Origin: Planctomycetota bacterium | GTDB taxonomy: Bacteria > Planctomycetota > UBA8108 > SXIK01 | Reading direction: 5' to 3' | NCBI GenBank assembly: GCA_965223265.1 | Contig: OZ244999.1 | Coordinates: 736,001-800,000, forward strand | DNA length: 64,000 bases | Part shown: positions 1 through 64,000 of the stretch, piece after piece | How positions within the stretch are numbered: the first letter of the stretch is position 1 | Layout of the letters: each line of letters begins with the position of its first letter | Notes under the pieces: generated by a model | The model's database searches: none | What the model was told of the DNA's origin: nothing | What the model saw: only the letters and a program-made list of their open reading frames with translations | Made by a program: the position numbers and the translations under genes

Positions 1-333
1 ACGGCCTCAGCGGGCGACGGACAGCGGATCGTTATCGGCCTCGAAAGCTCTCTCCTGTCGTGAATCCCGGTGCGTGGCAGGCTCGGTTCGGTTGCCCCGT
101 GCGCGACGCCCCGGTATTCTACTGAGGTGAGTCTATCGGCTTATTGGCTCTGAATTGGAGCCGCTGAGTCTTGGTCCAGCCGCCCTCTCTGCGGTTTTCG
201 GACTGGCGCGCCGGCTGCCGCTGAAGGCGGGTGCGTCGGAGATTCACCGACAGTCGTCGTTTTCCTCTTTAGTCACTCCTCATCTATGCGACGCCGCGTT
301 CTCAAGCGGTCGTCGCAAGCGGGCTATCGCTTC

Positions 334-2343
334 ATGGCTTCGGATAAGGAAGAACGGTCTCCCGAGGACTCCGCGGGAGGCGGCCAGCTGCACCGATTTC
401 TCGATCGTCTCCCGTGGGAGAAAACTCTCATCTGGGGATTGATCCTGCTCGCGGTTTATCAGCTGCGCAGCTTCTTTTTCCTCATCTTCATGACGTTTCT
501 TATTAGCTACTGCTTAAGAAGCATCGCCATGTGGCTGCAGAGGTTGATCTCGCCTACGCGCGAGCGACTGTGGCTCGAACGCCTGCTGACGATCGGCTGC
601 TTCGTGTTCCTTCTTTTCGGACTCGTCGAGCTCGGCTTCTATCTTGGACCGCGACTGCGCGACCAGGGAGAGAAGCTGATCGACCGCGTGTCGCGAATGG
701 ATCCCGGAAAGCAACTGACGGAGGTGCTGAGCGACACTCTTGGCCCTGTCCTCTTTCGCTTGAAATACGGCGATGACGACGATGAACGCTACAAGGAGGC
801 GTTCGCTGAGTTCAGAAAGACGGGACTGCGAGTTGTTGAGTTTCAGGAGTTCGACGACCTGCGTGACAGTTTGCAGGAGAAGTTCAATCTTCAGGTGGAG
901 CGCGAAGCCGCGCGTCAGATCGAGGATGACATCTCGGGCGCGCGTCAACCGAAGCCGGATTACGAAAGCTGGTTCAGCACGGTCAAGGCTCCAGAGATTT
1001 TCGAGAGCGATCAGGACCGCTGGCTGAGCGCGGCACGTGCCAGTCACCAGGCGAAACGGCTCCTTAACAAAGAACTTCCGGAGTTTGACAAGGTCAGCGA
1101 GGAAGGAGTTGAAGCCGCTGTGAACGAGGAGATCGTCAGAAGCTGGCTCGCTGACGACGACCGAGCGCTGGGTACTCAATCCGAATGGAAGACGTATCTC
1201 ATCGAGACGCGCACCAAGGAATTGCTAGCAACTGCCGAGAACGAGGCGAAGTTCAAGGAGTATTTTGAAACCGAGCGAAGCGAGAATCCTGATCGCATCC
1301 CGTACGACTATCCGCACTATATCGAGTTGCGCAAGGCATTCGATGATGGCAAAGAAGCGTTTTCTAACTACCTCCAGAGCGTCGACCATCTAACCGAAGT
1401 GGTCGACGAGGAGGAGCTTCTGCGGAAGCAACAGGAAGACTTTCGTTCGTCCGAACAGTACGCCTTGACTCAAGAGTGGCAAGACGGTCAAGGGCCGCTC
1501 GCGAGCACGATCAAGCAGGCGATTGCCGAGTACACTCCGGATGTTGATTGGGCGCGGAGTTTTTTCACGGAAGCTTTCAAAGTGCCCATGGCGCTCGCGT
1601 GGTCGTTACTACTCAGCCTTTTCATCACACTCGACTTCACGCGCATTCGAAACGGAGTGCAGCGCCTGAAGGATAGCCGCCTACGAAAGTTCTACCTTGA
1701 GATCGCGCCAAGCCTCACGAGTTTCGGCCGGCTCATTGGGCGGGCGTTTTTGGCGCAGGGGGCGATTGCGATCTGCAACACACTGCTGACCTATGCGGCG
1801 ATCAAGCTTCTGGGAATTCAGAACGAGGTTTTTCTCTGCGCGATTGTTTTCGTCTGCAGCTTCATTCCAGTTCTCGGCGTCGTTCTGTCGAGTGTGCCGA
1901 TCGCCGTCGTCGCTGTCGTCCAACCGGACGGGAGTCTGATCCTAGCGGTTAAGGCGATCATCGCCATTCTGGTCATCCACTTTATTGAGACGAGCCTCCT
2001 GAACCCGAAGATCATCGGCGATATGCTCCACTTGCACCCCGTGATGGTCCTCGCGGTGCTCTTCGTCGGACAACACTTTTTTGGTGTTTGGGGACTCCTG
2101 CTGGGGGTGCCTGTCGCAGTTTATATCATACGCTTCGTCATTCTCGACGAGGGCATTCCGGGTCTGATTCCACGCGAGCCATCGAAGGGCACTCATAGTC
2201 GTAGTCCACCTCCTTCGCGCGCTCAGGAGGTCACCGACTCTAAGGTGGCGGAGCCCACCCACGAGCCCGCCGCGCGCTCCGGCCAGGTCCTTGCCCTTAT
2301 GGGCCGGGAGAGTAGCGGCGAGGGGAGTTCGGACGCGCCGTAA
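334..2343 (+). CDS. AI-2E family transporter with large soluble insertion
   Basis: Two N-terminal TM segments, a ~300-aa charged region, then the AI-2E C-terminal core (SFIPVLG...ETSLLNPKIIGDMLHLHPVMVL...GVWGLLLGVPVA). Start taken at ATG 334. Confidence 0.85.
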   Translation: MASDKEERSPEDSAGGGQLHRFLDRLPWEKTLIWGLILLAVYQLRSFFFLIFMTFLISYCLRSIAMWLQRLISPTRERLWLERLLTIGCFVFLLFGLVELGFYLGPRLRDQGEKLIDRVSRMDPGKQLTEVLSDTLGPVLFRLKYGDDDDERYKEAFAEFRKTGLRVVEFQEFDDLRDSLQEKFNLQVEREAARQIEDDISGARQPKPDYESWFSTVKAPEIFESDQDRWLSAARASHQAKRLLNKELPEFDKVSEEGVEAAVNEEIVRSWLADDDRALGTQSEWKTYLIETRTKELLATAENEAKFKEYFETERSENPDRIPYDYPHYIELRKAFDDGKEAFSNYLQSVDHLTEVVDEEELLRKQQEDFRSSEQYALTQEWQDGQGPLASTIKQAIAEYTPDVDWARSFFTEAFKVPMALAWSLLLSLFITLDFTRIRNGVQRLKDSRLRKFYLEIAPSLTSFGRLIGRAFLAQGAIAICNTLLTYAAIKLLGIQNEVFLCAIVFVCSFIPVLGVVLSSVPIAVVAVVQPDGSLILAVKAIIAILVIHFIETSLLNPKIIGDMLHLHPVMVLAVLFVGQHFFGVWGLLLGVPVAVYIIRFVILDEGIPGLIPREPSKGTHSRSPPPSRAQEVTDSKVAEPTHEPAARSGQVLALMGRESSGEGSSDAP

Positions 2344-2696
2344 CTGGTCCAAAAGAGCCTGCGGCAGCGTGGCTGGGTTTTCCGGTGAGCTCCGTGGCGC
2401 ACTGGGCTTGCGGCTTCCTCGATGCACGATCCCGCCTGTGAGCCGGTTCGTCTTGAGCGGGCTATTGAGCCGGTGGCCTACGTCTGGGGCTGGAGGGTGC
2501 AGGACCTCCTGACGCGGACGAGGTTATCTGCGCTCACTCGCGTCTACTGGCCTCCCCTTTTCTGCCCAGTGGTCAAGTCTCGCCCCTTCTCAGCCGACCC
2601 ATAAGGTAGTAGATTCTGTCGACGGCTGCACCGCGATTGAGTTGGCGGCTCAGCGACGCTCGTTTTTTCGGACCAGGTTCGAGGCCAAGAGCCGAC

Positions 2697-3836
2697 ATGC
2701 CAAGAGAGTCTTCCTCGAGCCCTAGCGAGAGCGGGGCGCCTCAGCACTCCACGACAGATCGTGGAGATTCGTCCCGGCCATCGGGTGCGTGGCGCAAGGT
2801 CACCTCTCAGCTCTCCCGCCTGCCAGGAGTCGAGCAGCTACGTCGGCTCTTCGGAGGCTCTAAGGACGCGGCAGAGCAGGCACCTGCCGGGAGACGCAGA
2901 CGGGCTACCCGTCTGACCTCTACGTCTGATCCCGATGCTCCAACGCGCGTTTCGTCAAGTGATCCGGCCCAACAAGAGCAACTAGTGCTGGTTGCGGTCA
3001 ATCCGCATCGCGCCTACGTTCATTGGCAGTTGGCCGAATCCGAAGTCGAACGGACGCGTGAGCGTTTGCGCGATTTCGCTCCCGGCTTCGTGTTGCGGAC
3101 GCACGACGTGACCGACGTGGAGTTCGACGGCACGAACTCTCGCAGTCGGTTCGACTTGAGCGTGGATCAGATCGCGGGGTCACACTATCTCGAGTTCAAA
3201 GAACACGCTGTCACCATTTTTTGTGAGCTCGGTCTGCGATCGGCGCGCGGAGAGTTCGTTGCCTTGGCGCATTCGAACGTACTGGTGCTCCCGCGTGCGG
3301 TCGAAAGCAGCGATGAAACCGAGCGCAGTCTTCGGGTCAACCGAAGCCGATCGGTCCTTTGGCAGGCGCGCCAGGCGCCCTTAGGTCGTTCGGTCGTGAC
3401 GTCGGGCGTGCCGGTCGCGGAAGCGGCGGTTGATCCGGACGTCGCCTACGTGGATTGGGACGCACCGCCCCGGGAGGCGTCGGCACAAGACGTGCGGACA
3501 CCCCTTGTTTTCGGGTTGTCGTCGCTCTCCGGCGTTGGATTGAGCTCTGGAGAGCTGAACGGAGATCGTGGCGGCGAGCGATCATCCACTGGCGCACACG
3601 GCGTTCCGAGTTCTGGCTCGCTCGCTTCGTGGTCTCGTCAGGAGGAAGATCGAAGCGCCCATCATGACGGTGAGATTCAAGCCGACCTCGTGGTGTACGG
3701 ACGCGGTGTACCCAAAGCTGACTTGGAGATCGCAGGTGTCCGCGTGCCGATCAAGAACGTACCGGTCAGGGCCGACGGAACATTCGAGTTGCGTGTCGCG
3801 CTCCCCAGTTCTTCGCTCGACGACGCGAAACGGTAG
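2697..3836 (+). CDS. DUF4912 domain-containing protein
   Basis: LVLVAVNPHRAYVHW...LRTHDVTDVEFDG...ELG...LAHSN, plus C-terminal ADLVVYG...VRADGTFELR; lies directly upstream of a GH57 gene, the usual context. Confidence 0.8.
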   Translation: MPRESSSSPSESGAPQHSTTDRGDSSRPSGAWRKVTSQLSRLPGVEQLRRLFGGSKDAAEQAPAGRRRRATRLTSTSDPDAPTRVSSSDPAQQEQLVLVAVNPHRAYVHWQLAESEVERTRERLRDFAPGFVLRTHDVTDVEFDGTNSRSRFDLSVDQIAGSHYLEFKEHAVTIFCELGLRSARGEFVALAHSNVLVLPRAVESSDETERSLRVNRSRSVLWQARQAPLGRSVVTSGVPVAEAAVDPDVAYVDWDAPPREASAQDVRTPLVFGLSSLSGVGLSSGELNGDRGGERSSTGAHGVPSSGSLASWSRQEEDRSAHHDGEIQADLVVYGRGVPKADLEIAGVRVPIKNVPVRADGTFELRVALPSSSLDDAKR

Positions 3837-3865
3837 CGACAAGCGTGCCCACACGGCGAGCATAG

Positions 3866-6800
3866 ATGAGGAAGAACGCTCTCGGCTATTTGACGCTGGT
3901 GCTGCACGCGCACCTGCCCTTCGTCCGTGACCCGCGCCACGACAGGTTTCTAGAAGAAAACTGGCTTTTCGAGGCGCTCACCGAGACGTACCTGCCGCTC
4001 CTCATGATGTTCGACGGGTTGATACGTGACCGCGTCGACTTTCGTCTGGCGATGACGCTCACCCCAACTCTCGTCTCGATGCTCGACGACGAGCTCCTGC
4101 GCGAGCGTTTTGAGCGACGGCTTGGCGAGCTCATTGAACTCAGCGAGAAAGAGACGCAGCGGCTCGGTAGCGAGCCTGAGCTGTACGAGCTCGCGAGTTT
4201 CTACCACGATCGACTCCGCGCTCAGGGCGCATTCTATCGCGACCGATGTCAGCGCGACGTCACCGGGGCTTTCCGGCGGCTTCAGGACAGCGGACGGGTC
4301 GAGATCTTGACGTCAGCGGCGACGCACGGATTCCTGCCAATCCTGCGGCATGAACCCGCCGCGGTGCGCGGCCAAATTGCCGTGGCTGTCGACCACTACT
4401 GCGACCGTTTCGGTCGGCAACCGGAAGGTATCTGGCTCCCCGAATGCGGTTATTATCCTGGACTGGACGAGACGCTTCGCGACGTCGGAATTCGCTACTT
4501 CTTCGTCGAGAGTCACGCGCTCCTTCACGGCAGTTCTAGACCGAAGTACGGCGTCTACTCTCCGACCGTTTGTGAGTCTGGAGTTGCAACCTTCGCTCGC
4601 GATCCGGAGTGTGCGAAACAGGTGTGGAGTGTCAAAGAGGGCTTTCCTGGCGCTCCGGACTATCGAGAGTTCTACCGAGACATTGGTTTTGACCTGCCAC
4701 TGGATTATGTCGGTCCGTACATTGCCCCTGATAGCGTTCGTATTCAGACCGGATTGAAGTACTACAGGGTCACCGGCGATACCGACGCCAAAGAACCATA
4801 CGTCCGTGCGCGCGCCCTGAGGCAGGTCGAGGAGCACGCTGAACTCTTCTGCAGATGGCGTTGTGAGCAGATGGAATGGCTCGCAGGGCAGATGGACCGG
4901 CGCCCGGTGATTGTCGCCCCTTACGACGCAGAGCTCTTCGGGCATTGGTGGTTCGAAGGGCCGGAGTGGTTGGATGCACTGCTTCGACGCGTCGCGCAGA
5001 CCGGCGAAAAGCTCATGACAGCGACACCGTCTGAGTATCTCGCGGAATACCCAGAAGCTCAGGTCGTCACGCCTGAGGCTTCGAGTTGGGGAGCGGGCGG
5101 ATACAGCGAAGTGTGGATCAATCCAGACAACGACTGGATCGTACCGCGCGTACTGCGAGCGTCGCGCGAGCTGGCGCAGCTTTCGTTTGTCCACACCGGC
5201 GCCCAAGGAAGGGTTCGACGTGTACTCAATCAAGCGAGTCGAGAACTTCTGCTCGCCCAGTCGAGCGATTGGGCGTTCATCATCCGCAATCGAACTGCAG
5301 CTGAGTATGCCGCTCAGCGTGTCAACGAACACCTTGAGAACTTTGAAACGCTTATCGAGCCAATCGGGTCGGTGGGTAGCGGAGAACTGTTCGACGAGTC
5401 TCGCTTCGCGGCGATCGAAGCTCGCAACAATCTCTTCCCGGACATCGATTTCGAGCACTTCGCGGAACAGCGTGAGCGCCCCTCATATGCAGTCAGCAGT
5501 CGACCGCTGCACATCGCATTTTTGGCGGCGGAGGCCGCCCCGTTTGTCAAGGTTGGTGGGCTTGGCGATGTCGCTGCCGCGTTGCCGCCGGCGCTTGCAG
5601 AGTGGGGGCGCCGGGTGACAGTGGTGTTGCCAGGGTATCGCGCGATCGATCGCGACAAGCATAAGGTCAAACCTCTTGCCGGTGGCCTTCGAGTCCCGGT
5701 GGGCGGCCGTGACGTGGAGTTCGAGCTGCTTGAAGCGGCCTCGCCCGCAGAGGGGGTGCGCGTCATCCTTGTCGGCCAGGATGAATACTTTTCTCGCGAT
5801 GGTGTCTACGTTGATCCGATCAGTGGCGAAGAGTATCCAGACAGCGCCGAGCGATTTGTTTTCTTCACGCGGGCGGCGCTGGAGGCCCTTCGTGAGCTGG
5901 GACACCGAGTTGACGTGGTTCACAGTCACGATCATCAGACAGCGCTGGCATCGGCCTATGTGAAGTTTCACTATCGCGATGATCCCGTTGTCGGGCTCGC
6001 AGCATGCGTCTATACACTTCACAATTTGGGCTATCAGGGCGACTACGATGCAAGCGCGTTGGAACTTGCAGGTTTCGGCCTCGACCAGTTCTATCCCGGC
6101 AGCGATTTCGAGCACCATGGCCGCGTCAACTTCATGAAGCTCGGGATCCAATTCGCTGACAAAGTGAATACCGTGAGCGAGAACTACGCACGGGAAATCC
6201 GCACCGACGAGTCGCTTGGCGCCGGGCTCCGTTCCGTGCTCGAAGCGCGTGGGGAAGACTTCCAAGGGATTCTCAACGGTATCGACGTTGACACTTGGGA
6301 CCCAGCCAAGGATCCGTTCCTTCCGCACAGCTACAGTGCGGATGTCCTGGACGGAAAGCAGGCATGTAAGATCGAGTTAATGGATGCCTCGGGCCTTGAT
6401 CGTCCGAACGGTGGTGTTCCACTCGTTGGTATGGTCACACGCCTCGTAGACCAGAAGGGGCTTGACCTTGTGGAGGAAGCGTTGCCGCAAATGCTTGAAC
6501 TTGGGATCCAGCTCGTCGTGCTTGGCACGGGGATCCCGCGCTACGAGGAGTATCTCCGCCAGGTGGCAGAGCAGAATGCCGGCGTCGTGGCGGCGTTGAT
6601 CAAATTCGACAATCGCCTCGCGCATCTGATCGAAGCGGGGTCGGACATGTTTCTCATGCCGTCACTCTACGAACCGTGTGGGCTCAACCAGATGTACAGC
6701 CTGCGCTACGGTAGCGTTCCGGTCGTTCGCGCCACAGGAGGATTGGCCGACACGGTGATCGACAGTGACGCCCATCCGGCACGAGGTGTTGGCTTTACGT

Positions 6801-6979
6801 TTTCCCCCTACACCGCGGCCGCGATGGTCGACGCTCTCGCACGGGCGGTCAGGGCGTATCACGAGGCCGAGCGTTGGCGAGAGATTCAACGTCGCGGCAT
6901 GACGCGGGACTACTCGTGGGGAGTGTCAGCGCTCAAATACGTCGATCTGTACGCTGACGCGTTGAGGACACGGACCTGA
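3866..6979 (+). CDS. glgA: Fused GH57 1,4-alpha-glucan branching enzyme (DUF1957) and glycogen synthase (GT5)
   Basis: GH57 motifs HAHLPFV, GIWLPECGY, APYDAELFGHWWFEG and AQSSDWAF in aa 1-530; GlgA motifs KVGGLGDV, TLHNLGYQG, GILNGID, RLVDQKG and PSLYEPCGLNQMYSLRYG in aa ~547-1037; one continuous ORF. Confidence 0.92.
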   Translation: MRKNALGYLTLVLHAHLPFVRDPRHDRFLEENWLFEALTETYLPLLMMFDGLIRDRVDFRLAMTLTPTLVSMLDDELLRERFERRLGELIELSEKETQRLGSEPELYELASFYHDRLRAQGAFYRDRCQRDVTGAFRRLQDSGRVEILTSAATHGFLPILRHEPAAVRGQIAVAVDHYCDRFGRQPEGIWLPECGYYPGLDETLRDVGIRYFFVESHALLHGSSRPKYGVYSPTVCESGVATFARDPECAKQVWSVKEGFPGAPDYREFYRDIGFDLPLDYVGPYIAPDSVRIQTGLKYYRVTGDTDAKEPYVRARALRQVEEHAELFCRWRCEQMEWLAGQMDRRPVIVAPYDAELFGHWWFEGPEWLDALLRRVAQTGEKLMTATPSEYLAEYPEAQVVTPEASSWGAGGYSEVWINPDNDWIVPRVLRASRELAQLSFVHTGAQGRVRRVLNQASRELLLAQSSDWAFIIRNRTAAEYAAQRVNEHLENFETLIEPIGSVGSGELFDESRFAAIEARNNLFPDIDFEHFAEQRERPSYAVSSRPLHIAFLAAEAAPFVKVGGLGDVAAALPPALAEWGRRVTVVLPGYRAIDRDKHKVKPLAGGLRVPVGGRDVEFELLEAASPAEGVRVILVGQDEYFSRDGVYVDPISGEEYPDSAERFVFFTRAALEALRELGHRVDVVHSHDHQTALASAYVKFHYRDDPVVGLAACVYTLHNLGYQGDYDASALELAGFGLDQFYPGSDFEHHGRVNFMKLGIQFADKVNTVSENYAREIRTDESLGAGLRSVLEARGEDFQGILNGIDVDTWDPAKDPFLPHSYSADVLDGKQACKIELMDASGLDRPNGGVPLVGMVTRLVDQKGLDLVEEALPQMLELGIQLVVLGTGIPRYEEYLRQVAEQNAGVVAALIKFDNRLAHLIEAGSDMFLMPSLYEPCGLNQMYSLRYGSVPVVRATGGLADTVIDSDAHPARGVGFTFSPYTAAAMVDALARAVRAYHEAERWREIQRRGMTRDYSWGVSALKYVDLYADALRTRT

Positions 6980-7160
6980 GCCGGGAGCGCGCAGCGACGC
7001 GAATCACCGCTCCACCGTTTGTAGGGGGGCTCTCTCGACTCGGTGGTCCGTACCCGCGCCGGAGTCGGTCTGCGTCCCCATTGCTGCAAGAGAGAAGCGC
7101 TTCACGCGATGACTTCGCCGCGCCCGTCGAGAGGGTGTGTGGTGCCCTAGGTCCATGCGC

Positions 7161-7207
7161 GATTGCGATGGCGTGCGGGCGTGGGTGTCCATGACGGTGG
7201 GTGTGGG
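7161..7207 (-). repeat. Degenerate hexamer array, C-rich block (CCCACG/CAATCG-like units on the minus strand)
   Basis: Reverse complement reads cccacacccacc...cacccacgcccgcacgccatcgcaatc, the same unit types as at 13404-13487. Confidence 0.55.
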
Positions 7208-7235
7208 CAGACCAGCGCTCGGTGTGTGAGTCAGT

Positions 7236-7442
7236 CCCGACAGTTGCACAAGTTTTTGCAGGAAGGGCTCAGAAACCCTTTCCCTGAGGTTCGATCGGCA
7301 GTTGAGGGACGTCGTGGCGGACCACGTTTGGTGAGGTTGACGGTGTGCCGTGTTCCCCCTCGCCCACGCACACCCACACGCAAACTCTCACTCAGTCGCA
7401 ATCGCGCACGGTCTTAAGGTGCGTCTCTTTTGCAACGTTGGG
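7236..7442. mobile_element. MITE family B, copy 1 (207 bp, 6-bp TSD GTCAGT)
   Basis: Near-identical to 42814-43198. Imperfect TIRs CCCGACAGTTGC / GCAACGTTGGG; GTCAGT at 7230-7235 and 7443-7448. Confidence 0.8.
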
Positions 7443-7446
7443 GTCA

Positions 7447-7505
7447 GTCTCAGTCTCTGCCTCCGCCTCCGTTTCTGTTTCCGCCTCCGTTTCTGTCTCC
7501 GCCTC
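7447..7505 (-). repeat. Hexamer array, G-rich block (GAGRCR/GAAACR on the minus strand), interrupted by the IS110 element and continuing at 9160-9187
   Basis: gtctca gtctct gcctcc gcctcc gtttct gtttcc gcctcc gtttct gtctcc gcctc|IS|t gcctct gcctct. Confidence 0.8.
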
Positions 7506-7556
7506 AGAAACTATGGGCCGTCCTCGTGTACCATAGTCTTTTTTAGGAGTGAAGAG

Positions 7557-8684
7557 ATGGCAACAAGAACGACCCAGGGACAGCTTACCGACATGAGCGA
7601 AGTTCTTCACGTGGCAATTGACGTTGGCAACACAACGTGGAAGCTCGTCAGCGGTGTTGCGGGGAGCCGGCCGCGCTGCAGGACGGTCGAGGCGGGAAAC
7701 CTTGCGGAGTTTCAGGAAGAGCTCTCGAAAGCCAAGGCGCGCTTGCGCCTTTCGCCGCAAGCTGAGGTGGTGAGCTGCTACGAAGCTGGCCGCGATGGAT
7801 TCTGGCTGCACCGTTGGCTCGTAGACAGTGGGATCCACAACGCCGTCATTGACCCGGCTAGCTGCGAGGTCGATCAGCGCGCCAAGCGTCAAAAGACCGA
7901 TCGCCTCGACGGAGAGAAGATGCTCGATCTTTTGATCCGTCACCACGGCTCGTCGCGCAGCCCACTGCGCGTTGTCAACGTGCCGAGCGTGCAGATCGAG
8001 GACGAGCGCCGCCTGCCAAGAGAGCGTCAGCGCCTTGTCAAGGATCGCACTCGGCACATCAATCGCCTCAAGGACATGTTGATCAAGTTCGGCATCCGCG
8101 CCCGCCTCAAGAAGCTGCCTGAAATCATCGACACGTTACGCGGCCCCGATGGATCTGCGATCCCCCCGCATGCCAAGGCAGGCATGCTACGCGAGCACGC
8201 TCGGCTGCAGCTTGTCGAAGAGCAAATCGCTGAGATTGAGGCCGAGACTCTCGAAACGCTCACCAACTCGCCGGAGGCCTGCAAGAAAGTCGGCAAGCTC
8301 AACAGCCTGCGCGGCATCGGCATGTACACTGCCGCAACGCTCTACTACGAGTTCTTCTGGCGTAAGTTCAACAATCGCCGTGAAATCGGAGCCCTGGCAG
8401 GAATGGTGAGCGTTCCCTGGCGCAGTGACAACATCAAACGCGAGCAAGGAATCAGCAAAGCTGGCAACGGGCGTGTACGCACACTCATGGTTCAGGCTGC
8501 CTGGAACTGGCTGCGCTTTCAGCCACAGAGCCAGCTATCTCAATGGTTCTGCCAGCGCTATGGGCCAGGCACCAAGCGCTCGCGCAAGGCGGGAATCGTC
8601 GCCTTAGCCAGAAAGCTGCTCATTTCGCTCTGGCGATTCCTCAGCACTGACGTACCACCTCCGTTGGCACGGCTCAGTTCCTAA
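7557..8684 (+). CDS. IS110 family transposase/recombinase
   Basis: DEDD RuvC motifs VAIDV, CYEAGRDGFWLHR and KTDRLD; C-terminal LRGIG, PWRS and GISKAGN. AGGAG SD precedes ATG 7557 (alternative start 7593). Confidence 0.95.
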   Translation: MATRTTQGQLTDMSEVLHVAIDVGNTTWKLVSGVAGSRPRCRTVEAGNLAEFQEELSKAKARLRLSPQAEVVSCYEAGRDGFWLHRWLVDSGIHNAVIDPASCEVDQRAKRQKTDRLDGEKMLDLLIRHHGSSRSPLRVVNVPSVQIEDERRLPRERQRLVKDRTRHINRLKDMLIKFGIRARLKKLPEIIDTLRGPDGSAIPPHAKAGMLREHARLQLVEEQIAEIEAETLETLTNSPEACKKVGKLNSLRGIGMYTAATLYYEFFWRKFNNRREIGALAGMVSVPWRSDNIKREQGISKAGNGRVRTLMVQAAWNWLRFQPQSQLSQWFCQRYGPGTKRSRKAGIVALARKLLISLWRFLSTDVPPPLARLSS

Positions 8685-9140
8685 TTCGATGACCAGCAAC
8701 AGGCTCAACACACCAACCCAACTCAAACGGAGGGACCTGCAGGGCTGACTCGGATTCTTGGCCGACTGTAGGACGCGTTCGAGCAGAGGCTGGGCTGGCT
8801 TTCCAAGCCGCCGTGCTTCTCAGAAGGAACCGTCCTTGTCGGTTCGCCTGCCGCGATGCGAACGCAGTATCAGGTGATCCGCCAGAGAGCGGACACGCAT
8901 AGGAGTTGGCCGCGAGGCGCTTTGCCGCCCCGGCGCTCAGAGCGAACCGAACACTTGGCTTCTTTACCGCCAGCCCAAAGACAACACAGCACTACTACGA
9001 AAATGATCTCTCCCGCGTGCGGTACCTTCCGGGCTGCACAGAGCCCGGGGGCGCTCTACCCGCCGCCCCCCGGACCCCCAGGCAACCCAACTGCCCCACG
9101 TCGGATTGAAGACAATCAAGAAAAGAAAGCTCCCCCGTTG
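8685..9140 (+). ncRNA. Candidate bridge/seek RNA region of the IS1111-type element (exact ends unknown)
   Basis: GCAGAGGCT (8783-8791) is complementary to AG+CCTCTGC (core plus right target flank); CATAGGAG (8898-8905) is identical to the predicted circle junction. Confidence 0.65.
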
Positions 9141-9143
9141 ACA
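9138..9143 (+). promoter_or_regulatory. Outward-facing -35 box (TTGACA) of the IS circle-junction promoter
   Basis: On circularisation it reads TTGACA-17 nt-GAAACT upstream of the transposase, as described for IS1111-type elements. Confidence 0.6.
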
Positions 9144-9200
9144 ACAGTCGGACCATAGGTGCCTCTGCCTCTGCGCCTCTGGTCTCCTTTTTCCCCGTAG

Positions 9201-9854
9201 CTACTTCAACCCGTTCGTCTCTTTAAACGTTCGCCAGTTTTGTTTCAGCTCGAGGAACGAGCTGATATCCGGCGCCAGCAGGAAAGGATTCGTCGCTTTT
9301 TCAAGCGCCACGGTCGATGCCGGGCGGCAGCCGTAGTCGTGTCCCGGCCAAACGGTCGTGTCGTCCGGCACTTCCTTGAGCACGCGCTGCAGGCTGTCGT
9401 ACTCTTGCCGTGCTGCGGCTTCCGTTGCTGTACCACCGATTTTGCCGACGAAAATCAAGTCTCCTGTGATGGCAACGCGTTCAGCTGGCAGGTGGAGCAA
9501 GATGTGGTCATCGGCATGGCCTGGAACATGAAGAACGCGCACTCGGAGCGATCCGATGTCGATGATCTCACCGTCGGAGAGTGGCTTCTGAGGCGCACTT
9601 TGAGCTTCCTTCCACGCAGCAAGAGGCGCGCCTGTTAGTTCGCGCGCCGCGTCGTTCCCGTTGATATGATCTGGGTGGCCATGGGTGTTGACGACGCAAG
9701 CGACATCGAGTGACTGCGCTCGGGTGCGCTCGACGACAGCTTCGGGAGCGTACGACGGGTCGATGATCATCGCGACGCCCGCCTCCCGGTCTCCAAGTAC
9801 GTACGCGAAATTCCGATCGCCGCCGGTACGGATCTGCTCGAACACGAAGCGCAT
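9201..9854 (-). CDS. MBL-fold metallo-hydrolase (glyoxalase II-like)
   Basis: THGHPDH, PGH, TGDLIF and PGHDY motifs; GAGGAG SD. Confidence 0.9.
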   Translation of the reverse strand: MRFVFEQIRTGGDRNFAYVLGDREAGVAMIIDPSYAPEAVVERTRAQSLDVACVVNTHGHPDHINGNDAARELTGAPLAAWKEAQSAPQKPLSDGEIIDIGSLRVRVLHVPGHADDHILLHLPAERVAITGDLIFVGKIGGTATEAAARQEYDSLQRVLKEVPDDTTVWPGHDYGCRPASTVALEKATNPFLLAPDISSFLELKQNWRTFKETNGLK

Positions 9855-10120
9855 GTCGTCTCCTCTCATGGGATTGCTGCTGGCGCGTTATAACGCGATG
9901 GGGCACGGTCCTCTCACATGCGACAGACACTCGCGTGATGGAAGCTTGCCGCACTCTGGACGATTGATGTGGACTTGGTCTTGCACGAGGCGACAATGAC
10001 GGATGCTCTTGCCTGCGAAGGCACGCACAGCGACAGGACGACGCGCCGCTCTTCGGCCGCTGGCGCCAATCAAATCATGTGGACAGATCGAACGATCATA
10101 TTGAAAGGAACGACACGGCG

Positions 10121-11125
10121 ATGTCTACCCTCCGCTTTCTCAATGGGATTGTTTTTGTGGGGACGTTTGTTGTGACTTCAATCTGCGCCGCGTCGCAGTT
10201 GCCGGCAGACGAGAAGCCCATTCGACTTGGTATCATTGGGCTCGATACGTCCCATGTGATCCATTTCACCCGCATTCTGAATGATACGGAGTCCGAGGAT
10301 CACGTCGCCGGCGCGCGGGTCGTAGCGGCGTTCAAAGGCGGCAGTCCCGACGTCGAAGCGAGCGCGACACGGGTCGACAAGTTCACGCAGCAGCTAAAGC
10401 AGGAATTCGGTGTTGAGATCGTCCCGGACATCCCGACTCTCTGCAGCAAAGTGGATGGGATCCTTCTCGAGAGCGTCGATGGACGTCCTCATCTCGAACA
10501 ACTCCGACCTGTGATCGCAGCGCGCAAGCCCGTTTTTATCGACAAGCCGCTGGCAGGCAGCTGGGAAGACTGCCAGGCGATTGTGCGACTCGTCAAGGAA
10601 AGTGGCGTCCCGTGCTTTAGTTCGTCGAGCCTGCGCTATTATCCGAGCCTTGTCGCCTTGCAGAATGATGGCGAGATCGGTGACATCTTGGGATGTGAAG
10701 CGTTTTCACCGGCATATAAAGAACCGCACCACCCGGATCTCTATTGGTATGGCGTCCATGGCGTCGAAATCCTCTTCACGCTGATGGGGCCTGGGTGCAA
10801 GCAGGTGTCGCGCGTTGCGACCCCAGATTGCGATGTCGTTGTCGGTGTCTGGGACGACGGTCGCGTTGGGACGTACCGGGGTTTGCGCAAAGGCCGGATG
10901 GCCTACGGCGCTCGTGTCTTCGGGACGAAAGCCATTAAAGGATCGGATGGCTTTTCGGGTAATTATCGACCGCTCGTTCAGGAGATCGTTAAGTTCTTCC
11001 GTACAGGAGTTGCTCCCGTGTCGATGGATGAGACGCTTGAGCTCTTTGCCTTCATGAGCGCTGCGGATGAGAGCCGCCGGCGCAACGGCGCTGTAGTGAA
11101 ATTGTCTGAGTTGATGACACGTTGA
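10121..11125 (+). CDS. Gfo/Idh/MocA family oxidoreductase with signal peptide
   Basis: GIIGLDTSH, VFIDKPLA, SSSSLRY and YWYGVHGVE motifs. Confidence 0.88.
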   Translation: MSTLRFLNGIVFVGTFVVTSICAASQLPADEKPIRLGIIGLDTSHVIHFTRILNDTESEDHVAGARVVAAFKGGSPDVEASATRVDKFTQQLKQEFGVEIVPDIPTLCSKVDGILLESVDGRPHLEQLRPVIAARKPVFIDKPLAGSWEDCQAIVRLVKESGVPCFSSSSLRYYPSLVALQNDGEIGDILGCEAFSPAYKEPHHPDLYWYGVHGVEILFTLMGPGCKQVSRVATPDCDVVVGVWDDGRVGTYRGLRKGRMAYGARVFGTKAIKGSDGFSGNYRPLVQEIVKFFRTGVAPVSMDETLELFAFMSAADESRRRNGAVVKLSELMTR

Positions 11126-11141
11126 TGACGGAGTCGCCGAA

Positions 11142-13337
11142 ATGGAACTACTCATGACTTACCAAACGCGGAGCAAGGCTCTTCACCCGGCAACCTCGCT
11201 GGCGGCCGTGTTGACGCTGACACTTGTGGCGGCGGAGGTTCGTGCCGCCGGTCTGGATTGGACTTTCCCGTCCGGAAGTTGGCAGGTCGAAGGTGGTGCG
11301 CTCGTCGGCGACGGAACCGTTGAAGCTGCAGTTGCCGAGAGTGCGGGGAATTGGCAGTCGTTTGTTCTTAAGTTCGTTGCTCGGTTTCGCAGCGAAGCTC
11401 CGAAAGGGCGTTTCTCCGTCAGCTTCGGCGAGTCATCGCGGGCGCTTGTCAACGTTCACGCGGTGACCTTTGAACCACGCGCGGATGAGCTTCGTGTCGA
11501 GTACGTCGCTACGGGACACGGAGGTAGAACGATGCGCGGTCGGGGACGGTGGGTCCCACTCGCCAAAGAGCAGGACGTGCAAGTTGAGCTGCTCGTCGGT
11601 GGCGGACGTCTGCAGTTGCGTCTTGACGGTGAGCTCGCCGTCAACAGTGCTTTTGCTGCCGATGTGTCACCAAGTGGTCTTGCGCTCAAGGTCTCTAAGG
11701 CGCGAGTTGGGTTTCACGCCTTGGACGTCCAACCGCTCTCAAGGGAGGTGCTCGGTGAGCTTGCCGTCGGCAAGCGCCCGAATCACCGCTTTGTCGTCAT
11801 CGCGCATCGCGGCGCCTCTGCTCAGGCGCCGGAGAACACGCTGGCGGCGCTGCGCCTGGCCGCCGAGAGAGGGGCACAAGCGTGTGAATTCGATGTTCAC
11901 GCCACGCTCGACGGTGAAGTGGTGCTGATGCACGACAAGACTGTCGGCCGCACCACAGACTTCGCACAGGTGTTCAAGTCGGAGAAAGAAGGACACGTCG
12001 ATAAGCTAACTCTTGCTCAGCTTCGCCAGCTCGACGCCGGGCAGTGGAAGGGCAAGGAGTATCGCGGTGAACGCGTTCCCACCCTTGCTGAGGCGCTCGA
12101 GTTTTTGAGGGGCAAGATGACCCCGATCGTCGAGATCAAGCCGGGGGGAATTGGCATCGAGGTCGCCAAGGCGATCAAAGAGGCGAACATGGAAGCGGAA
12201 GTTTTCGTGCAGAGTTTCTCACCGCAAGCCATTCGCGATGTTCGTAGCGAGCTGCCGGGCGTGCCGACAGGGCTTCTCATCGGTGCTGACGATGAGGTCG
12301 ACCCCGTGGCGCGAGCCCGAGGTCACGTCGAGCGCGCGCGAGCCGCAGGTGCCAGTGCGGTCGTCTGCCACTTCTCGAACGTCAGCCCAGAGTATCTTGA
12401 GTCGGTACAGAGACGTGCGATGGCGGTTTGGGTGTATACCGTGGACGACGCCGCGATCGTGGCCATGCTTCGAGACATGGGCATCGATGGCATCATCACG
12501 AATGTCCCACGGCGAACCTTGGACGTCCGGTCGCGCCCGAGTGAGGATTCCGTAGCCGTGACCGGCGGGCTCGGAGTCCCTCCGGACGGCGGCGGTGAGG
12601 ATCCGGTGCTCGCAGAAGTCGACGAAGACATCGATCTGGACGGCACCGATTTGGAGGGAGCCTTTGGAAGCGTCACGATCGACGACGGCGAGGTCGAGGT
12701 CGTCGAGTTGGCTCGATTCTATTCGGAGGCAGTGGACTTGCCTCTCGTCGTCGAGGCCAGCGACGCGGAGTTGACCAGCACGGTAACAGTCGCCGCTGCG
12801 ATTCGCGACGCGGATCCGAGTGTCGTTCAGGAGCTCTTGGCGCAGAACGGGTTTGATCTCGAGGAGCGACGTCTGGCAAGTGGGCTGCAGCTGGTCATGC
12901 TGCGAGGGTCGAGCGCACGCGCGGCCGGGCGGCGTCTCGTGCCCGAGCCGATTGTGTCGGTGGGCACCGCGAGCGGAACTTCACACGAGCGCGAAGGTCC
13001 GTCGGAGGGTCGCTCGGCGCAAGTTGGAACCGCCAGCGAGGCAGGTGAAGGACTCGCCTACGGCGGCTTTCACGTCGTCGAGATTCCACCGATTCTCTTA
13101 GCCCAGACGCGCTTGGAGCGGCGCATGGGGGTGGTTGTGAGGAAGCATAAGGAGCGGGCGTTCGCTCCCGGTTCGCTGGGAGATGTGGTGCGTGACTACG
13201 ACGTCGTCACCCGCGTCGGTCGCCGCTCCATTCGCTCGCCCGCCGACTTTGTGCGCCGGGTGGAGGAGAAGCGCGGAAGCTATCAGATCGAGCTGTTGCG
13301 GAAGGGACGCAGCTACATTCTCGGTGTGCGGCCTTAG
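11142..13337 (+). CDS. Secreted multidomain glycerophosphodiester phosphodiesterase (GDPD) family protein
   Basis: IAHRGAS..APENTL, EFDVH, VLMHD, VEIK, VYTVD and GIDGIITN motifs; signal peptide, beta-sandwich N-domain and PDZ-like C-terminus. Confidence 0.85.
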   Translation: MELLMTYQTRSKALHPATSLAAVLTLTLVAAEVRAAGLDWTFPSGSWQVEGGALVGDGTVEAAVAESAGNWQSFVLKFVARFRSEAPKGRFSVSFGESSRALVNVHAVTFEPRADELRVEYVATGHGGRTMRGRGRWVPLAKEQDVQVELLVGGGRLQLRLDGELAVNSAFAADVSPSGLALKVSKARVGFHALDVQPLSREVLGELAVGKRPNHRFVVIAHRGASAQAPENTLAALRLAAERGAQACEFDVHATLDGEVVLMHDKTVGRTTDFAQVFKSEKEGHVDKLTLAQLRQLDAGQWKGKEYRGERVPTLAEALEFLRGKMTPIVEIKPGGIGIEVAKAIKEANMEAEVFVQSFSPQAIRDVRSELPGVPTGLLIGADDEVDPVARARGHVERARAAGASAVVCHFSNVSPEYLESVQRRAMAVWVYTVDDAAIVAMLRDMGIDGIITNVPRRTLDVRSRPSEDSVAVTGGLGVPPDGGGEDPVLAEVDEDIDLDGTDLEGAFGSVTIDDGEVEVVELARFYSEAVDLPLVVEASDAELTSTVTVAAAIRDADPSVVQELLAQNGFDLEERRLASGLQLVMLRGSSARAAGRRLVPEPIVSVGTASGTSHEREGPSEGRSAQVGTASEAGEGLAYGGFHVVEIPPILLAQTRLERRMGVVVRKHKERAFAPGSLGDVVRDYDVVTRVGRRSIRSPADFVRRVEEKRGSYQIELLRKGRSYILGVRP

Positions 13338-13487
13338 GCGACGGAGGTAGCGACAGAGGCGGAGACGGAGACAGAGACGAAAAGCCCGCCGCACACGAGA
13401 ACGCCCACGCCCACGCCCACGCCCACGCCCACGCCCACGCCCACGCAATCGCAATCGCAATCGCAATCGCAATCGTTCACGCCCACT
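13338..13487 (+). repeat. Bipartite hexamer array: G-block, then (CCCACG)7(CAATCG)5
   Basis: Read directly: gaggcg gagacg gagaca gagacg...; cccacg x7 at 13404-13445; caatcg x5 at 13446-13475. Confidence 0.95.
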
Positions 13488-13557
13488 GGCGCAGCCTCAT
13501 CGGAAACGCAAGGGATTGCGCCCGCCGCGAGCGCAGCGGGCGCATGGGCTCGCACGC

Positions 13558-13881
13558 TCAGCGAGTCAGCCCGCGAAGAAGCGCGAGAAGACGATCAAGC
13601 GTCTCAAGAGGCGTCGTGACGTCGTCGCCTCTCAGATCGCCCCAGGCCAGAGCCAGTCGTAGCGCGGTCTCGACCTCGCGCGCACTGCCGCGCGCGACGC
13701 GAAAGAGGTGCTGGCGATCTTTCCCAGCGCGCTCGGCGCCTTCCGAGAGGTTGAGCGCCACCGAAGAAGCAGCGCGCCGAAGCTGCCGATGCAGATCGGG
13801 ATCGAGCCGCCGAAGCCGCGCCAAAGGAATTCGCAAATCGCCAATCAAAGCGAGACTGACATCGAGAGCGATGAAACGCAT
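13558..13881 (-). CDS. Four-helix-bundle protein (23S rRNA IVP / bAvd-like)
   Basis: 107 aa with DLHRQLRRAASSVALNLSEG and FRVARGSAREVETAL; GGAGG SD before ATG 13881. Confidence 0.88.
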   Translation of the reverse strand: MRFIALDVSLALIGDLRIPLARLRRLDPDLHRQLRRAASSVALNLSEGAERAGKDRQHLFRVARGSAREVETALRLALAWGDLRGDDVTTPLETLDRLLALLRGLTR

Positions 13882-13926
13882 GTGAAGCCTCCGCAGAAAA
13901 GGTGAGTCGAAAGCCCGCCACGTCCG

Positions 13927-14048
13927 GGCGGCGGTACTGCACCCCCCAACGCGGAGCGGAGGGGCAGTCAAGGGCGCGAAGCGCCGAGCGGAGCGAGGGC
14001 ACCCTTGACTGCCCCGAGCACCGCGTACACTCGACAATGACCGCCGCC
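13927..14048. other. Nested inverted repeats (structured element) upstream of the four-helix-bundle gene
   Basis: Perfect 14-bp IR at 13961-13974 / 14002-14015 inside a perfect 9-bp IR at 13927-13935 / 14040-14048. Confidence 0.75.
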
Positions 14049-14062
14049 GTACGGTAACCCCT

Positions 14063-14258
14063 GCTACAGATTCAGAGACAGAGGCAGCATCAGAAGCAGA
14101 TACCGATCCAGAGACGGAGACGGGCTGCACACGCCCACGCTCACGCAAACGCTCACGCACACGCACACGCACACGCACACGCACACGCACACGCACACGC
14201 AAACGCACACGCCCACGCACACGCACACGCACACGCACACGCACACGCTCACGCAAAC
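14063..14258 (+). repeat. Bipartite hexamer array: G-block, then ~20 CACACG-type units
   Basis: gattca gagaca gaggca ... gagacg gagacg, then cacacg/cccacg/ctcacg/caaacg units. Confidence 0.95.
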
Positions 14259-14304
14259 AGGCGACTCGGACCCGCGCGAACTTGGCCGCCCGTCTGTTCT
14301 TCAG

Positions 14305-16755
14305 TCACTCCTTCTGAGCGCTGAACTCGGCCAGGATTTCTTTCAACGCGCGCTCCGTGCGCGGAGAGGCCCCGGCCAGCTCTTGCTTGATCGCGTCACG
14401 TGCCATCGGTGTCGCTCGCGCGATGTAGCTCAGCGCGATGGCCGCCGTCTCTCGGACGTTCGGCACTCGGTCTTCGAGTGCTTTGGCCAGCTGTGGGACG
14501 GCGTTGATCGCGTCGATGCCTAAGTGACCCAAACTGTTGGCTGCCGCTTCTCTCACTTCCCACGCCGCGTCACCTGTCACCATTGGGGCGACCGAGTTCA
14601 ACAGTTCGACCGCCATCGCCGGTGCGTCGCCGAGGAGTGATACTGCATGTCGACGCAGTCTTGTCTCCGGTGCTTTGAGAGCGTCACGAAACAGTTGCGC
14701 GGACTGGGGTGCCTTCGATTCTGCCAAGATGAGGCACTCGAGTAGCGTCGAGCGCACTTTGAGCGAGCCGGTGGGAAAAGACGCGGTGAGGACGTTCAGC
14801 GGTTTGTCCGAGCGCTGCAGGAGGCGTGCGATCGCGTTGCGCATGACCAACACCGCTGAGTCTGCCGCGCCATCGATTCGCCGCGATAGTGCCGCCGTCG
14901 CCGCCTCTGCTTCCGCCCCGATCTCGCCAAGCGCCAGGGCGATGTTCTCCTGGACAGTAGCGTCGGTTTCGACTTCTAAGATCTTCAAGAGTGCTGGAAC
15001 GGCAGGCGCCGCGTGTTCGCCGCCATGAGCGAGCGCGAGGGCAGCGCGGTGACGAACAGGGGAATTTCCGGTCGACTCGACAGCTGCGATGAGTTGCTTC
15101 ACGAAGTCGCTTTGGATGCCTTGGTCGCCGTGGATCTTGATTGTCGATCCGAGTGCCTGCGCCGCTACTTTAGCGACTTCGGAATCCTCGTCCGCCAGTC
15201 GCTCGAGCAGCGCGGGTGTTAGCTGCGTCACCGTCAGAGATTCCGCCACAATCAGGCGCTCGGACGCGAATGCCGCGGCGAGCCTCGTCTCCGATGCTGC
15301 ATCGCTGAGAGCGGTCACGAGCGGTGTTGTGTCTCCAGCGATTCCGGCGGCGCTGACCAGTGCGTTTTGAGCTCTCTTTGGTGGAGCCTGCTTCAAGTCT
15401 TTGGTGTAGGACTTGAATGCGTTCGGCGACCTGTGTGCGACGTTCTCGAGTGCGAGTTTCGCTGCCACATGAACGACATCGTCGTCCGGTTCCGACAGCG
15501 TCGCCACGAGAAGGGCGATCGTCTGGTATGCTGGCCCTCGGATGGAACCGAGTGTTTTCGCAGCCTCGGCACGCACCACGGCGTCGTCGTCTTTGAGGCG
15601 GCCGAGAACGGACGCGAACGCGGACGCGGAGCCATCACCGCGGCGGGCGACGCATTCCATCATCGCGCGGCGCACCGCTGGCGAGGGATCGAACACGTGG
15701 GTCAGGAGTTCCGACGAGAGTTTGCCATAGCGACGGCTGAAGACTTCCACTGCCCGCAGCCGAAAGGTCTCGGAGGCGCCTTCGAAACGATCCAGAATCG
15801 CGGATTCCGCCCACTGGCCAACGAGAACCGCAACAACGGTGTCGGCGATTTCAGGGAAGTCGGTGTCGAGAAGTGACACGAGACGGGGGAGGGCCGGATG
15901 TGCGGCGTCGCCCATGGGGTGGAGAGCGCGGGCTGCGGCAGCTCGCACTTTCGGCTCCGGGTCGTCGAGCTGCATCACGAGTCTTGGAGCGGCGGCGTCC
16001 GCGTCCAGACCTAAGACGCCGACAACGCGACACACTTCGACTCGGACTCGGGCCGTCGGGTGATCGAGCCCTTCGAGCAAGACGTCAAGGGACGCTGGAG
16101 CTTCATGGAAGGCAGCGACCAAGATGCGGTGGGGCAAATCGATCGCCCAACGGTCAGTCACGCCGGTGGGTGGGGCGATCGCCTCGTTGCCGGAGGGATC
16201 TGGGGCGCTGAGTTCTCGGTGGAACTTTGGATCGTCAAGACGCTCGACGACGTCGGTCATCAACTGCGGCGACTCGGCCGCAACGGGTGCGACGATTTCG
16301 ACAAGGTCATACACCTCGTCAGCGCTGCGGAAGATCCCACCACGAACGAGCCCCAAGATTCCGTCGCCGCGCTCTGCGGCGACAGCCGCGACAACTCTGA
16401 AGGCTCGAGCTCGCAGCCGCTCTTCGTCCTCGCGCTCGAGCAGCAGGATGCCTCGTTCGACAGAAAAAGGACTGAGACTTGCGAAGTGGCGTGGGCCGAA
16501 CGCCTCAAAAAGCTGCGTCCAAAGCTCTTCGTTCGTCGTCGCGTGAAAGAGTAGCTTGTCGACGGCGCGGCGTGATCCAAGGCTGCCAAGCTGCTCCGCG
16601 GCGTCGATCGTGCGGCCGTCGTCAGTCGATCCGAGCTGGCGCAGGTACCAGGCTTCGAGCAGATATCGGTGGCCAACGACCGCACTGACAACGAGCGCTA
16701 AGAGAGTTGCCGCGACGGTCCAGAGGACGACAGCACGAGTCCGACGCTGCTTCAT
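14305..16755 (-). CDS. Membrane-anchored HEAT repeat protein
   Basis: N-terminal TM segment, then repeated L.D.d..VR..AA.AL motifs. Confidence 0.88.
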   Translation of the reverse strand: MKQRRTRAVVLWTVAATLLALVVSAVVGHRYLLEAWYLRQLGSTDDGRTIDAAEQLGSLGSRRAVDKLLFHATTNEELWTQLFEAFGPRHFASLSPFSVERGILLLEREDEERLRARAFRVVAAVAAERGDGILGLVRGGIFRSADEVYDLVEIVAPVAAESPQLMTDVVERLDDPKFHRELSAPDPSGNEAIAPPTGVTDRWAIDLPHRILVAAFHEAPASLDVLLEGLDHPTARVRVEVCRVVGVLGLDADAAAPRLVMQLDDPEPKVRAAAARALHPMGDAAHPALPRLVSLLDTDFPEIADTVVAVLVGQWAESAILDRFEGASETFRLRAVEVFSRRYGKLSSELLTHVFDPSPAVRRAMMECVARRGDGSASAFASVLGRLKDDDAVVRAEAAKTLGSIRGPAYQTIALLVATLSEPDDDVVHVAAKLALENVAHRSPNAFKSYTKDLKQAPPKRAQNALVSAAGIAGDTTPLVTALSDAASETRLAAAFASERLIVAESLTVTQLTPALLERLADEDSEVAKVAAQALGSTIKIHGDQGIQSDFVKQLIAAVESTGNSPVRHRAALALAHGGEHAAPAVPALLKILEVETDATVQENIALALGEIGAEAEAATAALSRRIDGAADSAVLVMRNAIARLLQRSDKPLNVLTASFPTGSLKVRSTLLECLILAESKAPQSAQLFRDALKAPETRLRRHAVSLLGDAPAMAVELLNSVAPMVTGDAAWEVREAAANSLGHLGIDAINAVPQLAKALEDRVPNVRETAAIALSYIARATPMARDAIKQELAGASPRTERALKEILAEFSAQKE

Positions 16756-16852
16756 AGAATCCCTCGTGGGGCGGAGGTTCCAACCGAAGCTCGACGAATT
16801 CAGTATAACTTGAATACGGTGCTGTCGCTCTCTGTGCCTTCGCGGCGGAGAG

Positions 16853-18523
16853 TCAGGCTTCCACCGGACCCTCGGTTCCGCCCGTGAATTTCTCATCCTC
16901 GGCGGCGTGTCCGACCAACACTTCGGCCTTGTAACCGCCGCGCGCCTTGAAGTAGAGGATGAGAAGCAAATACCCAATGAACATGATGACCGGGAAGATC
17001 GCCATATTTGCTAGGGCGCCTTGATTGCTCTTGTTACGTGCGGCGGCGATTTCGGCGTTTACGGTGTTGGCCTCGGCTTCAGGGAGCGCCTTCACCGCGT
17101 CGGCGAGTTTGTCGTCTGAAATTGCGTCGTAGGCGATGATTTCGTAGATATCCCGACTCTCAAGAGTGGTCAATTTGCCCTCTTGGATGAGACCAGGAAC
17201 CTTCTGCGCGGCCTCTGACTCAACAACCGCATCGATCTGTTTCTGAGCTTGAAGCGACCCGATGTAAGGAAACCCAAGCGTACCAACCGCTAGCATTCCG
17301 ATGCCGCTGATCGCATTGAGAGTCAGGGCACCACCCTTAGGTGTTTGCTCAGAGACCACGCCGAGCATGGTCGGCCAGAAGAACGTCTTGCCGACACCAT
17401 ACAGAGTTGCCGCGGCGAAGATCATCGCAAACCCCGCCGCTGTCGACAAGGTGACCAATCCGACGATTGCCAGAATCGTGCTGATCGCCAATAGGCCGAG
17501 TGGCGAAAGTGAGTGCACGATGGGCCCGGCGAAGAAACGCAGCACCATCATGATCGCCGACGTGTAGACGAGGACCCATCCAGGATGCCAATCCGATAGC
17601 ACGCCTTCCATGATAGCGGTGATCCAACCGTCAGTACCGATTTCGGTGGTCGCGAGCGGCATCATGATCAGCACGAGGACGAACATGAGTCCACGCCCGA
17701 GCGCGCGCGTGTAAAGCCCGAAACCAACGACGATGGCGACTCCAATCGCGATGAAAACGCCTTTCTGCGCTCCCGAAAGCTCGCCCCCGCCGGAGAAGAA
17801 ATCCATGAGCTGCAGTGTCACCAGGAAGCCGACGATGGCTGCGCCAAGGATTCCAAACTCGGAAAGCATTTCGCGATAGCTGACGCCCGAGGCAACGCGT
17901 TCCTGCACTGGGAATCTGAGTGGAATCAGCATTAGGAAGTAGATCACCGCAGGAATTGCGATGATTCCCACTTTGATCCACCAATCAGTGATTTCTAACT
18001 TGTCCAAAGAGATCGTTAAGATTCCGGCGAAAACCAACCCTCCGGGCCAACCAGCATGAAGAATGTTGAGCCACTTGGTCTTTTCACGATGGAACATCGT
18101 AGCGACCACCGGGTTGATGAACGCTTCGACCGTTCCATTGCCGAGGCCGAGAATTAAGCTGCCCCAGTAAAGAAGGTTGTAAGCGAGGTCGACGTTCTGG
18201 GTTTCCCCATGCGAGACGAAGTAGGCGCTGACTCCCATCACCGCCCAGATCGTATGGCCGAGAAAGGCCATGATCATCGCGACCTTGTAGCCGATCCGAT
18301 CGATGAAGAGGCTGAAGCCGATGATGCTGACCGCGAACGGCCAGATGCCAATTCCGGCCAGGCGTCCCGCTTGTGCCGGATCGAGGTCAAACTCCTCGGC
18401 CCACGTATTGATGAGAAACATGCGGGCGATGAAGCCGAACGCGGTGGTGATGAGGGCTAAGAAACAGCCCCAGAAAAGAAGCTGGTCGTGGGAGGTCAGG
18501 CGGTCGTTGCTCGCCTCGTTCAT
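16853..18523 (-). CDS. MFS transporter
   Basis: About 14 hydrophobic segments; [25 protein letters not shown] and [11 protein letters not shown] motifs. Confidence 0.88.
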
Positions 18524-18721
18524 TGTGCGTACTCCAACAGATCCGGAGATTTTACAGGGAGACCCGTGGCGCCCAGTGTCGCCCCGCGACGACACCACGC
18601 CTGCCTTTCACAACACTTCTTTTCAGGAAGGCTGCGAGGCTACTCTGGAGCCGAATTCATGTCAAGGCACGCAGAGCCTCTCGAGGTCGATGGCCGCGCC
18701 CCCAAGGCTTGAAGAGGTCTT

Positions 18722-19867
18722 TCACTGCTTCCGATAACCGCCCGAACCTCGGCTTCGCGCCTCTCCGGACTCGTCCAGGCGTGCCTGGCGGCGGTTTTCT
18801 TCCGTGCGGCGGCGGAGTCGCTCGAGCGGGCGCTCCAGGCTCGCCGGAAGCTGCGCTTCGAATCGCATTCGCTGGCCACCGTCGGGGTGGGGGAGCTCAA
18901 GACATGCGGCGTGGAGCGCGATGTGCTCGAAGCCGTAGGACTCACGAAAACGACGGTTGGTCTCCCTCTTGCCGTAGTCTCCGTCGCCGACGAGCGGATG
19001 TCCCAGCGACGCCATGTGCGCGCGGATCTGGTGCGTGCGGCCGCTCTCAGTGCGTACATCGAGGAGGGTTGCGCTCCATAGCCATTCGCGCACTTCGAAA
19101 TGCGTCAGCGCGGCCTGCATCTTGCCAGCGAGCTGGCGGCGCTGCGACTTGCCCTTGATGGCGACGAAACGGTAGACGCCGCTTGGAAGGCGTTCCTGGT
19201 GGATCGGGTACTCGATGCGACCCCCTGACTTGCGCAGCCGGCCGGCGACGAGAGCCGTGTAGGTCTTCTTCGCGAGGTGAGACCTGAACACCGCCTCGAG
19301 CGCTGTAGCCGCCGCACGCGTCTTGGCGACAACGATGACGCCGCTCGTGCCGCGGTCGAGACGGTGTGCGAAACCAGGCTCGTAGGGCGAGTCGGGACTG
19401 AACGCCTCTGGCAAGTGCGCCTTGACTAGATCGAGAAGCGTGTCGCCGCCGTGGTGCTTTGGTCCCGGGTGAACGACGAGCCCGACCGGTTTGTTCAGCA
19501 CCAGGAGCGCGTCATCTTCGAAGATGACGCGAAAGTTCTTGCGAAAGTGACCGCTCTCTCGCCGACGCGCAGCACGTCGCGCCGGCTCGTCGCTCGGGAG
19601 CGTGTAGCCGCTCAGATCGTCGCGGATCTCCACCCTCTGGCCGCCGCGGAGGCGGTCGCTGGCTTCAGCGCGGCGACGGTCGACGGTGATGCGTTTCTTA
19701 CGCAGCAGCTTGAACACCACGCCGATCGGCAGCTTCGCAAAGCGTTTCTTAACGAAACGATCGAGCCGCGAGCCGTCGTCGTCGTCGCCGATGTGAAAGA
19801 CGAGAGGCAGCCGCGGTCTCGCCGTCGCCTCACGTGGTGGTGATGAGGGGGTGTCTTCTGAGGGCAT
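18722..19867 (-). CDS. RluA family pseudouridine synthase (RluC/D-like, with S4 domain)
   Basis: RLDRF S4 domain, NKPVGLVVHP, HRLDRGTSG and GRTHQIRAH. Confidence 0.93.
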   Translation of the reverse strand: MPSEDTPSSPPREATARPRLPLVFHIGDDDDGSRLDRFVKKRFAKLPIGVVFKLLRKKRITVDRRRAEASDRLRGGQRVEIRDDLSGYTLPSDEPARRAARRRESGHFRKNFRVIFEDDALLVLNKPVGLVVHPGPKHHGGDTLLDLVKAHLPEAFSPDSPYEPGFAHRLDRGTSGVIVVAKTRAAATALEAVFRSHLAKKTYTALVAGRLRKSGGRIEYPIHQERLPSGVYRFVAIKGKSQRRQLAGKMQAALTHFEVREWLWSATLLDVRTESGRTHQIRAHMASLGHPLVGDGDYGKRETNRRFRESYGFEHIALHAACLELPHPDGGQRMRFEAQLPASLERPLERLRRRTEENRRQARLDESGEARSRGSGGYRKQ

Positions 19868-19973
19868 TGCGCTTCGCGATGTGGCGCTCGTCGATGTTGT
19901 GGGGCATGGTAGCTGAACAGGCCATCCAACAGGCTGTTGAACGGGTTGCTAACTTCTCAACGTCGGCCGCCCA

Positions 19974-20477
19974 TCACGATGCCGCAGCATCGTCGTCCTC
20001 CTCCCAGGCGGCTGTGTCGCCAACCTGGATGGATCCACCGACGAGGACTTCGCAGTAGATGCCGCCCCGCCAGTCGGGGTCCATCGCCTGCTGCAATCCT
20101 GGAAACGTTTTCTCCATGAGGCCGCACGGACGCGTCTCGCCGTTAACGCGCAGCTGGCACGCGCCGATGCGCAGCATTCGACCACGAGTATCTGCGAGGC
20201 GTAGCCCGTGAACCATGAGGTTGGCGCGCCGCGCACTGGGATCGAGATCTGCTCCGAGCTCAGCCATCATCTCGCGCCACGCCTCGGCGGCGATGATCGT
20301 CACTTGGCGTTTTCCGCCGCGGTCCGCGTTGCCCTCGATGCCACTACCGGCCTCGAGAGTTGCCGACTCGACCTGATCCATCACGCCGCTTTTAGCGCGC
20401 TTGACCCAGATGGCTTCTAATCCAGCAGCAGCCACTTCAAATCCTCCGGGAGAATGTCGTGATTCTATCGGCGCCAC
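19974..20477 (-). CDS. MOSC domain-containing protein
   Basis: GIEGN, RQVT, RRANL, PCGLM and GIYCEVLVGGSIQVGD; start codon uncertain. Confidence 0.85.
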   Translation of the reverse strand: MAPIESRHSPGGFEVAAAGLEAIWVKRAKSGVMDQVESATLEAGSGIEGNADRGGKRQVTIIAAEAWREMMAELGADLDPSARRANLMVHGLRLADTRGRMLRIGACQLRVNGETRPCGLMEKTFPGLQQAMDPDWRGGIYCEVLVGGSIQVGDTAAWEEDDDAAAS

Positions 20478-20537
20478 ACCGACGTATCCATCTCCGAGCG
20501 CCGTCGAAACGCGCTGAGTGCTACGGCGCGGGCGTGA

Positions 20538-21326
20538 TCAGAAACGTTCGGTCCAGGAACGCGCACCGTACTTCTCTCGAATCAACTCGTCGAGATCAAA
20601 GTCGACGGAGGCGACTCCATCGTCGGGCGACTGTGTGGTCCACGCCGCAGCGATCCGCCCCTTGATGGTGTCAACGGGCAGCGGCACGTTACGGCAGAAG
20701 TCCCGGTGGGTTCGCGAACGCCGGTACTCCGGGGATCGAGGTGGGGGTTTGAGGTAGCGTTCGACGAGCTCCAGATCGAAGTCGTAGAGGATCGTGCCAT
20801 GATGGAGTAGGGCGTGTCGCGTGCGTTTTTGTGCGTTACCGGAGATCTTTCGATCGCCGAGGATCAAATCTGACGTTCCCGCTAGGGCGACGCTCGGATC
20901 GAGTTGTGCAGGCGAGAGGGAGAGGTCGCCGAGCCGATCCGCCACGGTCGTGAGTATCGATCGGTAACTGGCCGTCAGGTCGCGGAGCTCTGGCCGACGG
21001 GCGAGCGAAAGGACCAGAGAAAAATTGAGGCATCCAGGGCCTTGGAGGACCGTGCCGCCGCCCGAAGCCCGCCGCAAGATCGGGATGCCGTCACGGCGAC
21101 ACGCGGGCACGTCAGCCTCCTCGTGAAATCGCCCCGCCACTCCAAGAACGACGAAGTGCGCCGGGCTCTCCCAAAAGCGTATGTATTCGCACTGCGCGCA
21201 GGACTCCGGGGCGGCGAATCGCTCTTCTGCTGCGCGCAGTAGTGCCTCGTCGTAGGCGAGGTTCTCTTCGGGGCAGGTGAATGTTCGGTCGAGTAGCCGC
21301 GCTGCTGCGGTGTTGGGTTCTCTCAT
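20538..21326 (-). CDS. Lipoate-protein ligase A family protein
   Basis: NLAYDEALL, RRASGGGTV, KISGNAQ and HHGT. Confidence 0.9.
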   Translation of the reverse strand: MREPNTAAARLLDRTFTCPEENLAYDEALLRAAEERFAAPESCAQCEYIRFWESPAHFVVLGVAGRFHEEADVPACRRDGIPILRRASGGGTVLQGPGCLNFSLVLSLARRPELRDLTASYRSILTTVADRLGDLSLSPAQLDPSVALAGTSDLILGDRKISGNAQKRTRHALLHHGTILYDFDLELVERYLKPPPRSPEYRRSRTHRDFCRNVPLPVDTIKGRIAAAWTTQSPDDGVASVDFDLDELIREKYGARSWTERF

Positions 21327-21513
21327 CGCGGCGATTCGCTCGAGTTTACCTGTCGTGAGGCTTGTGCACGACCGATCGTGCTGTCGCCGGACCGATCGCT
21401 TCGCCGGCGGGCGGGTCCGGCACGGTATTTGTGTGCGCTGATTGGGCTGCGTTCTCCGTGAAGCAGGGCTTGGGCTGTCCCACTCGAGGGATAAACTTGA
21501 AGTAAGGCTCTAG

Positions 21514-21672
21514 CAGCCCGTTGAAAAAGTCATTCGGCCGAGAAACTGGCCTCTTCACGCCCAGATCGACCGCGGCGAGCCTCGAAAATCTCGGAGATTA
21601 CCTACGTTCGCCGCGGTCGATCTGGACGCGAAGCGACCAGTTTTCGACTCGAAGCACTTTTTCAACAGGCTG
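21514..21672. mobile_element. MITE family A (palindromic, TSD CTAG)
   Basis: TIRs CAGCCCGTTGAAAAAGT / ACTTTTTCAACAGGCTG; CTAG at 21510-21513 and 21673-21676; internal perfect 18-bp stem. Confidence 0.88.
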
Positions 21673-21897
21673 CTAGCATCCGTGTGCGCCGTCGTGCTAC
21701 CGCCGGCCTCAGTTCACTGCCGGCAAAGCAACTCGCGACCGCCAGCAGTCATGCGCTGCAATTTACCCCTTTGCGCCGGCGTCCTCAAATCCTCAGTGAC
21801 GTCGGTCAGCTCGCACGTCATCGACTCTCCTCGGCGTCCTCTCCGGCACCGCCCTTCCTTCCTCTTCCCCATTCCCTCTTCCCCCTTGCTCTGCGTC

Positions 21898-23076
21898 ATG
21901 AGCTCCCTTCCCGCAAGCCGTCGATCTTTTCGGTTCGCGCCGCCTTTGAGTCGCTTGAGTGGCGTCGCCGGCCACGCGTGTGCGACTGCCGTGCTTGCAG
22001 TCTGCTGCATGGGGACGTTCTTCTGCCCACTCCAGGCGCAGGAGGAATTCATCATGGCGGGTGAGTCAGAGGTCGACAGCCCCGCCGACCGGACGTACGG
22101 GGGCGACCGAATCGACGACGTCACGACCGAAGCATCGTCTCCGCCACGAGTCTTCGGACCGCTACCGCTACGCTCTCTCGCCGGGTTGGCGCTGATCTTT
22201 CATCAACCGGTCGGCGAGCGCGCGACGACTCTCGAAGCTGGCCGATGGCGCTTCTCCACCCACCTTCACTACGCGGCGATCGAGGACGAAGGTATCGTCG
22301 ACGAAGTGTCTGTGATGCTCGACGGTGAACTCCTGCGCTGGGAGCTGCAGTCGGAGTTTGGTATCTCGGACCGTTTGCAGATGACGTTCACTCTGCCGTT
22401 CGTCCATACGACAGGGGGATTCCTTGACGATATCATCGACGACTTTCACTCAGCCACAGGCTTAGAGCGATCCGGCTCGGAATTCAGAAACGCCTTCGTA
22501 CAGCGGATTTCCCGCGGCGACGAAGTTGCCTACGCGGTTGACGAGAATGAGTTCACTATCTCCGATCTCTCCATCCAGTTTAAGTATCGAGTGTTTTCAG
22601 AAGATGAAGCACCGGTCGCCGTCGCGACGCGGGTCAGCATCGAACTGCCGACCGGCAACAGCCAGAAGAGTCTTGGAAGTGGCGGTGTCGACGCAGGAAT
22701 CGGCGTCCTCTTGGAGAAGAACTGGGAGAAGTTCAGCGTGTTTTTGAGCGGCGACTACCTTTTCTATCAGCGACCGAATCAGTTCAAGGCAGCGTCTCTG
22801 CAGCTTGAGGATTTCGTCTTCGCCTCGACGGCATCCGTTGAGTGGCGCCCGCGCCCTTGGTGGGCTTTGAACGTCCAGGTCGACTATCTCTCGAACGCGG
22901 TACGCAGCACGGACGTCGGCGAGCTCGAGCAGGACCAGCTCACCGCGTCGCTCGGACTGTCCGTCGCGCTGAGTGACCATTCGACGCTACGCTTAGCGTT
23001 TACCGAAGATCTGACCGGTGCGGCGACCGCGGATATCGCGTTCTACCTTGGGTTGATCTGGGAGCCTGGAGGTTGA
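21898..23076 (+). CDS. DUF3187-like putative outer-membrane beta-barrel protein
   Basis: Signal-peptide-like N-terminus; LDGE, GGFLDDIIDDFH, ELPTG...GSGGVD and TEDL; alternating beta pattern. Confidence 0.7.
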   Translation: MSSLPASRRSFRFAPPLSRLSGVAGHACATAVLAVCCMGTFFCPLQAQEEFIMAGESEVDSPADRTYGGDRIDDVTTEASSPPRVFGPLPLRSLAGLALIFHQPVGERATTLEAGRWRFSTHLHYAAIEDEGIVDEVSVMLDGELLRWELQSEFGISDRLQMTFTLPFVHTTGGFLDDIIDDFHSATGLERSGSEFRNAFVQRISRGDEVAYAVDENEFTISDLSIQFKYRVFSEDEAPVAVATRVSIELPTGNSQKSLGSGGVDAGIGVLLEKNWEKFSVFLSGDYLFYQRPNQFKAASLQLEDFVFASTASVEWRPRPWWALNVQVDYLSNAVRSTDVGELEQDQLTASLGLSVALSDHSTLRLAFTEDLTGAATADIAFYLGLIWEPGG

Positions 23077-23099
23077 TGCACCGGCGGCGCGGGGAGTGT

Positions 23100-23200
23100 A
23101 AGGCAGAGGCAGAGTCGCCCACGCGAACGCTCACGCTCACGCCCACCCTCATGCGAACGCAAAACGCCGGCGAAGATCAAACGCAGTCCGACTCAGACCC
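23100..23200 (+). repeat. Short degenerate bipartite hexamer array
   Basis: aaggca gaggca gagtcg cccacg cgaacg ctcacg ctcacg cccacc. Confidence 0.7.
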
Positions 23201-23544
23201 CGACGCCGCGTCGGCTCGCCCGCGGTGCGGCGCTTTGCGACTCGTTCGCGCAGGCGACAGCGGCTCGGCTCGGGACGTTGCGACGATGAAGGTCGTTGAA
23301 GTACACCCCAACGCCTGTCAAAAAAATGACGGCAAGAAACGCCTTCGGCTCGGTGAATAGCACGCCATTAGCGACATTCGAACCGCGGCGCCAATGATCA
23401 CGTACAGTGAAGTACGCTCCGCGTGCCGCCACGTCTCAAACGCCGCTACTGACGCACTCTTCACCGTTCTTACTCGCCATTTTTCTGCGGCGTTGGGGTA
23501 CACTGTCAAAACGTCTCAGAGTTGATCGCGGGAAGGAGGGCTGA

Positions 23545-24540
23545 ATGCTCGTTCGTGTTCGTCGCGCTTGGGAATCGGTCGCGCCCTGCGAGACCTCGGA
23601 GTCGGCATACTACTCACGTCGGCGATTCATCGGCATGGCTGCGGGAGCAGGACTGGCGGCAGTCGGCATGGGGGACTCATCGACATGGACGAGCGAGGAG
23701 CCTGCGCACGCCAAAGAGGACGATTCCGTTCGCGACGTGGACGCGCCGGCAAAGCAAAAGACGCGACAGCTTTACCCAGCCCCACGCAACGAGAAGTTCA
23801 AGCTCGATCGCGCCATGACGCTTGAAGGGATCGCCACGGCGTACAACAACTTTTATGAGTTTTCGTTTGGCAAAACGGCTGTCGCTGCGCTGGCGCAAAA
23901 GAAGGTGACGACGCCGTGGAGTGTCGAGGTCGCTGGCCTTGTCGCTAAGCCGCGACGATTCGACGTCAGCGATCTCGTGCGCCGGATCGAACTCGAAGAA
24001 CGCCTCTACCGCTTTCGATGCGTGGAAACGTGGGCGATGGCTGTGCCGTGGACGGGGTTCCCTCTGGCCAAGCTTCTCAAGTTGGTTGAACCCTTGGGTT
24101 CGGCGAAATTCGTCCGCTTTGTTACGTTTCACAACCCCGAATGGGGCGACGGATTCAAGGACGATACGTATCCTTGGCCTTACTTCGAGGCGCTCACGAT
24201 TGAAGAAGCCATGAACGAGATGACATTGCTCGCCACCGGGCTCTACGGTAAGCCCTTGCCGAAACAGAATGGCGCGCCGGTGAGGCTTGTGGTGCCCTGG
24301 AAGTATGGTTTCAAGAGTATTAAGTCGATCGTTCGCGTCGAGCTCACGGAGAAGCAGCCGCCAACGTTTTGGAGCCAGGTCGTCCCACACGAGTACAAGT
24401 TTGAGGCGAATGTGGATCCGGCCGTACCGCATCCACGCTGGTCGCAAGCACGCGAACGGATGATCGGTACGAACGAGGTGCGCCCGACGTTGCCATACAA
24501 CGGCTACAGTGAACAGGTAGCGCACCTCTACAAGAAGTGA
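23545..24540 (+). CDS. msrP: Protein-methionine-sulfoxide reductase catalytic subunit MsrP
   Basis: Tat motif SRRRFI; YNNFYEF, ERLYRFRCVE, QNGAPVRLVVPWKYGFKSIKSI and HPRWSQA. Confidence 0.95.
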   Translation: MLVRVRRAWESVAPCETSESAYYSRRRFIGMAAGAGLAAVGMGDSSTWTSEEPAHAKEDDSVRDVDAPAKQKTRQLYPAPRNEKFKLDRAMTLEGIATAYNNFYEFSFGKTAVAALAQKKVTTPWSVEVAGLVAKPRRFDVSDLVRRIELEERLYRFRCVETWAMAVPWTGFPLAKLLKLVEPLGSAKFVRFVTFHNPEWGDGFKDDTYPWPYFEALTIEEAMNEMTLLATGLYGKPLPKQNGAPVRLVVPWKYGFKSIKSIVRVELTEKQPPTFWSQVVPHEYKFEANVDPAVPHPRWSQARERMIGTNEVRPTLPYNGYSEQVAHLYKK

Positions 24541-24576
24541 GCGAAGCCATGAGCCAGCGAGTCTTCTGCACGTGGG

Positions 24577-26868
24577 TCACTCGAGTGGTGACGTCAAGAA
24601 GTCGTCTGGTAGGTGTGCGGCCAGCGCCGCCTTGATTTCCGCTGCGACACCTCGCTCAAGGATGGCTTTTGCGTCCTTTTTGAGGGGCCGGACATCTGAC
24701 GATGCAAGAAGGCGTTTCGTCTCTGGAATCGCTCCCGGTGCGACGCTGAGCGCGTCGATTCCAAGTGCCACGAGCAACAGCGCCAGAGTTGGCACGCTGG
24801 CGATTTCTCCGCACAGACTGACAGCGACGCCTCGGTCCGCGGCGGCGCCGATGACGCGGTCGATTGCACGCAGCACGGCCGGGTGGTAGGGGTCGTCATC
24901 GCTCGCTGCCTTTTCGTTCTCGCGATCGACGGCAAGATAGAACTGCGTTAGATCGTTGGAGCCGATCGACAAGTAATCGACCTCGCTGACAATGTCCGAG
25001 ATGATCTCGACTGCCCCGGGCACCTCGATCATGGCTCCCAGGCGAGGTGGGCGCTCGACCGGCGCGTCCTGCAGTGCGTCGAAGATAAGCTCCTTCGTCC
25101 GGCGCAGTTCAGTCAGCGAACCGACCATGGGAATCAAGATCTGCAGTCGTTGACCGTCTGCTGCTCTGGCGAAAGCGCGTACTTGGCGCTGAAGGATTTC
25201 TGGGTGTCGCAGAAGAAGGCGAAGGGATCTGTAGCCGCGGAACGGATTGCGGTCGGCCTGCAGGGTGTTACCTGGCATGAGCTTGTCACCGCCGAGATCA
25301 AGCAAGCGAAACCAAACGTCGTCGAAGTAGTCGAAGACCTTTGTATACGTGCGGGCTTGTTCTTCCTCGTCCGGGATGCCTTCGCGAACTAGGAAAGGGA
25401 ACTCCGTTCGAAAGAGGCCGACACCTTCCGCACCGTGATCGCGAGCCATCTTGAGGTCGGCCGTGAGACTGATGTTGGCGAGGACCCGAACCCTGCTACC
25501 ATCTTGTGTGCGCGCAGGAACATGGCTGAACTTAAGAGCGATGCTGCGCTCCGCCGTCACTCTCTCGAGTTTCTTTTCGTAGTCGCGCAGGGTCGTTGCT
25601 GTTGGCGAAAGGATCACCTTGCCAGTGTCGCCGTCGACGATGAGCGTGCTTCCCGTCGAGATGGAGCCGAGCGCACTGTCGAGACCACTCACCGCGGGGA
25701 TTCCGAGCGAGCGCGCCAGCAGGGCGCCGTGTGACGTCGAGCCGCCATGCACTGTGATGAGCCCACGCGCGCCTTCGGCCTTGAGTTCAACGACAAGGGA
25801 AGGCGCCAGGCCGGTGGAGACGACGATCTTGTCGGCTTTCGTCGACTCGTCTGCCACGCCGCTCGCGAGATGGCTCACCAGCCGTGTCCGCAGGTCGATG
25901 ATGTCCTCGACGCGCTCCTGCAGATATGGATCGGTCACTCCCCGCAGTTTGGCTGCGAACTGCTCGAGTGCCGCGTAGACCGCGATAGGCGCTGCGATAC
26001 CCTCCGCGATCGAGCGCTCTATGCGCTCGTGGATGACCGGGTCGTTAAGGAGAAGAAGGTGCGACGAAAAGATCAGCGCGTGCTCGTCGTCGGTCTCGCG
26101 CCGAGCGGCCACCTGCAATTTAGAGACTTCTTCCAGCGTTTTTCGAAAGGCCTCTTTGACATAAGACCGCTCCGTGTCCGCTCCCTCGAAAGGACGATCG
26201 AGCAGGTCCAAGTGCACGTCGCCGGATCCACACACCAGAGCGCTCCCGATCGCGATGCCCGGAGCGATGGCCGTGCCATCGAGAACGACTTCACCGCTGG
26301 CGAGCGGTTTGCTGCCTTTCCATGTCCCACTTTGCCACTCACGCACCTCAACGAGGTAGTTCGCACCTTCATGCCCTCGGTCGAGGGCGTCGATGAGTCG
26401 AGCGTTTTCAACGATCCCAACCAACTGGGCCGCAATGGTTGTCAGTGTGTGAACATCGTGTTCGGAATAGGTGCGTTCTTCGCGTGTCTGCACCACCAGA
26501 GCGCCGACCGGACGCGCTCGAATGGCGAGCGGGACGCCGAGGAACGAATGGAACTCTTCTTCTTGAGTTTCGGGGAAGTAGCGATACCCGGGGTGCGCCG
26601 CCGCATCTTCGACCGCCAGAGACCTGAGTTGCTCAACAACGATGCCTGTGAGCCCTTCTCCTGACTCGAGACTGACCTTGCCGAGCGCTTCTTGAGCCAG
26701 ACCGTGCGTGGCGCGGAGCTCGAGTTTGTGGGTGTGTGGGTCGAGAAGGTAGATCGACGCCACGTCGGTCTGCATTTCCTCGGCGACGAGTTGCACCGTT
26801 TGGTTCAAGATGTCGCCCAGCGAATGCGACTTCTGGATCACCATCGAGAGTCGATGAGGCAAACTCAT
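24577..26868 (-). CDS. ptsP: GAF-containing PEP-protein phosphotransferase (EI-Ntr type)
   Basis: N-terminal GAF domain (YRYFPETQEEEFHSFLGVP), TSHGALLARS phospho-His motif, GLFRTEF, SIGSNDLTQF and CGE. Confidence 0.92.
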   Translation of the reverse strand: MSLPHRLSMVIQKSHSLGDILNQTVQLVAEEMQTDVASIYLLDPHTHKLELRATHGLAQEALGKVSLESGEGLTGIVVEQLRSLAVEDAAAHPGYRYFPETQEEEFHSFLGVPLAIRARPVGALVVQTREERTYSEHDVHTLTTIAAQLVGIVENARLIDALDRGHEGANYLVEVREWQSGTWKGSKPLASGEVVLDGTAIAPGIAIGSALVCGSGDVHLDLLDRPFEGADTERSYVKEAFRKTLEEVSKLQVAARRETDDEHALIFSSHLLLLNDPVIHERIERSIAEGIAAPIAVYAALEQFAAKLRGVTDPYLQERVEDIIDLRTRLVSHLASGVADESTKADKIVVSTGLAPSLVVELKAEGARGLITVHGGSTSHGALLARSLGIPAVSGLDSALGSISTGSTLIVDGDTGKVILSPTATTLRDYEKKLERVTAERSIALKFSHVPARTQDGSRVRVLANISLTADLKMARDHGAEGVGLFRTEFPFLVREGIPDEEEQARTYTKVFDYFDDVWFRLLDLGGDKLMPGNTLQADRNPFRGYRSLRLLLRHPEILQRQVRAFARAADGQRLQILIPMVGSLTELRRTKELIFDALQDAPVERPPRLGAMIEVPGAVEIISDIVSEVDYLSIGSNDLTQFYLAVDRENEKAASDDDPYHPAVLRAIDRVIGAAADRGVAVSLCGEIASVPTLALLLVALGIDALSVAPGAIPETKRLLASSDVRPLKKDAKAILERGVAAEIKAALAAHLPDDFLTSPLE

Positions 26869-27416
26869 GGTTCGTTCACCACGTTGAGGACTTGCTTCAT
26901 CCTTCTGCCCGGTTCGTCCCAGTCAATGCGGACTGGTTCGATCCCACGAGACTGGTACGCTCGAAAGAGGTACCGATGCACTCTTTCTGCTTCGGCCGGA
27001 GTGTCCGTGCGTGTGGTCGTTGGCGTGTACTCAGGGCTTAGCTCAAGAAAGAAAACGGTGCGATAGCGTGCTTTCGCCTCGAGCCAAGCGCTCTCGAGCT
27101 CAGGAAATGGACTCAAGCCAGCAAGCTGTAGGTAGCCGAAGTGGTCGCCGACACCGCGATCAACGAAGATAGGGCGAGGATTTTCACCGTGCTCGGCAAC
27201 GGCGGTTCTCTCGCGCTCGAGTTGAGTGGTGAGGACGAGTTGTTGAAACTTCTCGGTGCCGCGCTCGAGGCCGCTCGTCTGGATCACATCAGATGCCGCT
27301 TCGCGCACCGTCCGAAACCCTGCTGCTGCAAGAGCCTCGAGGAGCGTCGTCTTTCCAGCGCACGGGCCACCGGTCAATACGCAGAGGGGGCGGTTTCGGG
27401 TTGGTTGTTCGTCCAT
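26865..27416 (-). CDS. P-loop NTPase (AAA_28 / NadR-like kinase fold)
   Basis: TGGPCAGKTT, EAA and FVDRG; overlaps the ptsP start by 4 bp. Confidence 0.85.
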   Translation of the reverse strand: MDEQPTRNRPLCVLTGGPCAGKTTLLEALAAAGFRTVREAASDVIQTSGLERGTEKFQQLVLTTQLERERTAVAEHGENPRPIFVDRGVGDHFGYLQLAGLSPFPELESAWLEAKARYRTVFFLELSPEYTPTTTRTDTPAEAERVHRYLFRAYQSRGIEPVRIDWDEPGRRMKQVLNVVNEP

Positions 27417-27582
27417 GGGGGTTCACTCTCGATCAGCGCCAGCCCCGCATCGCTTCGACGCGGCGTTGCCGACGCACCGATCTCAACACGTCGAAACGGC
27501 TGTCGAGCAGCTACCGCAGTTTGGACGTGAGGCGCCGGGCATTTGACTTTCGGCGGACTACGCCCGTCGGTGCTCTGTCTCT

Positions 27583-27987
27583 TCACCTCGATCTGAGCGA
27601 ATAGTTCAGCACGTGCGGCAGATGCCCGGTTTTGTCGACCAGGGGGACGACTTCAGCGCGAGGGCGCTTGGCGAGAAGATTGCTCTGCTCGGCTATGAGT
27701 GTCCACTCAAGGGCTGTTGTCGACAAGCTGAACTCCTGCGCCAGTCGCTCGGTGTCGCGACGGGACAAGATTTTTGCTCCGACGACGCGTTCTAACTCCT
27801 CTGGAAGCCCCCGGATGACCTGTGGATACTCTGGTTCATCGGCACACAGGTGCATTTCCAGCGTCTTGTAGGGGCGGCGAATGCCGGCGAGGGACGCAGC
27901 CTCGATCCAGAGCGCGCGAACGAGCTCGTGTTCGACCGCCCAGTCGACCAGCGAATCGACGATTTCGTCCAGCGCCTCGATCTTCAT
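27583..27987 (-). CDS. Hypothetical protein, possibly a degenerate nucleotidyltransferase fold
   Basis: Protein-like composition; VRALWI..S.A...Y..LEM loosely parallels the GS...SDxD region. Confidence 0.6.
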   Translation of the reverse strand: MKIEALDEIVDSLVDWAVEHELVRALWIEAASLAGIRRPYKTLEMHLCADEPEYPQVIRGLPEELERVVGAKILSRRDTERLAQEFSLSTTALEWTLIAEQSNLLAKRPRAEVVPLVDKTGHLPHVLNYSLRSR

Positions 27988-28061
27988 TCCGTAAGCGGTA
28001 TCCAGTGTTCAATCGAGTGGGGGAGGGAACGACGAGCCCAGCGCTCGCGGTGACACACTCA

Positions 28062-28970
28062 TCACGACTTCGGGCTGCGATATCTTTCCGAGTTCGCCTT
28101 CAAGAATCCCCACTCCTCGTCGGTGAGGCTATCCGCACCTTCGGTGGAGATCTTTTCGAGCAACTCCTCGATCCGCCGTGAGATCGCTGCGACCTCCGGC
28201 GACGAGGAGGTTTCGTTGGCGTTCAGCTCTCCGGGGTCGCCAGCGGAACTTCTGACGGCCACCCGCGTTCGCGACAACCGAGGGCGTTTGACGCGGCGAC
28301 TCCAGCGCCTGGCAGACCACAGTCGACTCAAACGCAAATCAAAGCGATAGTGGAGGAATCCGTAGGCCGCACCGGAGAGGTGAGCGAAGCGTGCGACGTC
28401 ATCTTTCTCGCTCCCGATGAGCGCGGCGAGCAGATTGACGGCGACCAAGAACAGGCACAGAGTCCAGACAGGCGCACTGAAGAAGAACAGCAAGATTTCG
28501 CGGTGGGGGTCCATCATCGTGAAGATCACCACCAAGGCGAGCACTGCACCGGACGCACCGACCACGGTCGTGCGGGTGTCGCCTTTGAGCTGGAGCACTG
28601 CGAGCTCGCCCAAGATGGCGACGGCGCCGGCGACGAGGAAGAGCGCCATGAAATCGCGTCTGCCGTACATGCGCTCGACTTCGCGTCCGAAAAAAAAGAG
28701 GAGGAGCATGTTCATCGCGAGATGGAATGCGTCCTCGAGATCGTGCACGAAGTTCGCAGTGAAGGGACGCCAGATTTGTAGGCTGCCGAACACGGTGTTA
28801 GCCGACGCGCCCAGAACCTCCTGCAGGGGGCTTCCCTCGTCGGACGTGAAGATCTCAACGAGCCAAAGCACCACACTCGCGATGATGATGATGCCGACCG
28901 CGGTGCGCGTCCAAGCCTTGAACTGCGCATTGCCGTCTGAGCGGTAATAGTCGCGATCGTGAATTGCCAT
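28062..28970 (-). CDS. Rhomboid family intramembrane serine protease with DUF6576-like tail
   Basis: WR, HLAMNM, GASG and AHLSG; C-terminal LLEKISTEGADSLTDEE. Confidence 0.9.
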   Translation of the reverse strand: MAIHDRDYYRSDGNAQFKAWTRTAVGIIIIASVVLWLVEIFTSDEGSPLQEVLGASANTVFGSLQIWRPFTANFVHDLEDAFHLAMNMLLLFFFGREVERMYGRRDFMALFLVAGAVAILGELAVLQLKGDTRTTVVGASGAVLALVVIFTMMDPHREILLFFFSAPVWTLCLFLVAVNLLAALIGSEKDDVARFAHLSGAAYGFLHYRFDLRLSRLWSARRWSRRVKRPRLSRTRVAVRSSAGDPGELNANETSSSPEVAAISRRIEELLEKISTEGADSLTDEEWGFLKANSERYRSPKS

Positions 28971-28986
28971 GCTGGTTTGTTTGGGT

Positions 28987-29093
28987 TGTCCTACGTCGCC
29001 ATGTTCTATGCTGCGATGTTCTATGCTGCGATGTTCTATGCTGCGATGTTCTACGTCGTGATGTCCTGCCGCAATGTCCTACTCCCACGATGT
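28987..29093. repeat. 15-bp tandem repeat (CTATGCTGCGATGTT x3 plus degenerate units)
   Basis: Read directly, immediately upstream of the rhomboid start at 28970. Confidence 0.9.
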
Positions 29094-29273
29094 GTGGCGA
29101 CATTCTCTTCTAGTTTTATCGTCCGTGCGCGGCGCAATTTCAAGTCCTGCTTTGACCTCGGAAGCGTGCAGGGCACCCCGGCCCGTACACCATCACTCCT
29201 CTCGGGGATGGGCGGTCGGCTCGCCTGTTAGGTTCCGGCGCCTCAACCCCCGAGTCGAATGGCCCTTTAATCC

Positions 29274-30080
29274 TTATTGACGTCGCCGCCAAGGCTCGTA
29301 ACGGCGGTAGCGGCCCATGCGATCTGTGCGTGGAATGACTTGCTGCGCCGGGCTGCGTAGACGGTGGATCCGCCTCAAGAGGAACGCGAACCCGACACCC
29401 ACGACGAATCCGCCGATATGGGCCCACCATGCCACACCGGCAGCGCCGCTGCTCAGAGCGCCCTGAAAGAGCTGTAGGAGAAACCATATTCCGAGAAAGA
29501 CAAACGCGGGGAGGACGACAATATCGACGTAGAAGAAAATCGGGATCAGCGTCAAGACCGTGGCGCGTGGGTAGAGCACGAAATACGCACCCATGACTCC
29601 TGCGATCGCTCCACTGGCGCCGATGGTCGGCACTGGTGACGACGCATTGGTCAACAAGTGAACAGCGCTGGCTGCAACTCCGGAGGCGAGATAGAAGAAC
29701 GAATAACCAAAGTGCCCCAAGCGATCCTCGACGTTGTCGCCGAAAATGAAGAGGAACCACATGTTGCCAAGAAAGTGGAGCACGCCGCCGTGAAGAAAGA
29801 TGCAGGTCAGCAGCGTGAGCCACGGAGGCACCGCGCTCGGTTCAGCGATCCTCTGCACGCGGACAGGACCCAGTTCACGATGATGAACGACTCCGTCAAC
29901 GACAACGGACGCTTCGGGGTTGAAAACTCGTTGAGGGATCATCCCGTAGCGCTCGACGAGCTCATGGCCATCACCGCCACCGGCGAGCTGGAGCCCGAAG
30001 ACGCCAGTCGTCACGGCGATCAGCACGTAGTTGACGATCGCCGGTCGGGACGTTTTGACGTTGTCGCGCAGTGGAATCAT
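29274..30080 (-). CDS. Rhomboid family intramembrane serine protease
   Basis: MIPLRD, FLHGG..H..GNMWFL.IFGDNVEDRLG, GASGAIAG and AHIGGF. Confidence 0.93.
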   Translation of the reverse strand: MIPLRDNVKTSRPAIVNYVLIAVTTGVFGLQLAGGGDGHELVERYGMIPQRVFNPEASVVVDGVVHHRELGPVRVQRIAEPSAVPPWLTLLTCIFLHGGVLHFLGNMWFLFIFGDNVEDRLGHFGYSFFYLASGVAASAVHLLTNASSPVPTIGASGAIAGVMGAYFVLYPRATVLTLIPIFFYVDIVVLPAFVFLGIWFLLQLFQGALSSGAAGVAWWAHIGGFVVGVGFAFLLRRIHRLRSPAQQVIPRTDRMGRYRRYEPWRRRQ

Positions 30081-30349
30081 GAGGGTTGATCTTCGAGCTT
30101 GACCATTTTGCCCCGACCCGGCCGAACGAGTCTACCGCGACCCCGCGGCCTCTTGGACTTTTTGCGACCCCAGAAGATCGCGTGCAGGTTCACAAAACCC
30201 TGTGCGGTCCTTCGGCGAACGTTCTCCATGATCTGAAGTGTTAGAACCTTTTTGCGTTGGTGCGTGCCCGTGATTGCGGTCTACTATTGCCATCGTCCTT
30301 GTCGTTCGCAGCCGTACATCATACGTTTCCCCGTTGACTTTGCACGACG

Positions 30350-30742
30350 ATGCAGACCGAGTTTTCCTTTCAGCTGCCTCACGGATACGTCGACCCGGAT
30401 GGCAAGGTCCATGCTGACGGTGTGATGCGTTTGGCGCGCGCCGGTGACGAAGTGTTGCTGCTCGAGGATCCGCGAGTGCAGAGTAACCGCGCCTATCTCG
30501 TCGTACTTCTCATGGCGCGAGTTCTTGTGCGGCTCGGCACGCTCGAAGGTGATGAGATCACGGAACAATGCATCGAAGGTCTCTTTTCCGCCGACCTTGC
30601 ATACTTGCAACGCTTTTACCGAAGAATCAACGGCTTGGACGCAGCGCCGGACCGTGTCTGCTGTCCGCAGTGCCAGCATCAGTTTGAGCTCAAGCACGAG
30701 GTCGATTCGATGCCATCCAGCGCGCCGGACACGCGACCGTAA
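30350..30742 (+). CDS. Phage tail assembly protein (type usually found in eCIS loci)
   Basis: TEFSFQLPHGYVD.DG..H..G.MRLA...DE.....DPRV..N.AY, LFSADLAYLQ and CPQCQHQF. Confidence 0.78.
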   Translation: MQTEFSFQLPHGYVDPDGKVHADGVMRLARAGDEVLLLEDPRVQSNRAYLVVLLMARVLVRLGTLEGDEITEQCIEGLFSADLAYLQRFYRRINGLDAAPDRVCCPQCQHQFELKHEVDSMPSSAPDTRP

Positions 30743-30807
30743 CGCAGCGCCACGTTCGGCTCTGGTCTCCCGATTTCCTTTCTCGGGTTCGCTCGTCGAC
30801 ACTATAG

Positions 30808-30850
30808 CCCACGCCCACGCGCAAACGGTCACGCCCGAAAACGCCCGCCA
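30808..30850 (+). repeat. Short hexamer array remnant between convergent genes
   Basis: cccacg cccacg cgcaaacg gtcacg cccgaaaacg. Confidence 0.5.
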
Positions 30851-30871
30851 CAGTCGGAGAGTCGAAAAGCG

Positions 30872-32977
30872 CTAGCGCCCCAAACGCTGCAGCATCGCGC
30901 TACGGACGGTGCGCAGGCTTCGACGCGTGTTGATGTAGAAGTAGCGAATCCATGACCAGCCTTGCGACTGCAGTGGGTCCAGCGCGATTTCAGCGTCGGC
31001 ATGGCTCGCGTCTTGAGTGTTGGCCGGGGCATCAAAGCCCTGCAGCAGCGGCTCAATGTTCGGAGCGGGAGGCAGCAGTGAGGCGACGTGATCGAGGGCC
31101 GTCCGCGCCATGCGGGCGCTCGCGACAACGAACGCGTCGACTGTTTCGGGATCTGACAAAGCAGCCAGATAGCCCTCGAAGAGCTCGAGATCTCCCTCCA
31201 TGCGATGCGTCGAGCGCACGAGCATTTCAAGCCCTCGCTGCGCCTCCGGCCGGACTCCGCACTGGCGCATCTCGAGCGCCGTAATGAATTCCCGTCGGAC
31301 CTCCTTCAGGCTCCGCTTCCACTCGGCAAGCTGCGTCGCATCGACCGCGCCGGCATCGATCTGGTGCCAAATCGTCTTGTAGTGATTCACGGCCGTGTGC
31401 ACCGATCCGGCCCACGCGTTCGCAAGTTCGGACAGGCCGCTCAGTCCGCGTGCGACCGCCTGAGCGGCCGGCAACTCAGGCGAGTAGTACCAGCGCAGGG
31501 CCGCTGCCATCGCTTGCTCCGGTACGTAGTCGTGGGTGTTCCAAGCGTAAGCCATGGCCGTCGCGGCCGCTGCCGCATAGGCGTCGAGCGGGCGTGCAGA
31601 GTTCAGATAGTAGCCGCGCACTTCTTTGCCGAAGTCGCTCGGGCGCGCGGTGAGCGGGAAGGGCCAGAGTGCACCGTGCCGGTAGTCGTTGATCTGTTCG
31701 TTATCGAAGAAGATAGGTTTGCGGCCGACGAGGTCGGTGAACTCGCTCTTCAGATCTTGCTGGTAGACCCCTGGGTGCCCGCCCCAAAAGTTTGCCAGGT
31801 AGACCTCGATGTCCGCCGGGAGGTCGCGGCCGTAAGTCTCGAGATAGCGGCGCTGCTCCGCGGTTTCTTCGGCGTCAGCCCGGCCACTCCATTTCGCGTT
31901 CATTTGGCCGGGGTACCAGTAAAACTGCGGACAGCAGAAGAATTCGACGCGACTCCCTGTGACTTCCTGGAGTCGAGCGTAGATCTCTCCTGCGAGCGCG
32001 CACTCGTCCTCCGCGGTTTCCCACGGCACGTCGTCGAACAACAGGCCGAACGATCGAAATCCACAAGCGGCGGCGTCTTCAAAAGCGTTGAGAATCGCTT
32101 TCCGCGCTGCCGGGCTTTTGAGATCGTAGTCGCGGCCGAAGCTCATGCGCCGCAGCTCGTAGACCAGTTCAACACCGCGCTCCCGAGCGTACTCGACGAA
32201 GTACTCGTCTTCCTTCCATAGTCTGTCGCCAGGTATCCAGCCCCAGCCGTTGTAGAGGACGCGATTGGCTTTAAATGCCCAGGCAAGGTCGATGCCAAGG
32301 CGAAGTGAATCGGTGCGCCACAGCGCCCAGCCGCCGAGGAATCGTATGTCGATGTCGGGCCAATCGACGATCTCGTCGGCATCGATCGAGACCAACCCGG
32401 TGTCCTCCGTGACGAGGCTCTGAGCCACGGTTGCTGCGCCGCGCTCGAAACCTGCATGGCTTCGAGAGATCACGCACAAGTCCTCGCCGCTCGGCGCGAT
32501 GGCGTAGGACTCCCCGTGCGCCGGGAGCGTCAGGCCACGGGCTGCGAGGGCGCCTTCGACGGCGTCTCCGGGCCGCGCAAGCAAAAATCGAATCCGCCGC
32601 AGTGGCGCGATTCTGGCGTCGCTCGCGGTTGGTGCCGGCGTCGTGGTTTCTCGAGGTGCTGAGTGCTGCAGTGCCGAAAACGTGCGGTCGGTCGACGCCG
32701 CGAGTTCACAGCGAATGTCCCAGCGCTTCCACGCGTCGGCAAGGTGCTGCGCAGCCAGTCTCGCCGAGTTGGCCCCGGCCGTGTCGGCAGCGATCTCGAC
32801 TTGCACACTACAGACAGCGTCGCCGACGCGTCGACTCAAGTGTCGACGTCCGAGCCGTCTCCGGCGCTGAGCTCGCGGTAGGTACCGCGTCGCTGCCTCG
32901 TTCGGCTGCGGCACCGCGGCGCCGCGGTACGGGTTGTCGACCAGACCGTAGAAGTCGGTGTTCGCTGGCAGCAGCAC
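30872..32977 (-). CDS. GH84-like beta-N-acetylglucosaminidase with GH20b-like N-domain
   Basis: ESYAI...DWPDIDIR, FGLLFDDV (catalytic DD), FCCPQFY, FDNEQIND and YAWN; start codon uncertain. Confidence 0.7.
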   Translation of the reverse strand: MLLPANTDFYGLVDNPYRGAAVPQPNEAATRYLPRAQRRRRLGRRHLSRRVGDAVCSVQVEIAADTAGANSARLAAQHLADAWKRWDIRCELAASTDRTFSALQHSAPRETTTPAPTASDARIAPLRRIRFLLARPGDAVEGALAARGLTLPAHGESYAIAPSGEDLCVISRSHAGFERGAATVAQSLVTEDTGLVSIDADEIVDWPDIDIRFLGGWALWRTDSLRLGIDLAWAFKANRVLYNGWGWIPGDRLWKEDEYFVEYARERGVELVYELRRMSFGRDYDLKSPAARKAILNAFEDAAACGFRSFGLLFDDVPWETAEDECALAGEIYARLQEVTGSRVEFFCCPQFYWYPGQMNAKWSGRADAEETAEQRRYLETYGRDLPADIEVYLANFWGGHPGVYQQDLKSEFTDLVGRKPIFFDNEQINDYRHGALWPFPLTARPSDFGKEVRGYYLNSARPLDAYAAAAATAMAYAWNTHDYVPEQAMAAALRWYYSPELPAAQAVARGLSGLSELANAWAGSVHTAVNHYKTIWHQIDAGAVDATQLAEWKRSLKEVRREFITALEMRQCGVRPEAQRGLEMLVRSTHRMEGDLELFEGYLAALSDPETVDAFVVASARMARTALDHVASLLPPAPNIEPLLQGFDAPANTQDASHADAEIALDPLQSQGWSWIRYFYINTRRSLRTVRSAMLQRLGR

Positions 32978-32995
32978 GGTAGTGTTCTCTCTCGG

Positions 32996-33781
32996 CTAAC
33001 CGGCTTGCTGTTTGCCCTGGGAATTCGCCTCGTCCGCGGGCGGCGATTCACTCTTTGTCTCTTTTTTCTTCCAGTACGTGTGGAGACCACACTCGGTTTT
33101 CGCTTTGCCAGCCCAACGCCCGGCTCGTTCGTCGTTGACATCGCTGTTCGGTCGCGTGCACGGCTCGCAGCCTATACTCGTGTAGCCACTCGCGAAGAGT
33201 GGGTGAAGAGGAACCTTGTTCTGGGCAATGAAAGTGTCGACCTGCACGCGTGTCCAAAACGCGAGCGGCTGGACCTTCAGCTTGTCTCCTTCGAGAACCT
33301 CGATTGGTTCGGCGGCCTTGCGAGACGACGATTGATCTCGCCGAACGCCTGTGATCCAGCCGCGGTGGTCTTGAAGAAGTTCTGCAAACGGCTCCACTTT
33401 GTTCTTCTGACAGCACAGGTCCGGATCTGTTTCGTAGAGTTTCTCACCGTGTTTCTGTTTGAATGCATCGCCGTACAGCTGCGGACGCTTCAGACGCAGA
33501 TGGAGTCCCCACTCGTCTCGCAGCCGATCTGCGAAGTCGAGGCTGGCTCGAAAGTGGAACCCCGTGTCGACGAAATAGATCGGTAAGTCGAGACCGAGTT
33601 CCTTAATGATGAACATGATGCACATGCCACTCTTTCCGAACGCAGTGCTCATCATGAGGCCACCGCCGAGCAGATCGTACGCCCACTGAATCAGTGTGCT
33701 GGCATCCTGGTCGGTGCCGTTCGCCCTCGCCGCCGCAACGGCTTCGCGAATGTTGACCTTTGAGTCGCCGGGATTTTCCAT
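32996..33781 (-). CDS. cysH: Phosphoadenylyl-/adenylyl-sulfate reductase (Fe-S type)
   Basis: DTGFHF, CC...KVEP, GVRRDQS, GYTSIGCEPCT, RAGRW and ECGLH. Confidence 0.93.
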   Translation of the reverse strand: MENPGDSKVNIREAVAAARANGTDQDASTLIQWAYDLLGGGLMMSTAFGKSGMCIMFIIKELGLDLPIYFVDTGFHFRASLDFADRLRDEWGLHLRLKRPQLYGDAFKQKHGEKLYETDPDLCCQKNKVEPFAELLQDHRGWITGVRRDQSSSRKAAEPIEVLEGDKLKVQPLAFWTRVQVDTFIAQNKVPLHPLFASGYTSIGCEPCTRPNSDVNDERAGRWAGKAKTECGLHTYWKKKETKSESPPADEANSQGKQQAG

Positions 33782-33836
33782 GAAAGCCTCTGTCGAGCGG
33801 ATTCGTCGATGGCGGTCGAACCGAATCAACGATCTT

Positions 33837-35156
33837 TTAGTGGTTGGAGGAAGTTAGTTGTGAGCGAGCGAAATCTTGAAGAAACGGTGCGACACGATCG
33901 AGTTCACGCAGCAGGACGACTTCACCGACCACGATCAAAGCTGGAGCCGAGCATTCACTCTCGCGTGCCAGCGTGGCCAGTTTTCCCAACTCGGAGGTCA
34001 ATACGCGTTGATCCGGCAAGGTGCCGTTTTCGATGATGGCTGCCGGCGTCGATAGGGAAACTCCTTCGGAGCACAGCTCCTCGACGACGTGCTGCAGTCT
34101 CGACACGGCCATGAAGTAAACGTAGGTCCTCTGCGACGTGCCGGCGCTGGCTTCGAACGCAGAACGACCTTCGGCAGCCGGCAGTCGGTGTCCACTCCGA
34201 ATCACCAGCTCGCTGGCGACGCCGCGATAGGTAACAGGGATTTCTGCTGCGGCGGGTACCGCGCTCAGCGACGAGATGCCCGGGACGATTTCGAATGGCA
34301 CGCGGGCTCGGCGCAGGGCAAGGAGCTCCTCGCCGCCGCGCCCGAAGACCATGGGGTCGCCACCCTTTAACCGCGCGACGCATCGGCCGTCACGGGCTGC
34401 CTGCACCATGAGCTCGGCGATGTTGGCGCGGTGAGCGTGGCCGACTTCTTTGCCCACATAGACCTTTTCCGCCGTTGGCGCCGCGAGAGCGACCACACTG
34501 TCGCTGACGAGTCGATCATAGAACACGACGTCAGCGCTCTGTAGCACTTCGTAGCCTCGTAGAGTGACCAGTTCGCTGGCGCCGGGACCTCCTCCCACCA
34601 GGTACACCCAACCGGGAGAAACCGCTCGAGTTGTCGATTCGCCGATCGCCGGAGTGGCCGCGCCGCGTGGTGTGTCGAGGACTGCCGAGATCGTCTTCCG
34701 ATGGCGTTCGCACCACGTTGCGAGCGCATCGCGGACACGCTTCGCTGCGGCCGGGTTGACTCCTCCGGTCGACACTGAGATATCGAGTCGCGCGTGCTCG
34801 ACGACGGCAGGGACGTGGACATCGCCGCGCGCTTCATCGGCAGCGCAGTTGAAGAGAAATGATCGAGTCTGCGACAGCTCCTCAAGCAGTGTGAGCACAC
34901 CTCGATCGCCGGTCGCCGCGATCACCAGAGTCGCACCTTCAACGTCGTCTGCAAGGAATCGCCGATCGACCCATAGGATGGATCCATGATCGACGAAGCG
35001 CTGTAGCTCCGGCGCGAGATCGGGGCTGACGATCGTGACGTGAGCGCCGCAGTCGACGAGCCGCGGTACGCGGCGGCTAGCGACGCGTCCACCGCCGACC
35101 ACGAGGACGCGCTTGCCGGTGAGCTTGAGGTGGATCGGGTAGAGCGAGTGCTGCAT
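33837..35156 (-). CDS. cysG: Siroheme synthase (dehydrogenase/ferrochelatase plus SUMT)
   Basis: VVGGGRVA N-terminal domain; LVGGGPG, YDRLV, RLKGGDPMVFGRGGEE and VPGISS. Confidence 0.92.
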   Translation of the reverse strand: MQHSLYPIHLKLTGKRVLVVGGGRVASRRVPRLVDCGAHVTIVSPDLAPELQRFVDHGSILWVDRRFLADDVEGATLVIAATGDRGVLTLLEELSQTRSFLFNCAADEARGDVHVPAVVEHARLDISVSTGGVNPAAAKRVRDALATWCERHRKTISAVLDTPRGAATPAIGESTTRAVSPGWVYLVGGGPGASELVTLRGYEVLQSADVVFYDRLVSDSVVALAAPTAEKVYVGKEVGHAHRANIAELMVQAARDGRCVARLKGGDPMVFGRGGEELLALRRARVPFEIVPGISSLSAVPAAAEIPVTYRGVASELVIRSGHRLPAAEGRSAFEASAGTSQRTYVYFMAVSRLQHVVEELCSEGVSLSTPAAIIENGTLPDQRVLTSELGKLATLARESECSAPALIVVGEVVLLRELDRVAPFLQDFARSQLTSSNH

Positions 35157-35795
35157 CGGGAGTCGTTAGGTGCGAGAAAGGGTCGAGACGGAACTTGGTG
35201 CATCGGGAGAAGTGTGCCACACGGAGTACTTCGTCGTACGTCGCGCGCGATTCAACGGCGGCAGCCATCGATCGCGCCGCTCGGGCTGCGTTCGTCGCCG
35301 CAGCTCAAGCCGTGAAGTGCGCGGATTCACCTGGGGGCGGATCGGGTCAGCGGAAGCGTGCCCGTTCCGGGTCGAAAGTTGTGGGAGCGCTTACCGCACT
35401 CCCTTGATACAGGTACAGTTCAGGTGTCCGAGCGAGTCCATCGCAGCAATCCCTTCGCAGGAATCCATCGCGAAAATGATAGCGTTTTGCGAGTCGTTGG
35501 CGAGCGCGTGTGGCGTCGCCAAGAAACCCATCCTAGGTGGCGGACGGCGCGGATGCAATACGATTTGTGACCCCAGCGAGCAGAAACACACAGTCCCGCG
35601 GGCAGCGGAATGGCAGCTGGATGTACGGGGAGGCGGTCGATAGAATCCGGTTTTGCTTTTTTTACCTACCCAGCGGGCCGTCCAGATCGGCTCAAGGCCG
35701 CCCATCGACAACTCGCCGGACGCGCTCTACCTCCACAAGGCGGCGCTCGTTTCCGGCGTGCCAGACGGCGATGACCAAAACTTGAAGGAGGAACT

Positions 35796-36404
35796 ATGGC
35801 TTACGAGTTGCCATCTCTACCATACGCCTACGACGCGCTGGAGCCGCACATCGACGCCAGAACGATGGAGATCCATCACACGAAGCACCATCAAACGTAT
35901 ATCAACAATGTCAATGCGGCGCTGGAGGGGCACCCCGCGCTCGCGGCGAAGTCGGTCGAGGACCTCGTCAGCGACCTGGCTTCCGTACCAGAAGCGATTC
36001 GCGGGGCGGTGCGCAACAATGGTGGCGGGCACGCCAATCACTCCCTTTTTTGGCAGATCATGGGGCCGGGAAAGGGGGGCGAGCCGGGCGGTGACGTAGG
36101 CGCAGCGATCGCGTCGACGTTTGGCAGTTTCGGCGCGTTCACCGAAGAGTTCGCGAAGGCGGGCGCGACCCGTTTCGGATCGGGGTGGGCGTGGCTGGTC
36201 GTCGAGGGCGGCAAGCTGGCTGTCACAAGCACGCCGAATCAGGACACTCCGCTCTCCGAAGGCAAGACACCGATTCTTGGTCTCGACGTGTGGGAGCACG
36301 CCTACTACCTGAATTATCAAAACCGACGTCCTGACTACATCAAGGCGTTCTGGAACGTTGTCAATTGGGACAAGGTCGCCGAGCTTTACGCGGCAGCCAA
36401 GTGA
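35796..36404 (+). CDS. sodA: Superoxide dismutase, Mn-type
   Basis: [28 protein letters not shown] and DVWEHAYY; AAGGAGG SD. Confidence 0.95.
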
Positions 36405-36545
36405 CAGCTGCTGATCCCTAGCCCACATTTTTCTGCTGCGAGCTCCTCGGTCTTGGCTTCGATCGAAGATTGTTGCCGAGATCGCGGAGCTGGCAGACGA
36501 GGCGCTGCGGAGACGGCTCGCTCGCAGCATCCGTTGACTCGTTGA

Positions 36546-37922
36546 CTATCCAGGAGGGGTGCTCAGCCAGGGAGGTTGAGCTGCCCTGCGAAAGTGTGCC
36601 TCCAGCTTCTCGAGCGAGATACGTCGAGGTCGGTCCGGTGTGCTTCGTTCGATCAGGGTGACTTCGCCGTGTTCCTGTTCCGCTCCGACTTCGACGACAC
36701 AGGCGACGCGATCCTCAAACGCGGCCCGCACTTTGAACCGCAGTCGCTCGCGGCGGCGCTCCAAGTCGGCTGTGACGCCGGCGTCCGCGAGCTTCTGAGT
36801 CAGTCGCTCGGCGGTTGAAAGAAACTCCGTGCGTGCTGGGATCACGCGCACCTGACGTGGCGAAAGCCAGAACGGTAGATTTCCACGCTGGCGTTCGAGC
36901 AGCCGCCAGAGGAGGTCGCGAGCATTCTGACCGAGTGCCGTTCGCTGCCTGAGTGGAGACTCCGTCTCGAGGCGGCGCGGAACCGGCGACGCAGGCCACA
37001 CCGCGACAACACCGCATTCACACGCGACGTCGAAGCGGTTGTAGATGCAGAAACTGAGCCGAAGCGGTGTGCCTGGGTCAACGAACTCGTCGTCAACCTC
37101 GGCGCCGAGGTCTCGAAGCACCGCTCTGACGCCGCCGACGCGAAGGCCTAAGCGGAGCGAGGTGACGTCCGGATACGTCAAATGAACCGCGAAGGGAAGC
37201 TCCAGCATCCGGTAGATCGCGGCGGCCGCTACCAGAGTCGTCGCGGCTGCCATCGGCTGCTGAGTTGGGCGATCGGCGTCGGATGCGGCGGTGTAATCAT
37301 CGATGGCCCTTTCGAGGCGCGCCACGATCAACTCACCAGCCTTGGAGAGATGCGCCAGTTCGTGGTCGTGGGCTGCGCCGATTTCGCGCGCACTGGGCTC
37401 GACGATTCTCAATCGAGCGCCAAGGTCGAATGCATCACGTTCTATCCCGGCCTCGTAGCGGGCGACAAGCAGCTGGAAGCGCCGCGCGTCCATGCTGGCG
37501 ACACCATCGATCTGTCGTCGCCCGCCACAGGGTGATCCTGTTGACTCGCCGGACAGGGATGATGCTTGGCGCCGCGAAGGCGTCGGGTCGAAGAGCTCAA
37601 GCTCAGCCGAAAAAGCGTCTCGTCCGGTAGCAAGGGCCTTTGCCGCTCGCCGTGCCAGCGACCGGATTTCACCAGGGAGAAAGTCGACTGCCTCGGCGGG
37701 TCGTATCGAAAAACCCTCGAACGGCAGGAGTCGCGGCCGCACAGTGCAGCCGCGGCAGCGCGGATCGAGTTCGGGAAGAACCCGCTCCAAAGCGCCGCAG
37801 AGTCTGACCATCTCCGCCGAGGAATCCGTCCTCCACGCTCCCTCGTGACCACAGCAGAACTGCCTTGGACTGACGAGCGCTGGCTCGCCCTCTGCGTGGC
37901 AAGCCGATGGGCGGTCGTTCAT
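36546..37922 (-). CDS. Degenerate threonyl-tRNA synthetase-like protein with HGTP anticodon-binding domain
   Basis: LLERQRGNLPFWLSPRQVRVIP and the downstream anticodon-binding domain match the ThrRS C-terminus; catalytic motifs are eroded. Confidence 0.68.
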   Translation of the reverse strand: MNDRPSACHAEGEPALVSPRQFCCGHEGAWRTDSSAEMVRLCGALERVLPELDPRCRGCTVRPRLLPFEGFSIRPAEAVDFLPGEIRSLARRAAKALATGRDAFSAELELFDPTPSRRQASSLSGESTGSPCGGRRQIDGVASMDARRFQLLVARYEAGIERDAFDLGARLRIVEPSAREIGAAHDHELAHLSKAGELIVARLERAIDDYTAASDADRPTQQPMAAATTLVAAAAIYRMLELPFAVHLTYPDVTSLRLGLRVGGVRAVLRDLGAEVDDEFVDPGTPLRLSFCIYNRFDVACECGVVAVWPASPVPRRLETESPLRQRTALGQNARDLLWRLLERQRGNLPFWLSPRQVRVIPARTEFLSTAERLTQKLADAGVTADLERRRERLRFKVRAAFEDRVACVVEVGAEQEHGEVTLIERSTPDRPRRISLEKLEAHFRRAAQPPWLSTPPG

Positions 37923-37963
37923 TTTCGTGCTGTCTTCTTAGCAGCCTGTTCAGGCTAATCTAT

Positions 37964-38140
37964 CAGTCCGTTGAAAGAGTCACTCGGCCGAGAAACGGGC
38001 CTCTTCACGCTCGGCTCGACCGCGTCACTACTCACCACGATACCTTACAGAAGAGGGCTCGAAGATTATCTGCGTTTGCTGCACCCGATCTGGATGCGAA
38101 GAGACCAGTTTTCGACTCGAAGCACTCTTTCAACAGGCTG
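37964..38140. mobile_element. MITE family A, long-centre subtype
   Basis: CAGTCCGTTGAAAGAGT ... ACTCTTTCAACAGGCTG, followed by CTAA. Confidence 0.8.
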
Positions 38141-39184
38141 CTAAGCGTCGAAGTTGGCTCCGACGGCGCCCGGCGCCACCGGTTGTCGGCCTGGGTCTAA
38201 CGGCTCGACTTCGTCGGTCTCATCCCTGATCTCGCCGACGAGCTCCTCGAGAACATCCTCGAGCGATACAACGCCACTCGTACCTCCGTACTCATCGAGG
38301 ACGACGAAAAGGTGTTGCCGAGTCTTTTGAAACTCCTCGAGCAGCGTCAAGGCTACGGTTCCTTCGTAGATGATCTTCGCTTCCTTCGCGATCTCGCCAA
38401 TCGTCTTGTCGCCATTACCCGCTGCGAGCGTCAAAAGTATGTCACGCAAGTAGGCGATGCCGACGATGCGATCGAGATCGCCCTCCTCGACGACGAGAAT
38501 GCGGCTATGCTCTGTCTGCAGCTCATCGCGGTCGATTTCTCGGAGCTTCATGTCTGCAGGAAAGGACGAGATCTCGACGCGGTGGGTCATGATGTCTTTC
38601 GCCGTGATGTCGTTTAAGCGAAAGACCTTCTGCACGAGGTCGCTTTCTTCTTGCGTGATTTCACCGCTGCGATTTGCGAGCTGCGCGAGAACGTTGATTT
38701 CATCTTCGCTACTCACTTTCGGTTCTTCTTTTCCGGTGAGCGGCCGAACGATTTTCTCGATGACCCAGATGAGCGGCAGAAGAATCTGAGTCATGAGCTG
38801 CACAACAGGAGCGGCGTAGAGCGACACCGTGCCGCAGTACTTCTCGCCGATCGTCTTGGGTGCGATTTCGGCGAAAACAATGACGAGGAACGTCAGGCAG
38901 GCGGAGAAAATCCCGACGCCTTCGCTCTTGAACAGCTTGGCTGCTTGGCTCCCGATGTAGATGGAGCCAACGATATTCACTGTGTTGTTGAGGATGACGA
39001 TGGTTGCGATCGGCCGGCGCAGATCTTCTTTGATCCGAAGAAGATGTTCGGCGAGTCGGTGCTTGCGGTCGACGGCAAGGTGGACTTGCGACACCGGGAC
39101 GCTAAAGAGCGCCGCCTCGGTCATCGACGTCAAACCCGACAGCACAAGGAGCGGAACTACATAAAAGAGTAGTAGTGTCGTCAT
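38141..39184 (-). CDS. CNNM/DUF21-CBS domain protein (hemolysin/CorC family)
   Basis: TEAALFS, TIVILNN, AEIAPK, DIMTHR and VLDEYGGTSGVVSLEDVLEELVGEI. Confidence 0.92.
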   Translation of the reverse strand: MTTLLLFYVVPLLVLSGLTSMTEAALFSVPVSQVHLAVDRKHRLAEHLLRIKEDLRRPIATIVILNNTVNIVGSIYIGSQAAKLFKSEGVGIFSACLTFLVIVFAEIAPKTIGEKYCGTVSLYAAPVVQLMTQILLPLIWVIEKIVRPLTGKEEPKVSSEDEINVLAQLANRSGEITQEESDLVQKVFRLNDITAKDIMTHRVEISSFPADMKLREIDRDELQTEHSRILVVEEGDLDRIVGIAYLRDILLTLAAGNGDKTIGEIAKEAKIIYEGTVALTLLEEFQKTRQHLFVVLDEYGGTSGVVSLEDVLEELVGEIRDETDEVEPLDPGRQPVAPGAVGANFDA

Positions 39185-39579
39185 CGAGGTCTGAAAAAAG
39201 TGTAGCACCCTCGCCTGTAAAGCCGCAACCGCAATGCGCCGCTCTTCGACGCTAGACCACCCTAAGTGCCTTCAGGGTCGTCCGATTTCGAACTCTGAAC
39301 GGCATTTATAGAACCGCGGCTCCGGGGCCTGGCGGCTACTCGGGAGGCCGAAAAATTGCTGGTGCGCGGCTTGACCTCGTTCCCTTGCTCCTGATAGCTT
39401 CCCTGTCCACAGGCCCGACGCGTGCGAGCCCTGGGTCGCGAAGCCTGCGCTTGAGACGTGTGCCTGCAGCAACTTCCCGACTTCTGATCTCATCTCATCA
39501 CCGATCACTGCGGTGTCAGCGTCTCCACCGCGTGCAGCCGGAGTGCGCTGCCCCAGCAATTCTAGCAAGGAGTCATCCC

Positions 39580-40749
39580 GTGGGATTCAGTCAAACGAAA
39601 GAACACCGCAGAGGAAAGCACTCGTACCATCAGATCGGGCTCGTGCGCGGACAGTTCGGTGCCGTACCCGAAGACGAATGGCTCGCCTATATCAGCGAGC
39701 TTGGTTATGACGGGTGGGAGGAAGCTAGTTGGGAGCTCGGCCTTTCTCGCTGCGCGGATGACGCCGGTGCCGAGGCTTACGCCAAGGAGCGCGTCGCCAA
39801 AGCCAAGGCGCGCGGGTTGGAGATTTTTACGGTGGCGACGCATCTTCAAGGCCAAGCTCTCGGCGACGAGCCGAGCGCGAAAACGCTGCAGTTCGTCGGC
39901 GGCGAGGCTGTGGAGGCTTACAAGTCGTGGCGCCAAGCTGGGAACGAGCCACCCCGCACCGATCCTCTCTACGTTCCCGATGAGGTCGGTCGTTTGGTTC
40001 ATGAGTCGGCACAGCGCGACCTGATCGCGAGCGTGCGGCTCGCCCACTTCCTTGGAAAACTTCAAGATCGCGTTGTCGTAGTGCCCGGCTTTGTTGGCTC
40101 TTCTGCCCACTGTTGGGCTAGCTGGTTTCAGTTTCCGCCGCCGCCAGGATCGATCGGCGGGTTTGACATACCGGACGTACGTCAGGTGAGCCTAGAGCTT
40201 CTCCTCGAGCGCTTTGGCCCGGTCTTTGAAGCATGCAAGCGCTACGGCACGAAGTTCGGCCTGGAGTGTCACCCGACCGAACGCGCTATGGGCGACCTTG
40301 AGTCGGCTGGTGATTTCCTGCGCGCCGTGCAAGGCGCCGGGTTTGACGGCGTGGTCGGATTCAACTTCGATGCCTCCCACATGGAATGGCAAAACGTCTC
40401 CGGCGTTGAGTTCATTCGCGAGTATGGCGACCACATCTACTCGGCCCACATCAAAGGGGTCCAAGTCATCAAGGATCACTGCCGCGGCGGTCTCCTCGGA
40501 GGGCACCGCGACATGGGAACGAAGCTCAACGGCTGGAACTTCGTCACGGCCGGCTCGGCACGTGATGCCGTCTCCGTCGAGGAGATCGTGATCGAGCTGA
40601 ATCGCTCCGGTTACGACGGCGCGATCAACATTGAATGGGAAGACAACGACGTCGATCAACTCGACGGAGCGCGGATCGCCCTCGGGAATGTCCACAGAGG
40701 GGACGCTGCCCCGAGTCTGACGCGACACGATGAGACCCTCAAAGCCTAG
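39580..40749 (+). CDS. Sugar phosphate isomerase/epimerase (xylose isomerase-like TIM barrel)
   Basis: GYDGWE, FGLECHP, NFDASH, HIK and NIEWED; GTG start with AAGGAG SD. Confidence 0.85.
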   Translation: MGFSQTKEHRRGKHSYHQIGLVRGQFGAVPEDEWLAYISELGYDGWEEASWELGLSRCADDAGAEAYAKERVAKAKARGLEIFTVATHLQGQALGDEPSAKTLQFVGGEAVEAYKSWRQAGNEPPRTDPLYVPDEVGRLVHESAQRDLIASVRLAHFLGKLQDRVVVVPGFVGSSAHCWASWFQFPPPPGSIGGFDIPDVRQVSLELLLERFGPVFEACKRYGTKFGLECHPTERAMGDLESAGDFLRAVQGAGFDGVVGFNFDASHMEWQNVSGVEFIREYGDHIYSAHIKGVQVIKDHCRGGLLGGHRDMGTKLNGWNFVTAGSARDAVSVEEIVIELNRSGYDGAINIEWEDNDVDQLDGARIALGNVHRGDAAPSLTRHDETLKA

Positions 40750-40758
40750 CGGTGCGAA

Positions 40759-41097
40759 ATGCGGTATTTGGTCCAGGTTCTGTTGATCGCCTACGGTCTC
40801 GCTCTGATCATCGGCGGCGTCATGGGATACGCGAAAGGGGGAAGCCTGCCGTCGGTCGTCGCTGGCTCCATTTCAGGGGTCCTTGTGATCCTCTGTTTTG
40901 GAGTGGCGTTCAAGCGGCCCCGACTGGCGTTCTGCCTCGGTGCGCTGATCTCGATCGCTGTCGCCGGCCTCATGTTTTGGCGCTATTTCGAAACCAAAAA
41001 GATGATGCCCAGCGGTGGCGTGGCGATCTTGAGCACGCTGATGGCTGTTCTGCTGATCGTCGCAGCCTTGCCGCGCCGTCGGCCCGCGAAGCGATGA
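40759..41097 (+). CDS. TMEM14 family membrane protein
   Basis: YG....GGVMGY...GS..S..AG and RYFETKKMMPSG. Confidence 0.85.
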   Translation: MRYLVQVLLIAYGLALIIGGVMGYAKGGSLPSVVAGSISGVLVILCFGVAFKRPRLAFCLGALISIAVAGLMFWRYFETKKMMPSGGVAILSTLMAVLLIVAALPRRRPAKR

Positions 41098-41129
41098 TGC
41101 GGTTTGCGGGCCGCGACGCGTCGACTCAG

Positions 41130-41179
41130 CAGCCTGTTGAAAAAGTGCTTCGAGCCAAAGTGGTTGACTCAACAGGCTG
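41130..41179. mobile_element. MITE family A, internally deleted 50-bp copy
   Basis: CAGCCTGTTGAAAAAGTGCTTCGAGCC...TCAACAGGCTG, followed by TTAG. Confidence 0.75.
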
Positions 41180-41452
41180 TTAGCGCAAGCGGAGAACTCC
41201 GCGCTTTTCTGACTCGTCTTTGGGAGTGCGTGCGCTGTGGCGGTGAATGTGCGGCCGAGTGCTGCGATCGATCACGCGAGGCAGAAGCTCTCGGTACGCG
41301 GGTTCACCGGCGCCTGGATTGAACGTCGCCCAACGAGCTTCGCCGTTCCGCCCGGCGTCAGACGTCGGATGGGTCTGCGAGAACATGACGAAGATCCCTG
41401 CGGCGCAAAACAGAACGAACAGAATGGAGACAAATTGGGGTCGTCCGTTCAT
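41180..41452 (-). CDS. Small hypothetical membrane or secreted protein
   Basis: Strong SD (AAAGGAGGT) before ATG; N-terminal hydrophobic helix. Confidence 0.6.
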   Translation of the reverse strand: MNGRPQFVSILFVLFCAAGIFVMFSQTHPTSDAGRNGEARWATFNPGAGEPAYRELLPRVIDRSTRPHIHRHSARTPKDESEKRGVLRLR

Positions 41453-41667
41453 GAGTCACCTCCTTTCGGCGGTTCGAGCGAGCTCTCCGCCTATTCCTGT
41501 ATCGACCGCTGGCGCCGCAAGCTGAATAAGAACCGTGCGTAAGGACCGCGTTTGTCGGCCGACAGACATTACTGGCGGCTCTTGGCCGCGTTTTCGGCCA
41601 TTGAGCGCGCCAGCACCGCGAGACGCGACACATCGCACACTCAATGGTTTTCAAAGGTGATGAAGGT

Positions 41668-42645
41668 ATGAAGGCGGTCACGTTCCGAGAATTCGGCGAG
41701 GTGGAGCAGCTGGAGGTCACCGACGTGCCCGCGCCCACGCCCGCGCGCGGTGAGGTTCTCGTTCGCAACTTCGCCACCGCGCTGAATCGTGCCGACTTGC
41801 TCCAGCGTCGTGGCCTCTATCCGCCGCCGCCTGGCGAATCCGAAATCCTCGGGCTCGAGTTCGCCGGCGAGATCGCCGCCCTTGGGGATGGCGTCAGTGG
41901 TTACGTAGTCGGCGACCGTGTTTTTGGGCTAGCGGCTGGTGGAGGGTACGCGGAGTTCATCGCGGTGCCCGCTTCCATGGCAGTGCCGATTCCGGAGAAT
42001 CTTTCCTACGATGCGGCAGCAGCGATCCCGGAGGCATTCTACACGGCTCACGAAGCGCTGCGTGTGATTGGGCGGCTGACGCACGACGAAACGGTTCTCG
42101 TTCACGCCGGCGCTAGCGGCGTCGGAAGCGCCGCAATTCAGCTCGTGCGACTGTTCGGTTCTCGAGCCATCGCGACGGCCGGGGGAGCAGCAAAGGCCGA
42201 GTTTTGCCGCGGGCTTGGAGCCGATCCTGCGATCGATTATACGCAGGACGATTTCGTCGCGGTCGTTGAACGCACCACCGCTACAGCCGGCGTCGACGTT
42301 GTGCTCGATCTGGTCGGCGCGAAGTATTTCGAGGGCAATCTTCGCTGCCTGGCGCCGCGTGGACGCTTGCTCGTGCTCGGTCTCGTCGGCGGCTCGAAGG
42401 TCGCACTTGATCTCAGCGTGATTCTGCGGCGCCGACTCCAGATCATGGGAATGGTGCTTCGGAGCCGCAGTCGCGACGAGAAGGTGGAGGTGACGAACCG
42501 ATTCGTCAATGAGTTGTTGCCACACTTCGAGTCGGCAGCCTTGCGGCCGCTGATCGACAGTGTCTATCCGATCGAGGAGGTTCGTGAGGCGCACCGGAGG
42601 ATGGAGGCGAATCAGAATCTCGGCAAGATCGTGCTGCGGCTATAG
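41668..42645 (+). CDS. NAD(P)H-quinone oxidoreductase, PIG3 family
   Basis: NRADLLQRRGLYPPPPG, GLEFAG, HAGASGVGSAAIQ and GKIVL. Confidence 0.92.
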   Translation: MKAVTFREFGEVEQLEVTDVPAPTPARGEVLVRNFATALNRADLLQRRGLYPPPPGESEILGLEFAGEIAALGDGVSGYVVGDRVFGLAAGGGYAEFIAVPASMAVPIPENLSYDAAAAIPEAFYTAHEALRVIGRLTHDETVLVHAGASGVGSAAIQLVRLFGSRAIATAGGAAKAEFCRGLGADPAIDYTQDDFVAVVERTTATAGVDVVLDLVGAKYFEGNLRCLAPRGRLLVLGLVGGSKVALDLSVILRRRLQIMGMVLRSRSRDEKVEVTNRFVNELLPHFESAALRPLIDSVYPIEEVREAHRRMEANQNLGKIVLRL

Positions 42646-42654
42646 TCCAGATCG

Positions 42655-42775
42655 GACGCAGAGGAGGATACAGTGGCAGCGGCGGATACAGATACGGATA
42701 CGGAATCAGAGACAGATACGGATACGGCAGAAGCAGAGTACTCCCACTCCCACGCCCACGCAATCGTGGAGCTCG
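42655..42775 (+). repeat. Bipartite hexamer array
   Basis: gataca gatacg gatacg gaatca gagaca gatacg gatacg ..., then cccact cccacg cccacg caatcg. Confidence 0.85.
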
Positions 42776-42813
42776 GATTCAGAGACCAGAAGCCGGCGAC
42801 ACCCTGAGTCCGC

Positions 42814-43198
42814 CCCGACAGTTGCGTAAGTTTTCGCAGGAAGGGCTCAGAAACCCTTTCCCTGAGGTTCGATCGGCAGTTGAGGGACGTCGTGGCGGAC
42901 CTCACGTTTGGTGAGGTTGACGGTGTGCCGTGTTCCCCCTCGCCCACGCACACCCACACGCAAACGTACACGCAAACTCTCACTCAATCGCAATCCCGCA
43001 CGGTCTTAACAGCCTGTTGAAAAAGTGCTTCGAGCCGAAAACTGGTCTCTTTGCGTCCAGATCGGCCGCGGCAAACGCAGGCAATCTTCGGGATTTTCGA
43101 GTATTGACGCGGTCGAGCTGGGCGTGAAGAGGCCAGTTTCTTCGGCCGAATGACTTTTTCAACGGGCTGTTAAGGCGCGTCTCTTTTGCAACGTTGGG
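42814..43198. mobile_element. MITE family B, copy 2 (TSD GTCCGC), carrying a nested MITE A
   Basis: Homologous to 7236-7442; GTCCGC at 42808-42813 and 43199-43204. Confidence 0.8.
43010..43169. mobile_element. MITE family A (TSD TTAA), nested in MITE B
   Basis: TTAA at 43006-43009 and 43170-43173; the empty site with a single TTAA is at 7414-7417. Confidence 0.92.
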
Positions 43199-43232
43199 GT
43201 CCGCCTCTGACTCCTGACTCCGATTCGCCGCC

Positions 43233-44123
43233 CTACTCCGACGTGGCGTCGGCAGCGTCAGGTTGCCCTGCCGGCTCTGAGTTGCTCGCGGTGCAGCGAT
43301 CCACGAAAGACCGCCAGCGCTTCTTGTACTCGTCGATGTCGACTTTGACCAAAAGGTCGTTGTGACCTGCGCCTTCAACGTCGAACAGCTCGCTTCTGTT
43401 CGTCACCTGTCGGTGCAGTTGCTCGCTCATCCGAAATGGCACGATGCGATCGTCACGTCCGTGGACGAGGAGAATCGGGCACTTGACGTCGTCGATCTTG
43501 GCCAGGTTGTCGTACCGATCCTTCATGAGCCAATCGACGGGCAGGAAGAAATACGTCGCTTGGGCAACGTCGACGCACGAGGTGAACGGCGATTGCAGGA
43601 TGACGCCGAGAGGGGTTTGCCGGGTCGCGAGTTCAACGGCGACGCCGCTGCCGAGCGATTCACCTACAAGGATGGGCGGCGGTGCGCCGCGCTCGCGCAG
43701 CCAGGCCAATACCGCCTCCCCGTCGCGGTAGAGACCTGCTTCGGTGGGGGAACCCTCACTGCCGCCGTAGCCTCGATAGTCGAAGATGCAAATCGACGCA
43801 TCGGTGGCATCACGCAGCAGATAGAGCCAACCGTCTCGATGGCCGCGGTGGCCGGCATTGCCGTGAAAGACGACGAGTGTCGCGGGTTTCGATCCTGGCC
43901 AGAACCAACCTTTGATGCGCACACCGTCGGTCGTCGTCGCGGTGAACTCCTCAGCGCCTCGCAGTGACGCCGGCAGCGGTGGATCTGAGGTCGCTGGGAT
44001 GTACTGCATGCGCCTCTGCGCCAAATACACGATGGCGACGAGTGCGGCGTAGGCGACGAGCAGCGTCCGCACCGGCCGCCACAGTAGCGCCTTCCAGTTT
44101 CTCTTATTTAAGGGCGTTGTCAT
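43233..44123 (-). CDS. Alpha/beta hydrolase (ABHD13/17-like)
   Basis: FHGNAG, DYRGYGGSEG, GESLG, HGRDD and GAGHND. Confidence 0.92.
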   Translation of the reverse strand: MTTPLNKRNWKALLWRPVRTLLVAYAALVAIVYLAQRRMQYIPATSDPPLPASLRGAEEFTATTTDGVRIKGWFWPGSKPATLVVFHGNAGHRGHRDGWLYLLRDATDASICIFDYRGYGGSEGSPTEAGLYRDGEAVLAWLRERGAPPPILVGESLGSGVAVELATRQTPLGVILQSPFTSCVDVAQATYFFLPVDWLMKDRYDNLAKIDDVKCPILLVHGRDDRIVPFRMSEQLHRQVTNRSELFDVEGAGHNDLLVKVDIDEYKKRWRSFVDRCTASNSEPAGQPDAADATSE

Positions 44124-44160
44124 TCGGGAGCCGCCTCGGCAGATAACGTCGGCCTGGAAT

Positions 44161-45300
44161 TCAGCGCAGTTCTATGACTTCTTGCTGCTCAAGTTTGGAG
44201 GAAAAGATACGGAGCGCTGCCGGCGCACCGCGCAGCGATACGGCGAACTTCTGACCATCCGGCGAGAGTGAATAGCCGTAGAGTGTGTCTTGGGATTCTA
44301 GGCGTAGTTCGCGGTGGTGGACGACGTCGCGCCCGTCGACGGCAATGCTCACTAAGCGCGGCGATTCTTCGCGGCTGCGCTTGGGCGCCAGAACTCCGAA
44401 CACGTGACCGTTCGCCGCCATTGGCTGTCCGCACAAAGCGCGTCCGTCGACGCACTTGAGCAGCCGCCCGTTGGCTCCATCGAGTTGTACGTAGTAGCCG
44501 GAAATCCCTCGACGCCAACTTGCGTCCCCGAAGCTGAGCGTCACTCCGACCCATTCGGGGCTGGAACCTTCAGCGCGGACGTGTGTACCGCCGGTGTCGT
44601 TGAACGTGATTTCAAGTGGCTTTTTCCCTAAGGCGGTGGCGATCTCACGGCGCAGGTCTGAGAACTTTCGGGACCACGTTTCCTCCAGAGTCGGCGAGAG
44701 CGAGGCAATTTCCGCGGCGCCAGATTCGTCGTCGACTCGGTAGATCAAGAGGCCGCCCGACGGTCCCGGCCCGACGACCTCAGCCAGTTCGATGGTCTTG
44801 AGAGCTTTTCCATCCGCGGCGGACGCGATCGTGATGGCTTCTTCGCCCGAAGCGTATGCCATGCGTCCGCCTGCGAGTCGCACCGGTGGGCGCCGCGTCA
44901 GACGAGTGGCGTTCGCACGTGGTAGTTTGAGAGGCGACCACTTCTCGTCGTGACGCAGCCACGTCGACTCGCTCTCGTCCACGGCGCTGCCGTCCTCCCA
45001 TTCGACTGTGAACGCGACGAACGACTTGCTGTCGATCCAGAGCGCGCCCAAGAATCGCTGAGCGGCGCGAGGCGGGGCAATTTGTCGGCGGGCGCTGCCG
45101 TCGACGGAAACCTGCCAAAGCTGGGAAGCGGGCTCGTCCAGCGGCTCCTTCGATGGACCCGTAAGAAGCAAAACGTGCTGAGCGTCCGGGGACCAAATCG
45201 GAGAGCGATGCGGGCAGCCAACGCTCGAGAGGACAAGTAGGAGGCATGTGCCCCATGGAGTGATCCGTTGCTTGACCGAAGCTGAGGTCGTTTTGGACAT
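44161..45300 (-). CDS. Hypothetical lipoprotein, beta-propeller (TolB/WD40-like)
   Basis: Lipobox-like SVGC; WSPD and LSPDG motifs. Confidence 0.65.
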   Translation of the reverse strand: MSKTTSASVKQRITPWGTCLLLVLSSVGCPHRSPIWSPDAQHVLLLTGPSKEPLDEPASQLWQVSVDGSARRQIAPPRAAQRFLGALWIDSKSFVAFTVEWEDGSAVDESESTWLRHDEKWSPLKLPRANATRLTRRPPVRLAGGRMAYASGEEAITIASAADGKALKTIELAEVVGPGPSGGLLIYRVDDESGAAEIASLSPTLEETWSRKFSDLRREIATALGKKPLEITFNDTGGTHVRAEGSSPEWVGVTLSFGDASWRRGISGYYVQLDGANGRLLKCVDGRALCGQPMAANGHVFGVLAPKRSREESPRLVSIAVDGRDVVHHRELRLESQDTLYGYSLSPDGQKFAVSLRGAPAALRIFSSKLEQQEVIELR

Positions 45301-45524
45301 CGGAAGGCGGCGCGGCATGAGTTTTCTCGACGTCGAGGTTGGCGAATTGCGGGCGGACTGGTGTGTCGGAGCTTACGAAAGAACGACGAAGGGAACGGAC
45401 GATTCCTGGCAGAGTCTGTGTATTCTACCTTGCATCTCGCGCCAATTCCTACTGTACGAGCTGCGGCGGTTCGTCCCTTCTCTTGACCTGACGAAACCGG
45501 GAGAGCTGGAGCGCAGTCGTCTTG

Positions 45525-45700
45525 CCGCCTGTTGAAAGAGCCCTTCGAGCCGAAGGCTGATCTCGTCGCGTCCAGATCGACCGCGACCAACGCAGGTAAT
45601 CTCCAAGCCCTCGTCTATACGGTATTACGGCGAGCATTGACGAGGCGAGCGGGGCGTGAACAGGCTGGTTTCTCGGCCGAATGACTTTTTCAACGGGCGG
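45525..45700. mobile_element. MITE family A, degenerate long-centre copy
   Basis: CCGCCTGTTGAAAGAG...GACTTTTTCAACGGGCGG; centre resembles the reverse complement of the 37964 copy. Confidence 0.72.
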
Positions 45701-45776
45701 CCGGTGCAACGCTTCGGCTATCATGAGCGTCATTGGGAATGAGTTCACCGAATCAGCGCGGCCAATGGAGTTTGAC

Positions 45777-46844
45777 ATGAAGGGTAAGCATCGTCCGAAA
45801 TCGAGAATTGAAGTCTGCTCCGATTGTGAGTCCTTGTCACGCCGACGTTTCTTACACAACCTCGGTGGCACGTTCGTCGCGGGTACTGCTGGTGCCGCAC
45901 TTGGCGGGCTCGCGTTGCCCTCAATGCCATCGACGCGCGTGGCGCATGCGGAGAAGACCGCAAAGAACGCTGAGAGCTACGTCAAGCTTTTGTACGAGAG
46001 TCTTACCAACAAGCAGCGTAAGCTCATGCTCTTCCCTTTCGATCATGAGCTGAGGAAGAAAATTTCCAACAACTGGCATATCGTCGACGATAAGGTCGCG
46101 TCGGTTGGGAGACTCTACACGTTTGACCAAACCGAGATGATCCGCCAAATCCTCAAGGACATCTTCACCGAAGACGGGTTCGACAGGGTCAGCAAGCAGA
46201 TGGAGGATGACGCCGGCGGGCTCGACAACTACACGTGCGCGATCTTCGGTGCGCCCGGCGACGACAAGTTTGAGTGGGTCATGACGGGGCGTCACCTGAC
46301 GATTCGAGCCGACGGCAACTCCGTCGACAATGTGGCTCTCGGTGGCCCGATTTTTTACGGTCATGCCGTGAAATTCACGGAGCGTCCGGACCACCCTGGG
46401 AACGTGTGGTGGCATCAAGCGCGCGCCGCGAACAAAGTGTTCGAAGCACTGGATGGGAAGCAGCGGGAGAAGGCTCTCCTCAAGGAGTCACCTCCAGACG
46501 AGCCGGAGACAGTTGCGCTGGTCGGCTCGAAAGGAAAGATCCCCGGGCTCGCCGGCCACGAGATGTCGGCCGATCAGAAGGGGCTTCTCGAGGCGACGCT
46601 TCGCAGCATGCTCAACATGTTTCGCAAGAGCGACGTCGACGAGATCCTCGAGTGCTTGAAAAAGAACGGCGGTGTCGATCAGCTGCGCGTATCGTTCTAC
46701 CAACAGGGCGATCTGGGCTCCGACGGCATCTGGGACCGGTGGATTGTCGCTGGCCCGGCGTTTGTCTGGTACTTCCGCGGCTCACCTCACGTTCATGCGT
46801 GGCTTAACGTCGGACACCACGGTGCAGGCGATCAGCCTCTCTGA
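45777..46844 (+). CDS. DUF3500 domain-containing Tat-exported protein
   Basis: SRRRFL Tat motif; IFGAP, TGRHLT, GGPIFYG and FRGSPHVHAW; start codon uncertain. Confidence 0.78.
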   Translation: MKGKHRPKSRIEVCSDCESLSRRRFLHNLGGTFVAGTAGAALGGLALPSMPSTRVAHAEKTAKNAESYVKLLYESLTNKQRKLMLFPFDHELRKKISNNWHIVDDKVASVGRLYTFDQTEMIRQILKDIFTEDGFDRVSKQMEDDAGGLDNYTCAIFGAPGDDKFEWVMTGRHLTIRADGNSVDNVALGGPIFYGHAVKFTERPDHPGNVWWHQARAANKVFEALDGKQREKALLKESPPDEPETVALVGSKGKIPGLAGHEMSADQKGLLEATLRSMLNMFRKSDVDEILECLKKNGGVDQLRVSFYQQGDLGSDGIWDRWIVAGPAFVWYFRGSPHVHAWLNVGHHGAGDQPL

Positions 46845-46987
46845 CGGGCGACACCTGCCGTTGGATCCCCAACGCCTGCAGTTCATTTGAGGACGAACGT
46901 CGCCAGCTTCGGAATGTTCTCTGCCCGTTCCGGTTGTCGTTCTTGCAGGCGTCGGGGCCAAATTTTTGTTTGCAGACCGCGTGAAGT

Positions 46988-47518
46988 GTGCGGGGTACGC
47001 AACACCGTGGAGTGCTGGTTTTGAAGCGATTCCTATCTTTGGCGATCGTGTTGGCGCTTGCCGGCTTCGTCGTCTACCGCATGGGGCTCCGGTTCGTCTC
47101 TGACGAAACGAAAATCCGCTGGCGACTGGAGACGATGGCGACTGGTTTCAATGAAACGGATCGTTCGGACTGCCTCGGCGCTTTCGCGGACGACTTCGTG
47201 CACAAGTCGCCGGCGTTTGATCGAGAACGACTTGGAGCGTTCCTGGTCCATGTTTTTCTCACTGGAAAGCATCCAAAGACGAAGCAGTTTCGCTACCGTG
47301 TCGAGCTGCCCGAAGAAAAAACAGAGATCGTCGTCGATTCACAATCCTCCGAGACTGCGACCGTTGAGTGCGAGGCGGTGTTTTTTGAGCGCAGCAGCCA
47401 AGAGTGGCGGCAGGCATGGAATGTCGCGGTGACGGCGGCGCTGGAGAAACGTGACGGACGCTGGTATCTCGTGCGGTCGGAGCATAAGACAGTGAGCGGG
47501 CGTCGGCCGTTTCGCTGA
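46988..47518 (+). CDS. Hypothetical membrane-anchored NTF2-like protein
   Basis: TM segment followed by FADDF and LEKRDGRWYLV. Confidence 0.65.
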   Translation: MRGTQHRGVLVLKRFLSLAIVLALAGFVVYRMGLRFVSDETKIRWRLETMATGFNETDRSDCLGAFADDFVHKSPAFDRERLGAFLVHVFLTGKHPKTKQFRYRVELPEEKTEIVVDSQSSETATVECEAVFFERSSQEWRQAWNVAVTAALEKRDGRWYLVRSEHKTVSGRRPFR

Positions 47519-47900
47519 CGTCCGCCCCGCTAGCAGCGTCCGCAGTCGAGTCGCGAAGGCTTGCGAGTTAGCCATCGCTGAGCCCGGCGAACTCAGAGCG
47601 CCTGCCTGTTTGCGCTCGCAAGGTGACCGCGTCGGGGGTATGCTTCGAATGGCGGACGAGATCTCGGACTCTCGACTCGAGGTCGAGCCGCGTTTCAAGT
47701 CGTGATCTTGTTCGCTACAACACCTAGCCACCAGATTCCGCGCTGCACGAACTGAGTGAACGCAAGCGACAATGAGAGGGGTTGCCAACGTGCCGACGCG
47801 CAGTTGTCATTCTCCGACCGTCTCAGCGTGCCGACTGCACCTGCCAAACCTCGACCGTTCGTCCTGATCATGGCTGTAACTTTCCTGCGGTGATGCGCCC

Positions 47901-48473
47901 GTGAAATCCCTAAAAGGAAAACTCCTGATCGCCACGCCGGGGTTAGTCGATCCGAATTTCGCCCGGAGCGTTGTTCTGATTGCTGAGCACACGCCTGAAG
48001 GCGCGTTCGGGTTGGTGATCAATCGTCCGGCCCAACTCAAGGTGAACGAGCTGTGGGCATCGCTTTCGAATGAGCCTTGTCAATGCAAGGCCTGTACGTT
48101 CGTTGGCGGTCCGGTGCAGGAGAATCATGTTCATATTCTGCACGCGTTTTCGGAGCTCGCGGCTGGGAGCGGTGACGTCGTCGACGGCATCTATCTGGGC
48201 GCCGAGCTCGAGCTCCTCGAAGCGATCCTGCAGCGATCAGAATCGTCCCACACGAGTGAATCTGCGCCTTTTCGACTCTACTGCGGCTACGCCGGTTGGG
48301 GCGGTGGACAACTGGATCGTGAGATGGAGGCGGGTGGGTGGCTGACGTTGCCGGCAACCAAGGACTACGTGTTCGCGGCGACTCCGAATGACATGTGGCG
48401 CGACGCTCTGAGCGACGTCGGTGGGCCGTACAAGTTCTTCTCCCTCATGCCACCGAACCCGGAGCACAACTGA
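47901..48473 (+). CDS. YqgE/AlgH family protein
   Basis: LLIATP, DPNFARSVV, GLVINRP, GGPV and GYAGWGGGQL. Confidence 0.93.
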   Translation: MKSLKGKLLIATPGLVDPNFARSVVLIAEHTPEGAFGLVINRPAQLKVNELWASLSNEPCQCKACTFVGGPVQENHVHILHAFSELAAGSGDVVDGIYLGAELELLEAILQRSESSHTSESAPFRLYCGYAGWGGGQLDREMEAGGWLTLPATKDYVFAATPNDMWRDALSDVGGPYKFFSLMPPNPEHN

Positions 48474-48552
48474 TCTCCGTATAGGCAGCCGCTCGAGCGT
48501 GTGTCGACCAGACGCAAGCCTGCGTCATAGCGCGTCGCGTGGCCGTTACCAG

Positions 48553-49884
48553 CTACTTTTTCTCAGGCTGTCGCAAGCCCAGCGTGATCAGAATCGGTAG
48601 CACAAGACTGGCTGCACCGACGGTATATACGAACTCTGAACCGGTCCGCCAGTAGACGAGACCGGCGAGAATCGGTCCGACTGCACGCGCCAGTGCACCG
48701 AGTGAACTGAACAGGCCCAAGACTTCGCCTTGTCGGTCGACCGGTGAGAAGAGGGACGTCAACGCACGCAGAGACGGAATGACAATCGCGGCGCCGATCG
48801 CCATGAGGAACACGCCGCCGTAGAGTCCCACCTGCGATGTCGCCACACCCGTAAGCACAAGCCCTGGGATCAGCACGACTAACCCGGCGCGTGCTAGCTT
48901 GACCTCCCCGAAACGCGGCGCGAGCCGCCGAATCAGACCGCCTTGAACGAAGGCCATAGTCAATCCCGCAAAGCAGAGAAGCCAAGCGTTTTGCCGTGGT
49001 CCGTAGTCGAAGCGGTCTGCGGCGTGGAACATGAGGGAGAACTCCATGCCGCTGAATGCGGCAATGAAGAAGAAGTTCGTCCAGTTGCACCGATTGACGC
49101 CGGCGAGATCGACGGGAATCAAGCTGCGCAGTGGATTGACACTGCGGCCAGTGGATCGATGCTCGAGCGGGAGGGTTTCTTCGAACCGTCTGTACACCCA
49201 GACAAAATTGAGCGCACTCAGTACGAACGCGCCTGCGGCTGCGAGGGAGAACGGGTTGACCCCGTACGCTGCCAAGGCTGGCATGTGCGCGCTGAGATCG
49301 CAGCCACTTCCAGAGAGTAGGCCACCGAGAACAGGACCGAGGATGAACCCGAGCCCGAACGCAGCGCCCACGAGTCCCATCCCCTTGGCGCGGTTTTCCC
49401 TTGAGGTGACGTCGGCGACAGCAGCCGTCGCGACCGCGATGTTGCCGCTCATGATGCCACCGAATGTGCGTGCCACGACGAGGAGTAGAAACGTGCCGCT
49501 GAAGAACCAGACGAGATAGCTCAGTGCCATCGCGCCGACAGTTAGAAGCAGAATCGGTCGTCGTCCCCTGCGATCAGACAGCCGCCCCCACACCGGTGCG
49601 AAGAGAAACTGCAGGAGCGAGTAGAGCGATCCGAGAATGCCGCCGAAGAGCGCCAAGACTTGAGGACTCGGTGTGCCGTCTTCGTTTGGCGAGGTTCCGG
49701 AAAGTCTATGGAGTCCGTCCAAAAGCCTTCCGAGAAGTCCACGTCCGTCGCTGCCCTCGAGATAGTAGTCGAGCATCGCGGGAAAGAGCGGAAAGATGAT
49801 CGAGAATCCGACCAGATCCAGAAAGAGGATCAAAAAGATGATGCCGAGAGGGCTACGTTTCTTCGTTTCGTTCACGAACCTCAC
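48553..49884 (-). CDS. MFS efflux transporter (TetA/DHA1-like)
   Basis: WGRLSDRRGRRP and GAAFGLGFILGP. Confidence 0.92.
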   Translation of the reverse strand: MRFVNETKKRSPLGIIFLILFLDLVGFSIIFPLFPAMLDYYLEGSDGRGLLGRLLDGLHRLSGTSPNEDGTPSPQVLALFGGILGSLYSLLQFLFAPVWGRLSDRRGRRPILLLTVGAMALSYLVWFFSGTFLLLVVARTFGGIMSGNIAVATAAVADVTSRENRAKGMGLVGAAFGLGFILGPVLGGLLSGSGCDLSAHMPALAAYGVNPFSLAAAGAFVLSALNFVWVYRRFEETLPLEHRSTGRSVNPLRSLIPVDLAGVNRCNWTNFFFIAAFSGMEFSLMFHAADRFDYGPRQNAWLLCFAGLTMAFVQGGLIRRLAPRFGEVKLARAGLVVLIPGLVLTGVATSQVGLYGGVFLMAIGAAIVIPSLRALTSLFSPVDRQGEVLGLFSSLGALARAVGPILAGLVYWRTGSEFVYTVGAASLVLPILITLGLRQPEKK

Positions 49885-49937
49885 CTTCCGTCCGGCAGTC
49901 TACCGGGTCGTTTGTGTTGGGGCTGGGACGCTGCGCT

Positions 49938-51053
49938 TCACGAAATGGGCACGACCTCCATACGCCGTTTCTCGGCGTCGATGGTAGTGATCCGCGCTCG
50001 TACGATCGTGCCGACCGAGAGCTGCTCGCCGAGTTCACGGACGGCCGTCTCGCGCGTCATCCACCCCTCGACTCCATCTTCGACGCGTAGCGTCACGCCG
50101 TCGGCGCTCACTCGAGCCAACCAGCCCGTCACCTCGTCGCCGACATGATAGTTCTCGACGACATGCTCCCAAGTGTCGGCACCTGCCTCTTGAAGATCGA
50201 GACCGAGGCGCCCACGATCGACGTCCTTTGAGATCACTTCCACGCCCACTGTCTGCCCGACGACGAGAGCTTCGCCGCGGCCCGAATCGTCGGTGCGGGA
50301 GCGTAGCTTTTCGCGGATCTTGCTGGAGTGAAGCAGTCCCTCGACGCCGCCCAGGTCAACGAAGGCTCCGTGATCCGTCAACCGGGTCACGCTTCCCTCG
50401 ATAAGGTCTCCGACTTCGATGCGGGAAAGCGCCGCGTCCCGGGCTACGTCTTTCTCCCTTTCCAGAACGAGCCTGCGGCTGACTACCAGATTCTTCTCTC
50501 GCTGGTCGAACTGTGTCACCTCGCATCGGAGCTGCCTGCCGACGTAGCTAGATAAGTCTGCCGTTTCGACTCGCTGCAGGTCAATCTGTGAGATCGGCAT
50601 GAAAGCGCGCTCGCCGCCGATCTCCACCGTCAAGCCTCCCTTGTTTGTTGCCACGGCAACGGCGGCAAACTCAGCGCCGACTCGGAGCTGTTCCCAGAAG
50701 ACCTCCTTGCGAACCGAGCTAGTCGAAAGAAGCGAAACTTCCTTGTCACGGTCAAAGGAAACGAACTCCGCCGTCACTTGCGATCCCGCCGCGGGCTCCT
50801 GCCCGGCAGCGAACTCGGTGCGATCGATGACGCCGAGGTTCTTGCCGTCGAGCTCGACCAGGATCTCGTCGTCCCGAACCTCGACCACAGTGCCGACAAC
50901 CTTCGTCCCTGCTGTCAGTCGGTCGGCGCGTACGCCACCGTCCGGAGGTGCGCCTCCGGCCATCAGACGCTCGAGGTCACTGTCTGAAAGCGCTGCGACG
51001 TCCTTGAGCAAGTCGTCGTGATCGTCGTCGAAGTGTGCGGATCGTTTTCCCAA
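49938..51053 (-). CDS. S1 RNA-binding domain protein (RpsA-like, about 4 S1 domains)
   Basis: NKGGL, AFMPISQ, NLVVSRR and GAFVDLGGVEGLLH. Confidence 0.85.
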   Translation of the reverse strand: MGKRSAHFDDDHDDLLKDVAALSDSDLERLMAGGAPPDGGVRADRLTAGTKVVGTVVEVRDDEILVELDGKNLGVIDRTEFAAGQEPAAGSQVTAEFVSFDRDKEVSLLSTSSVRKEVFWEQLRVGAEFAAVAVATNKGGLTVEIGGERAFMPISQIDLQRVETADLSSYVGRQLRCEVTQFDQREKNLVVSRRLVLEREKDVARDAALSRIEVGDLIEGSVTRLTDHGAFVDLGGVEGLLHSSKIREKLRSRTDDSGRGEALVVGQTVGVEVISKDVDRGRLGLDLQEAGADTWEHVVENYHVGDEVTGWLARVSADGVTLRVEDGVEGWMTRETAVRELGEQLSVGTIVRARITTIDAEKRRMEVVPIS

Positions 51054-51081
51054 GTTCGTCGCTCCTGCGGGTGTCTTCGGG

Positions 51082-52116
51082 TCAGCGCGTCACGTTGACG
51101 TTGAATTCGTCGCCGAGTCGGACGAGCATCTTCCAAACTTCGTTTGGGACGTCCAGCCCGCTTTGAGTACGTTCCTGCGTCCGTCGGCGCTCGATATCTC
51201 CTGGTAGGAGGACCTGGTCGACGCCCGGGCGCCGACTCGCCGATTTCAGGTACGCAGCATAGTCGTCGATCTTGTCGTAGTATTCGCCACGCTCCGTGAA
51301 GAGAGTCGGGTCGATCACCTGCAGAAGAAGTCCGTTGCCGTACGTCTTCGTCAGCAGTGCAGATCCTGCGCCCGAGAGGAGCCCTCCGAAGAGGTCCATA
51401 GCGACCGAGAGAGCGTAACCCTTGTGTCCTTGATCACCGCCGAGTGGTGCCAAGGAACCGTCGGTGTAGAGCGTCGCGGGGTCGTTTGTCCAGCGTCCTT
51501 CGGCGTCGTAAACCCAGCCTTCCGGCACCGGTTCGCCTTTCTTGTTTGCTAGCCGAACCTTGCCTTCGGCGACGGCGCTGGTGGCGAAATCGACGACGAT
51601 GGGTTGGTCTCGCGTCGGCACAGCGAACGCGATGGGATTGGTCGGCAGACGGCGCTCTGTCCCGCCCCAGGGGGCGACCCGCGCCGAGCCGTGGACGTTA
51701 CAGAATGCGACTCCGAGAAAACCGTCAAGGGCGGCCTTTTCTGGGTAGACGCCAACACGACCCAAGTGGTAACAGCGTCGCACGCTGACCATACCGATCC
51801 CGTGCTCTTTTGCCTTGGCGAGCGCAACTTCCGTCGCGAAGTCCCCAACAACGGGCCCCCACGTGAAGTGGCCGTCGACGAGCGCCGTCGTCGGCCCTTC
51901 CTTGAGGACCTCGGGCGCGGCGGCGGGCTGCACCAGTCCGTCCAATGCGTGCTCGAAGTACTGCTCAATCCGGAGGATCCCATGAGAGTCGTGACCGCTC
52001 AGATTGGCGTCAACGAGGTGTTGTGCGACGCGATCGGCCGCAGTCTCGGGCGTCCCGATGGCGCGCAGGAGGCTACTGGCGATTGCGGTGAGCTGGGCGG
52101 CAGGTACTAGCGGCAT
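51082..52116 (-). CDS. Ldh_2 family oxidoreductase
   Basis: GHDSHG, HLGRVG, TNPIAF, DFATS and GHKGYAL. Confidence 0.92.
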   Translation of the reverse strand: MPLVPAAQLTAIASSLLRAIGTPETAADRVAQHLVDANLSGHDSHGILRIEQYFEHALDGLVQPAAAPEVLKEGPTTALVDGHFTWGPVVGDFATEVALAKAKEHGIGMVSVRRCYHLGRVGVYPEKAALDGFLGVAFCNVHGSARVAPWGGTERRLPTNPIAFAVPTRDQPIVVDFATSAVAEGKVRLANKKGEPVPEGWVYDAEGRWTNDPATLYTDGSLAPLGGDQGHKGYALSVAMDLFGGLLSGAGSALLTKTYGNGLLLQVIDPTLFTERGEYYDKIDDYAAYLKSASRRPGVDQVLLPGDIERRRTQERTQSGLDVPNEVWKMLVRLGDEFNVNVTR

Positions 52117-52191
52117 GGGTCGGCGAAGTTGGTCGTGCTTCAGGCGGGAGGGCTGTAGGGCGACTGTGGCGGCCGGAAACCGGGCGGCATG

Positions 52192-53403
52192 TTACAACGC
52201 AGAACCGTCCGTGTCGACTCCGCGACGCGTGGCTCGTTCAGTTTCACCGCTTGTCCCGGAGGTGCAAGGGCGGAGTTTCTTGAGCGGATAGAACGTGTCG
52301 CGCCAATCGATCCCTCCTGCTTGGGAGATGGTGAGCGCCGAGTTCCACAGCGCGGCGAGTCCAACAACGACCGTAATTGGGTGGGCCATAAACGACCACG
52401 ATGCCGTCCCAGTAACCGGCGCGAGAGCCGCATACATGAGTGCAAGAGAGAGCCAGGCGACAACGGCGGCGATCCATAGCGATGAGTGGAACACGCCGAA
52501 GACCGGCAGCAAGCAATTGAGCGCGACGAGGACGATGGTGGCAACGATCAAGAGCGGCCAGCTGAATCCAACGGCGGCAAATGCGTTCTTACGTGTGACC
52601 CGAAACATTTCAGGGAGAGTCGGTGACCAAGGCACCTGACACCACCTGCCAGCATAGGCCATTTCGTATCGTCCCCCGAAGCGGCGCACGGCGCGTCCGA
52701 GTTCTACGTCATCGATCACGGCGAGTTTGAGCCGGCTGTGGCCGCCCATCGCCTCGTAGAGGTTGCGGCGCAGTAACATGTAGGCACCCGCTCCCACAGC
52801 TTCCCAACTCTGCCGGCGACGCGAGCTCGTCCACAGACCAAGCAGGAGAACAAGCAATGTGAACGCCTGAGTCATGAGGCAACGAACCCAAGCGCTTTCG
52901 GTCTCGTTGTGTGGAATGACGGTCAGGTAGTCGAGGTCCCTAGTGATCGCGCGGCTGATCGTCGTGCGTAGAAGCTGTGGGTGATGGAGCACGTCGGCGT
53001 CGGTAAAGAGCAGCCAGTCCCCACGTGCGTGGTTGGCCGCGAGGTTTTGAGCATGGGGCTTGCCTAGCCAATCAGGCGGCAACGTCGAAACGGTGAGCGG
53101 TGTGATTCGCTCATCGGTGGCGCTCAGCGAAGCGATGATCTCGCCAGTCCTATCGCGACTGCGATCGTCGACCGCGATCACTTCAAAGTCTGGATAATCG
53201 ATCGATAGCAGCGACTCGAGCGTGTTCGCGACGTGACGTTCCTCGTCGCGGCAGGCGACGATCACGGAGACGCTGGGCCACGCGTCGGGAGCCTTCGTCG
53301 CGCTGGGACTCTCTTGCACAAGCGAGAAAACACGGCGTCCGCGCCAAACGCAAGCAGCGGTGAACGCCCACAGGGCGGCGAGAAGAGCGGCGAGTGTCGT
53401 CAT
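52192..53403 (-). CDS. GT2 family glycosyltransferase (HpnB-like)
   Basis: VDDRSRD, WLGK, FTDAD, GGH and IDD. Confidence 0.88.
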   Translation of the reverse strand: MTTLAALLAALWAFTAACVWRGRRVFSLVQESPSATKAPDAWPSVSVIVACRDEERHVANTLESLLSIDYPDFEVIAVDDRSRDRTGEIIASLSATDERITPLTVSTLPPDWLGKPHAQNLAANHARGDWLLFTDADVLHHPQLLRTTISRAITRDLDYLTVIPHNETESAWVRCLMTQAFTLLVLLLGLWTSSRRRQSWEAVGAGAYMLLRRNLYEAMGGHSRLKLAVIDDVELGRAVRRFGGRYEMAYAGRWCQVPWSPTLPEMFRVTRKNAFAAVGFSWPLLIVATIVLVALNCLLPVFGVFHSSLWIAAVVAWLSLALMYAALAPVTGTASWSFMAHPITVVVGLAALWNSALTISQAGGIDWRDTFYPLKKLRPCTSGTSGETERATRRGVDTDGSAL

Positions 53404-53430
53404 GTTCGAGGCGTGGACACCAAAACTTGG

Positions 53431-55677
53431 CTACTCTCCGCTCGAGTCTTCGAGGACGCTCAAGAGGTAGCTGACTCGGCTCTCGACGAAGCTACGGATC
53501 GAGGCGTAGCCGCCTGTGATGTCGGTACGTTCCTGGTCGAACGTGGTGCCGGCGAACGACTCGTGCAGCGAAAGGTCGCTGAGGAGCGACTGCTCGATCG
53601 GCTCGATCAGTGCGTTGACCGCTTCGACGGTAAACCGGCCACCGGGCTGCATCTCGGCGCGTAGGAAGGCTCGGTATGCGTCGTCGAGATCTGCGAAAGA
53701 GTGCACAGCCGCCAGCATGAGACCTGCAGGCCTCTCCGTTTGAAAGACGGCACCCGGAATCGGGTTGCCGTTCTTTGGCCACGAGACCGGCATGTCGATG
53801 CAGCACGGCAGAAAGACTTGGTCGAGATCCCACGGGATGAGCTTCCATCGACTTTCGGGAGTCAAGCCGTCATACAAGAAGTGGTTGTTATGGTAGCCGT
53901 CCCAGTTCGCCATCATCATGCTGATGGCGCTGTACTGCAGAACATTCTCTATGTCGAGGTTGTTGTCGATGGCGGTGCGTCGTGCGGTCAAGTCTGAGGA
54001 GCGCAGTTGCCCGACGAGATCCACCTGCCGCTGCGATCCAGAACCGATGTTGTTCTGCTTTAGCATCACCTTGTCGAGCTTGTAGATGTCGCCGTCTGGA
54101 TCCAGTCCGTTCATGGCGAAGAACCGCTCGTTGACTTGCTGGACGACGAGCGCACGGCCGTGTTGGGTCTCTGTGTTGTGGAAGTCGATCAAGCGAACCC
54201 ATTCGGCTCGAGGCGAAAGGGCGCCGAATGAGCGAAACAAGACGAAACCTAAACCTTCGACGTGAGCGCTGATCGGTGATCCGAATCGGCTCAGTCTGGG
54301 GATGATATTGAGCGTGCGGTCCTCGCGGTATTCGTTGCCTTTGGCGAACTTGAGTTTTTGTCCGTTGCCGGAATCCCGACTCAGAGCATCGCCGAAAACG
54401 AGTGGTTCCTGCGACCCTGTCTCGAGCACAACGGCTCCACTCGGCACCAGGCGCGGGCGAAGGTTTGTGGGCTTGCGCGCGAACATCCACAGGATCGGAA
54501 GCGCGTGGGGGATCTCAAAGTCGTAGACAAAGATGCTCTTGAAGGGAAACGGTTCGGCCTCGTGCGGCAGCTGCAGCACAGTGTCGTCGTCGAGCGTGAC
54601 TTCGAGGTCGTAGCGTACCAGCGATTGCGACGCCTGTGGTGGAAGCTGTGCGGTTGCCTGCGTGCTCGCGTCTCCAAGCGCTTCCATGGCCATCACTACG
54701 GTCTGAAGTTCAGAGACCTGCGTGGTGACGACTTCCCAGCGAAGCAACACTTCTTTGATGCGCGCGGGGACAACGTCGAGATCAATCGACACGGTGATCG
54801 TATCCTGCGACGAAGGTTGCCGCGGGCTTGTCAGGGCCGCGTTGATGACCGGATGTGTCGGGATTCCGAAAGAGGAATTCTCGCTCCCCGGAGTATCGTT
54901 GCGGAATGTCTCGGCTGTCCGCCAGCTGTGAAAATCGTCCGCGAGCGTTTCGTAGTTGATCCGTTCAAGGCTGCGGCGGGTGCCATCCGCCCCGGTCGGC
55001 CATGGCGCGCGGTCGTCGTAGCGCACGCTCTCCACTTCGCAGTCGCCGTCGGAAAGCGTCAGACGCTCGCCTGAATCCGAAAGTTGGCCTTCATAGGGTC
55101 CGATGACCTTCACGTCGGTGAGACGTTCGAATTCCGCCGGATCCTTCGCGACGAGCAGATAACCACCGGCGGCGATCGTAGTTCCTTCGGGCACGACATA
55201 CGCGATGCCGTTGGTGAACGCGTAACCGCTGACGTCGATCTCCTGATCGGTGCGGTTGTGGAGCTCGACGAACTCTCGCTCGTTTCTTGTATTCGGGTTG
55301 TACTGGATCTCGCTCAGGACGATCGCTGGCGTTGGCACGATGCCATCAGCGCACTCGAGGGCGTCGCACGTCAGGTCGGGACCAGGGCGGATCGCCCCGG
55401 GTGACGGTAGATCGCCGTCGCGAAAGAGAGCTGCGAGCGTCGTGACGATGTCGGCCGTGTCGAGGTTGCCATCGTCGTTAGCGTCCGCCGCGTCGCGGCA
55501 CGGTAGCTCGGGGCCACCCGAAAAGAGGCTAAGAATGATCGAGACGGCATCCGCCACCGTGACGCGATCGTCGCGGTTGGCGTCGCCGCGCAAGAAGTCG
55601 GCGTAGAGAAACGGACCGCTAGCTATGACGACGGTACAGACGAGACAGATCGTCGTGGAGAGGCGCAATCGGCGCAT
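53431..55677 (-). CDS. Secreted dockerin-like / lamin-tail / CotH kinase protein
   Basis: FLRGDAN...DAADANDDG; SEIQYNP..EFVELHN; NWDGYHNNHFLY and WDLD. Confidence 0.85.
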   Translation of the reverse strand: MRRLRLSTTICLVCTVVIASGPFLYADFLRGDANRDDRVTVADAVSIILSLFSGGPELPCRDAADANDDGNLDTADIVTTLAALFRDGDLPSPGAIRPGPDLTCDALECADGIVPTPAIVLSEIQYNPNTRNEREFVELHNRTDQEIDVSGYAFTNGIAYVVPEGTTIAAGGYLLVAKDPAEFERLTDVKVIGPYEGQLSDSGERLTLSDGDCEVESVRYDDRAPWPTGADGTRRSLERINYETLADDFHSWRTAETFRNDTPGSENSSFGIPTHPVINAALTSPRQPSSQDTITVSIDLDVVPARIKEVLLRWEVVTTQVSELQTVVMAMEALGDASTQATAQLPPQASQSLVRYDLEVTLDDDTVLQLPHEAEPFPFKSIFVYDFEIPHALPILWMFARKPTNLRPRLVPSGAVVLETGSQEPLVFGDALSRDSGNGQKLKFAKGNEYREDRTLNIIPRLSRFGSPISAHVEGLGFVLFRSFGALSPRAEWVRLIDFHNTETQHGRALVVQQVNERFFAMNGLDPDGDIYKLDKVMLKQNNIGSGSQRQVDLVGQLRSSDLTARRTAIDNNLDIENVLQYSAISMMMANWDGYHNNHFLYDGLTPESRWKLIPWDLDQVFLPCCIDMPVSWPKNGNPIPGAVFQTERPAGLMLAAVHSFADLDDAYRAFLRAEMQPGGRFTVEAVNALIEPIEQSLLSDLSLHESFAGTTFDQERTDITGGYASIRSFVESRVSYLLSVLEDSSGE

Positions 55678-56084
55678 GAGTGAACTCAGTCAGAGGTGTT
55701 TTCTACAAGACCCTCGCCTGCCCGCTCGTGCAGCAAGGTTCAATTCTACGCCAGGCCGGAGGGACGGTGGCCTTATTTTTACCAGGTCGCTGTCTCTCAA
55801 TGTTGTTTTCCCTCGTCGCTGTTTTCTTCTGTAACTTCTTGAGTGAGTTTTGGTTGCGTCCCCTTCTGCTGCCGGCCAGGCTGTCGGCGTGATCGATGGG
55901 GGTTTAGCTGCTTGGGCTGTCCGAGTACCTTTTGCGGTCGGGGGAGCGCTTCAGCGCGCATCGTCTCAGGCGTCGTCCGCACTCAGCGCGTGGCTCCTTC
56001 TGACCCAACGCCGACTGCAGATGACGGCAAGAAACGCCGCTACTGACGCCCTTCGCCGTTTTGGTAGGCGCTGGGCTGACTTAG

Positions 56085-56244
56085 CAGCCTGCCTGAAAAA
56101 GTGCTTCGAGCCGAAAACTGGTCTCTTCGCGTCCAGATCGGCTGCGGCAAACGCAGGTAATCTCCGAGATTTTTGAGTATTGACGCGGTCGAGCTGGGCG
56201 TGAAGAGGCCAGTTTCTCGGCCGAATGACTTTTTCAACGGGCTG
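56085..56244. mobile_element. MITE family A (TSD TTAG)
   Basis: TTAG at 56081-56084 and 56245-56248; TIRs as in the other copies. Confidence 0.88.
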
Positions 56245-56262
56245 TTAGACAACGGGAGAGCC

Positions 56263-57180
56263 ATGAGCACGATTCCACAGCGACTGCTTGGACGTACGGG
56301 TGAGTCAGTGCCGATTTTGGCATTGGGGGGAGGGCATGTTGGCGTTCTGTCCATCGAAACCTCGGAGGTGATTCGGATTATCCAGTACGCCATCGACCAG
56401 GGAGTCACCTTCCTCGACAATGCCTGGGAGTACAACAGCGGCCGTTCAGAGGTCCTGATGGGCGAAGCGATCGAAGGGCGCCGCGATCAGGTGTTTCTGA
56501 TGACGAAAGTTTGTGCCCGCGATCGCGCCGGCGCCGAGAAACAGCTCGAAGAAAGTCTTCGTCGTTTCAAAACCGACTATTTGGACCTCTGGCAGTTCCA
56601 TGAAATCAATTACGCGAACGATCACGAGTTGATCTTCGCTCCGGGCGGCGCGGCCGAGGCTGCAGAGGCGGCACTCAAAGCCGGCAAGGTGAAGTACGTC
56701 GGTTTCACTGGGCACAAGGATCCAGAATACATGCTGCCGATGCTGGACTATGAGTTTCCGTGGTCCGCCGCTCAGTTTCCCGTCAACGTCTTTGATGCCA
56801 GTTATCGGAGTTTCACGCAGCGACTGTTACCGGAGCTTGAGAAGCGCGGCATCGCTGCACTTGGGATGAAGAGTCTCGGCGGTCGCGGGCAGTTCATCAC
56901 CGAAGCGGGCCTGACACCCGGGGAGTGTCTGCGGTTTTCCCTCTCACAGCCGATCGCGAGCCTTGTCTCCGGTCTCGACTCCATCGCGGTAGTTGATCAA
57001 AACGTCGAGATTGTTCGGGCGTTTGAGCCGATGACTCAACAGGAGCAGGAGAAGCTCGTAGAACGAACCCGCTCGCTCGCCGCGGACGGTCGGCTCGAGT
57101 GGTTCAAAACGACACCCTACTTCGACAGCAAATACCACCGTGACCAACATGGCTTCCCGACCGTCCTCGTGTGCAATTGA
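56263..57180 (+). CDS. Aldo/keto reductase
   Basis: LGRTG, DNAWEY, MTK, DYLDLWQFH, GFTGH and MKSLG. Confidence 0.92.
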   Translation: MSTIPQRLLGRTGESVPILALGGGHVGVLSIETSEVIRIIQYAIDQGVTFLDNAWEYNSGRSEVLMGEAIEGRRDQVFLMTKVCARDRAGAEKQLEESLRRFKTDYLDLWQFHEINYANDHELIFAPGGAAEAAEAALKAGKVKYVGFTGHKDPEYMLPMLDYEFPWSAAQFPVNVFDASYRSFTQRLLPELEKRGIAALGMKSLGGRGQFITEAGLTPGECLRFSLSQPIASLVSGLDSIAVVDQNVEIVRAFEPMTQQEQEKLVERTRSLAADGRLEWFKTTPYFDSKYHRDQHGFPTVLVCN

Positions 57181-57217
57181 AATGTTCGTGCTGTTCCGAT
57201 CGGCGATTCGACTCTAT

Positions 57218-57267
57218 CAGTCCGTTGAAAAAGTCATTCGGCTGGGAAGCCGGCGTCTTCCACGCCG
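57218..57267. mobile_element. MITE family A, single-end remnant
   Basis: CAGTCCGTTGAAAAAGTCATTCGGC... with no second TIR. Confidence 0.6.
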
Positions 57268-57337
57268 ACATACGCCGCGGCGAGTCGTGCCAGAAGCATC
57301 TTGTAGAAGAGGGCTCGGTGGCCTCGTTAGCTCCCCG

Positions 57338-58702
57338 ATGTCGTCACGAATCTCGCGCTTCAGTTGTCTTTCCTTGATCGCCCTCACGTGTGGCAATTGC
57401 TGTTACGTGCGACCCTACCGGACACCCACGGATGTCGAACGCTGGCAGGACCCGACGCCGCCGCAGCTTTCGATCGACGAGAAAGCGCATGTCTTTCAGA
57501 AACGCATCGAGGCTCGGCACCAGCTGCCTGACGGTGTGATTCGCTACAAGCTCGAGAACCTCGTCGTCGACCCGATCGGCCACCACGGCAACGTCGCGGA
57601 CGGAGCTTTCTATTTGGGGCTCTACTGCAGCACCCAGGCTCTACGGTATTCGGTGACCTGGGAAGATGACGCCAAGGCGCAGCTGCTCAAGACTCTCGGC
57701 GCCATGGAGCTGGTTGCGTCCGCTTCGGGGGAGCCAGGACTGCTTGCGCGTCATGTAGCGAAGGTCAAGCCGAAGGACGAGCGCTGGCGGGTTTCGACCA
57801 CTCAGCCGGGATACTTTTGGCGGTCGGACGTGAGTAAGGATCAGTATGCGGGATTCGCGCACGGACTGGCCGTCGCACTGGCTACGGTCCCCGATCCCGG
57901 CGTGCGAAGTCGGATCGCCGCTCTCGCCGCGCCGATCGCCGACCACTTCCTGCGTAACGACCTACACATCGTCGATTGGGATGGAGAAACCACGACTTTC
58001 GGGAACGTTCAGGGGCGATTGTTCGGTTTCCCCGCCGGCGTCAATGCGCTCATTTCTCTTCTTGTCGCTAAGACTGCCGCCGTCAGCACTGGGGAGGAGA
58101 GATTCGTGTTGTTCTATGACCGCCTTGTCGACCAGGGCTACCTGCGCTTGGCGCGCGCCGCGAATCTGCGGGCTCCGGGCGGCAAGCGCGTCAACGAGAA
58201 CATGGCTTTCCTGACGCTGTATGCCCTTTGGCTCCTCGAAGAAGATCAAGAGAGGGCGAAGCAGCTGCGTGTGGTGAGTCGCCGTCTGTGGCCGGCTGTG
58301 CGTGATGATCGCAACGCCTTTTTCTCATTTGTTCAGGCGGCCATCGTGGGCTCCGGGGAAGGAGCTGCGACGACTTTGGCGGTCGAGATCGCCGAGGCGC
58401 GCCAGCGAGGGCTGGCTGCACTCCGGGAGTTTCCCGACTCGAAGATTGCCTGGCCGGTCGACCTGACTCGGCAAGACTTTGGCGTACGTCGTGCCTTCTT
58501 CAACAACGTTGATTGTTGGCCGCGGGCGAGAACCGCCGTCCCCATCTATTTGCGCTATCGAAGTTCGTCGCAGTGGGTCGGGGACCCTTACCAGATGGTT
58601 GGACGTCTAAAGAATCACGGCGACGTCGAGTACGCAGGCATCGACTATCTCATCGCGTACTGGGTCGCTCGTGAGCATGGATTCATCGCGGCGCCAGAAT
58701 AA
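57338..58702 (+). CDS. Hypothetical exported protein, possible alpha/alpha barrel
   Basis: Cys-containing signal-like N-terminus; helical body with GLLAR, SKDQY and GIDYLIAYW. Confidence 0.65.
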   Translation: MSSRISRFSCLSLIALTCGNCCYVRPYRTPTDVERWQDPTPPQLSIDEKAHVFQKRIEARHQLPDGVIRYKLENLVVDPIGHHGNVADGAFYLGLYCSTQALRYSVTWEDDAKAQLLKTLGAMELVASASGEPGLLARHVAKVKPKDERWRVSTTQPGYFWRSDVSKDQYAGFAHGLAVALATVPDPGVRSRIAALAAPIADHFLRNDLHIVDWDGETTTFGNVQGRLFGFPAGVNALISLLVAKTAAVSTGEERFVLFYDRLVDQGYLRLARAANLRAPGGKRVNENMAFLTLYALWLLEEDQERAKQLRVVSRRLWPAVRDDRNAFFSFVQAAIVGSGEGAATTLAVEIAEARQRGLAALREFPDSKIAWPVDLTRQDFGVRRAFFNNVDCWPRARTAVPIYLRYRSSSQWVGDPYQMVGRLKNHGDVEYAGIDYLIAYWVAREHGFIAAPE

Positions 58703-58806
58703 GCTGTCTCGGTCAGTGACCGAGCGGGAATCGGAGGCGGATCAAGGGTAGAGTCAGTGTCGTCTCACGCTCACATCGTGCGGCTCGCCTCAGCGGGCTG
58801 CTAGCG

Positions 58807-58965
58807 CAGCCCATTGAAAAAGTCATTCGGCCGAAGAAACTGGCCTCTTCACGCCCAGCTCGACCGCGTCAATACTCGAAAATCCCGACGATCCTGCGTT
58901 TGCCGCGGCCGATCTGGACGCGAAGAGACCAGTTTTCGACTCGAAGCACTTTTTCAGGCAGGCTG
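58807..58965. mobile_element. MITE family A
   Basis: CAGCCCATTGAAAAAGT...ACTTTTTCAGGCAGGCTG, followed by CTAA. Confidence 0.85.
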
Positions 58966-59063
58966 CTAAGCGCTTCAAGTCGCGCTGAAGTTTCGATTGA
59001 GAACGCCGCTACCTGGGGTCATGATGGCGACAGAGCTGTCAGTTCGCCAGAACCGGGATTCTC

Positions 59064-60263
59064 ATGAGCTTCCACGACGACGCTATGAAGCGCACGAATC
59101 GCGCGCCGAGCGCATGCAGCCCTTTTGCTCGCCGAGAACCCGTTGTCGGCCCCGGGGCTGAAAGCGGACGGGAGCGGACGGCGAGGTGTTCGTGTCTGTT
59201 TTTTGCGCTCCTATGGCTCTTCTGCGGCAGTCTCCTGCAGGCTCAAGACGAGCTCTCGCCGCCCGCGGAATCGCCGCCGTTGGTCACACCTGAGGTCGAA
59301 AAGGCGGTGAGTGCCGGCATCGCTTATCTGCTGAGCGTTCGTGCGGACGATGGTCAGTGGTGGGCCGAAACGCCTTCCGGCGGTAATGCTCGGCGTGGCG
59401 ACTATCCGTGCGCCAACACTGCACTTGTTGGACTTTCCTTGCTCGCAGCGGGGAGCATGCCGACGCGCGGGCCACACGCCAATCTCGTCAAAGAGATCAC
59501 CGATCAACTTCTCCTCAACTCGACGGAAACTGGCCTTCTGACATCGTCGCGTGGCGATGAGCCGCGGACGATGTATGCCCACGCGTTCGCGATGACTTTT
59601 CTCGCCACTGTTTTTGGGCAGGAAGGAGGCGGGCCACGTCGCGAGGCTATCCGCAACGCACTGAGCGCCGCGGTCACTCTTTGCGAGCAGAGCCAGACGT
59701 ATGACGGTGGCTGGGCCTACACGCCCAACTTTCACGAAGACGAAGGGACTCTCGTCGTGACTCAACTCCTGGGACTCCGCGCCTGTAATGACGCTGGGGT
59801 TCCCGTGGCCAAACAAGTGATCGACGATGCGGTCGGTTACATCCGCAAGTCCGCGACGCCGTCCGGCCAGGTCATGTACCGGATTGGAAGCCGCCAGTTT
59901 CGACCGGGTGTCACCTGTGCCGCTGTCGTCGCCTTGTGGAACGCCGGCGAGTACGACTCGCCACTGATGAAACGAATCTACCAATTCGTTCGCCGGCGAA
60001 TCGAGCCGAATTCAGGCGCGCTCTGGGAGCAGTATCATCACGGCGAGTATGTCGAGTTTTTTCTCGCGCTCGCGTTGTGGCTGAAGGGAGATCGCGGCGC
60101 CGCGCACTACAAGAGGATTGCAGCGAGTTTGCTGAGAAGCCAACGTCCGGACGGCAGCTGGCGTGGGTCGGACAATCATGACTATGGGGTCGTTTACTCC
60201 ACTTGCATGGCGCTGCTGATCTTGCAGATGCCGTACGAGCGGCTGCCCATCTATGCTCGTTGA
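59064..60263 (+). CDS. Prenyltransferase/squalene oxidase repeat protein
   Basis: DGQW, MYAHAFA, Q..DGGW.Y, QRPDGSW and LPIY.R. Confidence 0.88.
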   Translation: MSFHDDAMKRTNRAPSACSPFARREPVVGPGAESGRERTARCSCLFFALLWLFCGSLLQAQDELSPPAESPPLVTPEVEKAVSAGIAYLLSVRADDGQWWAETPSGGNARRGDYPCANTALVGLSLLAAGSMPTRGPHANLVKEITDQLLLNSTETGLLTSSRGDEPRTMYAHAFAMTFLATVFGQEGGGPRREAIRNALSAAVTLCEQSQTYDGGWAYTPNFHEDEGTLVVTQLLGLRACNDAGVPVAKQVIDDAVGYIRKSATPSGQVMYRIGSRQFRPGVTCAAVVALWNAGEYDSPLMKRIYQFVRRRIEPNSGALWEQYHHGEYVEFFLALALWLKGDRGAAHYKRIAASLLRSQRPDGSWRGSDNHDYGVVYSTCMALLILQMPYERLPIYAR

Positions 60264-60347
60264 GCAGGGAAGAACTGTGCGAAGAAAAGTTGCGCGAAGG
60301 ATCGGTGTGTCTGCCCTCGTCCTGCGTGACGAGACGAGGAGCGATCC

Positions 60348-61478
60348 TTGACCGAATCACATACACCGCCAGCTACGAACGGCGGGGTGGCCAGCGACGA
60401 CGACTCAGTCGCTCAGGGGCAGCTCGAAAGCGCGCTGTCTGGGAGAGACTTGCTCGACACGGTTGATCGCCTTGATTCGATGATGGATGCGGTGCGCGAT
60501 CAGGTCGAGCAGGTCATCGTCGGCCAGGCGGCGGTGATCGAAGAGATCCTTATCGCACTGTTGGCGGGAGGCCATGTCCTCCTCGAAGGCGTCCCTGGGT
60601 TGGCTAAGACTCTGTTGGTACGGACACTCGCGTCCACGTTATCTCTCGATTTTGGGCGCATTCAGTTTACGCCGGACTTGATGCCGGCGGACATCACAGG
60701 GTCGCAGGTCCTCACCCAGCACCGTGGTGGCCAGTCGCGCGGTCTCGCGTTTCAAGCTGGGCCGCTATTCGTCAACTTGCTCTTGGCTGATGAGATCAAT
60801 CGCACACCTCCGAAGACGCAGGCGGCGCTTCTCGAGGCTATGGCGGAGCGACAGGTCACAACCGGCGGGCGACGTCGTCCTTTGCCACCACCGTTTTTTG
60901 TTCTCGCAACGCAGAACTCGATCGACCAAGAGGGGACGTATCCTCTTCCCGAGGCGCAGCTCGATCGATTCCTCCTCAAGGTTGCGGTTGACTACCCGAG
61001 CTACGATGAGGAGGAGCTGATCCTCAGACGGACGACATCCGATGCAAGCGCAAGCGCGGGTCAGGTCCTCAGTCGTGAACACGTCTTGGCCTTGCAGAGC
61101 ATCGTCTCGTCTCTGACCGTCGCGCCCAACGTTTTGCATTACGCGACGCGACTCGCCCGGGCTTCCCGGCCCGAAGCGCCGGAATGTCCGTTGCATTTGC
61201 GTCCGGCGATCGCGTGGGGCGCCGGGCCACGCGCGGGGCAATCTTTGGTCGTGGCTGCAAAGGCGCGAACTCTCCTCCGAGGCCGCTTTGCAGTGACCTG
61301 GGGCGACGTCCGCGCCGTCGCCGTTCCAGTTCTCCGGCATCGAATCATTCCCAGCTTTGAGGCTCAGGGTCGAGGACTGGACGCCGATCGGATCGTGCGC
61401 TCGCTCATCGATCAGGTGTCGCCGTTCTCAGAAGGAAGTGCGCATGACGGGGCCCTCCGGAAAATTCTTCGACGCTAA
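60348..61478 (+). CDS. moxR: MoxR family AAA+ ATPase
   Basis: GVPGLAKT, RIQFTPDLMPAD, DEINRTPPKTQ and EGTYPLPEAQLDRF. Confidence 0.95.
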   Translation: MTESHTPPATNGGVASDDDSVAQGQLESALSGRDLLDTVDRLDSMMDAVRDQVEQVIVGQAAVIEEILIALLAGGHVLLEGVPGLAKTLLVRTLASTLSLDFGRIQFTPDLMPADITGSQVLTQHRGGQSRGLAFQAGPLFVNLLLADEINRTPPKTQAALLEAMAERQVTTGGRRRPLPPPFFVLATQNSIDQEGTYPLPEAQLDRFLLKVAVDYPSYDEEELILRRTTSDASASAGQVLSREHVLALQSIVSSLTVAPNVLHYATRLARASRPEAPECPLHLRPAIAWGAGPRAGQSLVVAAKARTLLRGRFAVTWGDVRAVAVPVLRHRIIPSFEAQGRGLDADRIVRSLIDQVSPFSEGSAHDGALRKILRR

Positions 61479-62367
61479 GCTCATTGATCGAATCACCCGC
61501 CATGAATTGACGGCCAGGCGCATAGTCGATGGATTTCTGGCTGGGCGCAATCGCAGTGACCGTCACGGATTCAGCGTCGAGTTTGTCGAGCATCGCGAGT
61601 ATGTGCCGGGTGACGACCTGCGTCACCTCGACTGGAAGGTCCTGGGTCGCCTCGGTCGCTACTACGTCAAGCGCTACGAAGAGGAGACCAACATCACGTG
61701 TGTGATCTGTGCCGATGTCAGTCGTTCGATGAGCTATGGTTCGGGTGAGTGGACCAAGTTTGAAGTTGCAGCGTTCGTCGCTTCAGCGCTCTCGTATTTG
61801 CTCAGCCGGCAACGTGACGCGGTAGGGTTGGCCCTCTTTGACGACGAAGTGCGCACTTTTTTGCCTCCCACAGTGCGACGAGTCATGGTCGCGAACGTGG
61901 CGCAGAAGCTACTGCATGCGGAGCTGAACCAAGGCACCGATATCGAGGCTTCGGTGAAACGGATCTGCGTCGACCTTCCGCAGCGATCTCTCTTTGTCAT
62001 CTTGTCGGATTTCTTCGCCGACGCCGATCGCTTCGAAGCTGTGATGAAGTTTCTTAGCGCTCGTGGGCACGATGCGATCGTGATTCAGATCGTCGACGCG
62101 GCGGAGCGAGATTTTCCCTTTGGCTCGAACGTGCAGTTTCGAGGCCTTGAGGACGCGCGTGAGTTGATCGTCGAGCCGCGGCGTGTTCGCGCCCGATACC
62201 TTGAACTGTTCGAGCGACATGTGACGAAGTTGCGTGGTGCATGTCAGCGTGTGGGGTGTGACTATCTCATGCTGACCGCCGGCGAGCCCATCGCGCCGGC
62301 GCTGGAGACCGCCCTCGCCGCGCGCACGCGTGGAGGCGTGATACGGCGTCGCGGAGCCGGTTCGTGA
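61444..62367 (+). CDS. DUF58 domain-containing protein
   Basis: EFVEHREYVPGDDLRHLDWK, EEETN, DVSRSM and LSDF. Confidence 0.93.
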   Translation: MTGPSGKFFDAKLIDRITRHELTARRIVDGFLAGRNRSDRHGFSVEFVEHREYVPGDDLRHLDWKVLGRLGRYYVKRYEEETNITCVICADVSRSMSYGSGEWTKFEVAAFVASALSYLLSRQRDAVGLALFDDEVRTFLPPTVRRVMVANVAQKLLHAELNQGTDIEASVKRICVDLPQRSLFVILSDFFADADRFEAVMKFLSARGHDAIVIQIVDAAERDFPFGSNVQFRGLEDARELIVEPRRVRARYLELFERHVTKLRGACQRVGCDYLMLTAGEPIAPALETALAARTRGGVIRRRGAGS

Positions 62368-64000
62368 TGCCTCGCCCGTGGGCCTTTATCGATGGTTTTG
62401 TTAACCCCGCCTTGCTTGCCGGTTTGGCGTTGGCTGCTGCACCGATCATCATCCATCTCCTCTACAAGCGACGCTTTCGCGTGGTTGATTGGGCGGCGAT
62501 GGATTTTCTCTTGCAGGCAGATGCGACGAATCGCCGTCGACTACGTCTCGAGGATCTTATTCTTCTTCTGCTGCGCGTCGCTCTCATTGTGTTCATCGTC
62601 GGTGCGCTTGCTCGACCTGTGCTCCGTGGGTATGTCGGCGTCGGCGAAGACGAAAAGCACATCATCATCGACGATTCGTTGAGTATGGACGCCGCCCATT
62701 CGGACGGCCTTCCGATTGTCCGAGCACAGAACATAGCCGCGCGCCGGATTCAGCAGGAAATCGAACAGCATCGGCCATTCACAGTATGGGCCGGATCACG
62801 CGCGGAACAGCTGCGAGCGGTCGCGGCGACCGCGGGGAGCGGCCACCCGGAGAGCGCCGTTGCCGAGGATCCACAGTTCGTCGCATCCGGCGCAGCAGCG
62901 CTCCGTCACGTGCGAGCACTGGACGCAACCGACGGCTCGCTGCGGGTCGATCGGTTGATCGGACGCCTTCGCGAGCGGTTCAATGAAGTCGAGCAGTCTC
63001 TGCTGCGCGGCGTGTATCTGATCCATGACCTACGCGCCAGTGACTGGTTGCTTTCAGGTGCGACGAGAGACTTGCGGCCGGAGATTCTCGCTGCGGTGCA
63101 GGGGCTGAAGGCCGACGGTCTCAGCGAGCGCACCACTTGGCATTTGATCAATGTCGGTCGAGCCGGTCGTGAAAATCTGGCGGTGGCCGCCATCGACGCC
63201 GCTGCCTCACGTCCTCTCGTTGGGCGTCGCACGACGCTACAGGTTGTGATTCGCAACACGGGTCTCGAGGTGCGACGCGGGGTCGTGGGGCGTATCGAAA
63301 TCGGAGATCCTCGCGGTGGCCCTGTGTCCGATGCCGTCGCCACGGGGGCGACGCCCGAGCGTTTCGTGGTCGGCGGCACACCTTTTCGTTCCCTCCAGAG
63401 TCTACCGCTACCACTCGTCTCGGCGATCGAACCAAATGGTTCAGTTCGTGTCCAGGTTGAGTGTGTCTTCGCGTCCGCGGGCGAGCATCCGGTGATCGTT
63501 CAATTGGAGAACACCGGTGATGCCTTGACACGCGACGACGTGTTCTACGGGACCGTGTTTGTCGACGATGCGATCCGGGTCACGATCATCGACGGAGATC
63601 CAGGTGCGGATCGTCTCGGCAGTGAATCGGGGTTTCTGGCTGCGGCGTTGAGTCCACGCGGCGGCGCTACGACCGGCGTCGTGACGACCACGAACACGGG
63701 TGCCTTTTCTTCCGCTGATCTTGATGACGCGCATGTCGTCATGGTGCTGAACCGAGGCGAGTTCGCGGCCGCCGAAGTAGACGCTCTCAAGAGCTTTTGT
63801 CGGCGCGGGGGCGGCGCTGCGTTTTTCGTCGGCGACAAGGTCGATCCGCGGCGCTACGAGACTGCGTTTGCATCGTTTGCGGTACCCGAGGGCGCTCGCA
63901 ACGAGGCAGGCGTCGCGGTGCCGGGAGCTGATGCCCGGACGTGGACCTTGTTTCCGGTACGACTGGGCGCCCGAAGAGACGGTATCCAGCATCTGCGACG
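62367..64000 (+). CDS. BatA domain / vWA protein (runs off the window)
   Basis: N-terminal part translated by hand: NPALL...PIIIHLL...WAAMDFL...LLLLR...ARP, then IIDDSLSM MIDAS motif. Absent from the ORF track, presumably because no stop occurs inside the window. Confidence 0.85.
   Translation, partial: MPRPWAFIDGFVNPALLAGLALAAAPIIIHLLYKRRFRVVDWAAMDFLLQADATNRRRLRLEDLILLLLRVALIVFIVGALARPVLRGYVGVGEDEKHIIIDDSLSMDAAHSDGLPIVRAQNIAARRIQQEIEQHRPFTVWAGSRAEQLRAVAATAGSGHPESAVAEDPQFVASGAAALRHVRALDATDGSLRVDRLIGRLRERFNEVEQSLLRGVYLIHDLRASDWLLSGATRDLRPEILAAVQGLKADGLSERTTWHLINVGRAGRENLAVAAIDAAASRPLVGRRTTLQVVIRNTGLEVRRGVVGRIEIGDPRGGPVSDAVATGATPERFVVGGTPFRSLQSLPLPLVSAIEPNGSVRVQVECVFASAGEHPVIVQLENTGDALTRDDVFYGTVFVDDAIRVTIIDGDPGADRLGSESGFLAAALSPRGGATTGVVTTTNTGAFSSADLDDAHVVMVLNRGEFAAAEVDALKSFCRRGGGAAFFVGDKVDPRRYETAFASFAVPEGARNEAGVAVPGADARTWTLFPVRLGARRDGIQHLR

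Follow-up and report, generated by a model that had tools for sequence, protein, structure and literature searches.

According to the parts of the published accounts drawn on here (Durrant et al. 2024, PMC11208160; Hiraizumi et al. 2024, PMC11208158), IS621 carries an RNA whose two loops hold four guides; around a core of 2 nt these read target and donor on both strands, and the element targets an abundant intergenic repeat (REP). In those same parts the top strand is described as cleaved 3′ of the CT, so that the core remains with the left flank (PMC11208158), and pairing to both strands of the core as strongly preferred (Durrant et al., PMC11208160). The IS1111 elements ISEc11, ISPa11 and ISKpn4, which use a seekRNA (Siddiquee et al. 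2024, PMC11187229), have inverted repeats in a subterminal position, and a long stretch of non-coding DNA follows their transposase gene. They generate no visible target duplication, and each has a specific target of its own, a unique 12-mer, REP or attC. IS1111 transposases are 330-350 aa long, carry the motif GL-P----S(t)G and are related over their full length to that of IS1111 (PMC11187229). ISPpu9 of Pseudomonas putida, as presented in the sections of its report cited here (PMC12288879), belongs to the IS110 family; a small RNA gene follows its transposase, AG is invariant at both of its ends, and it inserts into repeated intergenic sequences, which are REP palindromes, and solo copies of its RNA occur. 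For CazIS110-1, an IS110-type element studied in vitro and on plasmids with matched cores, top-strand copy-out is proposed, and top-strand insertion is reported to exceed that of the bottom strand more than 1,300-fold (Sun et al., bioRxiv 10.1101/2025.10.25.684509). A literature search on IS110, IS1111 and bridge RNA with microsatellite targets found no such case; this clade, or a target in a simple repeat, might already appear in the supplementary tables of predicted bridge RNAs and targets of PMC11208160 or in the source data and target logos of PMC11187229.

The locus described here belongs to the same known kind of system, a bridge-RNA insertion sequence. What sets it apart is its hexamer target and the natural footprint of a core mismatch. 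It lies in a window of 64,000 nucleotides (the whole stretch of DNA analysed), and its features are as follows.

7443-7505, + strand: left part of the interrupted hexamer tract, with units of the GTCTCT/GCCTCC/GTTTCT type; the final ..GCCTC is the left target (LT)
7506-7507, + strand: AG core of the left junction (donor-type), AG in 8/8 copies
7508-7512, + strand: right donor (RD) +1 to +5, AAACT; the right-donor guide reads it with a single mismatch
7511-7522, + strand: left subterminal inverted repeat CTATGGGCCGTC, complementary to 9147-9158 at 10/12 positions
7557-8684, + strand: transposase/recombinase gene, 375 aa (Pfam PF01548 and PF02371; NCBIfam NF033542)
8762-8842, + strand: target-binding domain of the predicted bridge/seek RNA, with an outer stem, an internal loop with two target guides and an inner hairpin (8793-8812)
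8783-8791, + strand: right-target guide GCAGAGGCT, reverse complement of AG plus CCTCTGC, pairing with the top strand
8817-8824, + strand: left-target guide TTCTCAGA, equal to LT (..CTC) plus AG plus A, pairing with the bottom strand
8842-8863, + strand: hairpin A, upstream of the donor guides; a similar small hairpin is seen by eye in relatives
8866-8870, + strand: right-donor guide AGTAT, aligned with AG-N-AT of relatives, where N covaries with the left end
8874-8896, + strand: hairpin B (GTG...CAC) between the donor guides; 8 pairs, 7 of them changed on both sides, 89.6% of cells paired
8898-8905, + strand: left-donor guide CATAGGAG, equal to the left donor (LD, CATAGG) plus the AG core, 8/8 match in the window
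9002-9090, + strand: segment of 89 bp, tandemly duplicated in 3/8 copies, beyond the match to the RNA model
9138-9143, + strand: outward TTGACA, possible -35 of a circle-junction promoter, 6/6 with the -35 consensus
9147-9158, + strand: right subterminal inverted repeat GTCGGACCATAG, pairing with 7511-7522 at 10/12
9160-9161, + strand: core position of the right junction, occupied by TG (target-type, mismatching guides and donor) in 8/8 copies
9162-9187, + strand: right-hand portion of the hexamer tract, where the right target (RT) is CCTCTGC

The IS110-family insertion sequence occupies 7506-9159 on the + strand, 1654 bp counting one AG core at the left end. Its excision in silico joins ...gtctccgcctc to tgcctctgcc... 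in phase, so the restored hexamer tract reported in the preliminary description is confirmed from the sequence. That description had also expected hexamer tracts around other copies. The genome contains eight full copies, and all eight lie inside GCCTCT-like hexamer tracts in identical position and orientation, with the junctions ..ctc^AGAAACTATGG on the left and CCATAGG^tg[c/t]ctctgcc on the right (the caret marks the element boundary). The copies are spread over four separate loci. One tract carries five of them in an array with a period of 3523 bp, formed by a duplicated pair of a long and a short unit, and eight copies are for this reason not eight events; the number of independent insertions is probably at least five. 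In copy A the junction is gtctc^..^tgtctc, with the same base and phase but other tract units and other outer flanks. Two decayed right-end remnants also adjoin hexamer-like sequence, and the older, related remnant L013 has TG on its right side too. A regular-expression search found 80 hexamer tracts of at least four units in the genome, one of them at 7453-7500. The 12-mer target with a TG core occurs 60 times and that with an AG core once. In assembled contigs of the public runs X1, X2, X5 and X6 neither a circle joint nor an empty site was present, which is no evidence either way.

The recombinase contains both IS110 domains (PF01548, 40.1 bits against a cut-off of 29; PF02371, 53.3 bits against 21.3) and scores 194.4 bits with NF033542, for which the cut-off is 140. 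Its S290 aligns with the catalytic S241 of IS621. E76, D115, D118 and S290 are invariant in an alignment of 18 sequences (A1); at the first acidic position the window protein has D where the A1 consensus has E. The catalytic loop reads G-M-V-S-V-P-W-R-S-D (G-x4-P-x2-S-D), where G282, P287 and S290 are invariant in A1. The protein is identical in all eight copies. A search of 60 related genomes at E 1e-60 gave no match beyond the window's own genome; in a collection of 5.8 billion proteins the closest relatives were P0001 (70%) and P0002 (74% over partial length), and a metagenome scan found none closer than 48%.

The layout of the element resembles that of ISEc11, ISPa11 and ISKpn4, and like them it leaves no visible duplication of the target. 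The subterminal repeats are 12 bp long, within the 7-17 bp of IS1111 elements, with five bases outside on the left and one on the right, and their CTATG/CATAG is conserved among relatives. As in IS1111 elements the non-coding sequence lies mainly downstream, with 475 bp after the transposase stop and 51 bp ahead of the start. The transposase is different, with 375 aa in place of 330-350 and the motif G-x4-P-x2-S-D in place of GL-P----S(t)G, and the published description of the group would set the element apart from IS1111. Of the label 'IS1111-type' in the preliminary description the layout therefore stands and the transposase motif and length do not; 'IS1111-like layout', rather than 'member', seems the appropriate term. 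The target too departs from those of ISEc11, ISPa11 and ISKpn4, being a hexamer simple repeat, and the donor and target cores differ.

A covariance model built from 29 relatives, with the window left out, has a single match in the window, at 8774-8941 (63.6 bits, E 2.7e-12), which spans the whole model. Together with the Pfam and NCBIfam matches this upholds the earlier assignment to the IS110 family and the 3′ position of the guide RNA. Over the whole genome the model matches only the eight copies, and no solo copy of the RNA was found by this search. Rfam 15, run on 7300-9400 at a permissive threshold, gave two chance-level matches only, and no family fits. The right end probably encodes a bridge or seek RNA of ~170-185 nt (8762-8945), which would be expressed and bound by the recombinase. 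In the target-binding domain, the stem formed by GTTC (8777-8780) and GAAC (8827-8830) and the inner hairpin are backed by covariation. For three helices, 88.8% of cells are paired compared with 34-48% when the partners are slid, and 0/500 shuffles reach the observed score. The minimum-energy fold of the single window sequence places the two target guides in a duplex with one another, a consequence of the target being a direct repeat.

The guides were assigned by positional homology with relatives. The right-target guide lies at about -116 from the left-donor guide, in the same register as in relatives, and all seven of its non-core bases fit the flank. The left-target guide lies at about -82, again as in relatives. 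Its exact match is limited to CTC, AG and A with one U:G in addition, such that 4/7 non-core bases are identical, against a family mean of 4.3/7 with own flanks. The right-donor guide fits the left end of the element at 4/5 positions with one mismatch; in relatives the third base of RD pairs with the middle base of this guide in 26/30 cases, plus one G:U wobble. The left-donor guide has the family motif ATAG(A/G)AG, and the identical 7-mer recurs at the right end in 98 of 124 scaffold-bearing relatives. As in bridge and seek RNAs, there are segments complementary to both strands of the target and segments matching the donor.

All the strings named in the preliminary description are located where it placed them (element 7506-9159, GCAGAGGCT 8783-8791, CATAGGAG 8898-8905, CTGACTCGG 8745-8753 and GGCTTCT 8957-8963). 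Its two strong guides, GCAGAGGCT and CATAGGAG, fall exactly at the family positions for the right-target and left-donor guides. Its two weak candidates, CTGACTCGG and GGCTTCT, are incorrect and are replaced on the grounds of homology and covariation by TTCTCAGA (8817-8824) and AGTAT (8866-8870).

Covariation of guides and targets across homologues, which had been proposed as a check, was found in two sets of elements. Among 30 relatives the right-target guide fits its own flank at an average of 5.97/7 positions and the flanks of other elements at 2.93, while for the left-target guide the values are 4.30/7 and 1.78 (0/10,000 permutations in each case). In an independent set of 35 non-redundant metagenome elements the corresponding values are 5.57 and 2.86 for the right-target guide, and 4.17 and 1.94 for the left-target guide (0/10,000). 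In dinucleotide shuffles of the non-coding region the anchored 9-mer arose in 94/20,000 and the 8-mer in 66/20,000, with both together in 0/20,000.

The core is AG at the left junction and TG at the right one in 8/8 copies, so the two junctions do not share an identical core. Among 75 relatives for which both ends were found, 73 have AG at both junctions and one has CG at both, making 74 concordant; these ends were defined by identity of the left-donor guide with the right end, a procedure that would miss relatives with a mismatched core. Ungapped scoring of inverted repeats had been used for the ends, but it passed just 19/160 loci and picked some wrongly, and was replaced by this identity. 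With AG at the two junctions of 73/75 relatives as the family core, the TG of the right junction is a real core mismatch, and the AG core with a one-base mismatch put forward in the preliminary description holds. Fourteen loci were inspected, taken from the 26 scaffold-bearing relatives without the guide 7-mer at the right end, plus others. Two of these (L030 and L161) read CATAG.AGG, a sequence that fits a GG core as well as the deletion of 1 nt. The six-base periodicity would permit a crossover elsewhere in the flanking TGCCTC, for example at a top-strand CT core. This is ruled out by the relatives and by copy A, because the relatives fix AG at the left-junction core position five bases ahead of CTATG, and the base after TG varies with the tract.

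We consider that the element is an RNA-guided member of the IS110 family, with guides aimed at the hexamer tract and junctions set by the strand that is cleaved first, and give this reading a probability of roughly 0.8. It draws directly on the copies and their junctions, the match to the RNA family, the covariation of the stems and the covariation of guides with flanks. The internal loop of the RNA would carry the two target guides, and the three-hairpin junction the donor guides, of which AGUAU would serve the left end and CAUAGGAG the right end together with the core. With such guides the programmed target would be a phase-specific site in a tract of the (GCCTCT)n type, which would explain why every copy is placed in a tract in one orientation, and why five are found in one tract.

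In this scheme the donor, the left-donor guide and both target guides specify AG, which on the opposite strand reads CT, the canonical core of IS110 elements; the tract offers TG. The predicted RNA, turned round, has the guide order of IS621, which it also resembles in having four guides. In contrast to IS621 the RNA is located 3′ and not in the left end, and the donor guides are placed in a multi-hairpin junction rather than a simple internal loop. By analogy with IS621, the strand cut first would be the bottom strand of the window, between LT and the core. This assignment leans on a distant relative, the two proteins matching with E 0.0027. Exchange of the first-cut strand alone would generate a left junction LT-AG-RD and a right junction LD-TG-RT, matching those observed, and excision by the same strand rule would yield an AG circle and a TG tract. 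The predicted circle junction is ..CCATAGG-AG-AAACTATGG.., past which the best -10 matches at just 3/6 positions; with the perfect -35, a promoter across the junction is a weak candidate.

A mismatch at the equivalent of T9, almost invariant in IS621, is unexpected, given the strong preference of IS621 for pairing to both core strands in the part of its description cited above. The locus may be viewed as a natural experiment, in which donor AG and target TG differ and each insertion records which strand exchange was inherited. We suggest tentatively that insertion and excision are both settled by single-strand transfer, with copy-out and top-strand paste-in, and that a mismatched core base beside the cut is tolerated, letting the element colonise the microsatellite and build arrays there. 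The top-strand route proposed for CazIS110-1 would yield exactly this asymmetry if the cores differ, whereas the present evidence is a genomic footprint only. In comparison with ISPpu9, the present element targets a direct simple repeat instead of REP palindromes and carries TG at its right junction, and the genome-wide search revealed no solo copy of its RNA.

The same RNA-guided element might instead undergo full two-strand exchange through a Holliday junction, in which case the uniform AG-left, TG-right pattern would result from chance, from biased mismatch repair of a heteroduplex or from shared descent. In the IS621 structures, in the portion of the report cited, the bottom strand is cleaved once the top strand has been exchanged, and the authors also refer to mismatch repair (PMC11208158); moreover just about five independent events can be inferred at this locus. 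Yet there is a single configuration in all eight copies at four separate loci, and TG is also found to the right of the older remnant L013. Five events of one configuration would have a chance of ~3% in an unbiased two-strand model, which is modest support for single-strand transfer, and bottom-strand joining is reported to be >1,300-fold rarer in vitro (bioRxiv 10.1101/2025.10.25.684509). We regard two-strand exchange as rather doubtful.

It is much harder to account for the data without guided insertion. If homologous or slipped recombination between tracts had moved the element together with its flank, the guide matches would simply reflect location; tracts are plentiful, 80 having at least four units, and the regular 3523-bp period does point to duplication by unequal exchange. 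However, the junction base and phase are the same despite differing tract units and outer flanks, as in copy A, the guides are inside the element rather than copied from the flank, and in 30 + 35 relatives whose targets are unrelated the guides covary with the flanks, the RNA positions tracking the target. Such an origin is accordingly very improbable. Recognition of the repeat by the recombinase protein itself, through DNA structure or sequence, with a 3′ non-coding region that merely regulates or binds ends, would fit the short match of the left-target guide. Against it, covariation across the family links four separate RNA segments with as many DNA segments, the stems covary too, and RNA dependence has been shown experimentally in other IS1111/IS110 members (PMC11187229); we judge it slightly less probable still.

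If insertion and excision of the element do proceed by transfer of one strand, the copies would provide in-genome evidence for single-strand transfer by a bridge-RNA system, and for tolerance in nature of a mismatch at a near-invariant core base. The consistent difference between donor and target cores is in any case relevant to whether one strand or both are exchanged. Bridge and seek RNAs are being developed into programmable tools for recombination, and natural cases show what the enzyme tolerates. Pipelines that bound IS110 ends by a repeated core, as set out in the part of the Methods of PMC11208160 cited here, would mis-bound this element or drop it. With a hexamer target one tract offers many phase-specific sites, and tandem arrays of elements arise. 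The window copy sits between convergent gene ends, a setting seen for this copy alone, and the hexamer tract may be interpreted as a 'safe harbour' for the element.

The insertion sequence is 1654 bp in length (window 7506–9159), with 51 bp of non-coding DNA before its ORF and 475 bp after it. This copy is flanked by the 3′ ends of convergent ORFs at 3866–6979 (+ strand) and 9201–9869 (− strand). Its principal features are as follows.

7557–8684, + strand: ORF of 375 aa, the sole long ORF of the element
7511–7522 with 9147–9158: subterminal inverted repeat of 12 bp, complementary at 10 of 12 positions
9002–9090: GC-rich right-end segment of 89 bp, duplicated in the copies at C1:487257–488999, 490744–492486 and 494267–496009 (C1 is the contig that includes the window)

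The element belongs to the IS110 family. The recombinase contains both IS110-family Pfam domains and, at 194 bits, exceeds the cut-off (140) of the NCBIfam equivalog ‘IS110 family RNA-guided transposase’. Among solved structures the sole relative is the IS621 recombinase (E 0.0027), the catalytic S241 of which aligns with S290 of the window protein. On alignment with 17 homologues E76, D115, D118, G282, P287 and S290 are invariant. At the first acidic catalytic position (approximately residue 22) the window protein has D (VAIDVGN) and the homologue consensus E (VAFELGN). The layout, like the order of the guides, is that described for IS1111-type elements, but the transposase differs; the stated length for IS1111 is 330–350 aa, and its catalytic loop is GL-P----S(t)G where the element has G-x4-P-x2-S-D. 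The element is therefore termed IS1111-like in layout.

A DNA search of the 9.18 Mb genome (a single contig) gives eight full copies, five of 1654 bp and three of 1743 bp. The longer copies have a tandem duplication of the 89-bp segment, with one base changed, together with three substitutions in the gene that are silent. The protein and the bridge-RNA region are identical in all eight. Alignment of the flanks places every copy in a GCCTCT-like hexamer tract, as anticipated in the preliminary description, and all are in a single orientation with the same junctions. The left junction lies between ..(g/t)cctc and AGAAACTATGG, and the right junction between CCATAGG and tg(c/t)ctctgcc. Degenerate hexamer tracts of at least four units number 80 in the genome, with a total length of 5.8 kb.

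Five of the copies form an array on the minus strand (C1:487257–496009, loci L003–L011), arranged head to tail within a single hexamer tract, the tract spacers being 36, 54, 72 and 54 bp. Long and short copies alternate with a period of 3523 bp. This shows that part of the array is the product of duplication of a long and short pair, probably via unequal exchange, and the insertion events are therefore counted as at least five rather than eight. Two decayed solo right ends, both adjoining hexamer-like sequence, are also present.

C1:6414623–6414687 (L012): solo right end, 94% identical over 63 bp
C1:5827833–5827927 (L013): solo right end of an 81%-similar older element, ending CCATAG-C-TG-TCTCCGCCTCTG

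The flanks of these remnants suggest that the lineage has long been associated with hexamer tracts. In a public sequencing run from a different study (X6), 151-nt contigs are identical to window 8707–8857 and 9093–9230, including the unique right flank. The same insertion is therefore present in a second data set, the source of which may be the same strain.

No Rfam family matches the non-coding region of the element. Relatives were gathered from genome assemblies (80) and metagenomes (80), with protein identities of 39–50%, and their non-coding regions have a common scaffold, ∼170–260 nt past the stop codon. The first part is a stem-closed internal loop with a hairpin inside, followed by a small hairpin. 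The motif GCAG-N-AT-NN-GGTG then starts the second hairpin, which is closed by CAC, and the last part comprises GG-ATAG(A/G)AG-GTGG followed by the third hairpin. A consensus fold of 30 sequences gives three helices, in which 88.8% of cells are paired (compared with 34–48% when the partners are slid) and 13 of 17 pairs have two-sided changes; the observed covariation score was reached by none of 500 shuffles. A covariance model made from 29 relatives, with the window sequence excluded, has a single match in the 64-kb window, at 8774–8941 over the full model length (63.6 bits, E 2.7e-12), while across the whole genome it matches the eight copies and nothing besides.

The non-coding regions of 29 relatives with both ends defined were searched against their flanks, counting positions from the ATAG(A/G)AG motif. 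Four guides recur. The right-target guide (∼−116) is the reverse complement of the core plus right flank, and the left-target guide (∼−82) corresponds to the left flank plus AG. The right-donor guide (∼−33) is AG-N-AT, complementary to left-end bases +1 to +5, and the left-donor guide (position 0) is ATAG(A/G)AG, the same sequence as the right end followed by the core. In the window these are located as follows.

8783–8791: right-target guide GCAGAGGCT, 7/7 non-core bases matching
8817–8824: left-target guide TTCTCAGA, CTC + AG + A exact, with one U:G
8866–8870: right-donor guide AGTAT, 4/5 matching
8898–8905: left-donor guide CATAGGAG, 8/8 matching

The two strong guides proposed earlier, at 8783–8791 and 8898–8905, thus occupy the right-target and left-donor positions of the family. 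The weaker proposals at 8745–8753 and 8957–8963 are wrong, being replaced by 8817–8824 and 8866–8870 on the basis of the recurring positions in relatives. In its main lines the preliminary description holds; two of its four guide assignments do not.

The guide–target covariation that it expected across homologs is found in two sets. With the window included (n = 30), a comparison over the seven non-core positions gives the right-target guide a mean of 5.97 matches to its own flank, compared with 2.93 to the flanks of other elements; the corresponding values for the left-target guide are 4.30 and 1.78 of 7. A second, independent collection (42 metagenome elements, reduced to 35 by removal of repeated flanks or guides) gives 5.57 versus 2.86 and 4.17 versus 1.94 respectively. 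The own-flank means were reached in 0 of 10,000 permutations for either guide in both sets. At the variable central base of the right-donor guide, 26/30 elements are complementary to their left end and one more has a wobble. With no core assumed, the scaffold is present at 124 of 160 loci, and at 98 of these the 7-mer ATAG+3 is repeated at the right end (91 AAG, 6 GAG and 1 ACG); the remaining 26 have no right-end 7-mer within the sequence available, which often stops at a contig end. For the window element alone, the strong right-target match was present in 94 of 20,000 dinucleotide shuffles and the strong left-donor match in 66, with no shuffle containing both.

Because the target is a direct tandem repeat, each target guide is partly complementary to the other, and the two are paired in the single-sequence minimum-energy fold (8783–8791 with 8814–8822). 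The family consensus fold has both in a loop. In the free RNA, guide–guide pairing could hide this loop.

The proposed AG core with a mismatch at the right junction is upheld: AG is present at the left junction and is specified by the left-donor guide and the two target guides, yet the right junction is TG. The TG is found in 8/8 copies and is supplied by the tract itself. The genome contains 60 instances of the 12-mer with a TG core and one of the guide-specified AG 12-mer, so the element lives on an abundant near-cognate site. Among relatives with both ends, the dinucleotide five bases before CTATG is the same as that after CATAG-N, with pairs AG/AG in 73, CG/CG in one and a single discordant case that is probably a mis-picked left end. 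The CG/CG relative (L115, a metagenome contig) has ..CG-AAA-CTATG and CATAG-A-CG.. with the guide ATAGACG, and is a natural core change with a matching guide. Two further relatives (L030 and L161) have the right end CATAG.AGG and the guide ATAGAAG, which would mean either that the right junction has a GG core, as a second core mismatch, or that the end has lost 1 nt. AG is described as invariant at both ends of ISPpu9 (PMC12288879). In about half of the relatives the right-target guide has G instead of U opposite the core A, where pairing is evidently not essential on this side.

When the element is turned round its AG core reads CT, as is canonical for IS110, and the RNA order becomes left-target, right-target, left-donor and right-donor guide, as in IS621. 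This agrees with the statement that IS1111 and IS110 types have opposite guide orders (PMC11187229). The IS621 top strand is reported to be cut 3′ of the core, between the almost invariant T9 and the next base, the left flank keeping the core (PMC11208158). By analogy, the first cut here would fall on the bottom strand of the window, between the left target (LT) and the core. Exchange of the first-cut strand would then generate LT-AG-RD and LD-TG-RT (LD and RD, left and right donor; RT, right target), i.e. the junctions observed. Excision by the same rule would give a circle with AG and a tract with TG, so that donor and target would retain their own cores indefinitely.

Full two-strand exchange would instead create heteroduplex cores and, if unbiased, the reverse arrangement in half of cases. 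None of the four loci has this arrangement, and TG is also on the right of the older remnant L013, although a single configuration in about five independent events is expected by chance at ∼3%, and its statistical weight is small. The footprint read as first-strand exchange agrees with the top-strand copy-out reported for CazIS110-1, where top-strand insertion exceeds bottom-strand joining by >1,300-fold (Sun et al., bioRxiv 10.1101/2025.10.25.684509). Since core pairing on both strands is described as strongly preferred by IS621 (Durrant et al., PMC11208160), the tolerated mismatch at the T9-equivalent base is noteworthy. Neither the circle joint nor the empty site occurs in the assembled contigs of four public runs, which is neutral as evidence.

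As judged in silico, the element behaves as a bridge/seek RNA system in every testable feature except the rule of identical donor and target cores, which it breaks (AG left, TG right). Such a natural core-mismatch footprint makes a current mechanistic question testable. A word search of open-access text yielded no report of a microsatellite as the target of an IS110-family element. The finding is well-supported, and the target class is unusual; the window element has a direct simple repeat as its target, in contrast to the self-complementary flanks of many relatives. In L092, L087, L035, L062 and other relatives' loci the left and right flanks are mutually complementary, as hairpin, REP or terminator-like targets.

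Follow-up and report, generated by a model that had tools for sequence, protein, structure and literature searches.

What relation does a small four-helix-bundle gene bear to the hexanucleotide satellites that bracket it on both sides? The locus lies in a window of 64,000 nucleotides (the whole stretch that was analysed), which covers 0.736-0.800 Mb of a planctomycete genome assembled as a single contig of 9.18 Mb with 60.8% G+C. A preliminary description, made from the letters of the window, had proposed a self-contained cassette in which a protein with an Avd-like fold binds structured or repeat RNA and may help to make, spread or use the arrays. It expected covariation in the leader, an enrichment of flanking period-6 arrays at homologs, and a gene that is not syntenic among relatives. 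PF05635, the family to which the protein belongs, is large and named after rRNA intervening sequences (IVS); Avd is, to our knowledge, its only characterised member. With slightly better than even confidence, the locus is read here as one copy of a multi-copy, non-autonomous, satellite-embedded cassette, combining an RNA leader, a protein that acts in cis, and an array-based, replication-coupled mode of spread.

The gene and its protein

The cassette occupies the space between a GDPD-domain gene on its left (11142-13337, plus strand) and a HEAT-repeat gene on its right (14305-16977, minus strand), and is not located within 23S rRNA. The four-helix-bundle gene itself (13558-13881, minus strand), a member of subfamily A, is preceded by a proximal 5′ untranslated stretch (13882-13927, minus strand) carrying GGAGG at 13888-13892, 6 nt ahead of the ATG. 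Its 107-aa product scores above the curated cut-offs of both PF05635 (48.1 bits, cut-off 33.8) and TIGR02436 (47.9 bits, cut-off 24). The AlphaFold model of the protein is all-helical, with a pLDDT of 96.5, and superimposes on 2GSC and 2RLD with TM values of 0.86 and 0.84; a profile of the protein and its relatives, run against the PDB, finds 2GSC at E = 9.2e-13. These closest solved relatives, Xanthomonas XCC0516 (2GSC) and Bacteroides BT_0352 (2RLD), contain five chains per entry and, unlike the cassette with its genomic context, come with no function or context attached. The model also aligns with bAvd (4DWL) at TM 0.83 and an rmsd of 1.8 Å, with 8% sequence identity; over bAvd and the Avd chains of the DGR ribonucleoprotein (8UBE and related entries) together, TM values range from 0.80 to 0.85. 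The gene call and the Avd-like fold of the preliminary description are thus sound. Frames entering the gene from the arrays, considered as a source of a longer protein, are open in only some copies and were discarded. Scans at the locus gave no sigma-70 promoter site and one terminator-like site against 1.6 expected, and an Rfam search in evalue mode over 13300-14300 matched no family.

In DGRs, bAvd is a small basic protein that binds both RNA and the polymerase. The shared four-helix-bundle fold brings in a retroelement reading, in which an Avd-like accessory protein would assist a reverse transcriptase acting in trans, and the arrays would arise by repeated reverse transcription of a short template; an array unit in which a 4-nt core is fixed and two positions vary would suit such a process. 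Several observations make this highly improbable. The sole RVT_1 genes of the genome are four identical 455-aa frames at 1.90, 3.42, 3.52 and 5.91 Mb, far from the cassettes and probably, at a guess, encoding group II intron proteins, and the whole-genome RVT_1 profile matches include no DGR-type reverse transcriptase near any copy. Unlike bAvd, to which it is identical at so few positions, the protein is multi-copy and has no adjacent reverse transcriptase, and a template/variable repeat pair was not noticed. DGR-like adenine mutagenesis of the array units was rejected, as the two variable positions are A or C in more than 90% of units rather than showing A-to-any changes. A link between PF05635 and Avd is also drawn in PMC10053308.

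A conserved leader upstream of the gene

Upstream of the gene, the leader (13928-14047, minus strand) forms a nested stem-loop of 37 pairs with a 42-nt apex that hardly differs between subfamilies A and B. The 179 nt upstream of the gene have a predicted folding energy of -94.8 kcal/mol (z = -3.38), which none of 200 shuffled sequences equals. A whole-genome search with a 31-nt leader core, allowing up to 5 mismatches, returns 39 matches. For 35 of these, a four-helix-bundle gene or fragment lies no more than 400 nt downstream; the remaining 4 sit at array loci. The apex also occurs in a genome of another family and at loci of a Planctomycetota MAG, the latter possibly from the same or a near genome.

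The structure was assessed on 30 of the 36 leaders, leaving out one B copy with a deleted hairpin and five A copies in which an insertion has displaced the 5′ half. The RNAalifold consensus of these 30 contains 37 pairs, 12 of which show compensatory change. In 11 pairs both partners are altered, and the middle helix, with its 13 pairs, accounts for 10 of these. On the consensus, 97.6% of cells are paired, compared with 34-63% when the partners are slid by 1-3 columns. The covariation score of 0.274, against 0.131 in shuffles, is reached by none of 500 shuffles, a control that overstates the significance because the aligned leaders are paralogs; the slid control does not. The stem-loop of about 120 nt in the preliminary description and the covariation expected of it are both borne out. 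On the sense strand, several pairs switch between Watson-Crick and G-U, in A and in B alike. Because A and B occupy opposing strands with respect to the fork, RNA accounts for a sense-strand structure in both better than lagging-template DNA does, and judging from these substitutions the leader most likely folds as RNA.

In six A copies the leader is interrupted at one point, the 5′ base of the inner stem, by a 2.7-kb element that is ~99.9% identical and encodes a 702-aa large serine recombinase (Resolvase, Recombinase and Zn_ribbon_recom domains); the 5′ half of the leader is found on the far side of the element. From this arrangement, the element looks like one that uses the conserved leader as an attachment site, and not like the cassette's own mover. 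The earlier statement that neither reverse transcriptase nor recombinase lies inside the cassette stands for reverse transcriptases, which are present elsewhere only; a recombinase does reach the cassette in these six leaders.

Copies of the cassette and selection on the gene

Although first described as lone, the gene belongs to a set of 39 genomic PF05635 matches, of which 36 exceed the cut-off. Intact ORFs of exactly 107 aa also number 36, comprising 19 of subfamily A (the copy at 13558-13881 included) and 17 of subfamily B, and three further matches are fragments. The two subfamilies are ~51% identical, with a synonymous divergence of 1.76 between them, and form seven pairs of convergent A/B neighbours. 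Every A copy shares DNA homology over a stretch that begins at about -180 (or -128) and reaches +363, counted from the ATG. Among the three closest copies, 94-97% identical, it extends from -314 to +491, ending inside the arrays, beyond which the unique flanks are unrelated. Leader, gene and hairpin recur as a unit in the 36 intact copies, in agreement with the self-contained cassette first proposed.

The coding sequences of all 36 copies are mutually distinct, and the median dN/dS is 0.13 in A and 0.14 in B: the ORFs of all copies are under purifying selection. With dS at ~0.6, many copies are old, and present-day mobility does not follow.

Hexamer arrays and trailer at the locus

On the left flank, a GA-type tract of degenerate hexamers (13338-13400, plus strand; units GACGGA, GACAGA and GGCGGA) begins one base past the GDPD stop codon, TRF detecting the GACGGA/GACAGA units at 13340-13379. 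The left C-type arrays follow (13401-13475, plus strand), composed of (ACGCCC)7.7 at 13401-13446 and (CGCAAT)5.3 at 13444-13475, each with 100% matches. Between these arrays and the gene lies the 3′ trailer of the cassette (13476-13557, minus strand), homologous to all A copies to about +363. On the right flank, the word GTAGCAGG (14060-14067, minus strand) marks the 5′ edge of the cassette, adjoined by the right GA-type tract (14068-14116, plus strand) and the right C-type array (14117-14258, plus strand). The latter is (GCACAC)21.5 with the variants CCCACG, CTCACG and CAAACG; it ends 46 nt before the HEAT stop codon and, at 14127-14255 with a TRF score of 209, is the top period-6 array in the window. 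On the plus strand the order is the same on both flanks, GA-type and then C-type, so that TRF and the sequence confirm the same-orientation bipartite arrays noted at the outset. The right GA-type tract is homologous in the four closest copies and therefore travels with the cassette; across these four copies the CAATCG portion of the left C-type arrays is homologous as well, with a unit number of 1 to 6.

The trailer contains the expected 9-bp GC hairpin at 13517-13544. Over its 81 nt, its stability is ordinary (z = -1.29; 20 of 200 shuffles fold equally well). Of the related loop words that had been pointed out in leader and trailer, GAGCGCAGCG is found in the trailer and at the apex of the leader consensus; the leader of this copy reads GAGCGGAGCG. 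As the trailer loops of other A subgroups differ, the loop word is not counted as conserved. The idea that the arrays are translated sequence or read-through tails was rejected, given that both orientations occur relative to neighbouring genes and that the frames differ by locus; past the upstream stop, the frame reads (T/A-E)n(TP)n here, (D/E-x)n at 42646 and (R-x)n at 23077.

Association of arrays and cassettes across the genome

A TRF-based catalogue of the genome contains 311 hexamer-based arrays, amounting to 30.2 kb at 214 loci. The C-type units take the form ACGC+NN, with A (0.56) or C (0.35) at position 5 and C (0.62) or A (0.37) at position 6, while GA-type units genome-wide take the form C[A/G]GA+NN; in either type the core four bases are fixed and two positions vary. 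An array is found within -450 to +300 of 35 of the 39 PF05635 matches, counts that are not independent because the copies are paralogs, several of them duplicated together with their arrays. In an intergenic control built on rough gene calls of our own (5702 coding sequences, 85% of the genome), arrays are present in 29 of 32 cassette-bearing regions and in 129 of 4268 others; when only regions of 700-2500 bp are compared, the figures are 26 of 27 and 30 of 389. Within this genome, the enrichment of period-6 arrays beside homologs that the preliminary description expected is thus observed.

The distances between array and gene are stereotyped, with 17 of 21 upstream arrays ending between -186 and -251 and 14 of 21 downstream arrays starting between +379 and +438. 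With the strand that reads GA-type and then C-type as reference, B genes run in the sense direction and A genes in antisense, and this fixed orientation makes the layout a chain of (GA, C, module) units. Two simpler schemes were set aside. If one array had been cut by the cassette, its units should recur across both flanks; a unit is common to the two sides in 4 of 10 cases, no more often than in shuffled pairs (permutation p = 0.38), so simple insertion into a pre-existing array gets no support. A palindrome at the junction of GA- and C-type tracts, GT[AG]CCGG[CT]AC, lies near arrays at only 4 of its 67 genome sites.

Other repeat families at the arrays

Array loci that carry no cassette gene often hold other repeats, and some arrays stand alone. 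These include a module of ~24 copies (module X), which is present in the window too (~7236-7350 and 42813-42930), a MITE of 160 bp with a TTAA duplication, and a REP element with several hundred occurrences, the 11-nt start word by itself being found 319 times. The satellites would thus be a substrate common to several repeat families, and not a product of the cassette alone. The earlier suggestion that the protein makes the arrays is unsupported, the same arrays flanking REPs, another module and the 129 gene-less intergenic regions.

The same facts favour passive co-residence, in which the satellites are independent, the cassette is tolerated in the same gene-poor spots, and the protein serves the host in a way that has nothing to do with the arrays: arrays do occur in gene-less intergenic regions, and REPs, module X and a MITE are likewise flanked by them. 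Arrays are, moreover, commoner in convergent (62/881) than in divergent (21/951) intergenic regions, and a generic effect of repeat-tolerant intergenic regions may contribute. Against co-residence stand the stereotyped array-to-gene distances and the near-universal presence of arrays in cassette regions when length is matched, together with the ten-fold local enrichment in relatives and the joint absence of gene and arrays from three same-family genomes, both described below. We regard passive co-residence as unlikely.

Replication polarity

Judged by cumulative GC skew, replication starts near 7.9 Mb and ends near 3.5 Mb. In 88 of 111 clusters of C-type arrays it is the C-rich strand that has the leading-strand sequence, and the proportion is similar in every orientation class of the flanking genes (27/5, 28/8, 12/4 and 21/6); only 53% of predicted coding sequences lie on the leading strand. 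Among the cassettes, 16 of 17 B genes are co-directional with the fork, compared with 4 of 20 A genes. This pattern ties arrays and cassettes to replication and not to the transcription of their neighbours. This polarity is the main reason for favouring a replication-coupled DNA process of spread.

Polarity to replication is also what single-strand transposition of the IS608 family predicts, and the genome encodes a candidate enzyme. In this alternative a RAYT (an IS200-like HUH enzyme) would act in trans and move cassettes and arrays as single-stranded DNA, making the cassette a cargo-bearing REPIN-like element. A RAYT-like Y1_Tnp protein of 215 aa, with the HUH-like motif NHVHLLV, is present, and its gene is flanked by REPs interleaved with CACACG/CTCACG hexamers. 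The first 8 nt of the REP are identical to GTAGCAGG, which the copy at 13558-13881 carries at its 5′ edge only, and in a second A subgroup full REPs lie on both sides. Cassettes thus resemble the REP/REPIN and RAYT system of this genome in being multi-copy and intergenic, in their hairpins, in the shared word and in the hexamer context; we know of no REPs elsewhere that sit in hexamer satellites. However, the REPs themselves are weakly polar (212 of 319 sites, 60 of 117 loci), no GTAG word was seen at the edges of B cassettes, and the Y1_Tnp profile match is weak, at 26-27 bits. Unlike REPs and REPINs, the cassette contains a conserved protein gene and a covarying leader of 120 nt. Transposition by a RAYT in trans is judged unlikely.

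Relatives in other genomes

None of three genomes of the same family has a PF05635 match or an ACGCNN array, and the gene is present in 6 of 30 relatives, often at contig ends. In the closest available genome, of the same family, a GDPD homolog is only 55% identical over the domain and its neighbours are unrelated to the HEAT gene, and no empty site was found. The gene is thus not syntenic, as had been anticipated.

Beyond these genomes, relatives were surveyed by a degenerate-pattern scan with one genome per species, using the best 80 loci from a yield of 329 relatives; these 80 come from Myxococcota and Planctomycetota. An array counted as near if its period was 5-8, it comprised 4 or more units and it lay no further than 450 nt upstream or 250 nt downstream from the gene. 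Such an array accompanies 61 of these best 80 loci, extending the expected enrichment to homologs in two phyla. The 88 near arrays at the best 80 loci have a period of 6 in 80 cases and of 7 in 8, and array density there is 1.86 per kb near the gene compared with 0.18 per kb far from it. By a hand tally, 31 of the 35 assemblies behind the best 80 loci have at least one array-flanked locus. The units vary by locus (GCCGCA, GGCTCC, CGGATT, CGAGTC and others), which, with the enrichment in two phyla, argues further against passive co-residence.

Long hairpins are seen by eye in the leaders of relatives, with the 3′ arm often over the ribosome-binding site.

Comparable arrays are present on both sides at 14 of the relatives' loci. 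At seven of them, all in Myxococcota, the upstream and downstream units are complementary (for example GCTTCC/CGGAAG and AGCAGG/GCTCCT); at the rest, including Planctomycetota and Sandaracinaceae loci, they are direct. The complementary loci, and a protein family identical to that of rRNA IVS, recommend an IVS-like RNA element, in which the arrays would serve as complementary arms, RNase III would cut the stem and a gene-bearing RNA would be freed. At the locus studied here the flanking arrays are direct and not complementary, and so cannot pair; Planctomycetota and Sandaracinaceae relatives show the same arrangement. The conserved stem-loop, placed entirely 5′ of the gene, does not enclose it, and the locus is outside rRNA. 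An IVS-like element is therefore very unlikely.

The nearest described counterpart is nevertheless the ORF-bearing 23S rRNA IVS, whose rRNA location and complementary enclosing termini fail here. According to the abstract of PMC4990558, the IVS of Coxiella burnetii 23S rRNA carries an S23p ORF, and S23p is described as being in reductive evolution. Such an IVS shares with the cassette a PF05635 protein, small size, a selfish character ascribed to it, the pairing of an ORF with a stable RNA stem-loop, and a patchy distribution suggesting horizontal spread. Unlike it, the cassette lies outside rRNA, has 36 intergenic copies, places the stem-loop 5′ of the gene and is set in direct hexamer satellites. 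Its ORFs are under purifying selection, in contrast to the reductive evolution of S23p reported in that abstract. A search of the full-text literature found no published link of PF05635 or Avd-like genes to hexanucleotide arrays. No described mobile element accounts for the cassette. The present analysis adds a bipartite variant with direct repeats, two subfamilies of opposite orientation, the polarity relative to replication, purifying selection on the ORFs, and ties to REP/RAYT and to a serine recombinase.

Proposed mode of spread

In the favoured reading, the cassette is a unit of ~0.57 kb comprising a leader of ~180 nt, the gene for the 107-aa four-helix-bundle protein and a short GC hairpin, and it resides inside bipartite satellites, GA-type followed by C-type. 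The leader, folded as RNA, would form a nested stem-loop that stops immediately short of the ribosome-binding site. The protein would act chiefly in cis, its target being the transcript or element that encodes it; binding to the leader apex, the hexamer repeats or both would be the simplest way. Cis action would explain why all 36 ORFs stay intact: free-riding cargo is expected to decay, yet the ORFs have been kept, which suggests that the protein works preferentially on the copy that encodes it. Copying from satellite to satellite may then proceed through an array-dependent DNA process coupled to replication, candidates being recombination or template switching in the C-type arrays, or a single-strand transposase in trans.

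A bolder version, conceivable but doubtful, would have a PF05635 oligomer read one 4-nt core per 6-nt step. Protein, leader and satellites would then constitute a transposase-free, self-propagating element of a kind not recognised before, which spreads and enlarges its satellites by replication-coupled template switching, with A and B reading complementary strands of the same arrays and the ORF-bearing rRNA IVS as a special case that came to lie in rRNA.

Should the protein read the leader or the repeats, the family would gain a function, and the rare hexanucleotide satellites of at least two phyla would be explained. The 36 selected copies share a fixed architecture, and their covarying leader with its invariant apex, their 4+2 units and their polarity are open to direct test. 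Should it not, the cassettes would still mark repeat islands that break short-read assemblies, many relatives lying at contig ends. Four public runs from one study contain the locus, with no RNA run among those listed; their contigs end at the arrays, and none bridges the cassette. The cassettes are also landing sites for other mobile elements.

Arrays without a cassette and unusual B-type copies

Bipartite hexamer arrays, in which a GA-type tract is followed by a C-type tract, also stand alone in the window, at 42646-42980 and 23077-23160. Both begin a few bases from the stop codons of ordinary genes, and the four-helix-bundle gene is absent from both sites.

Within the B-type subfamily of the cassette (leader stem-loop, 107-aa gene and hairpin), one copy at G000:C1:5175815-5176562 in the source genome has its entire leader hairpin cleanly deleted. 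A 219-bp (ACTCGC)36 array extends up to -103 in this copy, and the 107-aa ORF remains intact. At G000:C1 ~487000-497000, segmental repeats of ~1.7 kb follow one another, with a hexamer array (loci AL11-AL16) at the boundary of each, and the series terminates at a B-type cassette.

Mobile elements at leaders, arrays and repeat modules

In A-type leaders, a 2.7-kb element is inserted at one identical point in all six of its copies, which share ~99.9% identity, and the leader's 5' half has been displaced to the far side of the element. One copy lies at G000:C1:2581199-2583918 (locus L146), the other five near 6.779, 7.186, 8.598, 8.835 and 8.980 Mb. The element encodes a 702-aa large serine recombinase and also carries a 149-aa ORF.

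Four identical RVT_1 reverse-transcriptase frames of 449-455 aa (G000:C1:1895554, 3424405, 3516453 and 5913461) resemble a group II intron present in several copies, and all four lie away from the cassettes of this genome.

A RAYT-like Y1_Tnp gene (G000:C1:4206500-4207147; L143:1120-1767) encodes a 215-aa protein with an NHVHLLV motif. On both sides of the gene lie REP elements, hairpins of the type GTAGCAGGCAC..., which occupy several hundred sites across the genome; on the downstream side they make up a tandem series of at least nine REP-plus-hexamer units.

An IS110-family transposase gene (window 7350-8684, plus strand; PF01548 and PF02371) has as its immediate neighbours a GA-type array and one of the ~24 copies of repeat module X (~7236-7350). 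A 160-bp MITE at window 43010-43169 is inserted in a repeat module; its terminal inverted repeats begin CAGCCTGTTGAAAAAGT..., and TTAA is duplicated at the insertion. The module copy at 7.4 kb provides the paralogous empty site, with a single TTAA (7414-7417) and no MITE. A further copy of this MITE breaks up the leader of the B-type cassette at 4.9135 Mb of the source genome.
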